Notes: a model not told the origin generated them from the sequence alone. A DNA stretch of 64,000 nucleotides from Octopus sinensis (GCF_006345805.1 NC_042999.1:129766001-129830000); one strand, 5' to 3'. Positions 1-64,000 are shown, numbered from the stretch's first letter. Translations and numbers: made by a program.

Positions 1-511
1 CATTTCAATAACTATGACAAAATCATGCTGAAAAGGTTAATTTTATTTATTTGTGAACCATAATAGTATAGATTGGATATCTTTGTAAAATGTCTTGTTG
101 CATCTTTGGTAATTCATTTGGCAAAAGTCAAGATATAAAAGGTCTCAAATGCTTTGGAACTATCTCATCCGAACCTCCATCTGATGATTCAGTAAAAAAT
201 GCAAACCAAAATGTTATTTGCTGTGAGGGAAAGAAATATAAAATTTCACGTATGTTTTCCATCAGTTTACTAAAAGGGTTGCTTCTTGAAATATATCTGT
301 TTATTTTGCCTTACCTTTTGGTTTCTGCTTAACTGACTTTTGCTGATATAAACCACTGAGTTGTTTTCTTCCATTCTGGTGATTATCTTTCTGCTAACTT
401 TGTCTCATATCAGATCACATTTTGTTCTTTCATTTCCTTGTATATTTATATCTGTATTTAACATGTTTTAAAATTCACAGATATGTCTGGTTGATCATAA
501 TTGTCTTTCAG

Positions 512-600
512 GCTTTCGTTTTTCCTGTCCACACTTTAATAATGAACACTCCAGTAGTTGTAGGAAATATAGTTACAGATAAACAGTTGTTACATGTTTG
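512..600 (+). CDS. Candidate upstream exon of the CCDC162-like gene (AFVFPVHTLIMNTPVVVGNIVTDKQLLHV)
   Basis: ctttcag acceptor and an open frame. The phase-2 end is compatible with exon 2012, but the donor (GTAGCT) is weak. Confidence 0.35.
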
Positions 601-1740
601 GTAGCTTACAGTTCTGATTTTGAATTTTGCAATATTTGAAACTATGGAGATTCAATAAAATTTATATCATTAATGTATAGGAATAAATAGTCAGATCTCT
701 TTTTCCCAAATTGATCCGTTTGATTTTCTCATGAGCGACTTATGTATTATAATATCCACTCCTTCATATAAAAATACAAGCAACCACATTTCTTGTGTGT
801 GTGTCTGCATGCACACACACACACGCATGCATGCGCACACACACACTCTCTTTCTCTCTCTCTCTAACTCTCTCATATTTCTGATAATTTCCCAGACTTT
901 TAAACTCCATCAACTACTAGATTTCAAATTCCACTGCTGGAAGTGGTTAGCTTATTTACTTAAAAATATTATTTTTCTTTCAGGTGACTCGGGTTTGACA
1001 TAAAAGATATTTTATTTTATAAAGTAGCTTGTTATCATAGTTATTTTGGGTGGCAGCAGCATCTTACATCCGTTATTCCATGCTTGCATGGGTTAGAGTG
1101 GTTTTCTGCTGCACAATATCTCACTACTTGTTTCAGTTCATTCCCATTTGCTTAATAAGGTTCAAATTCTTGAGTATTGATCACTTCTTCCCATGTCTTG
1201 CTTGATTTTCCTCTGCAATTGCTTATGGTAATCTGCTTCATTATGTATTTTTGGTGATTTCTGATTGATAGGCTTTTATCTTGTGCCACTTTAAGAACCC
1301 TTCAGTCTCTGCTCTGAGTCCCATGCTTCTCAGCTAGGGATTTTTCTTTGACTATTCCTATTCTATTCAACTTGTTCTATTGTTGTTGCAGTTTAATTTT
1401 GCCTTTTTTATATACTCAGATTTTGTTGGCACTCCTGGAGTCTTGCATGAGCAGTGGGCTTACTACCTGCAGCCTACAATATCATGCTATTTGTTCTCTT
1501 CAAATATCTAATACTTTCCTGATGATATTGGCTGTACCAAGGAGGCAAACGTTTTGCAACAGCTCTATTGGGCACCCTATTCCCATTTCCTTTATATTCC
1601 TCTCAATAACTTTTGATACTGTCACCAGCAATAACTGGCACTAAATGAAAGAAGTGGAGGACACTGATCCATCGAGTAACTGAGTCGACTTCGACTGAGC
1701 GGATAGATAGATAGATCTTCACCTTTTTCATTTTCTACAG

Positions 1741-1824
1741 TTGTGCAATCTTGTATTTAAGAGGACTGTATACAGCTATTTTTTCACTGATGTTATTGAA
1801 AAATGTTTAAAACAACATAAAAAT
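1741..1824 (+). CDS. Candidate upstream exon (LCNLVFKRTVYSYFFTDVIEKCLKQHKN)
   Basis: Very strong acceptor (tcttcacctttttcattttctacag), but the donor and phase are unresolved. Confidence 0.35.
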
Positions 1825-2011
1825 GTATTCAGAACTCTACTATAACTTGATAATGTACATATTTCTACAACATTTTAAAATAATCATGTTTTTAATGCTG
1901 AATATGCTGTTACTTAGTTTTGATAACCTTAAAGACTGTACTGTTAAAATAATTTTATCATTATTTTATAATTTACTTCAATATCTTTTAATCAAATTTC
2001 TTCTCAATTAG

Positions 2012-2214
2012 GCTTGCTGCAAATGGAGAAATTTCAGGAGTGAGTCTTCAGTTGGAAGATATTATTCTGTCAGAGTTTCCTGGATTCAGGCAATTTACAT
2101 CAAACTTAGAACCTACCTGGAAAACAAAAGTTACTAATTCCCTTTATAGGAATATTCTTGCAAAGGAAACAAATTTACCAAGTCCTAGTGCTAACAATTT
2201 TGTTGTACCATTTG
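2012..2214 (+). CDS. CCDC162: CCDC162-like gene, internal exon (LAANGEISG...NNFVVPF)
   Basis: Acceptor ttag at 2008-2011, donor GTGAGT at 2215, open frame, and phase 1 matches the next exon. The 5' boundary is less certain because an alternative phase-0 acceptor exists at 2051. Confidence 0.75.
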
Positions 2215-2544
2215 GTGAGTTGGGTTTAGTTATTTGAAGATATAACATTAGAAGGTTAAAATTGACCCAAATTTTATTCTCTGTTAGTTTGACTTTACTT
2301 TCACCCTTTAAGGGTTGATAAAATAAATACCAGTTGAACACTGGCAGTTAATGTATCAGTTTACCCCTCCCCCAAAATTGCTGACTTTGTGCCAAAATTT
2401 GGATGATATCTGTAAAGGCTCTCTGGTCAGCAGTTTTTCCAACTCTTAGTTATAAGATATTATTCTTCACTGGCTTGATGTGGGTTTAGCTTTCTGAATT
2501 TAGGGCATGGTGAAAGCTTTATAATCATACAACTTTCTTAATAT

Positions 2545-4109
2545 TGTAGTAAAGATTGTTTGCCAACATAACATGGCAGTCCTGGTTTAGGACTAACGTT
2601 GCTGAAATTTAACCCTAGGAGATGTCATCTCCAGCTGGCGATACACAGATATTGTTTTGAGCTGAGTGGGGGTGCTAGATTCCCTTCTTCGAAAATATAA
2701 GGACACAGATCATGTCGTATAGCCAGCTGGAGATAATGTCTCCCATGGCTAAATTACAGCAACATTAGTCCTAAACAAGGACTGCTATGTTACGAGGGGC
2801 GTTCAATAAGTAATGCCCCTGACCCACTTCCCATAGCAGTAGAGCAACGAAACTTGGCACAGTTATTAGTCTTTTTCTACATAGGAACCACCCAGAGTTA
2901 CGCATTTCTCCCATCATTTGATGCGGCTCTGGAGACCGTTTTTGTAGAAGAACCCAGCTTGGTCCTCCAACCTCAACGTGACTTCAGAAATCAAGGCTGC
3001 ATCATCTGGGAAACGCTTTCCTTTCAAAAACAACTTCATGATTGGGAAGAGGTGAAAATCAGAGGGTGCAAGGTCAGGAAAGTAGGGGGGATGGGGAGGA
3101 ATTCATAGCCATACGCCTGTGCTTCTGATCTGGCGACAAGTGAGTTGTGGACCGGAGCGTTGTCCTGCAGGAGGAGGATGCCTTTGCTGATCTTGCCCCG
3201 CCTCTTGATTTTGATAACTTCTCTTAATTTCCTCAAAAATGAAGCATAATAGGCTCCTGCAATTGTGGTACCCTTTGCCAGGAAATCTGTCATCACTACT
3301 CCGTCCTGGTCCCAGAAGACTGTGAGCATGACCTTGCCAGCGGAAGGCTGCACCCTTGCCTTCTTTGGAGGGGGTGAGTCATGGTGCCTCCACTGCATTG
3401 ACTGGGATTTGGTCTCTGGATCATCGTGATAGACCCAGGTTTCATGCTGTGTAATCAGTCTGTTGAAAAATTTTGACTCATCTTCTTGGCACATCTCCAA
3501 ATTCACCCTCGAGCACTCGACGCGTTCTTGCTTCTGGAAAGGCGTGACCAACCTGGGAATCCATCTGGCAGACACCTTTTGCATATGCAAATGGTCATGA
3601 ATGATAGTTTCCACAGACCCGGTACTAATCTTGACCTCATGGGCTATTTGGCGAATAATTATGCGTCGATCTTCCAAAATGGCAGCCTCAACTTGACGGA
3701 CAGATGCCTCATCAATGGCAGAAGGGGGTGACCAGATCTGGGAGCTGTTTCCACAGAGTTCCGATCCTGTTTGAATTCACGATGCCAGCGTTTTACAAGG
3801 TCATATGATGGGGCATCATCACCATAAGTTACTTTTATTTCATCAAAAGTCTCCCGTGGTGTGCGTCCTTTCAAATACAAAAACCGGATCACTGCTCGAC
3901 ACTCAACAGGCTCCATTTCACACTTGACTTGGTTCAAACACCTGTAAATCAGAAACCAGAATTAATTCAGAGCTGTAATTTGCCACTTACTCTATAGAGA
4001 TATAAATGATTGCACATGCAAAATTTCAGCTAGATCAAACAACTACAAGTGGGTCAGAGGCATTACTTATTGAACGTCCCTCGTATGTTGGCAAACAATC
4101 TTTACTACA
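2545..4109. mobile_element. Foldback MITE with roughly 100-bp inverted arms, right arm interrupted by the mariner
   Basis: 2545-2645 is the reverse complement of 2713-2792 joined to 4086-4109. A second uninterrupted partial copy lies at about 4291-4500. Confidence 0.75.
2793..4083 (-). mobile_element. Mariner (DD34D) DNA transposon, full length, frameshifted transposase
   Basis: Roughly 37-bp TIRs (CGAGGG.CGTTCAATAAGTAATGCC) flanked by TA. ORFs 3659-3937 and 3036-3677 carry KVSARWIPR, HETWVY, KVMLTVFWD and QDNAPVH motifs. Confidence 0.95.
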
Positions 4110-4949
4110 AAGTACTGTTGCTGAATATCTCACGTTATGAGATTTAAAAATAGTAATTTTCTAATTTATAAATCAGTGACTAGTTGTCACTTTGAAAACT
4201 ATATATTTCGAATGGGAATTTGGCAGCACCACCTCTAGCCAAGCAATTATTTTGTGCTGATGAAGAGAAATAACCCAGAAATCCCGATTTGCAGATATTG
4301 TTTTGAGCTGCGTGGGGGTACTAGATTCCCTTCTTCAAAAATATAAGGACACAGATCGTGTTGTATAGTCAGCTGGAGATGATGTCTCCTGGGGCTAAAT
4401 TACAGCAACAGTAATCCTAAACCAGGACTGCCATGTTATGTTGGCAAACAACCTTTACTATAAGGTACTGTTGCTGAATATCTCACGTTGTGAGATTTTA
4501 ATTTTCTAATTTCTTAATATTGGTTTCAAATTTTGGCACATGGCCAGCAATTTCAGGGGAGGGGATAAATCAATGACATTGATTCCAGTGCTCAATTGAC
4601 ACTTATTGTATTCACCCTGAAAGGATGAAAGGCAAAGTCAACCTCAGTGGAATTTTAACTCAGAATGTACAGACAGATAAAATGCCACTACGCATTTTGC
4701 CTGATGTTCTAACAATTCTACCAGCTTACTGCCTTAATGTGACTTTCTTAATATTAGCATTTTTTACTAATGGACCAGAGATATATTTATTGTAGCATCA
4801 TCACAAGAACCGACATTTTAGTTCTTTCTTTATTCTACACTATACTGTTTTTATTTTGAAATAATTTCTCTTTTTGGTGAACTGCTTCAATATTGACAAT
4901 TGTCTTCGAAAATACAAACAAAACGAAAAGATATTTAAAGGCAAGCTGT

Positions 4950-5173
4950 TTAAACCTTTCGTTACCAACCTGGCTGAATCTGGCTCTGTAGCACAAATGT
5001 TTTGTTTTCATAAATTTTAAATTAAAATCTTCCCCCAAACCTTAGTCACAGTTTATGTTCCTAACACCAGCTTAATGATAACTAAATCATTTTACTAAAT
5101 TCTTTGTTATATTATAAAATATTTGAAAGAAACACAGAGCATCTCAAAATAAATACAGTAACGAAAAGGTTAA
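4950..5173. mobile_element. TTAA-flanked (piggyBac/Kolobok-like) MITE
   Basis: CCTTTCGTTAC / GTAACGAAAAGG termini next to TTAA. Confidence 0.7.
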
Positions 5174-5479
5174 TTACAATCACAGCTAGCAGTGGGGTAT
5201 TTATATAGTCGATTTTGTTTTCAGAATTGTCAAAAAACAAAGAATTTCCCTCAAAGTATATTGTAAGGCTTTACAAAATAGTAAGTAGCTTGCTAATAAT
5301 ATTGCATTTTTAACTTGAAAATAATGTCTAGTAAGGTTATTTCAATGAAATTCTACTTTGCACATGAAATTCTCAATGTTCACAACTGCAGCTGTTTTCA
5401 GTTAACAAACTATTCTTTTCTGTATAGAAAGGATGTTTCTATATACTATTACATGTTTAAAAAATTTTTTTTTACTCAG

Positions 5480-5684
5480 CTGATTTTCCACTACAAGGTA
5501 TAGAAGAAGACTCATCAGAAGAAGACTCAACAGTAGAAGTGAACGTAGAACCAACTGATATTTATCTGGTTTTAAGATGTTACCTAATACTCTGGAAACA
5601 ACTTGAAGTTTTAAAGAAGTGCTGGAAAAATAATGTTCTTTGTTTATCTTCAGGGAACCCTGTGACAGATTATCAAGAATTTTG
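5480..5684 (+). CDS. CCDC162: CCDC162-like exon (ADFPLQGIEEDSSEE...LRCYLILWKQLEVLKKCW...YQEF)
   Basis: tttactcag acceptor, GTAATT donor, phases 1->2. The LILWKQLEV motif matches my recollection of CCDC162. Confidence 0.9.
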
Positions 5685-6030
5685 GTAATTATATACCTTT
5701 TCTCATATTTTGTGTACCTCAACTGTTTTTGTTTTTAGCCTATACTGTGGCTGTTGTGGTCAAAGTATTATTGTTAATCTCATGCTAAACTTTATTCTCT
5801 TAGCCATATAATTAACATTATATTATTACCCATATTATATTATTGCCTCTGAAAGTCAATATCTTATCATAAGCAGCCATTTCATTAGCTTTGTTGTTAC
5901 TTATTTTCCCATTTGTTAAACATATTATTTTGTTCATTATTTACATTATTTACATTTGACGGATATTTGTCATCTTGCTTGTTGTTAACACGTTTAGGCT
6001 GATATACCCTCCAACCCTCAGCTTTTGATG

Positions 6031-6059
6031 CTATTATTATGATAATGATTATTATTATT

Positions 6060-6100
<41 letters not shown>

Positions 6101-6107
6101 TATCATT

Positions 6108-6142
<35 letters not shown>

Positions 6143-6770
6143 TATTATTATTATTATTATTCAGGTTTTTTATGTGAAGTCATTAAATCTTAGTGCTGTT
6201 TGTATGTATGTATGTATGTATGTTTGTATGTATGTATGTATGTATGTATGTATGTATGTATGTATGTATCTATGTATGTATGTATGTGTATGTGTGTGTA
6301 TGCTTGTGTGTATGTTTGTGTGCATGTGTGTGTATGTGCACGTGTGTGCATGCATGCATGGATATGTATGCATGCACTTACGTACATACATTAAGTATAT
6401 TTGAGCATGTCTAGATATGCAATTTATGAATGAGAAGACATACATAAAACAAAACATACAAATCTGCATGTATGCATGCATACATACGTATGCACATACA
6501 TACATACATACATACATACAAACAAAAAGACCCTGTTGTTGATGTTGAAATTACAATGAAAGAGCCTTGGATCTAAGTTAGAAACTGGCTCTTTCTCTAT
6601 TGACAAGAAATCTTGAAATAAAACTGAATAATGACATACATATATACATACATATATACTTACAGATACACATACATACATACATACATACATACATACA
6701 TACATACATACATACATACGTGTGTACATACACACACACACATACACACACACACATACACACACTCAAT
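6031..6770. repeat. Microsatellite cluster: (ATC/ATT)n, (TATG)n and (CATA)n
   Basis: Directly visible; it explains the poly-M/I and MYVC/HTYI ORFs. Confidence 0.97.
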
Positions 6771-7170
6771 ACAGAAACTTCCTTCCAAAAGGTTCATGTC
6801 ATTCCGTTTCTAAGTTTTTTTTAAATAGTTAATAATTTTTAAGAAAATCCTTCTTCAAATATTATGATTGTATATGTATTTTTAGGGGGCAAAGACTTTA
6901 ATATATATATATATATATATAGGGAGAATTCACATAAAAACAAAAGACAAAGACAGGTGATGTAGACAACAAACAGATGTATTAGTTTAACACTCAGGAA
7001 GTGAAAAAGTCTTTAGCGTTTCGAGCCTATGCTCTTCTACAGAAAGAAACACACAAAGAAACAAGGAGGAAAAATAAAGAATGTCTATTGGCTAGCATTC
7101 TATGATGGCATATGCCAGACAGAGGGGTCACACAGGAGAGCTAGGAAGAAGGGGAGATAATAAAGTAGTG

Positions 7171-7174
<4 letters not shown>

Positions 7175-7265
<91 letters not shown>
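7175..7265. repeat. (TA)n(GA)n microsatellite
   Basis: Directly visible. Confidence 0.95.
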
Positions 7266-7619
7266 CACACACACAATCAAAGGTGCAGAAACGCGGTACT
7301 CTGAATAAATTAAAATGTAACGTAATCCAAGGGTAGAGTAAGAAATCCGTGAATCAGGTGCTCTAAATCAGTCAGAAGGATGAGGACAGTCCATGTGAGT
7401 GTGCAGTAAATAGTCAATTCAAATAAACAGATCAAAAACGATAAAAAGAAAAACAATGAATGTGAGGATCTGCATGGGAAGTGTATCAGCTTGACACTCA
7501 GTGAAAGAGGTGAGTTTAATCTTTCGAGCATAGCTCTTTATTGGAAAGGAGAAAGGGAAAAGTCCAAAGACAGAAAAGAAGAAATGAAACAGCAAACACT
7601 CTGGCTGCCGGTGTGAAAG

Positions 7620-7653
7620 AATAACAATAATAATAATAATATTAATAATAATA

Positions 7654-7692
<39 letters not shown>

Positions 7693-7745
7693 CAACAATA
7701 ACAATAATAATAATAATAATAATATAATAATAATAATAATAATAA
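7620..7745. repeat. (AAT)n microsatellite
   Basis: Directly visible. Confidence 0.95.
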
Positions 7746-7867
7746 TGAGATAGAATTGGACATTTGCATTTTTAACTAGAGCTATAACCAACAGTACTCA
7801 GTCAGCTAAACTGTGACAAAATGAGATAAATGAATGAATGAATAAATTTCATTATTGGATTTTTCAG

Positions 7868-8018
7868 TAAAATATATCGGAAAAAAATCCTCTTCCCAGT
7901 TCTTCAGAATTTAGACCAGAAGAAGTATAGCAGAACATCAGTTGTAGGATTTGCAAATGTTGTGGACCCTTTAGTCACTCCACCATCAGTTTCTGACTTT
8001 GATGTAAAAGGCAACCAA
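7868..8018 (+). CDS. CCDC162: CCDC162-like exon (KIYRKKILFPVLQ...SDFDVKGNQ)
   Basis: ttttcag acceptor, GTGAGT donor, phases 2->0, in frame with both neighbours. Confidence 0.9.
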
Positions 8019-8875
8019 GTGAGTATCATTAGTCTTATTTCACTTCTAATTACCTTGTATGTTTCTGCTGAATGCCTGTTTCCATGTCTGCATGGAACAA
8101 GGGCGTTAAATGCCTCCATGGCCACTGATGATGACGTTTGTGATAAATACTCTTTTAAATTGAATCTATAACTGGGTCCTGTTGGAATCCATTTATTTGA
8201 GACAGTGTTTTACAACTGGATGCTCTTTCTGTTGCTCACCTTCCCTACTTTTCAAGTAAAGGATTATTTTTGCAACACAGATCTTTGAAATTATATAGCA
8301 ATTAAGTAAGCCAGTGTTACTCTGAAATTATGGAATGCAACATGGTAGATTTGAACTATGTTGACAGATGAACTTCACTAAATGGTGAATATCACTAGAT
8401 ACTGAGTGGATGAACTGTCAACAAACTGTCAATGGCCAAAATCAACCAGTTCAGTTAGCAAACTTTTACTATCATCTGTAGTTGTGCAGATGAGATATCA
8501 AGCTATTAAAAGATCAGTATTACTTATTGGTCCAAGCAAGTCACCTGACCAGCTGATGGTGATGATAATCATACTTGTTTGAAGTAAATAAAATGATGAT
8601 GGAAATGATAATGGGAGTAGATCTGTAATAATGATGAACCTGGTCTTTACTTTGCTAAAGAAATAATGAAAATCAACAACCAAGTGTAAAAAGTGTCATC
8701 CTCATAGCACTGTGAATGTATTCAATCACGTGCCTTTCACTGACCTCTGAGCAAGAGATATTTCCTGTTCTGTTTACCTTGCAGCAGAATGGATAAAACA
8801 GAGAATGATAAGAGCTAAAATGCTAAAATTACCGGAAATTATAATTTGTTTTCCTTCTCATTGCTCAAAATATCT

Positions 8876-9700
8876 GGTGAGGTAGAATATGTGATTACCA
8901 CCTTAGATAGTTAAACTATACAGGGAAGGGTTTTAGCCAATGACTGGTATAGCAGTATCATCATAAACTACTACAAAAGAAAAGGAAATGCCTTTAGGGA
9001 GAGGAAATTATAAGGCTATGGATCAAGTTCTGAAGATTGAGGAAAGAGTTGTAGCACAGATGATCTCTGACAGAATAGATCTAGATGAGATGCAGTTTGA
9101 CTTTGGACTTAAAAGAGGTACCATGGATGCAATCCTCCTAGTGGGGTAGCTGAAGGGGAAATACTTGGCTAAGAACAAACCACTGTACCTGGCATTTGTT
9201 GATTTGGAGAAGATGTTTGACAGAGTACCACAATCAGTAATTTGGTAGTCACTAAAAAAACTAGGTGTAGATGAATGGCTTATGAGGACTGTACAAGCTA
9301 TGTACAAAGATGCAATAAATATAGTAAGAATCAACAATGCTTTCAAGGATGAATCTAGCATGAAGATAGGAGTCCACCAAGATTCAGTCTTCAGTCTTCT
9401 CCTATTCATTCTACAAGCCATCACAGATGAGGTTCAGACTGTTGTCCATGGGAACTCCTATTTGCTGATGATTTAGTTCTCTTAGCTGAACATATACAAA
9501 AATTAAAGAAGAAATTCAAAGCATGGAAACTAAACCTAGAATTGAGAGGCCTCAAAGTAAATTTAACGAAGATGAAGGTTTTAGTAAGTAGGAAACATGG
9601 GAGGACTTCAGTATCTTCAGGAAAATGGACTTGCTTGATATGCAGGAAAAGAGTAGGTATAAACTCCAAACACTGTACTCAATGTAAACCATAGACACAA
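8876..9700 (+). mobile_element. RTE-clade LINE reverse-transcriptase fragment
   Basis: FVDLEKMFDRVP, GVHQDSV and GCPWELLFADDL-like remnants with stops and frameshifts. Confidence 0.85.
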
Positions 9701-9760
9701 ATTTTATAAATGGTGGGGATTTTTTTCTGTTAATTATTTTGTTAATTGTTCTTCTTTTAG

Positions 9761-9898
9761 CTTGTGAAACTGTTAGAAAGCTTTGAGTGTCACATGATCA
9801 AAAAAGCCATCAAAGAAATAAATAAGGATCTTTCCTTAGCCATTGCTGAGCGAGCCCGTGAAGAAATTGTACTACCTACTGATTTATGGAGAAAACGT
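9761..9898 (+). CDS. CCDC162: CCDC162-like exon (LVKLLESFE...ERAREEIVLPTDLWRKR)
   Basis: cttcttttag acceptor, GTAAGT donor, 46 codons. LPTDLW is recalled as a CCDC162 motif. Confidence 0.92.
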
Positions 9899-10012
9899 GT
9901 AAGTAGATAGTATTTTGTTTTTAGTTTTACAAGCAACATGTTTTTAGACCTCTGATTTTACATTCCTCCCACTGCTTCAAGTATCTTTCTTCAGAATGTG
10001 TTACTAATCATA

Positions 10013-11166
10013 TCTATAAAAGGGAGGATTTGTGTGCGTGTGTGTGTGCGTGTGTTTGTACGTGATTGTAATTTATGCACATCCACAAATTAGCATGCAT
10101 GTCGCTCATATTTTAGGAGGACATTTGTCAACATCCTATCTGGGTTTTGTTAACTTATTTTTTTCCCAAGGCACCCGCGGATAGGGTAAAAATCTATTTT
10201 CAACCATTTTCAACCATAGCTTTTAACCATAACAAATATCAGCCATTGCTTTCTGATGGCGTCTAACAAAAATAAGATAAAGAAAAGTGGAAGAAGGAGG
10301 CAGAGAGTTTCATAGGAAAGACAAAGGGAGAGAGAGAGCCATTGCTTTTTTGACTGCGTCTAACAAAAAAAATACGATAAAGAAAAGTGGAAGAAGGAGG
10401 CAGAGAGTTTCACAGGAAAGACAAAGTGAGAGAGGGAGAGAGAGAGAGTAAGTGACTACATTCATAAAAAATAAAATGTTAAATGTTTTGTTTTTGAAAG
10501 GCACACTATATTTTATAATCATAGTATATATACTTTCTCACACAACAATTACAATATATTTATTTTAAATCGTTCATCTTTTCCCCCCGCTCTCTCTCTC
10601 TCTCTCACACACATTACTTTGGGTGCAAAAGAGTTTTGTTTTTATCTTACGCTGAGTAAAAAAGTGTTTTGTTGACAATCCATTTATTGAACAACAAAGA
10701 AACAAAGAGGAGAGTAACAATTTGTCAGTGAATTACACAATATAAATGGGTACAATTTGCGAGGCTTCCACCACATCCCACTCTATTTCACGGACCACAA
10801 AAAGGGTTTTGAGGCCAGAGTAGTTGATTCCATTCAAAAACACCGATTTTTTTTCTTAATGAAAATTGTGCGAGTGTTAATCTACAAATTTAACAACATT
10901 TTTTCCATTCATTTCTGTTTATGAACATGTATGCGTGCACAAAACATGCAATAGGTGTATGTACGTACGTGTGTGTATGTGTGTTCGCGTCTGTTGTCCA
11001 TATATATTTATATTATATTATATATATATAATATATATATATAACTAATTTCAACGGATTTCGCCCAAATTTGACATCTATATTACTTAGTTTGGTTTGA
11101 AATAAAGAACTTTATTAGCTTAATAATCGTAACTTAATCCCGGGCAAGGCTGGGTTATACTGCTAG
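10013..11166 (+). mobile_element. Non-autonomous Helitron with an internal roughly 90-bp duplication
   Basis: A|TC start, CCCGGGCAAGGCTGGG hairpin and CTAG|T end. The duplicated blocks are at about 10241-10330 and 10336-10430. Confidence 0.7.
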
Positions 11167-11839
11167 TATATTTATAAAGCCTGGGTATTTTTTTTTTTAG
11201 AATAGATATGCAGAAATGGCTGTGTGGTTAAGAGGCTCACTTTGCAACCACATGGTTTTGGATTCAATCCTACTTTCCAGCACCTTGGACAAGTGTCTCC
11301 TACTATTTCCCTAGGTCAACCAATGCTTTGTGGGTAAATTTGGTAGACAAAATCTGTAGAAGCCAGTCCTCTGTGTGTGTGTGTGTGAGTGTGTGTGTGC
11401 GTGCGTGTGTGCATGCGTGCGTGTGCATGTGTGTGCATGTGTATGCATGTTTTTTTGTGTCTGTGTTTGCTGCTCCTTGTGCTTGATAATTGGTGCTGGT
11501 TTGCTTACATCTTCGTAAATTTGAGCAGTTCTCAAAAGAGTCTGATAGAATAAGTAAGTACAGACTTAAAAAGTAAGTACTGGGGTCAATCTGTTCTACT
11601 AAAACCCATTCAAGGCAGTTCCCCTGTATAGCTGTTGCCCAATGACTTGAAGCAATTAAAAGGTAAAAGAAAATATCCATGTGCGTTATAAGAAGTGACT
11701 AAAAGAGATGACACTTGAAGAACATCTGGCTGAAAAACATTACCTCAAAAAGTCCCATCCAGCCTTTGCCAGAATTGAGGAAAGATGTAAAACAATGATG
11801 ATGCTGTTTCTATCAAGTTTTCATTCTCTGCTTGAGGTC

Positions 11840-12425
11840 TTCAGCAATGTTCAATTTGGAACCTAAAACTTAGGTATTTGGGTAAGCAGTTCGGAAGTAG
11901 ACATCAAACTCAGGGGGGCACAAGCATGGACAGCCTGTCACAAGATAAAGAAGGTCTGGAACTCCAAATTGCCCAGGCAAATCATAATCAAGCTGTTCAT
12001 TGCAACTGTCAGATCAGTGCTATTATATGGCAGTGAAACATGGACACTGACACAGAAATTATCAAACAGGTTAAATGGATGCTACATGAGAATGCTATGA
12101 ATGATCCTAAATGTGAAATAGTGGCAACATATGACAAATGAATGCCTTTATGGAGACCTGTCAAAAGTTAGCAAGAAGATCAGGCAAAGACGGCTGCAAC
12201 TATCTGGTCACTGTGTGTACCCCACTGAACTGGAAGCATCCAAATTGGTCTTGTGGAATCCACTTCTTGGTGATGTAAGAAGAGAAAAACATTGTCATGC
12301 TTACATTGACAACTTGATTGCAGACATTGGCCTGGAATGTATCCAGGACCATGAGGCAGTGATGTTGGACCAAGAAGTGTTGTGGGTGGACTTTGTTGCT
12401 GCAGCCCAAGTTGGAACCTGGCCAT
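11840..12425 (+). mobile_element. LINE RT 3' fragment (RTE-like)
   Basis: VLLYGSETWTL and RRLQLSGHC remnants. Confidence 0.7.
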
Positions 12426-13029
12426 AATAATAATAATTCTCTACAATAATTGGTTTCTGTGCCTAGGTCATGAGTGTTGGGTAATAACCAAATGAGTATG
12501 ATTGTGAACACAAGCAGCTGAATTGGGGTTCTTCTTAAGGATGTCTGGCGTAATGTTACTTGACAGAGTTCATTGCTGAGAGATCAGGGAGTCAGTCCAG
12601 GTCAAGTTGCTATTTCTCCACATTAAATGGTCACAGCTCCAGTTCTACAATCACAGTAGATAGACTGATGCAGGAAAAGATAGAAAGACTGATTCTCTAA
12701 GCCAAGCCAACTAACAGGTGATGTAAGGGTGGGCCAAGAGTGCAATGGTCATATAATTAACCATAGTCTCACTTGATGGTACTTGGAAATACACCAGGAA
12801 ATTGTGATGTTGGTTGCTTATCTGAAGAACCCTCCCAAGAATCGTGGGCGGTGAAATGGATGGATGGATATTTTTTAATGAATATTCTAGTTAATTCAAT
12901 AACTGGCTAGAGTAGAATCTACTCTGAGTATAACTTCCTCTCTTCTACTACCACTTACAGATGACGATGGTGGGTGGGTGATCAGAAGAGAATTAGAGGA
13001 CTGTTTACCTTAGAAATGTAATGCTGTAA

Positions 13030-13437
13030 TCTCTCTATATATAAACGGCAGTTTGTCTGTCTGTGTGTCTGTGTGTCTGTCAGGTTGTACCCTCACCCTG
13101 ACCATGGCTTTCAACTGATTCTGATGAAACTTGACACACACATAGCCCAATGTCATAATTCAAAACTAACGCAGCAAAAATTTTGAAAAGTTCCCCCAGT
13201 TTTGAAAAGAATCGATAAATTTGACATGGGGTCGAGAATCTAAGCTGTTTATATGCAACACATTTTCTGTCGGGAGACAGCTAGGAACATCGTATACATA
13301 GAAGTGTTCGAGTGAAGAGAAGACGTTGCAACCTACACATGCGCCTTCGTTCCCTAGAGGGAAAGAACTAGATTGGGATTAGTCGTTGCCTACTAGGGGC
13401 TCTTACATACCCGGGCAATGCCGGGCTATGCTGCTAG
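13030..13437 (+). mobile_element. Non-autonomous Helitron
   Basis: A|TC start, CCCGGGCAATGCCGGG hairpin and CTAG|T end. Confidence 0.75.
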
Positions 13438-13615
13438 TTAGTGTATATTTGTCTGCTAATTCTAGGTGTGACTAGGTGTGATACAGTTAAAAAGACAAGA
13501 AAAGTTAACTTTCCACTAAAAGAATGCTACAGATCAAAATCAGTAACTTATTTCATTTATCTTAAAATTATTTCTGAAATATTAACTACTTTATCTGGTC
13601 TTCCTTTCATTTCAG

Positions 13616-13797
13616 AAAACAAAAGGCATTGTCCAGTTGCACTGTCCCAATATAATGAGTAATTTTAGGGCCCTGTTGCTGTCCAAACCAGAATCTGTTA
13701 CATCTACAACTATGACATTTTCTCACACTCACCTCAATGCAGCTTTACAAGATCTTGCACAAAGTGTAGTTGCAAGAGAGAAATTAGCATATGAAAG
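13616..13797 (+). CDS. CCDC162: CCDC162-like exon (KTKGIVQLHCPNIM...LAQSVVAREKLAYE)
   Basis: ttcatttcag acceptor, AG|GTACTT donor, phases 0->2. Confidence 0.9.
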
Positions 13798-14569
13798 GTA
13801 CTTCTTCCATTATCACCACCACCATTATCATTACTCACAGTATTATTGTTATCATCACAATCATCCTTATTTTATTCATTGTTGTTGTCATCTTTGTCAT
13901 TATGTTTCTTCTCATCGCCTTCCAATCAGTATTTCCATCATTTTTACCACCAACTACCACCACTACCATCATCATACATTATCACACATCATCACTTTTG
14001 CCACCGTGTGTTGATGTGAAGGTGCATGGCTCAGTGGTTAGAGCATTGGGCTCACAATCATGAGGTAGTGAGTTTGATTCCCAGACCGGGATGTGTGTTG
14101 TGTTCTTGAGCAAGACACTTTATTTCACATTGCTCCATTTCACTCAGCTGTAGAAATGAGTTGTGATATCACTAATTTGCATGGGTGACTGCTGGTCTTC
14201 CATAAACAATCTTGCCTGGACTTGTGCCTCAGAGAGTAACTTTCTAGGTGCAATCTCATGAACATTCATAACTGAAAGGTGTCTTCATTCCTTATTCCTT
14301 TTATTCCTTACTGTGTGTTGTTACTTCAGAAACAGTCATCATCATCATCATCATTATTTAATGCCCTTGTCCATGCTGGCATAGATTGGACAGTTTGAGA
14401 GGGCTGGCATGCTGGAAGGCTGCACAGACTCCAGTTTGATTTGGCATAGTTTTCTATGGCTGGATGCCCTTCCTAATGCCAACCACTCTGAGAGTGCAAT
14501 GGGTGATTTTATGTGCCACAGGCATGGGTACTATTTGCATGACACCAGTATCTGCCATGATTGTGATTT

Positions 14570-14990
14570 TGCTCAGCTTGATGGATCTTCTCAATCACAG
14601 CATAATGCCAAAGGTCTCAGTCATTGCCTCTGTGAGGCCCACACTTGAAAGGAACTCAGCCACTTTAGCTCCATGAGGCCCAACACTCAAGAGGATCTCA
14701 ACCATTTTGCCTCCATTAGGCAAAAGGAACTCATCCACTTTGCATATCCAGTAAAGTATACTGGCTTCATTTCTTTCAAGCCTATGCATGTCCTCAGCTG
14801 TCACAGCCTGTTTCATTGCCATGTAGCATGGTTGTTCACACACAGGCATCAAACAATTTGCCTTTCACTCTGAGAGAGAGGTCCTTTGTTGCCAGCTAGG
14901 GTAGGAGCTCTCTGAACTTTTCCCAGCCTAATCTTATTCTCTCAGCTATGCTCTTGGAGCATCCACTACTAACTTGGTCACCTAGATAAT
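14570..14990 (-). mobile_element. RTE LINE 3' fragment
   Basis: TAEDMHRLERNEASIL, homologous to the copies at 27.6 kb and 42.7 kb. Confidence 0.75.
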
Positions 14991-15801
14991 GGAAGCTATA
15001 TACCCTCAAAATTATGAAAATTGATTAATGTCTAAAATGAGTCATTATTAATCAGATTATAATTTTTTGACATTTTTTCTTTGATATTTTAATATATTTG
15101 AATTATTTAATATTTTCAGGTCTAAAACTAGTTAAAAGTAAAAAAACTGCAAACTAAAGTAAATTTGAGACTGATTATCTAAAACTATTGATAATAATCC
15201 TTTCTCCCATAAGCACATGGCCTAAAATTTGGCAAGATTGGACTAGTCAATTACATTGACCCTAGTGTCCCACTGTACTTAATTTATGAAAGGCAAAGTT
15301 GGCCTCAGTGGAATTTGAACTCAGAACGTAGAGACAAACAAAATACCACTAAGCATTTTGCCCAGCATGCTAATGATTCTGCCAGCTCACTGCCTTAAAA
15401 CTATTGATAATAATGGTTTCGAATTTTGTCACAAGGGCAGCCATTTTGGTGGAAGGGGATAAGTCAATTACACCAACCCTACTGTTTCACTGGTACTTAA
15501 TTTATCAACCCTGAAAGGATGAAAAGCAAAGTTGGCCTCAGTAGAATTTGAATTCAGAATGTAACAATGGTTGAAATACCGCTAAGCAATTCATCCTAAT
15601 GATTCTGCCAGTTCACCACCTCAAAAAAAAGAATATTGATAATAATGAAAAGTTGCAGTATTTTAAGTAGATAAATAGCTTTCCTCCTGGAAAAAGGGAA
15701 ACATAATTTTGTGGCCTGAGTAGAGCACTAAATTTCCCCTTATCTCTACTTATAAGAAGTCACTTTAAAGGGTGAAAATATATCATAAATAAATAACCAT
15801 C

Positions 15802-16155
15802 TGTTGTGGTAAGAATCATTGACACCCCTGTGGGATAGGAAGAATGGACTAGCTGAACTCTTATAAAAAGTAGCGTATTGGTTGAGATGAGAGAGAGGTC
15901 ATAGGAATTGTTGAGAGTACATAGAAGTCGTAGAAAGTCATTGAGATTGTTGAGAGTTTGTATTTATTGGAGCATCAATGTTTAGTGGAGTTTTTCGAAG
16001 TACATCATTTGAAGACAGTTATGTCTATCCCTGCTTTGTGAAATTCGTATATCCAATGTATAGAAGGATATAAAACCATCATTGTAGTTATCAGTGGTAG
16101 TGTCATTGCCATTGTTGTCATCATCCTCTTCAGCATCACCTCCCCGCCACAACCA
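15802..16155 (+). mobile_element. Possible solo LTR
   Basis: TGTTGTGG ... CCACAACCA inverted termini and an internal TATAAAAAG. No clean TSD. Confidence 0.35.
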
Positions 16156-16256
16156 TTACCATCATTATCATTTTCAATGTCATCGTTCATTCATTACTTG
16201 CTGATGAGAGTCACAGATACAATCAAATGTCAATGAAATATTCTTTTGTTTTGCAG

Positions 16257-16320
16257 TTACACCAATTATTATGAAAATATGATGAAAAGCTTTCGTAATC
16301 AGCTTTATCAAAAGGAGCAG
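16257..16320 (+). CDS. CCDC162: CCDC162-like exon (YTNYYENMMKSFRNQLYQKEQ)
   Basis: ttttgcag acceptor, CAG|GTAAGT donor, phases 2->0. Confidence 0.9.
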
Positions 16321-16619
16321 GTAAGTGGTACTGAAATGACACTTGAAGTATTTTTATTTTATTACATTGACAATGATTGATGGTACCATTATTTGTTTAA
16401 TTGTTATTTTATATTCTTTTATTTGTTTCAGTCATTTGACTATGGGCCATGCTGAAGTACTGCCCTGAAGAGTTTTAATCAAATGAATTCACCCCCAAGA
16501 CTTATTTTTTTAAAGCCTAGTACTTATTCTGTCAGTCTCTTGCCAAACCACAAGATTACAGGAAAGTAAACACACCAACCACTGGTTGTTAAGTGGTGAT
16601 GGGGGAATAAACACAGATA

Positions 16620-16725
<106 letters not shown>

Positions 16726-17719
16726 CACACACATGCACACACAACTAGCTTCTTTCAGTTTCTGTTTACCAAAACCACTCATAAGTCTTTGGTTGGCCCG
16801 AGGCTATAGTAGAAGACACTTGCCTAAGGTGCCATGCAGTGACAGAACCCAGAACCATGTGGTTGGGAAGCAAGCCTCTTACCACACAGAGGACTAGTCA
16901 AATACATCCCAGTATGTATTGGGGAATCTTTCTATGCTATTTTAACTGCAACCAGGAAAGTAAAGGATTAATTGATAATCAGGGCTGGTTTTAACCAATA
17001 AGATAGATTTGTTCAAATTGGACCCCATGCACATGCTTGAGAGGAGGACACTATGATGAAGTTTTAGCATATCATTGTGGCTAATGCTGGAACTGATGCA
17101 CTGCACAAAGCATAAGACATTAATCTTCATCTTTTGTAGAATAGAGGCTCCCATTGACATTTCTCTAATTGAACCCCACAATACCTAGTGCCAGCCCTGT
17201 TGATAATAACTTGTGCATGCTCCTTGCAATGTACACCTCCACTGCAGAGTCATCATTCTTTCATTAATCATTTTGGTATAGGTTAACATTTTCAGTAATC
17301 TTCTTTATTCCTCCAGTCATCTTATATATCTTCAGTCATCTTAGATAGTTCATTCGTATTTAAAACATATCCAAATTAGATTTTGTGGCATTCATGCATA
17401 CTAGTGATATATGTGAAATAGAATAGCCACAATTGATAATTAAAACTGGTTCAATTACCTCTGTTCTACTGTGCTTTCTACTCTCCATTTTTAGAATATT
17501 GAAACAAAATGAAACCAAGATAGTCAGAATTGTTGTCAAAGTTTAGATAAGTTTGTCTGTTCAAACTACACCAGTGTTTGAGTTAAACCCAGTCATGTCA
17601 TTCAATAAAAGAATAGTCATTGGCTGTATAGTAATTATATTACAGTGAGCTGCACCTTCTCATAATACCTCTTTGTGTTATCAATTTATCTGTCACAGTT
17701 GACAATGACAAAGAACATC

Positions 17720-18840
17720 ACATGGAGGAAGACAGGGCATAGTGTGCCCAACTGTGGCCGATCAGCCTAGTGTGTGTTCAGAAGGCTCTGCTGCAGTTTG
17801 GTGGTCTGCTGGGACTGAAGGCAAGGCATTGGCTCTGGACTTTTGTAGTTCACATTTTCTTTGTGACCCTGCAATCTTATTCAGTTTGTAGGAGGTGGCA
17901 CTTCTGTTAGTGCAGCTTCTCCAGGCAAGACAGTTTTGTGCTTGCATTTTCCAGGTGCCAGGGTTGATTTCAAAGTTCTTCAGCAAGGCTTTGAGTGTAT
18001 CTTTGAAGCACTTTTTCTGTTCACCTGCATGCACTTACCTTTTGCCAGATCACTGTAAAACAGTCTCTTGGCTGGCCTGCCTGCCTGACTTGTGCTCTCT
18101 TCAGCAGTGTGTAAATGCTTACCAGATCAGCTTGAGAGAAGACCTCTGTGTTTGGGATCTTGTTTTGCCAGGTGATTTTCAATAGCTTTCTCAGGCAGTT
18201 CATGTGAAAACAGTTTAGTTTTTTGGCATGGCATTTGTAAACCTATTTCTTTACTACCCACAAGGGGCTAAACACAGAGGGGACAAACAAGGACAGACAA
18301 ACGGATTAAGTCGATTATATCAACCCCAGTGCGTAACTGGTACTTATTTAATCGACCCCGAAAAGATGAAAGGCAAAGTTGACCTCGTCGTAATTTGAAC
18401 TTAGAACGTAGCAGCAGACAAAATACCGATAAGTATTTCGCCCGGCGTGCTAACGTTTCTGCCATCCAAATCTTGCAGGCTTACAGTAGCATAGGCAATA
18501 CAACTATTTTCACACCTTCATCTCAGTGGCCAGCCTAATACCGCTTCTTTCCACACACTGATTCACATAGCTGCCTGAATGCTGAGCCTTCCTTGGTGAT
18601 GCATGTGTCAACTTCATCATCAAGATTCACAGATCTAGTGATGTGCTGCCAAGGTATGTGAACTTATCAACGACCTTCAAGGTTTCCCCTTTGACAATGA
18701 TAGCTAGTTTCACATATGGCTTCTGTGTGGCAGGTTGGTGTATGACATCTGTCTTCTGAGTACTGAATGTGAAGCCAAAGTCGTTGCAGGCAGTTGAAAA
18801 GTAATTCATGCTCTGCTGCACTTGGGCCTTTGTAGCAATG
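17720..18840 (-). mobile_element. RTE/BovB-like LINE fragment interrupted by a young SINE (18245-18465)
   Basis: GETLKVVDKFTYLGST, ITWQNKIPNTEV and KCFKDTLKALLK remnants. Confidence 0.8.
18245..18465 (-). mobile_element. tRNA-derived SINE family B, young copy (others at about 4515-, 15205-, 15410-, 22500+, 22865-, 31850+, 38020-, 57155-, 60635+, 60890-, 61775-, 63520-)
   Basis: TGGCAGAA.CGTTAGCACGCCGGGCG head, GTTC.AAGTTCAAATT B-box, and shared CTTTGCCTTTCATC...AAGTACCAGTT body. Confidence 0.9.
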
Positions 18841-21567
18841 TGGACACAATTAGAATAATTGAATTGTTTTACCAATGGACATAATTCTGTGCTGGTGACA
18901 AAATATGTAGTGATGATTCCTCCAGGGAGCTAACATCCTATCAGGTCAGCTGTCTAAGACTCTATAGACTTATATATCACTGCACACTGCATCACCACTA
19001 TATTGACAAGGTATCAGATGCTGTTATACACCACTGGTCACAATGCACTCCCTTGCATTGTTGTAGCTTTTGAATGATGCCACCTCACTGACTAGGTGAG
19101 CAGGCCATCATTCCTCCTGAATGGAGCATTAATTCATTGTAGGTTTATCCATTTACAGCTGAGTGGACTGAAGCAACATGAAATGAAGCCCAAGAACACA
19201 ATACTCTACCAATGTGGGAATCAAAACCACAACTTTACATTCATGGGAAGGCACATGGTTCAGTGATCAGAACATCAGGCTCACAATCACGACGTAGTGA
19301 GTTTGATTCCCAGACTGGGCTGTCTTGTGTTCTTGAACAAGATACTTTCACAGTGCTCCAGTTCACTCAGCTGTAGAAATGAGTTGCAACATCACAGGTG
19401 CCTAGCTGTGTTGGCCTTTGCCTTTCCTTTGGATAACACCGATGGCATGGAGAGGGGAGATTGGCATGCATAGGCAACTGCTAGTCTTCCATAAACAACT
19501 TTGCTTTGACTTGTGCCTCGGAGAGTAACTTTGTAGGTGCAATCAAATGGTCAATCATGACCAAAGCAAGTCTTTACCCTTTTACATTCATGAGTGTAAC
19601 ACTCTAATGACTAAGCCATATACCTTCACACAGACTTATACCAATAAATCAATCTGGTTGGACAACTTGCCAGATCAATGTAAATCTTCTACACCAGACA
19701 TCCCAATTGAGCAATGAGAGGCATAAATGTCTGGCCTGGCTTTTAGTCACATCAGTGTTTGGCTAGCTGAAATACCTCATCTACGCACATCATGACTACT
19801 GATGATAGCATAGAACTGGTTGGTCCTGGCTCTTGACAGTTTGCTGTCTGTTTATCTGCTTAGCATTTACTGATATTCTCAATTGATTCAATAAGATTCA
19901 TTTGTTGAAAGAGTTAACATCCACCATGCTGCATTCAATGATTTCAATGTACTTTGGTTTAGGTGATTACATACCATTTAACCCATTACTGGGATCCTCA
20001 CAGATGCTACAACTCTGGATCAGAGTAGACCTGGGAACAACAGTGGATAAGTTTTTCCACCCTCCTCAAAATCCTGGAATTCCTGAACCAGGATCCCACT
20101 ACTGGTTGCAATTTCAAATCATAACCAGAACTTGTATAATCATAATCCTCATTATAATCATATTTGTTTTCCATGCTGGCATGGGTTGCATTTTTTTCCT
20201 TCTTCAGTCATACTGACTCATAAGGGCTGGTTTCTTGGTTTCTATCGTGTATATATTCTCCACCAGAATGGGACACCAGTCTATTGTAGGATTACTCATT
20301 TTTGCTGGCTGAATGGACTGGAGCAATGTGAAATGAAGTGTTTAGATCTAGAACACTACGCATTGCCTGGTCCAGGAATCAAAACCACAATCTTACAATC
20401 ATGAGTCAAGTACCCTAACCACTAAGCTACATGCCTCCATGGCTTGACAGCACCTGATAAGGCCAGAGCCACACCAGATAAATAGTCTGTTTTGGCTTGG
20501 TTCCTATGGCTGGATGCCCTTCCTAATGCCAACCACTCCACAGAGTGTACTAAGTGCTTTTTTACATGGCACCAGCACCAGTGCTTTTTACATAGCACCA
20601 ACGCCAGTGTTTTATATGTGACACCAGCACCCACACCAATGCTTTTTACATGGCACCTTGGTTTTAGGATCTCTGTTCTGTTGTGGTGGGTGGGTATTTT
20701 CAAGTACAACAATGCACCACATATCTCGGGCAAGGAAAAGTATTTATTTATCACATACACCAACGTGATAAACACTGTTAATTACTTGACTTTTAATTGT
20801 GAGCTAGCATTGATTGGCAGAGTTGTTAGGGTAGTGGATAAAATGTCTTGTAGTATTTGTTCCAGCTCTCTGTGGTTCTAATCCTACTGAGATTAACTTG
20901 ATCCTTCATTCTTTCAGTGGCATTAAAAAGAAAGTACCAATGCAAGTTGGTGTATTGGTAGAACTGTTAAAGGGTTAGACTAAATGCATTACAATATTCG
21001 TTCTGATTCTTTATGTTCTGAGTTCAAAACTTACCATGGCCTGCATACACACAAATATATGCATCTTTATACACATACATATATGTGCATGCTTGCATAT
21101 GTGTGTGTGTGTGTGTGTGGTTGGGTGTGTGTGCATGGAGAAGTATATTCTTGGTTATGGCACATAAAAGTTCAGAAAGTCTATATAAGTGCAATAGTAG
21201 ACATGAAACCAATGGTAACTTTTTGACCATAAGTAAGGGTGTACTACTTGACTGCATAAAATATAATAGGTCAAAATTTCTTTTAAGAGTGTGCTTTTTC
21301 CTGACTTATGGACAACCGACCAATATATGTGTGTGTATGTATATATATTTATATACACGCACACATATACACAGAACGGGCTTCCACACCATTTATCTGC
21401 AAAGTCTGCACACAAGGCATTGCTCAACCCAGAGCTGTTGTAGAAAACACTTGCCCAAGGAACCACTCAGTGGGACTGAACCCAAAATAACATTGTTGCT
21501 AGGCAAGATTCTTAACCACACAGCCATACCTGAACCTCTGCTGAATTTAGATTTTACTTTGTCTTTA

Positions 21568-21598
<31 letters not shown>

Positions 21599-22074
21599 AT
21601 CAGATCTATTGTTTTGGGAAAGGGAGGAATTAGATTATTAACTTTTCAAGCATTTCTTAATAGTATTAGTGGTTTAAGTAAAATAGCTAAAACTGAATTC
21701 AATCAGGCTGTAGACACCCTTTCCAAATAGTTTACCATCTACATTAATCTGCGTTATAACATTCACTACATTCACTGTGGAATCATATAGTAAACTATAT
21801 ATGCTAAATGTCATAATGATTTGTATTTACCTGTAACTTATTGCAGAGATATGTTTATATATATCTATATAGATATCTATTTGAGTCACTCTGTTACTTC
21901 TGCTAAATATTAATAAAAATATACACATATATTTTGAGTTCTATTTTTCCTGTTTGCATCACCATGCATGTATATATATAAGTATATATATATATGCATG
22001 TATGTGTGTGTGTGTATATATATGTACTCATGCAAATTGTTTTACTTTCTTTTTATGTTATCTGTGATTGACAG

Positions 22075-22174
22075 GAAATCCGAAAACTGCAAGATGATCT
22101 TGAAGTCTTAGAAAGCAATCTATCTAATGAAGTTGAGTTTCAGTTGGCAGATAAAGTATTCAATCTACTCATGG
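22075..22174 (+). CDS. CCDC162: CCDC162-like exon (EIRKLQDDLEVLE...ADKVFNLLM)
   Basis: gacag acceptor after a long pyrimidine tract, GTCAGT donor, phases 0->1. Confidence 0.88.
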
Positions 22175-23099
22175 GTCAGTGTTTACATGAAAACGTATTT
22201 AACATTCTATTTTCCTCAGTGAATGAAATGTCAGTAATCAGGGATAATGATATAGGGATGAAGGTGAATGAAGTAGGCTCTGAATGTTTTGTCATCATCA
22301 TTGTTGTCATCATCGTCATCATCATCATCATCATCATTTAGTATCTGTTGACCAAGCTGGCAAGGGTTGGATGGTTTGACTAGGGCTGGCAAGCTGGAAG
22401 GCTACACCAGACTCCAGTCTGATTTGGCATGTTTTCTAGGTTGGATGCCCTTCCTAACGCTAACCACTCCAAGAGTTTAATGGGTGCTTTGCAAAAGATT
22501 AAGACAGTGAGCTGGCAAAATTGTTAGCATGCCAAGCAAAATGCTTAGCAGCATTTTATCTGTTGTTACTTTCTGAGTTCAAATTCTACTATGGCCAACT
22601 TTGCCTTTCATCCTTTTAGAGTCAATAAAATAAGTACCAGTTGAGTCCTGGGATTGGTGTGATCAACTTACCCCCTCCACACCCCCTGAAATTGCTGGCC
22701 TTGTACCAAAATTTAAAATCAATATTATGCAAAAGATTCTGAGATATAAGTTTGACTCATGACAATATTAGTGTTACCAATTAAATATTGATTCTATGAT
22801 ACTAAGTATAAAGCTAATTAAATACAGTTATTAATAATAATTATAGTAGATTATAATAACAATAATAATCCTTTCTACTTTTGGCATAATTCCAGCAATT
22901 TCAAAGGAAGAGGAAATTGCTTATGTTGACTTCAGTATATGACTGATACTTATTTTATCGTAGTCAAGAAGATGAAAAACAAAGTCAGCCTCAGAAGAAT
23001 TTGAACTCAGAATATAAAGCCAGAAGAAATGTTGCTAAGCATATTTCATCAGGTGTAGTAACAATTCTGCCACTTGCTGCCTTAATAAAAATTGTGGTG

Positions 23100-23650
23100 A
23101 GAGGGGTGAAACGGTATGGTACATCGTTAGTAAATGCCCAAAATTAGCACAACGCAAATACAAATGACATCATGACAATCCGGCAAGAACGATCCATTGG
23201 GAGTTCTGTGGAAATCACTGCCTACAAAGAGCAAAGACATGGTGTGAGAAAATCCCAAAAGGAGTCATTGAGAATGAGAATTGCAAAATCCTGTGAGATG
23301 CAATGATTCAGTGCAATCACCTGACCAGACATAAGAAACCAGACATTGTTGTGGTGAATAAAAAAGAAAGAATATGCATGATAACCAACATACCCTGCCC
23401 CAGCGACAACAGGATCAATGTGAAAGAAGAAGAAAAAAATAAACAGCTATGATAATTTGAGGTGGGAAATACAAAGGTTGTGATCAATGAAGAGAGCAGA
23501 CGTGATACCAATAATAAATCGGTGCTATTTAGAAGTACCAGCACTCAACTATCAGCATGGCTGAAAAAGATTGGTGCAAGTATGAAAGTAGAACACCGAC
23601 AAAAATCAGCATTGCTTGGAACTGCAAGAATTCTTTGCAGGGTTCTCTTT
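23100..23650 (+). mobile_element. Non-LTR retrotransposon 3' end with restriction-like endonuclease (R4/NeSL-type), decayed
   Basis: ENENCKIL.D..IQC...RHKKPDIVVV and QKSALLGTARIL remnants. Confidence 0.75.
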
Positions 23651-24915
23651 TGCATAAACACACCAGCATCGGTTGTCAAGTGATGTTGGGGGGGACAATC
23701 ACAGACACACAAACATATACACATGCATATATATATATACATATATATACAACAGGCTTCTTTCAGTTTCCGTCTACCAAATCCACTCACAAGTCTTTGG
23801 TCAGCCTGAGGCTATAGTAGAAGAAACTTGCCCAAGGTGCCACACAGTGGGACTGAACCTGGAACCATGTGGTTCGTAAGCAAGCTACTTACCACACAGC
23901 CACTCTTACGCCTACTTACCACACAGCCACTCCTACGTCTACAGCTTTGTTAGAAAACTTTAGAAACACTTTCCAAATTTAAGTTGAATGAGTTATACTT
24001 TGATTATATCATTTACCTTGACAATATTTATCAAATAGTGTTTTATTAATTTTCTCTTCAAAGCATGGGTGTATAGAGAGTCCTAATGTATCATGTAAAT
24101 AAAGTACAACTTTATTTAAGTCTAATATGGTTTTCTCATTTTACAGCCTTGAAAAAGACATCAACCACTATTCTGATGTTTTTTGTCAGGGCTAAGAGGT
24201 TAATTTGTTGGATTGTACTATATTTTAACAGCTAGTGTATAGCATTTAAAATAGTTCTCTAGTTATGATTTCCATTGTACTATGCAAACTCATAAGTTAT
24301 ATGAAATTTGAATTTTATTTACCTTGAAAATGTGCTTTGTTTTGCTAAATCATAAACTTCACTCTACTTCTCAACAAAAGGGAAAAAAAGAGAAAAGAAA
24401 AATGCTTCCCTATCATGTTTTATTAACCTTGTCAATGTACATGGACATAAATTTGTGACAAGAAAACAATTATATAAACTTTAGTAGTTGACAGTTATCT
24501 ACTTTAGAAGGATGAAAGTTGAACTTGTCAGAATTCAAAATCGGAAAGTGTAAGGCTACAGTTAAATACTACAAGGCATTTTGTCTGATGCTCTACCAAT
24601 TCTGCAAATCCACCATCTGAGTACCCCTAGTAATGTTAAATGGAAATGCTCAAGGTGCAGTTTAGTTTCAGTTTGATATATATTTTCAGGTTCCATTTAA
24701 TTGTTAGATGTGTGAAACAGTGAAGAATTACATGAACAAAATAAGTATGACAAATTACCACTTTAGTTTATATTCTTATCTCTACTAAGTGTACAGACTC
24801 TTTCTGTTGAGGAATTTTGTATTTTCCAATATGTCTAAAGAAATGTGTTTGTTAAAATCCAAATAGCATGTTAGATTTTGAAAACCAAATGCTTCCTTTT
24901 GTTTTCTGACTTCAG

Positions 24916-25072
24916 AAATAACAGCTGTTCACTCGAAGATATCTAGAATTTATATGAGCAATAAACAAAGAAATAAAGAGATTCGGAATGAAGTGAAACG
25001 TGAATACAGCAAACTTATTGAAGATTTTTTTGCAGCCTCTATTCAACTCAGAGAGAAGTTTGATATATTCAG
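24916..25072 (+). CDS. CCDC162: CCDC162-like exon (EITAVHSKI...IRNEVKREYSKLIEDFF...KFDIF)
   Basis: ttcag acceptor, AG|GTACTG donor, phases 1->2. The coiled-coil pattern resembles the recalled CCDC162 segment IRKEVQEEY. Confidence 0.9.
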
Positions 25073-26165
25073 GTACTGTATAATTGTCATGTATGTGGAA
25101 TGGCTAATGACTTGGACAAAAATTTCATTGGCTTAAACCTTGCTACAAGAATTATATTTTACATCAGCTAAAATAGATACTATTCTCATTTCAAAGCCAA
25201 GTAGTTGAAATTAGATGGAACAACCAATTGTAAAATGTCAGCTAGAAGTGTTTAGCTCTTTAGCATTTAAACTGGCTATATCTAGTTCAAATATCCTTCC
25301 TGTTGTATGTTTAAACAGGTCAGATCCAGCCTCTCACACCTCACCTACAATATCATTCTAAAATTCTAAAAATAAACTATCACATTGTCAAAATCTCAAT
25401 GGTAAAACAATGTGAATAAATAAGCATTATATTCAACAGAGTAACCTGAATGCTTAAGGGCTAAAGTTATAAAATCACCCAGCACAGGAAAATAAATAGA
25501 TTAAACCCTTTTTAAGATAAATCATTCTTCTGTACTTTAAAATGTGTTTTCTTATCAGTTAATCCTTTAACTAAGTTTTGCATTGAATATCTTGTCTTGT
25601 AGACTGTCTCAGATAGTAGTTGAATCAGTATTAGAATGGGGGCAATAGGGAATTGAACTAAATACTTTTCTTTTTTTTGTGCTTGAATCAATGAAATAGG
25701 TACTTTGCTTTATGTTCCCATCAATTTTTTATGAACTGGCTTTGTACTTTATCAAAAGATGTTGTCATCACCACCACCACCATTATCATTTTCAATTCTA
25801 CTTTTACTACAAATGAAAAAGTCTACATATTGTAGGTGATTAGGTATGGCTTGGGAAGAATTAATTTTTGAGGTCACAAGCTACATATTTAATAAATTTG
25901 ATATCAGTCGGCTGTCTGATCCAAGTACCTCTGGCCAGTTACAATAATAAACATAACTTATTAATACTGAAAGGATAAAAATGTTTCCTTGGTAGGATTT
26001 AAATAATAGATACTGACTTGTTACAATTTGTGTAAATTTGGTTAAATATTGCTTGTTTGCCAATTTAACTTAAAAGCTAATTTATCTTTATTCCTGACTT
26101 ATGGACTTTTATGTAACAAATTTTATTTCATGAATTTCTTGTTTTCTATGTCCAACATTTGCTAG

Positions 26166-26266
26166 AAATGACCTGACTGATGAAGTATTGGAGATAATTA
26201 CCACAACTCGCAAACATGTTATTGAAGAAATGGAAGAACTTAAACTTAAATATCACCTTCCAGAAG
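26166..26266 (+). CDS. CCDC162: CCDC162-like exon (NDLTDEVLEIITTTRKHVIEEMEELKLKYHLPE), GC donor
   Basis: tttgctag acceptor, phase 2 start. The only phase-1 donor before the in-frame stop is AAG|GCAAGA. Confidence 0.8.
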
Positions 26267-26479
26267 GCAAGATTATTATCTCTATATTTCAGATGTCTGA
26301 TTAACCATCCATTTTCAAATTGTTGAAAAGTCTTTGCACAGTCAGGAGGAGGTCTGCTTAACAAATGGAAGCAGTGAGAATTTCAATGACTATTTGATAA
26401 CTTTTGATACTGGTATGGCTATCCGTACAATTGTTAATACGACTATCTCTGTTCCAGGACAATTATCATCATCATAATA

Positions 26480-26745
26480 TAGAATGTTCAATACATCTGC
26501 CACATGCAAACACTACTTTCTCTTGTTAACCTTGCTGTGATAGAGCTGCACCTCTTATATGTCAATAGTTTGCACTGGGTACACCATACAGAATTTCTAC
26601 CTACACCTTTTCTACATATTAAGCACAGCTATCTCCCTGAAGGGATTAGTAATTTTCTGTTTTTCTATTTACTAAGACTTTGGTCTTTGCTAAATTAACT
26701 CTGAGACCCTTTGATTCCAGACCTTGCATTGTACATGGTGACCAT
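26480..26745 (-). mobile_element. RTE LINE fragment (antisense)
   Basis: The reverse complement aligns by eye with 27100-27330 (GL.SKGLRVNL.KTKVLV). Confidence 0.75.
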
Positions 26746-26879
26746 GAAATTGGCTCTTGTAATGAGGAGAGAACAAGGCTACTGAACTTCTGTCCTAATT
26801 TCTAAGATCTACAATACCAACTTCAGAAAGCCAGCCAGTCATCTGATAACCTATCAGTCTGGTGACCACACTAGCAAGA

Positions 26880-27970
26880 TTGACTACATAGTTGAGTGGC
26901 TGGTGAGAGCTGTACAAGCCATGTAGGTATGTCATCAGTAAAATGAAAGTTGGCACTGTGTATAGCAATGAATTTAGTGTATCAGAATCCTCCAGGCTAT
27001 CACAGAATACTGGCTGCCCTTGAGAATTCCTCTGTGCTGATGACTTTGTCCTTATAGCTGAATCACTACCTGACCTAGAGAAGAAATTTCAGGTGTGAAA
27101 GCAAGGCCTGCAATCAAAGAGCCTTAGGGTTAATTTAGCAAAAACCAAAGTCCTAGTAAGTAGGGAAACAGACAAATCACAAGTCTCTTCAGGGAGATGG
27201 CCCTACTCAGTATGTAAGAAGGGTGTTGGTAGAAGCTCCATACATTGTACCCAGTGCAAGCTTTGGACACTTAAGTAGTGTAGCAGTGTCACAGGAATGT
27301 TAACAGAAAATATAGTCTTCGTGTGTGACAAATGTGCTGGTAAATACAAGCACTGAAAATGCATAGACAATAGACCCCTCAATTGCTGAGGGTGATCATT
27401 AGAAGTAGTAGATAGTTTCTGTTACCTAGGAGACCTAGTTAGCAGTGGTGGAGGAAGTTCTGAAAGTATAGTTGTTAGAATAAGAATGGGCTGGACAAAG
27501 TTCAGAGAGCTTCTACCTTTTTTGATAACTAAGAGCCTCTCCCTCAGAGTGAAACGCAGATTGTATGATGCCTGTGTACATACAGCTATGCTACATGGCA
27601 GTGAAACATGGGCTTTGACTACAGAGGACTTGCAGAGGCTTGTTACAAATGAAGCTAGCATGCTCCAATGGATGGATAATGTCAGTGTGCACACACGACA
27701 GAGTGTAAATCATTTAAGAGGAAAACTGGGTATAAGAGGTATCAGATGTTGTGTGCAAGAGAGAAGACTGTGCTGGTTTGGTCATGTGATGCACATGGAT
27801 GAGGACAGCTGTGTAAATATGTGCTGAGCTCTAATTGTGGAGGGAACCTGTGGAAGGGGTAGACCCAGGAAGACATGGAACAAATTGGTGAGAAAGGATC
27901 CTTGGATGCTGGACCTCACTGAGGAAATTACGAGGAACCAGGGATTGTGATTTGCTGTACTTGATAAGAC
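26880..27970 (+). mobile_element. RTE LINE 3' portion
   Basis: GCP.EFLCADD, MGWTKFRELLP, MLHGSETWAL and RRLCWFGHV motifs. Confidence 0.88.
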
Positions 27971-28419
27971 ACATCAAGCTAAGTAAAATTGCTGTCTTCT
28001 ATACATACAGGCTTGTCCTTCCAGGTGCCAGTTCCACATAAAAAGCATCCATGCCAGTGCTGCATAAATGCACCCATGCCAGTGGCACGTACAAAGCAGA
28101 CAGCACACTCAGTTAAGTGGTTAGCATTAGGAGAGACGTCTAGCCATAGAAACTATGCCACAACAGGCAGTCGGAGTTTGAACAGCTTCCCAGCTGGCCA
28201 GTTCCATGTCAAACCGTCCAACCCATGCCAGCATGGTAAACTGGTGATGATGATGACGTACATACATACATAAACACACAATGATGATGATAATTATGTA
28301 TAGATATATATATATGTATAAGGAGAAAAACAATTAGTTTTAAATCTCGGAGTGAGAAATAAGTAGTAACATTACTACAGAGTAAAATCTATTTGCCAAC
28401 ATAAAGTGGAAATTCTGAT

Positions 28420-30050
28420 TAGGATGGTATTACTACCTTTTTCTGGCTGGCTACCAACGCACAATAATAAGGATGCAGTTGTGCATCGGCAGCCAGCTGG
28501 AAAAGATGTTTCCCTGGGGCTAAAAATGGTAGTAACATCTTCATAATCAGGACTGTCACTTTACATTGGCAAATAGACTTTACTCTGCATATATACATAT
28601 AGACTACCCTACAAAACACCCTAACCAAAAATTACCAGTACTAGATACAGAACTCTGGCTGGAAAGTGTAAATAATAAAACCCAAATCCTCCATTCACAC
28701 TATGCAAAACCTATGGCCTCCAAATACCTGATCCACCAGAACTCAGCTATCACAGACAATGCCAAATTCAATATATTGATGGCAGACCTCATCAGAGTAA
28801 TGAGAAATGTGTCCTGCATGTGCAACCCTACAGAGTTAAAGAGACACATTCAACACTTCGTTCATTGTATGCAGTTCTCAAGATACAGCCATAAAGAAAG
28901 GATCAGAGTATATAAAGGAGCCATGAGGAAATTTGAAACTATCATACATAACAATAGGAATGGGATTTGCCCACTTTGTAGGAGCAAGTCATGGAATACC
29001 ATTGAAAGGACTAAGAAGAAAATAGAGAATGCCAATTCATGGTATGATAGCCACAAATACCAGAGTGTCATGTTCATTGACACCACCCCTAGAGGCAAAT
29101 TGGCGTACTGCTTTAGAAGAGCCCTTGACAAAATTAAGGTTGTAGAAAGGCCAGGTAACCCTATCAAATCCCTAATCGGTAGAACCTACTCTTTTAATAG
29201 AACCCCCTGCACTGATAGGAACTGTATTGTATGTAGATTTAGCCCACGAACAAACTGTAAAGCTAGGAATGTAGTCTATAGTTTAAGATGTACAGAGGGA
29301 CGGTGCAGAAATAAGACAATGACATATATAGGGGAGACAGCATGGAGCATAGGAAAGAGGGTAAATGAGCATTGGAGGGAACTTAAGGAAGAGAAGGGCT
29401 CATCAGTTCTTTACCAGCATGCCGAGTGGGAACACGGCCACTCACTCAACAACATAGAAGTTAAAACCTTGTCCACACATAGAATGGACACAACACTTAG
29501 ACAAATTACGGAAGCCTAAATAGAAAGCTAGAATGGAATATTAGCACACACCCCCCACACACAACAACCTATGACAGAATAAGATACTCATAAACTAATA
29601 ATAATATGAAACTAATACAATAGACAGGTAAATAAATGGAATTAAATAATTATATACATAAACAAAATATAATAAATTAAATTAAATTGATACAAAAAAG
29701 AAAGAAACAAAAAAGTAAGTAGATAAAAACAAATGAATAAAATAAAAGTAAATTAAACAAACTTGAATAAACAGGGGGTACTGATAATGCAGGTACTATA
29801 CACATTCCTACACACACACTTGCTAAACATAGACACACAGAGGGATATACGCAAACGCAAATACAACAGGAGTACAAAATGGCAGATCATTAGGAAGGAG
29901 AGACACAAAAAAGAAAGAAAGCAAAGGACCACTGATGAGGTCACAGAAGTGAGATGAAAGAACTCTGGCCGAAATACAATTAATATGAGATAAAGCTGAA
30001 GCAAGTGAATATCAAATATATAGTGTGTGTGTTTTTATTGGTTAAACTGA
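28420..30050 (+). mobile_element. Penelope-like retroelement, 5'-truncated, with RT C-terminus, GIY-YIG endonuclease and 3' pLTR-like region
   Basis: ORF 28566-29519 has DYPTKHPNQKLPVLD, NVVYSLRC and YIGETAWSIGKRVNEH. A hammerhead core follows at 29932. Confidence 0.9.
29928..29988 (+). ncRNA. Hammerhead core in the Penelope pLTR, partly decayed
   Basis: CUGAUGA-GGUCA...UGGCC-GAAA is intact, but stems I and III are degenerate. Confidence 0.5.
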
Positions 30051-30563
30051 CAACATGACCATCCTCAAATGTAACAACATATATATATATATATATATAT
30101 GTGATGGAATCTCTTGTTGAAGATGATATTTGAGTGTTCAGCTTTTTTACCAAACAACCTGCACAAATGATTTGTTTTTATAGTGATCAAATGTATGTGC
30201 CATACATTAGTTCACTCCCTCAATGAACTCGATATTGCCTGAACAGGTGTCGATTGTAGAGCAACATGAGATGGAGTGTTTTTTGCTCAAGAACACAATG
30301 CACCACCTGGTCTAGGAATTGAAACCACAATCTCACGATTATGAATTCGACACCCTAACTAATAGGCCATGCACCTCCCCACACACACACACATATCTTA
30401 TATTGATGAGACTATTTTCATTCAATTTAAAACAGAGATGCAAGTATTCCATATCACAGATATTTTTATTAACTATATCTGATTTCTTAACATAAAAATA
30501 CTGTTTGTATTTTGCTTGAAATTTTGATTCTCTATTTGTTGACATCACTAAATCTGCTTCTAG

Positions 30564-30712
30564 GTGAATCTGACTTGCACAAGAAATTGCAAGACGCAGA
30601 AGAAATACATGAACTTCAGACTGAAAATAACCAACTCAACTTGTTAATTTTGAAACTAAGGGCAATCAACATCTGGAATCGAAACTTTAATCAAGCTAAT
30701 TATATGAGGGCA
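30564..30712 (+). CDS. CCDC162: CCDC162-like exon (ESDLHKKLQDAEEIHELQTENNQL...ANYMRA)
   Basis: cttctag acceptor, GTTAGT donor, phases 1->0. Confidence 0.88.
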
Positions 30713-31235
30713 GTTAGTATTCATTCATCTTTCCATTCATTCATTTATTTGATCAACATTACCATCATCATCATTATTATATTTATCTTTTACTTGTTTC
30801 AGTCATTAGAATGTGGTAATGCTGGGGCACTGCCTTGAAGAATTTTTAGTCAAACAAATTGACCTCTGTACATTTCTTTAAGCCTGGTGCTTATTCTATT
30901 GGTTGCGTTTGCTGAACTGCTGAAACACAAGCACCAAAACACACACAAATATATACACACACACACGCATGACAGACTTCTTTCAGTTTCTGTCAACCAA
31001 ATCCACTCACAAGGCTTTGGTCAGCTTGAGGCTGTAGTAGAGGACACTTATCCAAGGTGCCATGCCCGTGTCTATTGTAATATGTATAATTACTCCAAAT
31101 GTTGCTAATGTAGTTATAACAGCTGTTTCTAATAATGCCATTTCAGTTTTGTTGTACCAATGTAACAACAGTGAATTTCTCTTCTGTACAAGTTTGAAGA
31201 AAAGAAAGTAATATTAAGTAGTTAAGACATTTATA

Positions 31236-31830
31236 TTGATATTATCTCCATTTGCTCAAAGAGCATTGAGTGATGTGGGTTCTCCAAGCAGTGCCTTTCT
31301 GGACCAATCTGCATCCCTCTTCCCAGGTAACACCCATCTCAGTCAACTCTTCCTGCACAGTCCTTTGCTATATCTTTGCCAGCCTGCCTCTCTTTCTCCT
31401 TCCTTCTTTAACTGTCCACTCAATGGCTGTCTTGCTGGTGTTTCCAATGTTAAGGGCATTACATGGTCAAGCAGCTTCCTTCATCTAGCTGTGATGGTAT
31501 CTTGTAGTTTAGTTAGGCCAGCTCTTTTCATGATTTCATTGTTTGTGATGTGGTCATACTAAGGCACTGGCAATGAAAAACATTCACCATATTGCAAATC
31601 ATGTCCATCTATTTCCATGTTTCATTTGCATTTGATGCTATAGGAATGACAATAGATGCATGTAGACAAAGTCTAATATCTTGGTGAATGTAAGAGCAGG
31701 GCCACATGAGTCTCAATCATTGGAAGGCTGCCATTGCTGTACCAAGTCTAGTCTTGACATCAATTTCTGCTTTTCCATTTTTGCCATTGTTACTGCCTAG
31801 GTATATAAAAGAATTGAAAAATTTAATATT
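31236..31830 (-). mobile_element. LINE RT 3' fragment
   Basis: NSFIYLGS and DVKTRLGTAMAAF remnants. Confidence 0.7.
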
Positions 31831-32673
31831 TTGTCCACCAAGAAGGCAACAAACTGGCAGAATTATTAGCGTGCCAAGTAAAATGCTTAGCAGCATTTCA
31901 TTCATTTTTATGTTCTGAGTTCAAATTCCGCTGAGGTCAATTTTGTCTTTTGTTCTTTCAGGATCAATAAAATAACTATCAATTGAGCACTAGGGATGAT
32001 GTAATTGACTTAACCCCTCCCCCAAAATTGCTAGTCTTGTGCCAAAAATTTGAAACTAATATTTTATCCACTGAGTTTGATGGGTTTGGGTTGGTTTTTT
32101 ACCTATGTATAAGGCTTTTCTCTTTTGGCAACTGATACAGAGACCGCATACATAACATAGCTATATAGATGAAGAAACACATGCTTGTACATTTATATGT
32201 CTACTCACATATACAAATGTACACTCCCAGAAACAACATAAGTGAAAGAAAAGGAAGAAATTATTTTCAGATCAGAGGCTTGGCCCAAATGTTTAATGCA
32301 GAGTGAACTCTGCTAAAGGGATCTAAGGACCGAGTAGTGGTGTTAGACCAGGTAACAAATTATCTGTATCACTGTTGAAAGAAATAGTCTGTTGGAATAT
32401 TATTATAAAACAATCATTATAAAACAGACCAATAGTCAAAGATATTTCAGCTGTAATCATCCTGATCAACCCATCATTGTTTCAGAGAGTGTCCTTAAGA
32501 CTACATTATTCAGTGAACCATTTCATTTTTATGATGTTAGTGTATTATTAGAAGATTTCACTAAGCTAGCACACTCCAAACTTTGTAGGTGCAATCTCGT
32601 GGTCATTCATGACTGAAGGGGGGTCTTTACTCTTTTTATTTGAGGATGAAAGATTGCATTTTATTTATTGAAG

Positions 32674-32844
32674 ATAAATTCCCTAATCAAAGAAGTGGAA
32701 AGCCTAAAGAAAACAAACGTTGAATTAAAGCTAATAACATCTGAAGAATCAAGAATATTAAAACAACAATTAGTTGTCCTCAGGAAAGAATTATCCATTT
32801 TAGTCCAAGAATGTTCTTCAGTCAAAAATCAACTCAATGCAGAG
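32674..32844 (+). CDS. CCDC162: CCDC162-like exon (INSLIKEVESLKK...VKNQLNAE)
   Basis: ttgaag acceptor, GAG|GTAAGA donor, 57 codons of coiled coil. Confidence 0.88.
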
Positions 32845-32915
32845 GTAAGAATTTTGTATATTATAAATTATTATTAAGTTTTCTTCAAAAGGAGGTTTCT
32901 ATAAACAGCTTTTTA

Positions 32916-34155
32916 TTGGGTTGGCAAGAAAGTAATTTCGTTTTTCACTAATAGATAGAGTTACGATGCTTTTGTATGACTTTTGTCAATGTTATGATTT
33001 TTTCCTTTTGACATTTGATAGCTGTTATTTCTAGTTTACTTTAGAAGCAAATTGCATGCAATTTTGTTTACAGTTGTTAGTTCAGTGTCACTTTTAAAAT
33101 CAAGTGCAAAAAAGAACATTTTCACCATATTTTGCTTTTTTATTTCCATAAAGGCAAAAGAAGCTGCTGAGGCTCACAAAGAGACATGTGAAGTTTATGG
33201 TGTTGATTGCTTAACAGAACACACATGTCAGAAGTGGTTTTTAAAATTCTGTTCTATTCAATCTACTGAAGCTGATGTTGACCAAATCAAAGCCTGATTG
33301 TCATATAACTGTGCAAAAGATTGCAGAGAGGCTAACTGTACCATACACAGCAATTGAAAATCACTTAGACTTAAGAAGCTCAATATTTGGGTTCCACATA
33401 AATTGAAACCCAATGAATCAATATTTATGCATCTCATATCGCAATGAATCAATATTTACGATACACATCTCAAATGCAATGAAATTAACCTGTTTTTGGA
33501 ATGAATCATCACTGGTGATGAAAAATGGATTGTCTACAAAAACATTAATCAAAAAGATCATGGTCCAAACATAATGAACCAACACAAACCACATGGAAAG
33601 CTGAATTGCATCAAAAACAGGTCATGCTGTCAATTTGATGGGATTATAAAGATGTTGTGTATTTTGAGTTGCTTCTAAGGAACCAAACAATCAATTCAGA
33701 TGTTTACTGTGAACAACTAATGAAACTGGAGTAAGCAATCAAAGAAAAACGGCCAGAATTGGCAAATTGTAAAGGAAGTGTGTTCCACCATGACAATGCT
33801 GGACCACACACATCTTTGCTAACTCATGAAAGATTATTGGAGCTGGGTTGGGAAGTGATGTCACATCTACCATACAGCCCTGACTTTGCACCATCAGATT
33901 ACCATTTATTTCAAAGTTTGCAAAATTCTTTGAATGGTAAAACTTTCTATAATGATGATGACCTGAAATCGTACTTTCTTCAGTTTTTGGCTGATAAGAA
34001 GTATTATGAGTGTGGAATCATGAAATTGCCAGAAAGATGGCAAAAGGTCATCAAATAAAATGAAAAATATATAATTGATTAAAGTTCATTCTTTGTATGA
34101 AAAAATTACTTTTATTTCACACTAAAACACCGAAATTACTTTCTTGCTACCTCAA
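32916..34155 (+). mobile_element. Mariner transposon, decayed (Hsmar1-like TIR)
   Basis: TIRs TTGGGTTGGCAAGAAAGTAATTTCG / CGAAATTACTTTCTTGCTACCTCAA flanked by TA. HDNAGPH and YSPDFAPSDYHLF motifs in ORF 33759-34058. Confidence 0.92.
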
Positions 34156-36196
34156 TATATTGTATCTGGGTTTGAATATCAATAAACAGCATGCAGTAAG
34201 AAAAATGAGTACTGGGTTGTGTTCATATTTTATCATTTATTATGTGCTGTAGAAAAATATACATTCAGTGCATGGTAAACAAAACTGCTGGGATTTATTT
34301 ACATTCTCTACTGGTTAATAAACTTCTGTAGCTATGACAAGCTGTGCTAATCATTATGAAAAGTATATATGATAGGAAGCTTCAGTGTTCTCCATGTTTG
34401 TGGAGAAATTATATACATATATATATATATACATTTTCATGCATGCGTGTAAGAGAGAGTACACGAGAAAGAGAGAGATGGGGGGATGTGCGTGCATGCA
34501 TGTGTCTGTGTGTGCATGTGTTTTGTACATATATACAGTGTGGAAAGAAAATATACATACTGTATCATTAGTGGAAATTTGGCTATGAAAAGGTCCAGGT
34601 TGTTGTATTGTTTCTGTGTGTGTGGCTGTAGAGTTGTGCTTGTTTTCCTTTCTATTTGTCAAACTAGGATATGATTGCTGAGAAAAACAAAAAGGTAGTT
34701 AATCTTTACTTGTTAAACCTCTCTGTGTGGCCAGAGATGCCTGTTAATATAGCATCCGTTTAAGTTGTTCATTAGTCTATATGGTGATGGCACTTCTTCA
34801 GCTGATGAAGTAAGTGAAATAATTGATTAATCCAGAAGGTGATGACATGGAGATCTTTGCTGCTGCTAGTGTATCTGGATTGATGAATGGCTATTGTGCC
34901 ACTTGATTGACCTGAAAGTTAATTTTATAATAAAGCCTATTGATGCCAAGTTTTTATTGTTTGACAGTTATTGAGAAAATCAAACTGCCAATTTGTGAAT
35001 CTACTTTTTGAAGCACTAGACTCCCATGATTATAACACCATGCAATATTCACTGTATTAGTTACCTCTTAGATTACTGTTCACAAAAAAGAAAAGAAATC
35101 AATACCTGCTTTTGAAGTGGTGAATGTTTCTACTGCACACAACAGAATCCAGCTGGCTAGTGTACTGATCATCTCAGTCTAGTTTCCATGACCACTGATG
35201 AAGTAACAGGAGTATTATTGATGCTTGGTGTAGTGCCTGTAAAGTCTGACAATCATTTCTAAATGATGATGACATCAGCACATCTGTCGATGAAGTCAGT
35301 GGATTAGTTGACCAGTCCAAGAGGTGTTGATAGTCACATCTGTTGATAAAGTAGGCACTCTGATAGAGTGCTCCAGAAGGTGATGACACAAGAATGTCTC
35401 TTAATGTCTGCGTATCAGAGCATATGAATGCATGTTGTGCCATTTGATTTAATCTAAAAGGTAATCATATAGGATATAGGCATGCCTGTTTATGCCAACT
35501 TGTCTGGTATTGGCATAGTTGTTGACAAAAATATACTGCCAATTTGTTGACCATATGCCACGAATATAACCTGAGGTACATGCTACATATTTTATCTTTT
35601 ACTTGTTTCAGACTGTGACCTTGCTGGGACACTGCCTTGGAGAATTTTTTAGTCAAACACAGCAACCCCAATACTTATTATTTTTTTGTAAAGCCTGGTA
35701 CTCATTTTGTTGGACTCTTTTGCCAAACTACTAAGTTATGAGCACATAAACACTTCAACACAGGTTGTCAAGCAGTGGTGGGGGACAAACACAAAGACAA
35801 ACACACACACACACACATATACAATGGGCTCCTTTCAGTTTCCATCTACCAAATCCACCCACAAGGTTTTGGTTAACCTGAAGCTATAGTAGAAGACACA
35901 TGCCCAAGGTGCCACCTAGTGGGGCTGAACCCAGAACCATATGGTTAAGAAAGAAACTTCTTACCAAACAACCATGCCTCTGTCCATTTGTTCGTATGCA
36001 AAACATATAAAGATGTATTCTTTAAATTGATCTTAACTCAATGATCAAATGATTAAAGTTATTAGGAATACCTTTTAACAGTCCTTAGTTACAGTGATAA
36101 TGTCTTAAATGTGATTTTTGCATTCTAGGAACTTCCTTAAATAAATTGTACATAGTGTTGTCTAGACAGGATGATAAATGTTTTTATTAACTCTAG

Positions 36197-36292
36197 CTAA
36201 ATGAAAAGGAAGAGAATATGTACACGTTACAACAGAACAATCAGTTCAAGCACCATATAGAACTATTCAAGCAGGAACAGATAGATAACTTG
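36197..36292 (+). CDS. CCDC162: CCDC162-like exon (LNEKEENMYTLQQ...EQIDNL)
   Basis: ctctag acceptor, GTAAGT donor, 32 codons. Confidence 0.88.
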
Positions 36293-36852
36293 GTAAGTCT
36301 GAGTTTTAATTTGTTTGGTAGGGAATATAGAAGTTTGATTTGCAATTATCATTTCATTTTCACTTTTATGTTTTCATTCTACACTTCATCATCATCCTCA
36401 TCATCCACTTTTCCATGCTTGCATGTGTCAGACAGAATCTTTAATACAAGATTGACAATTTAAATTTTTTGAAATAATAATTTCATCATTTCTGTATTTG
36501 TCTGCTACACACTGTTTTGATCAGTTGGATTACTGATTCTCTTCTGTTATCTTATATTTACATTTTAGAAGTATGTTTATGTGGAAATATAGAGTACCTA
36601 GATATGCTTAGAATTTGAACTGATCAAAATGTAGTTAGTGTAGCAGATGAAATCCATTTTCAAAAATCTTTTTAAGTTGTAATAACAGTAACTCAGCTTA
36701 CAAATGCATCCAATTAATGTAAAACTTGATGAAAATGTATTGCAAACAGAATAGAATTGAACTTCAAAACTGCAACAATTGTCTTTGCTAAATTCTTATA
36801 ATTTTTATTCCCCTCAAAACTATTGCTGCACTGTTTTCATTCACACTAACAG

Positions 36853-37041
36853 GAACAGGAGTTAAAAAAGAAAAATAATGAGCTGAAACTTCTCGGTGAA
36901 AGTTATAACCGTGTTGTCAACTGGACTGAAGGAAGTAGTCAAGTATCTCAAAAAAGCCTAAGCAATATAAAGAAATCACTTAGACAGGAGAGGACACTGA
37001 AGAAAATGGCATTTCAAAAAGTTGATATGTTACGCACCTTG
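36853..37041 (+). CDS. CCDC162: CCDC162-like exon (EQELKKKNNEL...LRQERTLKKMAFQKVDMLRTL)
   Basis: taacag acceptor, GTTAGT donor, 63 codons. It resembles the recalled CCDC162 segment LAQERSVKLDALQR. Confidence 0.9.
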
Positions 37042-37089
37042 GTTAGTAAATTTATGTATAAATTTAAAATATTTCCTTGGGAAGTGGTT

Positions 37090-37995
37090 TACCAGTCAAT
37101 AGGATGTCAAAGAATAATCTGAGTGATTCATATCAAAAATGCCACTTTAAGTCCATGACCAAATCACTTAAATCTCAAATAGATGTTGTAAACTTGTCGT
37201 TCTAAGAAGCAATAGCACTGCAAAAAAAATGAAAAGTGGTTCATTAGCTTGTAACATTACCTCTGCCTCACATTCAACTATTTCTGTGTTACACTGGCCA
37301 CAAAGGGGACATGTGAGGTTAATTCTGCATGAGCATCCTGCTTCTCTCTCAGATGGGGATCTACCACAGCTAAAAGAAGCTCTTAAATTAGCATGCATTT
37401 TGTATCAAAAGCCTATATGAGAGTTTTGCTTATGGTATCTACCACAGTAAAGTTTGTTCTAACTGAACATACATGCTTAAGTGGAAATAAATATTACATT
37501 TTGGTATTAATGCTGCCTCTGTCACTAATATATATCTCTTAAAATGCATCTATTAAAAATTTTACAAAGCCTATACATTCAAGGAAAGTGTTTACCCACT
37601 AAGCTAAGGAAGATCTTAGCCACACAAGTTTCTCTTGGGGAAGAGAGAGCACAACACTTTCTGGTAGCATTTTCTCCTAGCGAGGTTAGGGTTGGGCTGA
37701 CAGAAACTCATTATAGTATGGGGCAACAACATTGAAAATCTCTTTACTGCTGACCTCCTTCGCTAGGTTCCAGAACACTGCAGCTGGATGACAAGAAGCT
37801 CTCTTAATGTTGCCAGCCTCTCATTTAGCTCCCTAAATGGCCTATAGGCACCAGATTCTAAGTCCAAAGTTACATCAAGGAAATCAACTGTCTTCAGGAG
37901 GGTTTCAATTGTGATCTTGAGACCAAGAAAATTCATGGTGTGAGCAAGGTCCTTCCTAAGCTTATCAAGTGTGTAACCATCCTGCCTCAATATTG
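37090..37995 (-). mobile_element. Penelope-like element remnant (RT thumb and GIY-YIG), decayed
   Basis: LGLKITIETLLKTVDFLDVTLDL and CSCR...CPLCGQC remnants in ORFs 37763-38014 and 37168-37398. Confidence 0.75.
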
Positions 37996-38577
37996 ATTTC
38001 AAATCTTGGCACAATGCCAGAATTTTGCAAGGAGAAAATAAGTCAGTTACATAGATCTCAGTGTTTCACTAGTACTTAATTTATCAACCACGAAAGGATG
38101 AAAGGCAAAGTCGACCACAACAGAATTTGAACTCTGAATGTAAAGATAGACGAAATGCTGATAATCATTTTACCCAGTGTGCTAACGATTCTACCAGCTC
38201 ACTGATTTACACCACTTCAGTATTGCCAAAGCATTGTCTCTCCAGAGACCAAAGCTGGTTGAGGGGCCAAGGGACATAAATCTTGATAATTCCCTCAATT
38301 ATCTCCTGCAACTTTCATCTACTTCACAACACCTACAAATTGAATGTGATACTTCCGCACCTCCAGTAACAGAGAGCAGTTTCCATATTACCATACCTGC
38401 CACCTCTAAATAGCACAAATATTAGATAATTTCCCAGTTATATAATATCGTCTGTAAAGCCAACCGGCAAAATCAACTGTGATAGATCTATGGTACTGTA
38501 AATTCTGATTAATATGTGTGTGTGTGTATGTGCATGTATGTACAAAACGCATTTATAGTTGTGTCTTTTATTTTTAG

Positions 38578-38650
38578 GTTGAAAACCAAGCCTGGAGAAT
38601 TGCTACACCTATTCAACAGAGATCTGAACCTGTCACACCTTCGTATGGTT
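38578..38650 (+). CDS. CCDC162: CCDC162-like exon (VENQAWRIATPIQQRSEPVTPSYG)
   Basis: tttttag acceptor, GTAAGT donor, phases 0->1. Confidence 0.82.
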
Positions 38651-40152
38651 GTAAGTATAGTAATTTATAAATCTAGGTAATCATCAGTCAGATGTATACT
38701 TATAACATATATACATATAAACACACATACACACGTATATATAGTGAAGGTGCATGGACTTGTGGGGTTGTTGTTTCTCCATCATCCTGATAATTAAGCT
38801 TAGCCCATCATTGGCTATATGACTTCGTTGTGTGTTGATTCTTCTTTGGACGGCTGGTTCTTGCAACTCATCTCAATGACAGCTCTCACCTATCTCCAAG
38901 GGAAATGTTAGTTGAACCAATTTATGGAGCAAAGTGGGCGCCAGAAAACATACAGAGATTGTCGCTTAAAATATGCTATGTGAAACATGATTGAACTTTC
39001 GATCCAATTCCTGTGCAATATTTAGGTAATCACAACAAATGGCCCAAAACTCATGCAATGGATATTTTAGCCAATCGCAACAAATTAGTGTGGTGAGCCG
39101 ATAATTACATGATCGTTATCATGTAATTACATCATCATTATCATCTTTTAACTTCTATTGTCCATGTTATCATGGGTTGGATGGTGTGACCAGAGCTGGC
39201 AACCTGGTGTGGCTGCACCAGACCCCAGTCTGATTTGGGATGGTTTCTACAGCTAGATGCCCTTCCTAATGCCAACCACTTTACAAAGTGTACTGAATGC
39301 TTTTATGTGGCACTGCACAGGCACTTGTACATGGCTCTTTTATGAGGCATTGCACAGATACTTTTATGTGGTGCCACATGGGTGCTTTATGTGGCACTGC
39401 TATGGGTGCTTTTATGTGACTCTGCCACAAGTGCTTTACACCACCAGAAGGATCGGTTTTAACACTTCTGCTGTGGGGTGTGGATCTTCTTGAGTATGGC
39501 CAGGGGCCAGGTATCTCAGTCCTTTGTCATCTCACCTGAAAGGTTCAGCTTCCTGAGGTTGTTCTTCAGTACTTCATCCCACGTCTTCCTGAGTCTCCCA
39601 TTTCCATGTGTTCCATCCACTTTGAGAGATCAGTACCTCTTTATGGAGCTGCCGGCATCCATCCACATCACATGACCAAACCAGAGCAGTCTTCTCTCTA
39701 CACAACAACACAAGTTGTTCTTGCTACAACATAAAGTGACTTATTCTGCTTTTATAAATGACAGGAATAATATTACTGGCATGAAGAATAGAACAGCCTG
39801 ATATTTGTGAAACTGGTACATTGCTTCAGCTAACAGCATCATTTCATTAAATATCAAAGCTTAGCTCTGGTATGGTTGTATTTTATATATTGAAACATTG
39901 GCAATAAAATTGAGGGTGTCTTTCAAAATGCCAATATTTGTTACAGATGAGAATGGCTGGATATCTAAGTAAACTGATGAAAATCAGTCACCTGTAAATT
40001 TTGGACTTCGTGATGTAGTGCATAGTTTAATGTTTATTGATTTGATGACATTTTCATTTTATAGTTTTAAGATATTTTCATTTATTGTGTTATTATTTTC
40101 ATCTGTTCTTTAACCATATCTCAAGTTCAGTTATATTTAATTTTTATTTCAG

Positions 40153-40286
40153 ACAGATCATTGCTATCTAAACCAGCTAACTTGCGAAATGTTGACGCGT
40201 CATGGGCAAAGAAGCGTAATCTTTCAATTGATGTTTATGACAACCAAGTGTGTGATCACAAGAAGTTAACACAAAGACCAAAGACT
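40153..40286 (+). CDS. CCDC162: CCDC162-like exon (YRSLLSKPANL...KLTQRPKT)
   Basis: tatttcag acceptor, GTAAGA donor, phases 1->0. RPKT resembles the recalled RPQT near the CCDC162 C-terminus. Confidence 0.82.
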
Positions 40287-40708
40287 GTAAGAAAAGTTAT
40301 TTTAGCAATATTTTTTTTCATTTATTTATCTTTTATTCATTTTCAGTACTTAGTCTCTTTTTTCTTCTTCCTTTTTTAGTTTGATATTTATTCTATCGGT
40401 TTCTTTTGCTAAACTGCTAAGTTACGAGGATGTAAACAAGTCAACAGCTGTTGTCAAGTGATGGTGGGAACAACACACACACACACACACAAAGTACTTA
40501 CATACATGCATACAACAGGTTTCTATTGGCTTCTATCTATCAAATCTACTCACAAGGCTTTGATCAGCCCAGGGTTATAGTAGAAGACACCCATGATGTC
40601 ACACAGTAGGACTGAATCCAGAACCATGAGGGTGGAAAGCAAATTTCTTACCTACCACTCCTAGTATAGTAATACAGAATGTAAATAAGTGATATGTACT
40701 CCTAGCAT

Positions 40709-41048
40709 AGTGAAGGTGCATGGTTCAGTGGTTAGAGCATCGGGCTCACAATCATGATGTAGTGAGTTCAATTTCCAGATCAGGCTTTGTATTGTGCTCT
40801 TGAGCAAGACACTTTATTTCACATTGTTCCAGTTCACTCAGCTCTAAAAATGAGTTGCGACATCACTGGTGCCAAGCTGTATCAGCCTTTGCCTTTCCTT
40901 TGGATAAAATTGGTGGTTTGGAGAGGGGAGGCTGGTATGCATGGGCAACTGCTGGTCTTCCATACACAACCTTGCCTGCACTTGTGCCTCAGAGGGGAAC
41001 TTTCTAAGTGCAATCCCATAGTCATTTATGACCAAAGGGGGACTTTAC
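40709..41048 (+). mobile_element. tRNA-derived SINE family C (others at about 14015-14290 and 19248-19585)
   Basis: GTGAAGGTGCATGG.TCAGTGGTTAGAGC head with A/B boxes and a shared body. Confidence 0.85.
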
Positions 41049-41879
41049 TCCTAGAATGTATAATAAGGTTCTCATATAAATTTCTGTGTTTTATCTTTTA
41101 TTTGTTTCAGTCATTAGCTTGTGACCATGCTGGAGCACTGCCTTGAGGAATTTTTAATCAAATGAATCAACCTCAGTATTTCTTTTCTTTTTTTTTGTTT
41201 TGTTAAACCTGATACTTATTCTATTGGCCTCTTTTGCTGAACCACTAAGTTACCAGGATGTAGACACACTAATGCTAGTTGTCAAGCATGGACAAAGATA
41301 TACACACACATATACAATGGGCTTCTTTCAATTTCCATCTACAAATTTACTCATAAAGCTTTGATTGGACACTTGCACAAGGTGCCATACAGTTGAACTG
41401 AACCTGGAACCATGTGGTTGGGAAGCAAGCTTCTTACCACACAACCAAGCCTGCACCTGTATACTGATAAAAATTTAAAATAGTATTTGCTTCTTAACTG
41501 TATTATCACATGAATTGGTTTTTATACCTTTTCATAAAGCAATTGAATTTATATTGTTGTTTATCTCCAGGTAAGTCCTGACCAAGGAGACCAATCATCA
41601 AAAGGATTCCAACTATACTCATATTCTTTTGCATATAAGGGGCTACATTGTCCATTATTTCCTTTATTTAAAACAGCAATGTGTGATTTGAAGGAGACTG
41701 GCTGCTATTTCCAGCAAGTTAAAAGACTTTCTAGAGGTTTTTACTTAAGCTCATTTGAATTGTTTTGTTAGTAATTTTACAACTAGGTGCCTTTCCAGTA
41801 TGAACTTGTAGTGGCAATTATATATACGGTTTACATATTTACAATTAAGTAGATAGAAATAACTACAGTGGTATCAAAT

Positions 41880-43560
41880 TATTGGATCAGGTGATGAAAG
41901 TTACAGAGAGGGTCAGAGCTCAACTAATTAGGAAGAGAGTCTAGATGAGATGCAGTTCAGTTTTGTGTCAGGCAGAAGCACTACTGATACTATATTTCTG
42001 GTGAAGCAACTTTTGTACTTGACTTTTATTAACTTGGAGAAAGTCTTTGACAGGGTCCCCCAATCTCTTATCTGATGGTCATTGCAGAAACTGGAAATAA
42101 ATGAGTGGCTGTAAGAGCTGTACAAGCTCTGTACTGGGACGCTGTCAGTAAGGTGAAGTTTGGCAATGAGTATAGTGAAGAATTCTGAGTAGAAGTAGGG
42201 GTTCACCAAGGATCAGTCCTCAGCCCCCTCTTATTCATTGTAGTCCTCCAGGCAATAACAGAGGAATTCAAGACAGGCTGCCTCTGGGAACTCCTCTATG
42301 CTGATGACCTTGCTCTAATAGCCAAGTCACTGCCAGAATTGGAGACGAACTTTAGGGTGTGGAAGCAAGGTCTAGAATCGAAGGGCCTTAGGGTTAACCT
42401 AGCCAAAAGCAAAGTCTTAGTAAGTAGGAAGGCTGTCAAATCACAACACCCTTCAGGTAGATGGTCCTACTCGATCTGTAGAAAAGGTGTGGATAGAAAC
42501 TTCATACGATGTACTCAGTGTAAGCTATGGACACATAAGAGGTGCAGCAATATCAAAGGAAGGTTAAACGGGAAAATAGTTTTTGTGTGTGGCAGATGCA
42601 CTGGGGCAATAAACACTGAAGATGTACAGAAAACATCGCAACTAAAGGGCTTTCACTCAGGGTGAAAGATAGACTGTATGATGCATATGTGCAAACTGCT
42701 ATGCTAAACAGCAGTGAAACATGGGCCGTGAATGCTGAGGACATGCGTAGGCTTAAAAGAAATCAAGCTTTTTTGATCCACTGAGTGTAAGCACCCTGAG
42801 AGAAAAGTTGGGCATAAGAAGCATCAAATGTGGTGTGCAAGAAAGGTGACTGCGCTGGTATGGCCATGTGTTACATATGAATGAAAGCAGCTGTGTGAGG
42901 ATGTGCCACTCCCTCACTGTAGAAGGAACCTGTAGAAGAGGTAGACCCAGGAAGACATGGGATGAGGTGGTGAAGCATGACCTTCAAACATTGGGCCTCA
43001 CAGAGGCAATGACAGGAGACCAAGATCTTTGGAGATACGCTGTGATTGAGAAGACCCAGCAACTAAAGTGAGATGGCAGCCACACATGTCCAGCCCTGTT
43101 AAAAATACTCCTGGTGCATCAGGCGATATGATATGCTTGAGAAGACCTGTTGAGTCAAGTAAAACCAATATCGTAACTAGGGTCAGTGATCCCTGGCTGG
43201 CTCCTGTGCCATTGGCACATAAAAAGTACCATCCAAATGTGTTCGTTGCCAGGTCCGCCTGGCTCCAGTGCTTGTGGCATGTAAAAAGCACCAACCGATC
43301 GTGACCGACACCAGTACCCCTGTACTGGTGACATGTAAAAAGTACCATCCTAACATGATCATTGCCAAGCCCACCTTACTGGCTCTTGTGCTAGTAGCAC
43401 GTAAAAAGCACCCACTACACTCTTGGAGTTGTTGGTATTAGGAAGGGCATCCAGCTGTAGAAACTCTACCAGACCAGATTGGAGCCTGGTGCAGCCACTG
43501 GCTCTTCAGACCTCAGTCAAACCATCCAACCCATGCCAGCATGGAAAACGGATGTTAATT
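41880..43560 (+). mobile_element. RTE LINE 3' portion with repetitive 3' UTR
   Basis: VGVHQGSVLSPLLF, LWELLYADDLAL and GRPRKTWDEVV motifs, followed by GGCACGTAAAAAGCACC-type tail repeats. Confidence 0.9.
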
Positions 43561-43999
43561 GATGATGATGATGACGACGACAACGAAGATGTAGACGAAG
43601 AAGGAGAAGAAGAAGGAGAAGGAGAAGAAGAAGAAGAAGAAGAAGAAGAGTGTAAGCTGTCTAATTTAAGGATATTAATCACTGCAATTAACATAGTTTA
43701 TCCTTACATCCATTGTGCCAGCACTTCAAAATCTTAATCACTTCTAAAGAATAAAATTCACATAATTATAAACCTTAACATTATTGATCTGTCACATCTA
43801 CACATGACTTTAGTTTTATATATGAGAAGAAAATCGTATTGTGTGGCTTTAATATCCTTATCAAGGATCAATGTAATATAAAATTAATAGTTACATTCAG
43901 CAATTAGCTTGATAGGGACTTATCTTTGTTGTTATAATATTATTGTTATTTATATGTATGTTTATATATATATCATTACTGTATTGATGTTATAGCTAT

Positions 44000-44227
44000 T
44001 TAACCATTTAGCATTCAAATAATTCTGTTTAATGTAATGCTTATTTATTCACATCGTTTTGAATTAATCATGAATTACTTCGTACTTTTGAGATATTGAT
44101 GATGTGGTAGTTTACTTTTAGAATGCCATTGTAGAGTAGATGTGAGGCGCCAGATTTGGTCAGCTTGCATATAAAGCAGGTAGAATATTTTGGCCATATA
44201 TGACCAGTTTAAATGCTAATCGGTTAA
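44000..44227. mobile_element. TTAA-flanked MITE family (other copies at about 25253-25465, 50222-50437 and 50695-50911)
   Basis: TTAACC.TTTAGCATT / AATGCTAA..GGTTAA termini and a shared internal sequence. Confidence 0.7.
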
Positions 44228-44603
44228 CCATTTCATTGCAAAATTAAATTTCATGTTTATTCCAGTAATGATGTTAAACATCTACCAAAAAATAGAATTT
44301 ATATTTTTTGCAAGCCATATTGCTTCAGTAAACTTGACATATATCAACAGAAAATAGTTTCAATCTTGACATTCTTTAACAAAAGATAGATTGGTATATA
44401 AAATTGGTTTCTGCTGTTAAGAGTAATGAAATTTGTAGTAAATATATCTGCTTTCTGCATTCCAAACTGATATTTTAAATCTCAATTTTATTTTATTTTC
44501 TGTATACAATTTTTATAACATCAAAGAAAAAAGTGGTTTATTTTGATGTATGAATGTTTACCTTCTTTAGAAGTACTTTTTTCAGTTTATTTTTCTCTTT
44601 CAG

Positions 44604-44693
44604 GTATGTGGACGTTTTTCATCCAGTGCTCTAGGCCAGAGTACTCAAGAAGATATTTATGAACTCTCAGAGATTATTGATTCTGATGTTTAA
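44604..44693 (+). CDS. CCDC162: CCDC162-like probable terminal coding exon (VCGRFSSSALGQSTQEDIYELSEIIDSDV*)
   Basis: Long pyrimidine tract with CAG, phase 0, TAA at 44691-44693, AATAAA at 44812 and 44853. Exons 2012-44693 sum to a whole number of codons. Confidence 0.72.
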   Translation, partial: VCGRFSSSALGQSTQEDIYELSEIIDSDV

Positions 44694-44900
44694 CAATGCT
44701 ATTTATATTATCCTTATTTTTCATTGATAGCTGTAGCAAATATCTATCTTATTTGCATGTTTCAATGGATCTGAAATATTACTTGACTTCTTAAAATAGG
44801 ATAGAACATGAAATAAAGTTAATAATAGTTAAATGCATAGATTATCTTAGAAAATAAAAGTTAAATATCTAGGTTATCTTACAGAAAAAAACATTGTCTG

Positions 44901-45743
44901 AAATCAACATCGTATAATTTTAAACAAACATTGAATACTATTTTAAAATTACTTGAATGAGTTTTCTATCCTTTTAAATTAATTTCCATTTTGATAGGAT
45001 TTCATTTTATTAGTTTTGAAGCCTAACAATAGCTTTTATTCATTTAGATTTTATTTTTCAGTTTCTATAAGTTATCACTTTTTGCTCTTATCTCTAGTTT
45101 CTTCTTATCTATTTCCAAAGCATGTTCTTCAATAACTTTTAGCAACAATTTCCTGGTTATTTATGTCATTAATAGATTTACCTTCATCACTTGCCACCAA
45201 TTTCATTGACATCTTCCTGCCTTACTGTAAATACAATTATATTTGCTAACACTTTCATAACTGACAGTTACTAATGGTATGTCTACCATCCTTAAACTGA
45301 CTGTTGTTAGTAAAGAGTGTTAATAAGCTAAACTGCAAGCAAATTATTATCAATGATAATGAAATAAATTTTAATGAAAATTCATTAGTAACTGTCAGTT
45401 ATGAAAGTGTTAGCAAATATAATTGTATTTACAGTAAGGCAGGAAGATGTCAATGAAATTGGTGGCAAGTGATGAAGGTAAATCTATTAATGACATTAAT
45501 AACCAGGAAATAGTTGCTAAAAATTATTGAAGAAGGTGCTTTGGAAATAGCTAAGAAGTAAGAAACTAAAAATAAAAGTAAAAGGTGATAACTTATAGAA
45601 ACTGAAAAATAAAATCTAAATGAATAAAAGCTATTGTTAAGCTTCAAAACTGATAATGGAAATTATTTTAAAGGATAGAAAACTCATTCAAGTAATTTTA
45701 AAATACTATTTAATGTTTGTTTAAAATTACACACTGTTGATTT
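44901..45743. repeat. Long inverted repeat (arms 44901-45276 and 45383-45743, 106-nt spacer)
   Basis: Direct base-by-base comparison. The inner 114 bp pair perfectly and the outer arms have scattered mismatches plus indels. Confidence 0.97.
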
Positions 45744-46591
45744 AAAATAGGATAGGTCATGAAATAGAGTTAATGATACTTGAAGTAGATGCTTTTATGT
45801 TATCTAATACTGTGACTCAGTTTACAAATTTTGTCCATCCCTGGAATATATGAAATAAGTACCAGCAATATACTATGGTGGAAATCCTCAAGTGTAATGT
45901 AGAAGGGTCCTTATGATTAGTCAAAATAATCACTATAATTTGAGGAGCTGATGATGTTACTATATGTTTTGTAGCAGCAACTTCACAGCTGGCCATTCAT
46001 ATATAATTTCAACATGCAAGAAATCATATCACTTTTGGACCATTTACACTAATATTCTACTAGAAACTAGTGCAATGAAATACTCCTAAATACCTTAGAA
46101 AAACTATATCAGTTCTTTGCTCACACAAACTATACTAGTTATTGGAAACATGTATAAATATAAAATCTTTATTCTTAAATTGATGCTTCTATTTTAAATT
46201 CATAAAATTAAATAAAACATTTCCTAATGTTTAATCTAAGATTGAATGAAGAATACATTAATTGGATGGAAACTCAAAAAGACTTATTTGGCACTTCATT
46301 AGGTGTATACTCATTTTTGCTTGTGTGTCATTCAGGTCATTTGAGTTTGCCTCTTTATTTTAATAAAATTATTTCCAGTAAAACCAGAGAATTTGTTCAT
46401 CTTTCTAAAATTATAATTTTAAAGTTATGTAAACATGTCTTTTTCTTTAATTTAATGGGTTTTTTTTTTGGGGGGGGGGGTATGGTGATGACACAATATG
46501 TAATGAAACTTACCTATAGATAAAATAGTGTTTCAACAATATAAGAGGAAATACATTAAGGTGTGTTGTTATATGTGAATACTTTAAATAA

Positions 46592-47160
46592 TCACCATTT
46601 CAGCTTAACCTTCACTTCATTTCTTTGTTCATCTTGTCTTGGTTTCAAAACTCTTTTGTTACTTTTAGTGTACATTTTCCACTTAAGAAATAATTGTTGT
46701 ACATGTGAAAGAATAAGCTTCTCTGTATTCTGTCTCTGCAGTTGCTTTTCAAAAGATTCTGATACAGGTCTTTTCATCCTTGATAGTTGAATATTAGAAA
46801 TACCAATTCTGTTTTTATCTTCTTTTTGTTGTTTAGATGTTTGATTATTAGGTAAAGTTTGTTTCTTCACTGGGGTGACAGTTTTCTGTTTACGGAGGTC
46901 AAGTAACATAGATTCATCTTGTAATTTTAGCAGAAAATATTTAAAAATAGAACTCGAATCAGTTATTGGACAGCGGTGAGCATACAGTAATAACCTAAAA
47001 TAGGCAGCATTCTGAAAATGTTCATTGCTTTGTAACCCATTGTTGGTTTTCTTCAGAAATAAGTCTTCATGACGTTTTTCTAAGACCATAAGATGTGACG
47101 TCCGTGTTGTGATTGCAGTCTCTATATATGTCCCTAGACCAAGACAGTGTTCTATTAAAC
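46592..47160 (-). CDS. CNBD-like probable terminal coding exon (GLIEHCLGLGTYIETAI...VKVKLKW*)
   Basis: atttttag acceptor in phase 1, within the 241-aa ORF. It completes the second CNB domain and adds a basic low-complexity tail. A further short 3' exon cannot be excluded. Confidence 0.8.
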
Positions 47161-48334
47161 CTAAAAATAAATTATTTTCAAGATTAGTTATTACTCCAAC
47201 CCCATAAATGATTATGATTTTGGAACAACATTGTAGGTGTTCCTGATACAGAATAATATTCCTCTTAGCCTTCTCCACAGCTTTTACAAAGATTTGAGCC
47301 AGCACAGTAACTAACAAAACATTTGTTAATTATACTGTACATCAGCTACTTACTTAAGTGAACAGTATCTCATTATTACGGGGAATGAACTGCAAAGAGT
47401 TAAGTGCTTTGAGAAGAAACACAGTGCAGTACAGTACCTGAAATAAAATATCAACTGTTGAATTTAAGTAAAGCAACAAGACTAAGCCAGCTGTTTTCAC
47501 TCTATCATTCAATGTGATAATTAGAATATTTGAAATATACAATGTCATTTACATTATTAAGAATAACTTGATTGCCTTCAAAACTGATTTTTTTTTTTTT
47601 TCCGTAAGGCCAAAACTTGTGTTTATTTAAGAAATCACTTAATATGAATAATATGATAAGAAATTTTCCTAATCCAATGTGTGTTTTGATTCTGAAAAAT
47701 ATATTTTATTAAAAATAAACAGAAGAATTAACTAGGATATCAATAAGAATAAAACATTTCCATGACTTTAAAAAAATGATTATGTCTGTTTTTTAAAATA
47801 CATTTTCTATTTTGAAATTTTAGTTTAGGTTTTTTTTTAATCTTTTATGTTTTCTTTTACTTGTTTCAGTCATTTGACTGTGGCCATGCTGGGGCATCAC
47901 CCTGAACTGTTTAATCAAACTTATTGACCCTAGTACTTCTTTTTAAACCTAGCACTTATTATATTGGTCTCTTTGACTAAATCATTAAGTTACAGTGAAG
48001 TAAACAAACCAACACTGATTGTCAAGCAATGGGGGTGAGAAACTCAAAGACATGCCTTGCTCATAAAGGCCAGTTTCCTGGTTTTATTGGCATTTAGGTT
48101 CCACACCTGGATGGGGCACCAATCTGTCGCAGGTGAACTGCTAGATGCAGGAGGAAAGAGTGAGAGAAAGCTGTTGCAAAAGAGTCAGCAGAAGTTCACT
48201 ATTACTTTCTGCCAGAGCTGTGTGGAGCTTAGGTGTTTTGCTCATAAATACACACATCACCCAGTTTGAGATTTGAACCTGCAATCTCTCGACCACAAGT
48301 CCACTGCTCTAACCACTAGACCATGTGCCTCCAC

Positions 48335-48337
48335 ACA

Positions 48338-48381
<44 letters not shown>

Positions 48382-48393
48382 ATGTGTGTGTGC

Positions 48394-48467
<74 letters not shown>

Positions 48468-48492
48468 ATGTATGTATGTATATATATATATA
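48335..48492. repeat. (TA)n/(TG)n/(TATG)n microsatellite
   Basis: Directly visible. Confidence 0.95.
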
Positions 48493-49075
48493 CAAAATAA
48501 GAAAATGGAGAAATACATCTTAATCAATAATCAACTACCAGATAATACCCAATCACATAATTTATTAAACCACTACATATGAACATTAAGGTCAAACATA
48601 ATAATATAGAACAAAACAATGTACATCAATGAGTAATAAGATACAATAAGTACAGTATGTATAAGTGAATATAAATAAATACAAATATGAATATAAACTA
48701 CATCTTACAGCTGTTTTAATATAAAATGAGATAATGGACTCTCCTGTCATTAGATGACTATGAGGGTTCTGTAATTTCTTTCTGGACAACCAAACAAATG
48801 ATTTGTTTATAGTGATCAAATGCTTGTGCACACATAAGCTTACTTCCGACATCAAATTAACATTACCTGTACAGGTGCATGACATACCACATGTCAGATG
48901 GTGAAATGATCACAGAGCAATGTGTAATGAAGTGTTCTGCTCAAGAATACAACACAGCACTCAGTCAAGGAATTGAAACCACAATCTTGCAATTGTGAGT
49001 GCAACATCCTATGAGCTTCCAGACAGCTTCTGTTTACTTCTAAGCCACACAGCCATACCTGCATCTATTAATAAC

Positions 49076-50170
49076 TAGCAAATGCACCCGTCCTTCAAAT
49101 TTATTATAATAATAATATAATATTATGATGGTGCACTCCTGTGGGTGGTTTAAGTTGAATTAAGTATTAAGCAACTTAGGTAATGAATAAATTTTTTTTT
49201 AACACAAATTTGGCAGTTAGTAATAAATGAAATGAGATTGCAATTTCAGTAGACATTAGGGATTCTATATCTTGAAGCATTTTGTATTGTGTACTTATTT
49301 TTCTTGTAATGCCTGACACAACCGCATTGGAGCTTTCTTTCAATGAAAATCATGTATGATAAAGAAAAGCAAACATTTATAGCAGACACACAAATAGAAT
49401 AATGGCACGTACAAAAATAAATGTCAGAGCATGCTTATGAGTCAATAGCGTGCATGAAGTAAGAAGTGTCATTGAAGGTAATGTACTGTTAAAAGCAATT
49501 AGGGAAATGAAGCAAAATATCGAAATGCTTGCAGGAAGTCTGATTGCTAATGGCTACAGTTTAGTGTAGATGTGGAAATTGCAGCAAAGGAATAACTACT
49601 GTAGGGCTGCTTTGTAGACAACATTTTTGGTTTTTCCTTCAGGAGCATAGATGAATAATGTGTCTGGATGGCCAACTCTGGAGCAACTGACATACAACTG
49701 TCCATGTGAAAAGCACGATGTTTGAAGGTCCAATCTGACAACTTTCAGCAACTGACTTTGTGCTTAGTTAATAGTCATGGCAAGCTGAGTTTGATAGGGG
49801 ACTGAAGTCTCTGCATAGTGTAGGAGCAGTCTGTTGGGGTTAGCAGAAGTTTTGGAATGAAAAGGGTATCGTTTTTGCTGTGTCTGCAGAAAAATGTCAT
49901 GGTACATTGAGTCTTCATATTTATTCCAAAGTGAATGTGCATCTGTCAAGTTGCAGAAAACCAGCATTATTGCCAAAAAGTGTTGGAGCTTGTGCAGAGA
50001 ACGACACAGAGAGGCCTCTTTGAGTGCATCATTATATTGATCATCTATATCCAAAAGTCCCCGTTTGGAGCAGGCATCTTTGAAAGTGCTGCATAAGTGG
50101 CTGTCCACACATCTTCCATCTTGTATATTATAGATTTTAATAATACATGTTTCATAATTTAATATCATGT
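49076..50170 (-). mobile_element. Helitron remnant (Rep-Hel linker region plus CTAG 3' end)
   Basis: STFKDACSKRGLL, ALKEAS and HFLAIMLVFC...SLWNKYEDSM motifs. The minus-strand 3' end reads GGACGGGTGCATTTGCTAG|T. Confidence 0.8.
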
Positions 50171-50471
50171 TTTATAATTTAATATCATCCCTAACAACCA
50201 GAGCATATTTTTTGCTGTCTAACACTGTCTGGCATTCAGATTTTTTTGTCAGTTATAAAGCTTATTTATTTACATTGTTTTGAATTAATTATACATTATC
50301 TCATAGATTTGAGAGTTCAGTAATGTGATTGTTGCATTTTTACAGTGACATTGTAGTGTAGGTGTGAGAGATAAAATCTGGCTGGTTTAAACATAAAATA
50401 TAAAATATTTGAGCTGGTTTTAATGTAAAAGGATTAAATAAAGCGGTTTCTTTGGCTTTTTTAATACTTAC

Positions 50472-50563
50472 CAATGTGTTCATTGGTGCCTAATAGACAT
50501 AGCTGACGATAATTACTTCGGTTCTTTTCCATCACTTTTAGGTTTTCTTTCAAATATCTCTCT
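50472..50563 (-). CDS. CNBD-like exon (ERYLKENLKVMEKNRSNYRQLCLLGTNEHI)
   Basis: ctttttag acceptor, GTAAGT donor, phases 2->1. Confidence 0.88.
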
Positions 50564-50926
50564 CTAAAAAGACAAAAGAACTTAAGTCAAAAATTTTCAG
50601 CAGACAAGAATAATCAGTTTGACTATTTACACATTTCCACTTATTGGATAACAAGAAAACCTAATTTTAGAAATATTACTTTCAATTATTTCAATCCTTT
50701 AGCATTAAGATTACTTTGTTGACTGCAATGCTTATATATTCGCATTGTTTTTGACTTAATCATGCATTATCTCATAGCTTTGAGATTTCAATGATGTGAT
50801 TTTTTATTTCTTTGGAGGATTTTGTAGAGTAGGTGTAAGAGATCAGATCTGGCCAGTTTCAAATAGGATAATTGGAGCAGGATGTTTCCAAACTAAATGC
50901 TAAAGGGTTAAAAAAAACATGAAATA

Positions 50927-51180
50927 CTGTAAATCCTCGAGTATAATCCGCATTTTTTTCCCAAAATTTAAAGGTCGAAATCCCTAGTGCATATTATACA
51001 TGAGATTAAAATGAAAATTATTTTCTAAGCAATGTTCGAGTCTCTATTTGCTGTCCAGCAATGTTTATTCAGACGCAATTTGTGATGTTGGGTGCGAAAA
51101 TACCTTAAATCATCCATAACTTGCAATAAGCAACATTTATTAAACGTTATTACTGTTATTTCTTTATTTTTTGCAAACAA
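50927..51180 (+). mobile_element. Left end of a Tc1/pogo-like DNA transposon, truncated
   Basis: TA|CTGTAAATCCTCGAGTATAATCCGCA...TGCATATTATAC terminal pattern. No matching right end was found. Confidence 0.5.
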
Positions 51181-51189
51181 AATGCACAA

Positions 51190-51620
51190 AAAACTCCACT
51201 TTTGATTTTAATTCACTGTCAGATTTTGCATGGTTATATGGTGCAGAGACATGGGGAATGAGAAAGGCAGAAAGGAGGTGACTAGATGTGTTTGAGATGA
51301 AATATGTTTGAGCTGAGATGGGTGGACTGGATGAGGAATGAGGAGGTGAGAAGGTAAGCAGGAATGAGAGAAAAACTAACAACCTAAATGGATTGACGAA
51401 TGTTGGGGTGGTTTGGTCGCATGAAGCAGATAGCTGAGGAGTGGATAGTAAGGAGGGTGATGAAGGTAGAAGTGGTAGGCAGCAGAACCAGAAGCAGACC
51501 TCGGTTTGTGTGGATGGATGGAGTGAGGAAAGCTTTGGTGGTTAGAGGTGTTGGAGTGATAGGCAAGAGAGTTTATAAATGATAGGAAAGCTTGGAGAGT
51601 GTTTGTGGATGAATGAGTGA
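51190..51620 (+). mobile_element. LINE 3'-end fragments (a + copy at about 51375-51620 and an oppositely oriented piece at about 51195-51370)
   Basis: WFGRMKQIAEEWIVRRVM and RPRFVWMDGV remnants. Confidence 0.65.
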
Positions 51621-51920
51621 ATATGATGTTGCTCAAAGGGATACGGAACCAGCATGATGCGGCATGAGTAAACCAGCATATGCTGTTGGGCCCCGCTACT
51701 GATATTGGGAGTTGCATTCTATGCCTAGACCTGAGCATAGAACAAGGCTCGCCTCTTTGAGCTGCGAAATGAATGGAATGCCTGGTGTGTGTCTTGTTGT
51801 GGCTACACACTCCTAGAAAATGGGGAACAGGCCTGGGTATATAAAAAAAGTTTTTGATTGAAATTCTTTCTTTGCAATGAGCAATATAAAGAAACATTGA
51901 GAATACAGGAAAATTCTTAC

Positions 51921-52019
51921 TGTGACATCAGCTGAGGCAAAATGAATTTCATGTCTTCATATACTGCCTTGTATTGCATACATGTAGCTGTTGGGTTGAT
52001 AATAACTTCAACTTCTCCT
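51921..52019 (-). CDS. CNBD-like exon (GEVEVIINPTATCMQY...PQLMS)
   Basis: ttttatag acceptor, GTAAGA donor, phases 2->2. It continues the YFILEGEV motif. Confidence 0.88.
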
Positions 52020-53137
52020 CTATAAAATTCATAAAAATAGACGTATTTATTCTATGAAAAAATATTGAAAAAATAATTTTTTAAGCATTTTTAAAATATT
52101 TCATTCATGATAGTATATTTCAGCTACTTGCTGGATAAAAATTAGAAGAAATGATAATATTAAAAATGTACCTTGTAGACTAGCATGTACTGTCATCATG
52201 GAAACTAAAATTGAAAAATTAAATGTTTTCCAATAATATTGAGAATTTTCAAAGATTTGTTTGAAATTTTAAAAAGGACTAGCTCCACTGGCTACCATAT
52301 GAACTGTGTATAACAAGCCTTATATCTTTCATCTTTAATCTGTTTCAGTCATTTGATTGTGGCCATGTTGGGGCACAACCTTGAAGAACTTTTAGTAGAC
52401 TGAATCAACCCCAGTATTTATTATTTCTTTTTAAGCTTGGTACTTATTCTATCCGTCTCTTATTGCTGAACCACTAAGTTATAGGGATGTAAACAAACCA
52501 GTACTGGCTGCCAAGCAGTGGTGGGGGACAAACAAAGACACACACACACATATATATGATGGGCTTCTTTCAGTTTCCATCTACCATATCCATTCACAAG
52601 GCTTTGGCTGGCCTGAGGTTATAGTGGAAGAAGACACTTGCCCTAGGCGCCACACAGTGGGACTGAGCCCAGACCCATGTAGTTGGGAAGCAGGCTTCTT
52701 ACCACATAGCCTCACCTGCACCTATATTTCATCCATCTTCACTTTCTGAGTTCAAATTCCACAGAGGATAACTTTGCCTTTCATCTGTTCAGGATCAACA
52801 AAATAAGGGCCAGTTAAGAACTGGGGTTGATGTAATCAATTTCTTCCTTGGTTTGATTGCTGGCCTTGTGCCAGAATTCAAGACCAGTATATATGGGTTA
52901 TGATAAGAATCACTTCTATATTAATATGTGTGTGTGTATATATATATTTATATATATATATAATTAATTCTTTTATTTTGTTATTTTATTATTTATATAT
53001 ATATATAATAAATGCGAATGTCAGTGTGTCATGCTTTTTCAACTTTACTCCTAGAAGCCATAGCCCAACATATACCATTTTGGAATCAGGCCTGTTTGTG
53101 ATGCCCTAGTGTGTTTAGTAGAGGACACTAAGGCATC

Positions 53138-53177
<40 letters not shown>

Positions 53178-53589
53178 TTATGAGAGGTAATGGTGTCAGG
53201 AAAACCCAAAGGTGTCAGGTAATGCTGAGTAAGTACTATGGACAGACTATAATTAAGCTCCAGTTCTGTGAGTAAATTAAAAACATTCCAGGCCAAATCC
53301 AGACCTGCAATCCTGAAATTTTGGATTCACAAGTTTTCATTACTGCGATTGTTACTGATGATTTTTTTACATGATTTTTTTGCAACAAATTTTTTTGTAT
53401 GATAACAGTTTTTATAACTTGGAAATAAATTATGAGAATAATCAAAATTAATTGTGAAATCTGGCATTATTTTTGGCAATTTTTTAATGTCATTTTTTGC
53501 AACGAATTTGATCATAATTGGGATATGACTCTGGAGGAAGCAATTGCAACAAATTCTCCAAAACAAGTCATTGGGCGGCTTTTAAGCTA

Positions 53590-53673
53590 GTATATATATA
53601 TATATATATATATGATGATGATTATATATATATATATATATATATGATATATATATATATATGATGATGATTA

Positions 53674-53737
<64 letters not shown>

Positions 53738-53755
53738 ATATAATATAATATAATA
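53590..53755. repeat. (TA)n/(ATG)n/(TAA)n microsatellite
   Basis: Directly visible. Confidence 0.95.
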
Positions 53756-54103
53756 TAAGGAAATAATTTTGTTTTCAAATGCAGGATAATGCTTAATAAT
53801 ATAGCATGAATAGGATAAACCACCCATATTTCTGCAAAATATGGGTAGTTTATACTGCATTTGAGAATAAAATAATTTCCTTATCTTTCAATACATCTCA
53901 ACACTTCAAAAGCAAACTTTGTTTACTGTCATCACAATTTGAATTTATACATATATACAGTTATGGTATAGTCTGTTAAAACTCATCCACCTTCAGAGTT
54001 ACCCTGTGCTATCCAGTAGTAGTATTATATGTACTTCCAGGTTTGTGTATTATATATATATATATATATATATGCATTGAATAAATGCTGATAGTTAACT
54101 TAC

Positions 54104-54413
54104 TCTAAAATAAAGTAAGTTTTATCAAGAGGAGATCCTTGTTTCACAATAGTATTTCCATATTGAAATGTTTCCTTCTTTAGACAGATAATTAACTGAC
54201 GTCTGGTTTTGTGTGCAAGACCTTTGAATAGAGGATTGTCAAGTACAAACTTGCGACGTTCTATGTAGTCTCTCTCCAAGGTTTCACGCACTGATCGGTT
54301 GTACAATTCTTGGTCAATGACTATCAGGTCTGTTTCTTCATCCACAACAACACTTGCTATGCGTACACAATCCTTCTTGATAAGAGCCAGTTCTCCAACC
54401 ACAGAGCTAGCAC
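54104..54413 (-). CDS. CNBD-like exon (ASSVVGELALIKKDCVRIASV...IVKQGSPLDKTYFIL)
   Basis: Contains a phosphate-binding cassette (GELAL...R) and the start of a second CNB domain. tgtag acceptor, GTAAGT donor. Confidence 0.93.
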
Positions 54414-55071
54414 CTACACAATATATATATAAGTAGCTGTTGTTAATATAACATTGATGAAAATCATCATTAGTACTTCAAAATAATTTAAATCATATTT
54501 TTTTTAATTATCAGTAAATACAATTTTCACACATTTTCACAGCAAATACAAATTTTCAAATTTTATTCTATCAGAACATATATAGTTCATATTGTTTAGT
54601 TGTAATTACATTATTAAATACTAGAACATTATTATAAAAACATACATTAATTGTTCCCATAAAACATGACATTCCCTTATACTTTTGAAAGCCTAAGCAT
54701 TTTTATCTTTTTGAAAGCCTAAACACATCTATCTTCTTTGAAAGCCTAAATAGCTAGTTGCTACTTTATTTATACTTAATTCAATCAGAATGTCTTACAT
54801 ATTTTTTATTTCATTGAAAAACTTCAGATATATTTTCACCCTATCAGAACTTGTTATACAGTGTTCTCAAAAAACATTAATAAACACCGATAGGGTTTAT
54901 TTTATAGACACAGGATGGCTCAAATAAAACATGTTTTAACTCAGTCATATATTAACTAATAATATTCTAGGTAGTAACATATCTACTTATTCTTAATATG
55001 TTCTGACAGATTTAAACAAGAATATCTGATTGTTGATTTTCACCACATGAAAATGCCTTCTTCCTTTAGAT

Positions 55072-55423
55072 CAGTGGCTCTCAACTGGGGCTCATATGGC
55101 CCCTGAAGGTTCATATAAGATTTTGGAATGTCCACAGAACAAAATAGTAAAATGGGGATTCACAATAGTATTTTAAGGGCCCTTGAAAAAAATTTTGTTT
55201 TAGATGTATGTAATGGTATGTATTGCAAGAAACAGCTAGATTTCTTTCTCTAATATTTTACATAGTTTAACCTATACAAGTTAATTGTGAAAACCAAAAT
55301 AGAAATTTTGAAAGAAGCTTCTATAATACAAGTTTTTAAACATTGAATGGCTATGGGGGTTCACCAGAATAAAATAGTAATCAAAGAGATCCAAAGATAA
55401 AAAAAAATGGTTGAGAACCCTTG
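55072..55423. mobile_element. hAT-family MITE
   Basis: TIRs CAGTGGCTCTCAAC / GTTGAGAACCCTTG and a perfect 8-bp TSD, CTTTAGAT, on both sides. Confidence 0.9.
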
Positions 55424-56579
55424 CTTTAGATGATCTGTGTTTTTAACATCATGTGTCACCAATTCAGCTGTGTAAAGAGACTTTGAGACACACCGTGTTT
55501 TGGCTTCATTGTGTGCCCCTGAAATGAAGCAGCCCTATGGTCAGACCAATGAATCATACAGGAGCACGAGTTCTTATTTATAACAATTAGCAAAACAGCT
55601 ATTTGCTGATGTTTACTGATGTTTTGACAAACAGATATTAATTAACTATCAGCAACCAAAGAAGTGCTTGTAATGAATTATAATTGGATGTGTTGTTTAG
55701 AATGTGTTTAACTGCCGTAAATATCCAGAGATACTATCTCATGTGCTAATTAAGCACCAACTATATTGGCTGATGAAATGATTATCTGCACCGTTACAGT
55801 AGTTTAAAATATTCTAAACAAGAGATCCAATTTAGGATGGTTGTGCTAATTATTAGATATTAATTCACGGGGTACATATATAACAGCGAGAATCCAAACA
55901 ATAACATATCTATTCGTTCTATTCATTCATTTACCCCATGAATTATTGTCTTCCATCTAAAATTGTGTATTTACTATCAATGATAGGAAAAAAGACATGA
56001 AAATGCTACTATAGAAGTTGATGAATGAAAAGGATGGTGGAATAGGGAAGTATAACCCTAACTGAAACAACCACAGGGATCAGCTATCAAGCTTAGTTTC
56101 AATATAGTTGATAAGATTATTAAGGAAACTAAAGGAAAATATCAGGTCCATCAGATACCCTGATAGTATTAACATCGGTTAGATGTAGGCCATAGGTGGT
56201 GCAATGAGTTATTCCAAGATTGATGTAGTATTATCAACATTAACTGTTACACAAGAGAACAGGATAATTAAATTTGCTTTAATCAACAGCCAAATCTCTC
56301 TCCATACACACCCTACCATCTTCAAAAGAAAGACACATCAGATAATATAGTCTTAAAACACTGTGCCAGAAAAGAAAAATGGGATGGTAGCAACTGGATC
56401 ACAGGTCTGATCAACAGGATTGACATGGGATGAACCTACTGCTGGAGCATAGGGAAGGGAAATAGTTACAAACACCAGGAACTCTCATAACTCAAAAAGT
56501 TATTGCTTTGTTAGCAACCAGCTTGAACTCTCTTAAGAACTTAAATTAATCTCAAAGAACAATCATTCATTTGTTCACT

Positions 56580-56785
56580 CATTCATACGTACATACATAT
56601 GTACATACATACAACATACATACGTACATACATACACACATACGTACACACATACATATATGCACATATATATGTACATGCATACGTACATGCATACACA
56701 CATACATACGTACATACATACGTACATACATACATACATACATGCATGCATACGTACATACATGCATACATACATACATACATAT
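56580..56785. repeat. (CATA)n microsatellite
   Basis: Directly visible. Confidence 0.95.
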
Positions 56786-56944
56786 GACATGCTTTTGTGG
56801 CATTTCAATCAAACCACATTGCACTTGCAAAGCATCGAGCAATCGAAGGCAGCCGTAGAGGACACTAAAGCATCACAAAATGAGATCAAATGCAGAACCA
56901 AATTATTGTAAAGTAATGCATATTCAGATGTTTATAAAACTTAC

Positions 56945-57090
56945 CTGTGCTTGCCTTATATTCTCCTAATATAGACCTATCTTCTAGTAGTTCACCTTTA
57001 CACATGGAATTTATCACATTTAATTGGTCAACATCATTTAATAAATCTTGAACATAGATTGACAGCAAGCCTTTCAGAACAATGAACATT
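56945..57090 (-). CDS. CNBD-like exon (MFIVLKGLLSIYVQD...ILGEYKAST)
   Basis: ctctttag acceptor, CAG|GTAAGT donor, phases 2->1. Confidence 0.9.
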
Positions 57091-58719
57091 CTAAAGAGAC
57101 AAAGAAAATATTTAACCAATAAATAATGATATTTGACAGTAAAACATAACTATATTGGTTTTAAATTATGGCACAAGGCCAGCAGTTTCAGGGAGTGGGT
57201 AAGTCAATTACATCGACACCCCCCCCCCCACATCAGTACTCAACTGGTACTTATTTTGTCAACCATGAAAATATGAAAGGCGAAGATGACACTGACAGCA
57301 CTTAAATTCAGAATGTAAAGACAAACAAAATGCCACCGAGCATTTTGCCTGATGGGCTAACCTTTTCTGCCAGCTCATCACCTTAGTAAAACAGCAATAC
57401 TAACTATTATCAATAACAGCATGTGTAACACATATTCACCGTGATCACCATGACCAACCAGGCTATCAGATGTTGCTACACACTGCTCGTCACAATGTGC
57501 TTCGCATTGTTTTAGCCTTCGAATGATGCCACCCCACTGGCTAAGCGAGGAGGCCAACAGAAGAAAGAGTGAGAGAAAGTTGTGGCGAAAGAGTACAGTA
57601 GGGATCGCCACCACCCCCTGCCGGAGCCTTGTGGAGCTTTAGGTGTTTTCGCTCAATAAACACATTCACCACACCCGGTATGGTAATCGAAACCGCAATC
57701 CTACAATCGCGAGTCTGCTGCCCTAGCCACTGGGCCATTGCACCTCCACATAACAGATATTAACCCTCCAAAAACACACAAAGACTGTTATATTCACTTT
57801 AACATTTATTATTTAGTATCTAATAAGAAAGATGCAGTGGAACTGCAACAGTAACCAGGTTGCAGTTGATACAACAAAAGTTTTTGACACCAAATAATAA
57901 ATGTTTCAGTCATGTCAACAAGTTTTGTGCATTTTTGAATGACTAATATGTCTTCTTTGTAATTGATTTAGTTTAAACACACAGTCTCAAATCAAATCAT
58001 TTGCTTGATGAGCACATCTCTAAAATCATGTTATCAGTATCTTATTAGATAAGGAAAGATGTCAAAGCTGGTAAGGAATCAAACAGAACACCTTGCAGAA
58101 TTTTGTTTCGTCCATTTACCTTATGAATTCAAGTTCCAACTGAAGTCAAGTTTGGTTTCACTCTCCCAGAGTTGATAAACATGGTACCAGTTAAGTACTG
58201 GGATTGATATAATTGGTTACACTATCCACAAAATTTATACACACACACATACATATATATACATACATACATACATACGTACGTACATACATACATACAT
58301 ACATACATAAATACATACATACATATGTACATCATACATATGTCTACTATGTATGTATAGTATTTCACTCTCTTGATCCAGTATCATGCCTCATATCTCT
58401 GAGATCCAACATATTAATATCTAACTTCACTATTTTCTCTCATATCTTTCAGAGTCACAAATAGCTTTCACTATCAACACACATGGCATGTTTTTCACCC
58501 AAAACTTATCATTCATTTAGATTACACCTCCATTCTGGAGCAATTGTATCACTTGTGTTAGCTATTGACTGATGTTTTTATTTACCCTAACTCTTTCAGT
58601 TTATTCGTGCTCTGGATTTTGTTAGATTTAGCAACCAAATCTCCTTCAATCACACCTTACCAACTAAAAAAAAAGACACATTGAAACATAATGAAATGAA
58701 AGAGTTAAAATAATATTTG

Positions 58720-59572
58720 TGAGGTGGTATCAAAAAGTTCCTAAACTAGTTCTGTAGGATGCCAACAGATGGCAGCACATGGTTGCAAGCATAGTGAGAG
58801 CTAGCAGTGACCATGAGGCAGTGTGCCAAGTGACATTGTTGTGTTTACTTTGCAAGTTGTGAAATTTGTGTTTTTGTAAACATTTGTGCTGTAGTAAGCG
58901 ATTTTGTTATGGACAGGAACAAAAAGCCAGCATAAAATTTTGTGTTAAACTTGGAAAGTTGTACACAATGTTTCAAGTGGCATGGGTGTTTCAAAAATGG
59001 AAGAACATCTCTGGAAGACGATGAGTGATCTAGAAGATCTGCCACAAGTGTCACCCCAAGAAATGTGGTATTTTGCATTGAGAATTCATCCCCCAAGGCC
59101 AGACCATCAATCAAGAGTTCTACCATGACATTTTAAAGCATTTGAGGAAGGACATTTGGCCAAAGCAACTGGATCTGTGGAACACGAATGATTGGATTCT
59201 TCACAACAATGCATCTAGTCACTGTGCTCTCCTCACTCGCGAGTTTCTTACCAAAACCATGGTATAGCATCTGCACTTGCCCTATTCACCAGATTTTGCA
59301 CCAGTGGACTGCCATCTCTACTCCAAGATGAAAATGCAGCTTAAAGGTCACTGTTTTAATACCATTGTCGGGATCCAGAGTGAACCGCAGAAGGCCCTTG
59401 ACTCACTAACAGGAAACAACTTCCAAGTTGGATTCTAAAAGTGGCAGGAATGCTGGAACCAGAGTATTGCTGCACAAGATGACTATTTCAAAGGTGATGA
59501 TGTTAAAACTTAGGTAAATAAGTTATTTTCTATTAAACATAGCTAATTTGGGAACTTTTTCATACTCTCTCG
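58720..59572 (+). mobile_element. Mariner transposon, internally deleted and decayed
   Basis: Degenerate TIRs (GTAT.AAAAAGTTCC) and a C-terminal CIAAQDDYFKGD remnant. Confidence 0.8.
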
Positions 59573-59667
59573 TATTTGTCATTATGCACATGAAATATGT
59601 TGCATGACTGTCATATTCCACTTAAGATATTTCTGATTAAGTTAAATGAAACAAAAACTACAATACA

Positions 59668-59684
59668 GATCTCTCTCTCCCCCT

Positions 59685-59722
<38 letters not shown>

Positions 59723-59748
59723 TCTCTCTCTCTCTCTCTCTCTCCCCT
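59668..59748. repeat. (CT)n microsatellite
   Basis: Directly visible. Confidence 0.95.
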
Positions 59749-61177
59749 CAGCTCAGCTTAACTTTACTCAACAGCCATTGCTCTGAAGTAAAATAAAATA
59801 TTAACTCACTATTAATCAGTGTAAGCTACAGTGATATCTCAATGGGAACTAATTGCAATGATCCCAACTTACAATCTCTTTGTACAAACTATCAAATTCA
59901 TTGTTTGTACCACGTAAAAAGCACCCAGTACACTCTATAAAGTAGTTGACATTAGGAATGGCATCAAGTCATAGAAACCAAGCCAAAACAGAGTTTTTGG
60001 AACCTGGTGCGGCCCCACTGGCCTTACCAGTTCTTGTCAAGCCATCCAACCCATGCCAGCATCAAAAACGGGTGTTAAATGTTGATGAAGATGATGATGA
60101 TGATGATGAAAGTGTTCTGAGATATATTCCCGTAGATGTTACAGTTGGTGTACCAACTAAACATACATTAATCACACTGGTGATCAGGCAATTTATTTAT
60201 TTCTTCTTTATCATTGGTCAATGTCAACTTGTAAAAGTTAGATCTGATTTTCTCTCCATATTATCCAATTCATTGTTAATTACTGTCTAAGTAGTAATTT
60301 ATAAAAGTCAAAATTAGCTCTGACATTCCAAGGTAAAGTTTTTATTAATTTTTGTTTTTTTCTTTTTAAAGTGCCTTTAGCAGAGTGCACTCTGTTACAT
60401 GCAGTAGTGCCTGACCTCTTTAATGTGGATACCTTCTTCCCATTAATCTCAAAGTCCCTGGAAAAACTTACTGGCACTTTGCTTTTCCCTCTGACTGAGT
60501 TATGTGTTATGGAGGTGTGGTGTGGTGTGGTGGTAAACCAGGCAAGATATTAAGTCTACTACCTAAACTTGTTCTAATAATCATCAATCACTTGACACTT
60601 TCCCTTTGTTTCTCATTTTTAATTTTTGTTGCTAAGGCATTGAGCTGGCAGAATAGTTAGCATGCTGGGCAAACTGCTTAATGGCATTTTGTCCATTTTT
60701 AAATTCTGGGTTCAAATTCTGCCAAGGTCAACTATGCTTGTTATCCCTTTTGGGGTTCATAAAATGAGTACCAGTTGAACACTGGGTTGATGCAATTGAC
60801 TTACTCCCTGCTACAAAATTACTGGCCTTATGCCAAAATTTGAAATCATTTTTAATTTTCTTTGCGAGAACTAACAATCATTTCTACTATAGACATAAGG
60901 CTTGAAATTTTGGGGAAAGGGGAGGTCTAGTCATTTACATTGACCCCAGTGCTCAACTGGTACTTATTTCATGAAAAGCAAAGTAGGGCTTCTTGGAATT
61001 TGAACTTAGAACATAAAGACAGATGAAATGCCACTAAACTTTTTGTCTAGCATGTTAACAATTCTGCCAACTTGCTGCTTTTTTCTGAGAACTAATAATG
61101 AACACAGGCAAAATGAGTAAGTGGTGGTGGAGAGACAGAATAATAATAACATCAAAAAAATATTTAAATATTTACAT

Positions 61178-61387
61178 AACATTGAACGATTTAAAAGGCC
61201 AAACAATGCAAATAGATTTTAAGATAAGGTAACGTAAACTAAAAGTAAGTTACCTGGTAATCTTTGGTCATATATGTATCCAATATTTGGGACATACAAG
61301 TTCCTTCTTCAGGTAACTTACTTTAGTTTACGTTACCTCATCTTAAAATCTATTTGCATTGTTTGGCCTTTTAAATCTTTCAACGTT
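61178..61387. repeat. Inverted repeat, roughly 79-bp arms with a 53-nt loop
   Basis: 61178-61256 versus 61310-61387 show 3 substitutions and 1 indel. Confidence 0.95.
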
Positions 61388-62419
61388 GTATTCCATATAC
61401 AATGCTTCAAGCAAACTATAAAATCTTATTTAAATATTTATTCAAACTCTTTATATTTTAAGTTCAAATCTTGCTAAAGTCAATTTTGCCTTTCATATTT
61501 CCCGGGTTGATAAAATGAAGTTCCAACCAAATACTGACATTGATGGAACCAAATTAACCACCACCCCTTAAAAGTGCTGGCCCTTTTGACTAAATAAAAA
61601 ACAATTTGTTACTAAATGTTTAAATTAGTCCAGTTCACCTCATAGAAATAGACCCCATTATAATTTTCTAGTTTTCTTTATTTCCACAAACAGAACCACT
61701 TCCACTAACTGGTTGTCCAGTACTGACTTAGCCATCCACTCTTTTCATCACCATCAATATGAGAATAAATATTCTTTCAAATTTTGGCTCAAAGCTAACA
61801 GTTTTAGGGAAGGGAACAAGTTGATTGAATCAAACCCCATGCTCAGCTGGTACTTATTTTATCGACCCTGTAAGGATGAAAGGCAAAGTCAACTACAGAA
61901 GAATTTGAACTAAGAAAGTAAAGATTGAAGAAATGCTGCTAAGCATTTTGCCCTGCATACTAATTATTCTGTCACGTTTTCTATATGCAAGCATAGCTGT
62001 GTGGTTAAAAAGCTTATTTTGTAAGCATGTGGTCTTGAGTTCAGTCTCACTGTACAGCATCTTGGGCAAGTGTCTTCTACTATAGCTCTAGGCTGACCAA
62101 TACCTTGAGAGTGAAATTACTAGACAGAAATTATGTGTAAGCCTAGTTTGTGTGTGTGTGTGAGTGCATGTGCGCATGTCTTTAGGTTTGTGTTTGCCCC
62201 ACACTGTCACCACATTTTGGTTTGTTTATGTCCCTGCAACTTAGCGGTTTGGCAAAAGACACCAATAGAATAACTGTCAAACTTCAAAAAATTAAGTAGT
62301 GGGCTTAATTTGTTTGACTAAACATTTCAAAACAGTGCCCTCACATAGCTGCAGTCCAGTGTCACTCCATTGGTTATGATGACAAGGGTTCCAGTTGATC
62401 TCATTAATGAAACAGTTTT

Positions 62420-62815
62420 ACTCTTTTACTCTTTTATTTGTTTCAGTCATTTGACTGTGGCCATGCTGGAGCACCATCATTAGTCAAGCAAATCGACCCC
62501 AGGGCTTATTCTTTTTAAGCCTAGTACTTATTCTATCAGTCTCTTTTGCCGAACTGCTAAGTTACGGAGACGTAAACATACCAGCATCAGTTGTCAAGCG
62601 ATGTTGGGGGGACAAACACAGACACAAACACACACACACGCATACATATATATACGACGGGCTTTCAGTTTCCTTCTACCAAATCCACTCACAAGGCTTT
62701 ACTATAGCCCGGGGCTATAGTAGAAGACACTTGCCCAAGGTGCCATGCAGTGGGACTGAACCCGGAACCATGTGGTTGGTGAACAAGCTACTTACCACAC
62801 AGACACTCCTGCGCC
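62420..62815 (-). mobile_element. tRNA-derived SINE family A, young copy (others at about 11208+, 16405-, 23655-, 30785-, 35590-, 40360-, 41090-, 52335-, 61987+)
   Basis: GGCGCAGGAG...TGTGTGGTAAG head with a B-box-like GGTTCAGTCCC, internal (TG)n, and a tail ending in GAAACAAATAAAAG. Many homologous copies. Confidence 0.9.
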
Positions 62816-63183
62816 TTTGTTTGTGAAGTTATTATGTAAGTGGCTGAGCACTCCACAGACATGCATACCTTTGATGTAGTTCTCAGAGAGATTCAGTGTG
62901 ACACAGAATGTGACAAAGCTGGCTCTTTGAATTACAGGTACCATTCATTTTTGCCAGCTGAGTGGACTGAAGCAATGTGAAATAAAGTATCTTACTTAAG
63001 GACACAATGCACCACTAGGAATCGAACCCACAACCTTACAACCATGAGCTGAATACCCTAACCACTAAACCATGCACCATCACTGTCCCATGACTGAAAC
63101 AAGTAAAAAATAGAAAGATAAAGATAGTAGTTGGAAAAAATTGTCACACAGTAAAATGTTAAATTGTAGATGAAATTACATAC

Positions 63184-63271
63184 TTTTCTCCAATTTCTCC
63201 TTGTTTAATAATCAACTCATTCGCCTTTTTTCTTTCAAATTTACAATTCCTTATGACATCTGTAATAGTTT
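63184..63271 (-). CDS. CNBD1/CNBD2-like cyclic-nucleotide-binding protein, first visible coding exon (ETITDVIRNCKFERKKANELIIKQGEIGE); may extend to an ATG at 63320
   Basis: The IIKQGEIG + KMFIVLKG join is a typical CNB-domain beta strand. GTATGT donor, and a ttctttccag acceptor or read-through from ATG 63320. Confidence 0.8.
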
Positions 63272-63840
63272 CTGGAAAGAATAAGTTATATTTAGCTACA
63301 CAAAAATCTGTTCCAGCCATGTAGGTCAAAACTCAGTCACAGTAGAAGTATAAATATCTGAATCAGTTTTTATGAAACATATCAATCATTGACTGATATC
63401 ATCAATAGAATGCAACATCTTATGAAGATATCGAAAAAAATCCTCAGAAAGATTTCTTACCTGAAAAATGGGTAAAAGTTAATGACAGGACAAGCAGTTA
63501 GCTGTAAAATAATCTTTTCTACTAAAGACACAAGGCCTGAAATTTGGTGGGAGGGGACTAGTTGATTGCATCAACCCCAGTGTTTCACTTGTGGTTAATT
63601 TATCGACCTCAAAAGAATGAAAAACAAGGTTGACCTCAGCAGAATTTGAACTCAGAATGCAGCAACAGGTGAAATACTGATAAGCATTTCGTGCAGCATG
63701 CCAACAATTCCGTGCAGCATGCCAACTCATCACCTTGTAAAATAATGTCTTAATAATGAATACTCACCCAACCCCAATACTAGCTTGGAAACAGATGTCA
63801 AATAAATCAACAAATATTTATGAATATATGCATGTGTATT

Positions 63841-63891
<51 letters not shown>

Positions 63892-63922
63892 ATCAAAATA
63901 AAAACATGATGCGAAGGATTCA

Positions 63923-64000
63923 GCGGTACATATGTTTCGGGCCTTTATTAGACAGATTTATAACAATGCATAATGTATGTCTGTGGCCTTCTTCAGCCGC
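63923..64000 (-). ncRNA. Minimal type I hammerhead ribozyme motif (Penelope-type)
   Basis: Minus strand reads GCGG-CUGAAGA-A-GGCC...GGCC-C-GAAA-C-AUAU-G-UA-CCGC. Stems I, II and III all pair. Confidence 0.75.

What the first reader, a model, noticed from the sequence alone, without database searches (positions are those of the whole stretch)
44785..45784. Roughly 370-bp inverted duplication with a 114-bp perfect stem between two converging gene ends
Seen: arms 44901-45276 and 45383-45743 are reverse complements around a 106-nt spacer. The loop-proximal 114 bp (45383-45496 and partner) pair perfectly, while the outer arms carry mismatches and indels. A roughly 43-bp block upstream of the left arm (44791-44833) recurs in direct orientation right after the right arm (45742-45784), which fits a template-switch inverted duplication. 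I found no other copy in the window and no TSD. The repeat lies about 200 nt after the CCDC162-like stop and about 850 nt after the CNBD-like stop, so a long 3' UTR or read-through from either strand would fold into a long dsRNA hairpin. Established: such hairpins are ADAR substrates and endo-siRNA/hpRNA precursors, and coleoid cephalopods edit RNA heavily. Inference: this may be a locus-specific hairpin RNA shared by, or regulating, both genes. The identity gradient suggests selection or arm-to-arm conversion. Caveat: AATAAA at 44812 and 44853 could end the + mRNA before the hairpin.
Basis: partly seen in the sequence, partly recalled or inferred. Interest (0 to 1): 0.72.

Follow-up and report, generated by a model that had tools for sequence, protein, structure and literature searches.

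The report
Inverted duplication between two octopus genes
An 843-bp near-palindrome really does sit in the AT-rich gap between two converging octopus genes, but it looks like an ordinary, fairly young DNA-copying accident, and nothing obtainable here shows that it acts as a regulatory hairpin RNA.

Summary
The arms are 44901-45276 and 45383-45743, with a 106-nt spacer. They align with 338 matches, 19 mismatches and 3 indels. The loop-proximal 114 bp are perfect. A 43-bp direct repeat (37/43) lies 67 bp upstream of the left arm and abuts the right arm.

The window holds no second copy. I found no target-site duplication, tRNA-like part, Rfam family or coding origin, and no relative in any searchable public collection. 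The outer ends are the most diverged part, which is the opposite of transposon terminal repeats. The mismatches look neutral: 12 transitions to 7 transversions, no G·U bias for either strand, and both strands fold equally well (-503 and -505 kcal/mol).

The best reading is a lineage-specific inverted duplication made by template switching or fold-back repair. A later arm-to-arm re-copying made the inner stem perfect (p about 0.0002-0.004).

Canonical poly(A) signals for both genes lie before the hairpin, so a dsRNA needs read-through or a long 3'UTR isoform. Published surveys report no dedicated endo-siRNA pathway in molluscs and find 3'UTR and intron hairpins to be routine ADAR substrates in octopus.

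Transcription, genome-wide copy number and the orthologous locus could not be tested. Interest is low.

The parts
44901..45276 (.). Left arm of the inverted duplication (376 nt)
   Evidence: reverse complement of 45383-45743, with 338 matches, 19 mismatches and 3 indels
45277..45382 (.). Unique 106-nt spacer (loop), with small palindromes at both arm/loop junctions (45273-45288 and 45372-45387)
   Evidence: not similar to a SMRTbell adapter (adapter sequence recalled from memory)
45383..45743 (.). Right arm of the inverted duplication (361 nt)
45163..45276 (.). Perfect 114-bp block of the left arm, pairing with 45383-45496
   Evidence: clean-run p = 0.0002 at the loop end and 0.004 anywhere
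45383..45496 (.). Perfect 114-bp block of the right arm
45079..45162 (.). Cluster of differences (12 events in 84 bp, 14%) directly next to the perfect block; candidate boundary of a conversion or template-switch tract
44791..44833 (+). Direct repeat copy 1 (43 bp), 67 bp upstream of the left arm
   Evidence: 37/43 identical to 45742-45784, E 2e-8; extension not significant
45742..45784 (+). Direct repeat copy 2, abutting the outer end of the right arm with a 2-nt overlap
44821..44881 (+). 32-bp tandem duplication (1.9 copies, 82%) between direct repeat copy 1 and the left arm
44604..44694 (+).
   Evidence: polypyrimidine tract and AG before 44604, open frame to the stop at 44692-44694; no homology test was possible
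44812..44858 (+). Two AATAAA signals (44812, 44853) that could end the + strand mRNA before the left arm
46592..47161 (-). Last coding exon and stop of the cyclic-nucleotide-binding-domain gene
   Evidence: transcript L002 aligns to 46910-47161; the ORF at 46592-47317 is 96% identical to O. bimaculoides A0A0L8HKM0
46168..46359 (-). AATAAA signals on the - strand (46354-46359 and 46168-46173), about 240 and 420 nt after the stop and more than 400 nt before the right arm
   Evidence: the related transcript L002 carries at least 413 nt after its stop

Best explanation
This is a genuine, lineage-specific inverted duplication in AT-rich (about 27% G+C) intergenic or distal 3'UTR DNA of an Octopus species close to O. 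bimaculoides.

The most likely history is as follows. The ancestral order was D - X - A - spacer - downstream. During replication or break repair, the growing strand switched to the complementary template at the inner end of A. It copied A backwards, producing the right arm. It then switched again and copied 43 bp of the nearby D in direct orientation. Finally it returned to the downstream sequence. This pattern is a serial template switch with templated insertions (MMBIR or fold-back type).

The two arms then drifted apart neutrally, reaching about 8% in the outer 243 aligned bp. A later intra-hairpin template switch or gene conversion re-copied the loop-proximal 114 bp from one arm to the other. 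That made the inner stem perfect and left a sharp boundary next to a mismatch cluster.

The element has no demonstrated function. If read-through or a long 3'UTR isoform of either gene covers it, the RNA would fold into a stem of about 340 bp and would be an ordinary hyper-editing substrate for ADAR.

Shown: the structure, the statistics, the absence of transposon and RNA-family hallmarks, and the neutral-looking substitutions. Inferred: the order of events, the mechanism, and the lack of function.
For: - Structure and significance of the repeat.
- The window holds no other copy at any sensitivity tried.
- No target-site duplication, no tRNA-like part and no Rfam family, including ribozymes and miRNA families, at gathering scores.
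- No protein-coding origin and no related called ORF among 5.8 billion proteins or 1.84 billion representatives.
- A 24-mer from the perfect stem is absent from the JGI metagenome collection and the GTDB genome collection.
- The outer ends are the most diverged part, with 3 mismatches within 14 nt of the tip, and the inner end is perfect. This is the reverse of what transposase-bound terminal repeats show.
- The gradient is significant.
- Divergence of the direct repeat (6/43) does not differ from that of the outer arms (19/243; Fisher p = 0.24), so one event can account for both.
- A 32-bp tandem duplication lies next door, marking a slippage-prone stretch.
- Substitutions look neutral, with 12 transitions to 7 transversions and no G·U bias for either strand. 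The two strands fold equally well.
- The literature shows that template switching creates perfect reverse-complement stems and converts several mismatches at once (PMC8794818). It also shows that template switching extends identity between the arms of quasi-palindromes (PMC3820800, abstract).
Against: - No outgroup sequence of this intergenic region could be obtained, so the ancestral state, the polarity (which arm is the copy) and the order of events are not demonstrated.
- Genome-wide copy number is unknown, because only 64 kb of this genome could be searched.
- No microhomology is visible at the spacer/right-arm junction, and only 2 nt (TT) at the arm/direct-repeat junction. That is trivial in AT-rich DNA (read).
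- Documented short template-switch events are mostly under 60 bp (PMC8794818). A 361-bp copy and a 114-bp re-copy are at the large end and closer to fold-back or MMBIR events.
- The direct orientation of the 43-bp repeat needs an extra switch.
Confidence: 0.58

Rival explanations
1. The repeat is transposon-derived. It could be a low-copy non-autonomous DNA element with long terminal inverted repeats (a foldback-like element or long-TIR MITE). Alternatively, two copies of an uncharacterised octopus repeat may have inserted head to head.
For: Octopus genomes are repeat-rich, and this window is full of SINE, mariner and retroelement remnants. Arms of about 370 bp around a short spacer resemble deleted Tc1-type or foldback elements (general knowledge). 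Only 64 kb of the genome could be searched, so dispersed copies cannot be excluded.
Against: The window has no second copy even at 65-70% identity. No target-site duplication exists. The termini do not match the CAGT/TA (Tc1) or CCC/TTAA (piggyBac) conventions (read; the conventions are recalled from memory). The outer tips are the least conserved part. No transposase remnant or any coding similarity appears in six frames. No internal subrepeats typical of foldback arms were found. No related ORF exists in public assemblies of other octopods, although this last point is weak.
Confidence: 0.2
2. The repeat is a selected hairpin-RNA locus. The inverted repeat would be transcribed, either as a long 3'UTR or read-through of one neighbour or from its own promoter. 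Its long dsRNA would act as an ADAR substrate or sponge, or as a small-RNA precursor regulating the neighbouring genes. The perfect inner stem would be kept by selection.
For: Either strand forms an extremely stable stem of about 340 bp. The perfect 114 bp is non-random. Octopus 3'UTRs are unusually long, and editing concentrates in 3'UTR and intron hairpins (PMC9699675). The convergent genes lie only 1.9 kb apart, stop to stop.
Against: No transcription data are available. Poly(A) signals for both genes precede the hairpin. The arms have no similarity to any other sequence in the window, so no target is visible. The substitution pattern is neutral and favours neither strand. No Rfam family matches; the best hit is MIR7996 at 25.5 bits against a 119-bit cut-off. 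Molluscs, including O. bimaculoides, show no dedicated endo-siRNA pathway (PMC12479628). A perfect inner stem is also what non-selective template switching or conversion produces (PMC8794818).
Confidence: 0.08
3. The repeat is an assembly artefact, produced when a chimeric fold-back long read was built into the consensus.
For: Inverted duplications with short spacers are a known artefact class of long-read libraries (general knowledge). No read data were available to check this one.
Against: The arms differ by 19 substitutions with a transition bias, plus indels of 18 and 4 bp that are not homopolymer errors. Arms copied from a single molecule and then polished would be expected to be essentially identical, not to differ like this (general knowledge). 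The spacer is 106 nt of unique AT-rich sequence and does not match a SMRTbell adapter (adapter recalled from memory). The window has no Ns. The 43-bp direct repeat and the neighbouring tandem duplication indicate real local rearrangement.
Confidence: 0.07

Closest known systems
Template-switch mutations and quasi-palindrome correction (Loytynoja & Goldman four-point model; PMC5453318, PMC8794818, PMC3820800)
   Same: A reverse-complement copy of adjacent sequence creates a stem in one event. A later switch between the arms turns several mismatches into perfect pairing. Here the result is a perfect loop-proximal block with a sharp boundary.
   Different: Described events are mostly tens of bp, with the largest about 59 bp in PMC8794818. 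Here the copy is about 361 bp and the re-copied tract is 114 bp. No ancestral reconstruction was possible for this locus.
Fold-back / MMBIR-type inverted duplications with templated insertions (for example ODIRA, PMC10766183; DUP-TRP/INV-DUP rearrangements, general knowledge)
   Same: An inverted copy is separated from its source by a short unique spacer. An extra short templated piece from nearby (the 43-bp direct repeat) sits at the junction. The rearrangement lies in a slippage-prone, AT-rich stretch.
   Different: Those events usually span kilobases to megabases and are studied as copy-number variants. This one is sub-kilobase and fixed in a reference assembly, and its junction microhomology is no longer readable.
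Drosophila hairpin-RNA (hpRNA) loci (PMC10317233, PMC10292708)
   Same: A long inverted repeat of a few hundred bp per arm with a short loop, evolutionarily young and lineage-specific.
   Different: hpRNA arms derive from, and are complementary to, a target gene. They give Dicer-2/AGO2 siRNAs. Here no target similarity was found, no small-RNA data exist, and molluscs are reported to lack a dedicated siRNA pathway.
Inverted-repeat hairpins in 3'UTRs and introns as promiscuous ADAR substrates (inverted Alu pairs in human; 3'UTR and intron hairpins in octopus, PMC9699675)
   Same: If transcribed, a long near-perfect intramolecular duplex lying downstream of a coding region.
   Different: Those hairpins are usually made by two dispersed repeat copies. 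This one appears single-copy in the window, and whether it lies inside any transcript is unknown.
Foldback elements and long-TIR MITEs
   Same: Two long inverted arms around a short non-coding middle.
   Different: This element has no target-site duplication and no second copy in 64 kb. Its tips are less conserved than its inner part, and it has no arm subrepeats.

Membership tests
MITE / foldback DNA transposon | Target-site duplication directly flanking the terminal inverted repeats | tested here: not met
   the best flank match is a shifted 4-mer, AAAT. The 43-bp direct repeat is not adjacent to the left arm; it lies 67 bp away.
MITE / foldback DNA transposon | Multiple dispersed copies in the genome | tested here: inconclusive
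   The 64-kb window has no other copy, and no related called ORF exists in public protein sets. The rest of the genome could not be searched.
MITE / foldback DNA transposon | Best conservation at the outer termini, which are the transposase binding sites | tested here: not met
   mismatches at 44910, 44911 and 44914, close to the tip, while the inner 114 bp are perfect.
Drosophila-type hpRNA / endo-siRNA precursor | Arms complementary to a target gene | tested here: inconclusive
   No similarity to any other sequence in the window, including exons of both neighbours. No coding-derived similarity in six frames. Targets elsewhere in the genome could not be tested.
Drosophila-type hpRNA / endo-siRNA precursor | Transcription of the hairpin and 21-22-nt duplex small RNAs from both arms | not testable with these tools
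   No RNA data for this species could be reached. The literature reports no dedicated endo-siRNA pathway in molluscs (PMC12479628).
ADAR hyper-editing substrate (3'UTR / intron inverted repeat) | Long intramolecular dsRNA | tested here: met
   a stem of about 340 bp at -503 / -505 kcal/mol, z about -48 / -55, including 114 bp of perfect duplex.
ADAR hyper-editing substrate (3'UTR / intron inverted repeat) | Lies inside a transcript and shows A-to-G mismatch clusters against the genomic DNA | not testable with these tools
   Poly(A) signals of both genes precede the arms. No RNA-seq data could be reached.
Template-switch / fold-back inverted duplication | Reverse-complement copy of immediately adjacent sequence with a short spacer, single locus | tested here: met
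Template-switch / fold-back inverted duplication | Ancestral (outgroup) state with only one arm | not testable with these tools
   The orthologous O. bimaculoides locus could not be fetched. The related-species contig L001 ends at window position about 46392, short of the repeat.
Any curated RNA family (Rfam 15) | Score at or above the family's gathering threshold | tested here: not met
   no match at gathering scores. The best sub-threshold hit is MIR7996 at 25.5 bits against 119.

The most novel reading that the evidence does not exclude
The palindrome could be a young, octopus-lineage-specific hairpin-RNA gene placed between two convergent genes. It would be transcribed by read-through. Its perfect 114-bp inner duplex would be actively maintained because it serves as a high-affinity ADAR (or Dicer) substrate that couples the 3'-end processing or expression of both neighbours.
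Probability: 0.05. Interest if true: 0.6.

Novelty: new member of a known kind. Interest (0 to 1): 0.2.

Why it matters
As it stands, this is a clean small example of how replication template switching can build a long RNA-foldable stem in one step and later restore perfect pairing in part of it without selection. That serves as a caution against reading 'perfect stem plus identity gradient' as evidence of function.

If the region were shown to be transcribed and edited, it would be one more 3'-end ADAR substrate in a lineage where such substrates are already abundant. It would become interesting only if it proved conserved with compensatory changes, or if it produced discrete small RNAs in an animal group thought to lack endo-siRNAs.

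Tried and rejected
1. Getting the orthologous locus from other octopods.
- The last-exon ORF of the CNBD-like gene found only two clusters.
- One was a 1,022-bp Logan contig of a third species (L001, 88.5% nt identity). It stops at window position about 46392, 650 bp short of the repeat.
- The other was a distant transcript (L002) whose 3' end has no similarity to the repeat.
- The O. bimaculoides cluster member (P0003, 96% identical) is not on record in the contig index.

2. Finding other copies through called ORFs.
- I searched with the 65-aa arm ORF, a six-frame concatenate of 44400-46420 and HMMER against 1.84 billion representatives.
- All returned nothing. This is weak negative evidence, because AT-rich non-coding ORFs are rarely called as genes.

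3. Exact 24-mer scans of the JGI metagenome and GTDB genome collections found nothing, as expected for animal DNA.

4. Penelope-like or retrozyme idea (hammerhead ribozymes, long target duplications). Rejected, because no ribozyme or any Rfam family was found.

5. SINE idea. Rejected, because there is no tRNA-like part and no poly(A) or simple-repeat tail at either end.

6. Extension of the direct repeat beyond 43 bp. Rejected, because the alignment score fell below the shuffle mean.

7. SMRTbell adapter in the spacer. Rejected (adapter sequence recalled from memory).

8. Searching papers for the two SRA run numbers to name the species found no papers.

Full report
**What is there**

The arms at 44901-45276 and 45383-45743 are reverse complements around a unique 106-nt spacer. 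A global alignment of the left arm against the reverse complement of the right arm gives 338 matches, 19 mismatches and three indels of 1, 18 and 4 bp. The loop-proximal 114 bp (45163-45276 with 45383-45496) are identical, and the first difference is at 45162.

A 43-bp direct repeat (44791-44833 and 45742-45784, 37/43 identical, E 2e-8 against the whole window) lies 67 bp upstream of the left arm and abuts the right arm. An apparent extension of this repeat is not significant. The 67 bp between direct repeat copy 1 and the left arm largely consist of a 32-bp tandem duplication at 44821-44881.

As RNA, either strand folds into one stem of about 340 bp. The + strand gives -503 kcal/mol and the - strand -505 kcal/mol, against about -150 for shuffles.

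**Context**

The window is octopod nuclear DNA. The ORF that holds the last exon of the - strand gene (46592-47317) is 96% identical to Octopus bimaculoides protein A0A0L8HKM0. It is 88.5% identical at the DNA level to a Logan contig of a third species. That gene carries a cyclic-nucleotide-binding domain.

Its stop codon (46592-46594) lies 849 nt from the right arm. The + strand reading frame ends at 44692-44694, 207 nt before the left arm. Its 'CCDC162-like' identity could not be verified.

Canonical poly(A) signals precede the hairpin on both sides. On the + strand they are at 44812 and 44853. On the - strand they are at 46354 and 46168, about 240 and 420 nt after the stop. A related species' transcript has at least 413 nt after its stop. 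The repeat therefore most probably lies between the two main polyadenylation sites. It would be transcribed only by read-through or as part of a long 3'UTR isoform. Such isoforms are plausible in octopus, where 3'UTR length is the outstanding transcriptome feature (PMC9699675).

**Is it a mobile element, an RNA gene or coding?**

No evidence supports any of these.
- The 64-kb window has no second copy by blastn at word sizes 11 and 7 or by nhmmer.
- No target-site duplication appears within +/-8 bp of the ends.
- There is no tRNA-like part.
- Apart from a trivial 6-bp array (45563-45584), there are no internal subrepeats in the arms.
- No Rfam family reaches its gathering score. The best sub-threshold hit is a generic miRNA-precursor model at 25.5 bits against a 119-bit cut-off.
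- The longest arm ORF (65 aa) has no relatives among 5.8 billion proteins or 1.84 billion representatives, and neither does a six-frame concatenate of 44400-46420 among the 5.8 billion.
- A 24-mer of the perfect stem is absent from the metagenome and prokaryote genome collections.

The conservation pattern is the reverse of a transposon's. The outer tips carry three mismatches within 14 nt, while the inner end is perfect.

**The identity gradient**

With 22 difference events over 358 aligned columns, a clean run of 114 at the loop end has p about 0.0002. A clean run of that length anywhere has p about 0.004. Directly beside the perfect block lies the densest cluster of differences, 12 events in 84 bp. 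That pattern looks like the edge of a copied tract rather than a smooth gradient.

The differences themselves look neutral. There are 12 transitions to 7 transversions. Transitions that would be tolerated as G·U number 5 for the + transcript and 7 for the - transcript. The two strands fold equally well. Nothing points to selection on pairing in either transcript.

**Most likely history (inferred)**

The most parsimonious ancestral order is D - X - A - spacer - downstream. A serial template switch during replication or break repair copied A backwards to make the right arm. It then copied 43 bp of the nearby D in direct orientation and returned downstream.

Divergence of the direct repeat (6/43) is compatible with that of the outer arms (19/243; Fisher p = 0.24), so one event can explain both. 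The alternative polarity, with the right arm and D' ancestral, needs an extra 67-bp piece of unknown origin.

Later, an intra-hairpin template switch or gene conversion re-copied 114 bp next to the loop. Published work shows both steps. Template switching creates perfect reverse-complement stems in one event and converts several mismatches at once (PMC8794818; PMC5453318 and PMC3820800). Larger inverted copies arise at replication forks (PMC10766183). The events here are larger than typical short template switches, and junction microhomology is no longer readable, so the mechanism remains an inference.

The outer-arm divergence of about 8% between the two copies is smaller than the 11.5% between the window and the third species over a partly coding stretch. 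That suggests the duplication post-dates the split from that species. This too is inference.

**The functional reading**

The dsRNA potential is real, but nothing available supports the proposed regulation of both genes.
- No target similarity was found.
- No transcription evidence could be obtained.
- Poly(A) signals lie upstream of the arms.
- A survey of 32 molluscs including O. bimaculoides found no evidence for a dedicated endo-siRNA pathway (PMC12479628).
- ADAR editing is likely if the region is transcribed. In O. vulgaris, however, most editing already lies in intron and 3'UTR hairpins (PMC9699675), so this would be an ordinary case.

**Assembly artefact**

This is unlikely but not excluded. 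The arms differ by transition-biased substitutions and by non-homopolymer indels of 18 and 4 bp. The spacer is unique sequence and not an adapter. The window has no Ns. Reads were not available.

**What could not be done**

I could not test genome-wide copy number, the orthologous locus in O. bimaculoides or other octopods, genomic long reads, RNA-seq or small RNAs. The only neighbouring contig from another species ends 650 bp short of the repeat, and the O. bimaculoides protein is not in the contig index.

**Verdict**

The proposed template-switch origin is plausible and favoured. The regulatory hairpin RNA idea is untested and disfavoured by context. This is a new instance of a known kind of rearrangement and is of low interest unless transcription, conservation or small RNAs are shown.

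Noticed in passing
window 44821-44881: A 32-bp tandem duplication (1.9 copies, 82% identity) overlaps the end of direct repeat copy 1 and fills much of the gap to the left arm. It suggests a locally slippage-prone stretch.
   Followed up: partly
window 45273-45288 and 45372-45387: Small palindromes sit exactly at both arm/spacer junctions (ATGGTAtgtcTACCAT and TAATGAAaaTTCATTA). They might be relics of the switch points or chance in AT-rich DNA.
   Followed up: no
L001 965-1022, against window about 46392: The related-species Logan contig leaves homology with the window about 200 nt into the CNBD-like 3'UTR and runs into SINE-like sequence. This is either a lineage-specific repeat insertion or a contig break at a repeat.
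   Followed up: no
window 46592-47317 (-): The ORF holding the last exon of the cNMP-binding-domain gene is 96% identical to O. bimaculoides A0A0L8HKM0 but not identical. The window therefore comes from a close relative of O. bimaculoides. The third species (L001) has a premature stop relative to both, ending in ...KSNN.
   Followed up: partly
window 3036-3937 (-): A Mos1/mariner transposase remnant split over two ORFs (Pfam Transposase_1 E 2e-23; HTH_48 E 1e-9). ORFs at 33759-34058 and 59277-59438 have mariner-like motifs but gave no Pfam hit or were not tested.
   Followed up: partly
window 42339-42665 (+): An ORF with a PHD-finger match (E 7e-6) inside what looks like retroelement-derived sequence. 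Similar ORFs lie near 9542-9694.
   Followed up: no
window 28566-29519 (+): The longest ORF in the window (317 aa, cysteine-rich C-terminal part) has no Pfam match. It is probably an uncharacterised mobile-element protein.
   Followed up: partly
window 6039-6824, 16510-16782, 48273-48582, 56571-56911: Long microsatellite and short-tandem-repeat tracts (TG/CA-rich and ATAC-type) produce spurious ORFs and the other long 'inverted repeats' in the window (6197-6764). They are simple-repeat artefacts and not comparable to the finding.
   Followed up: no
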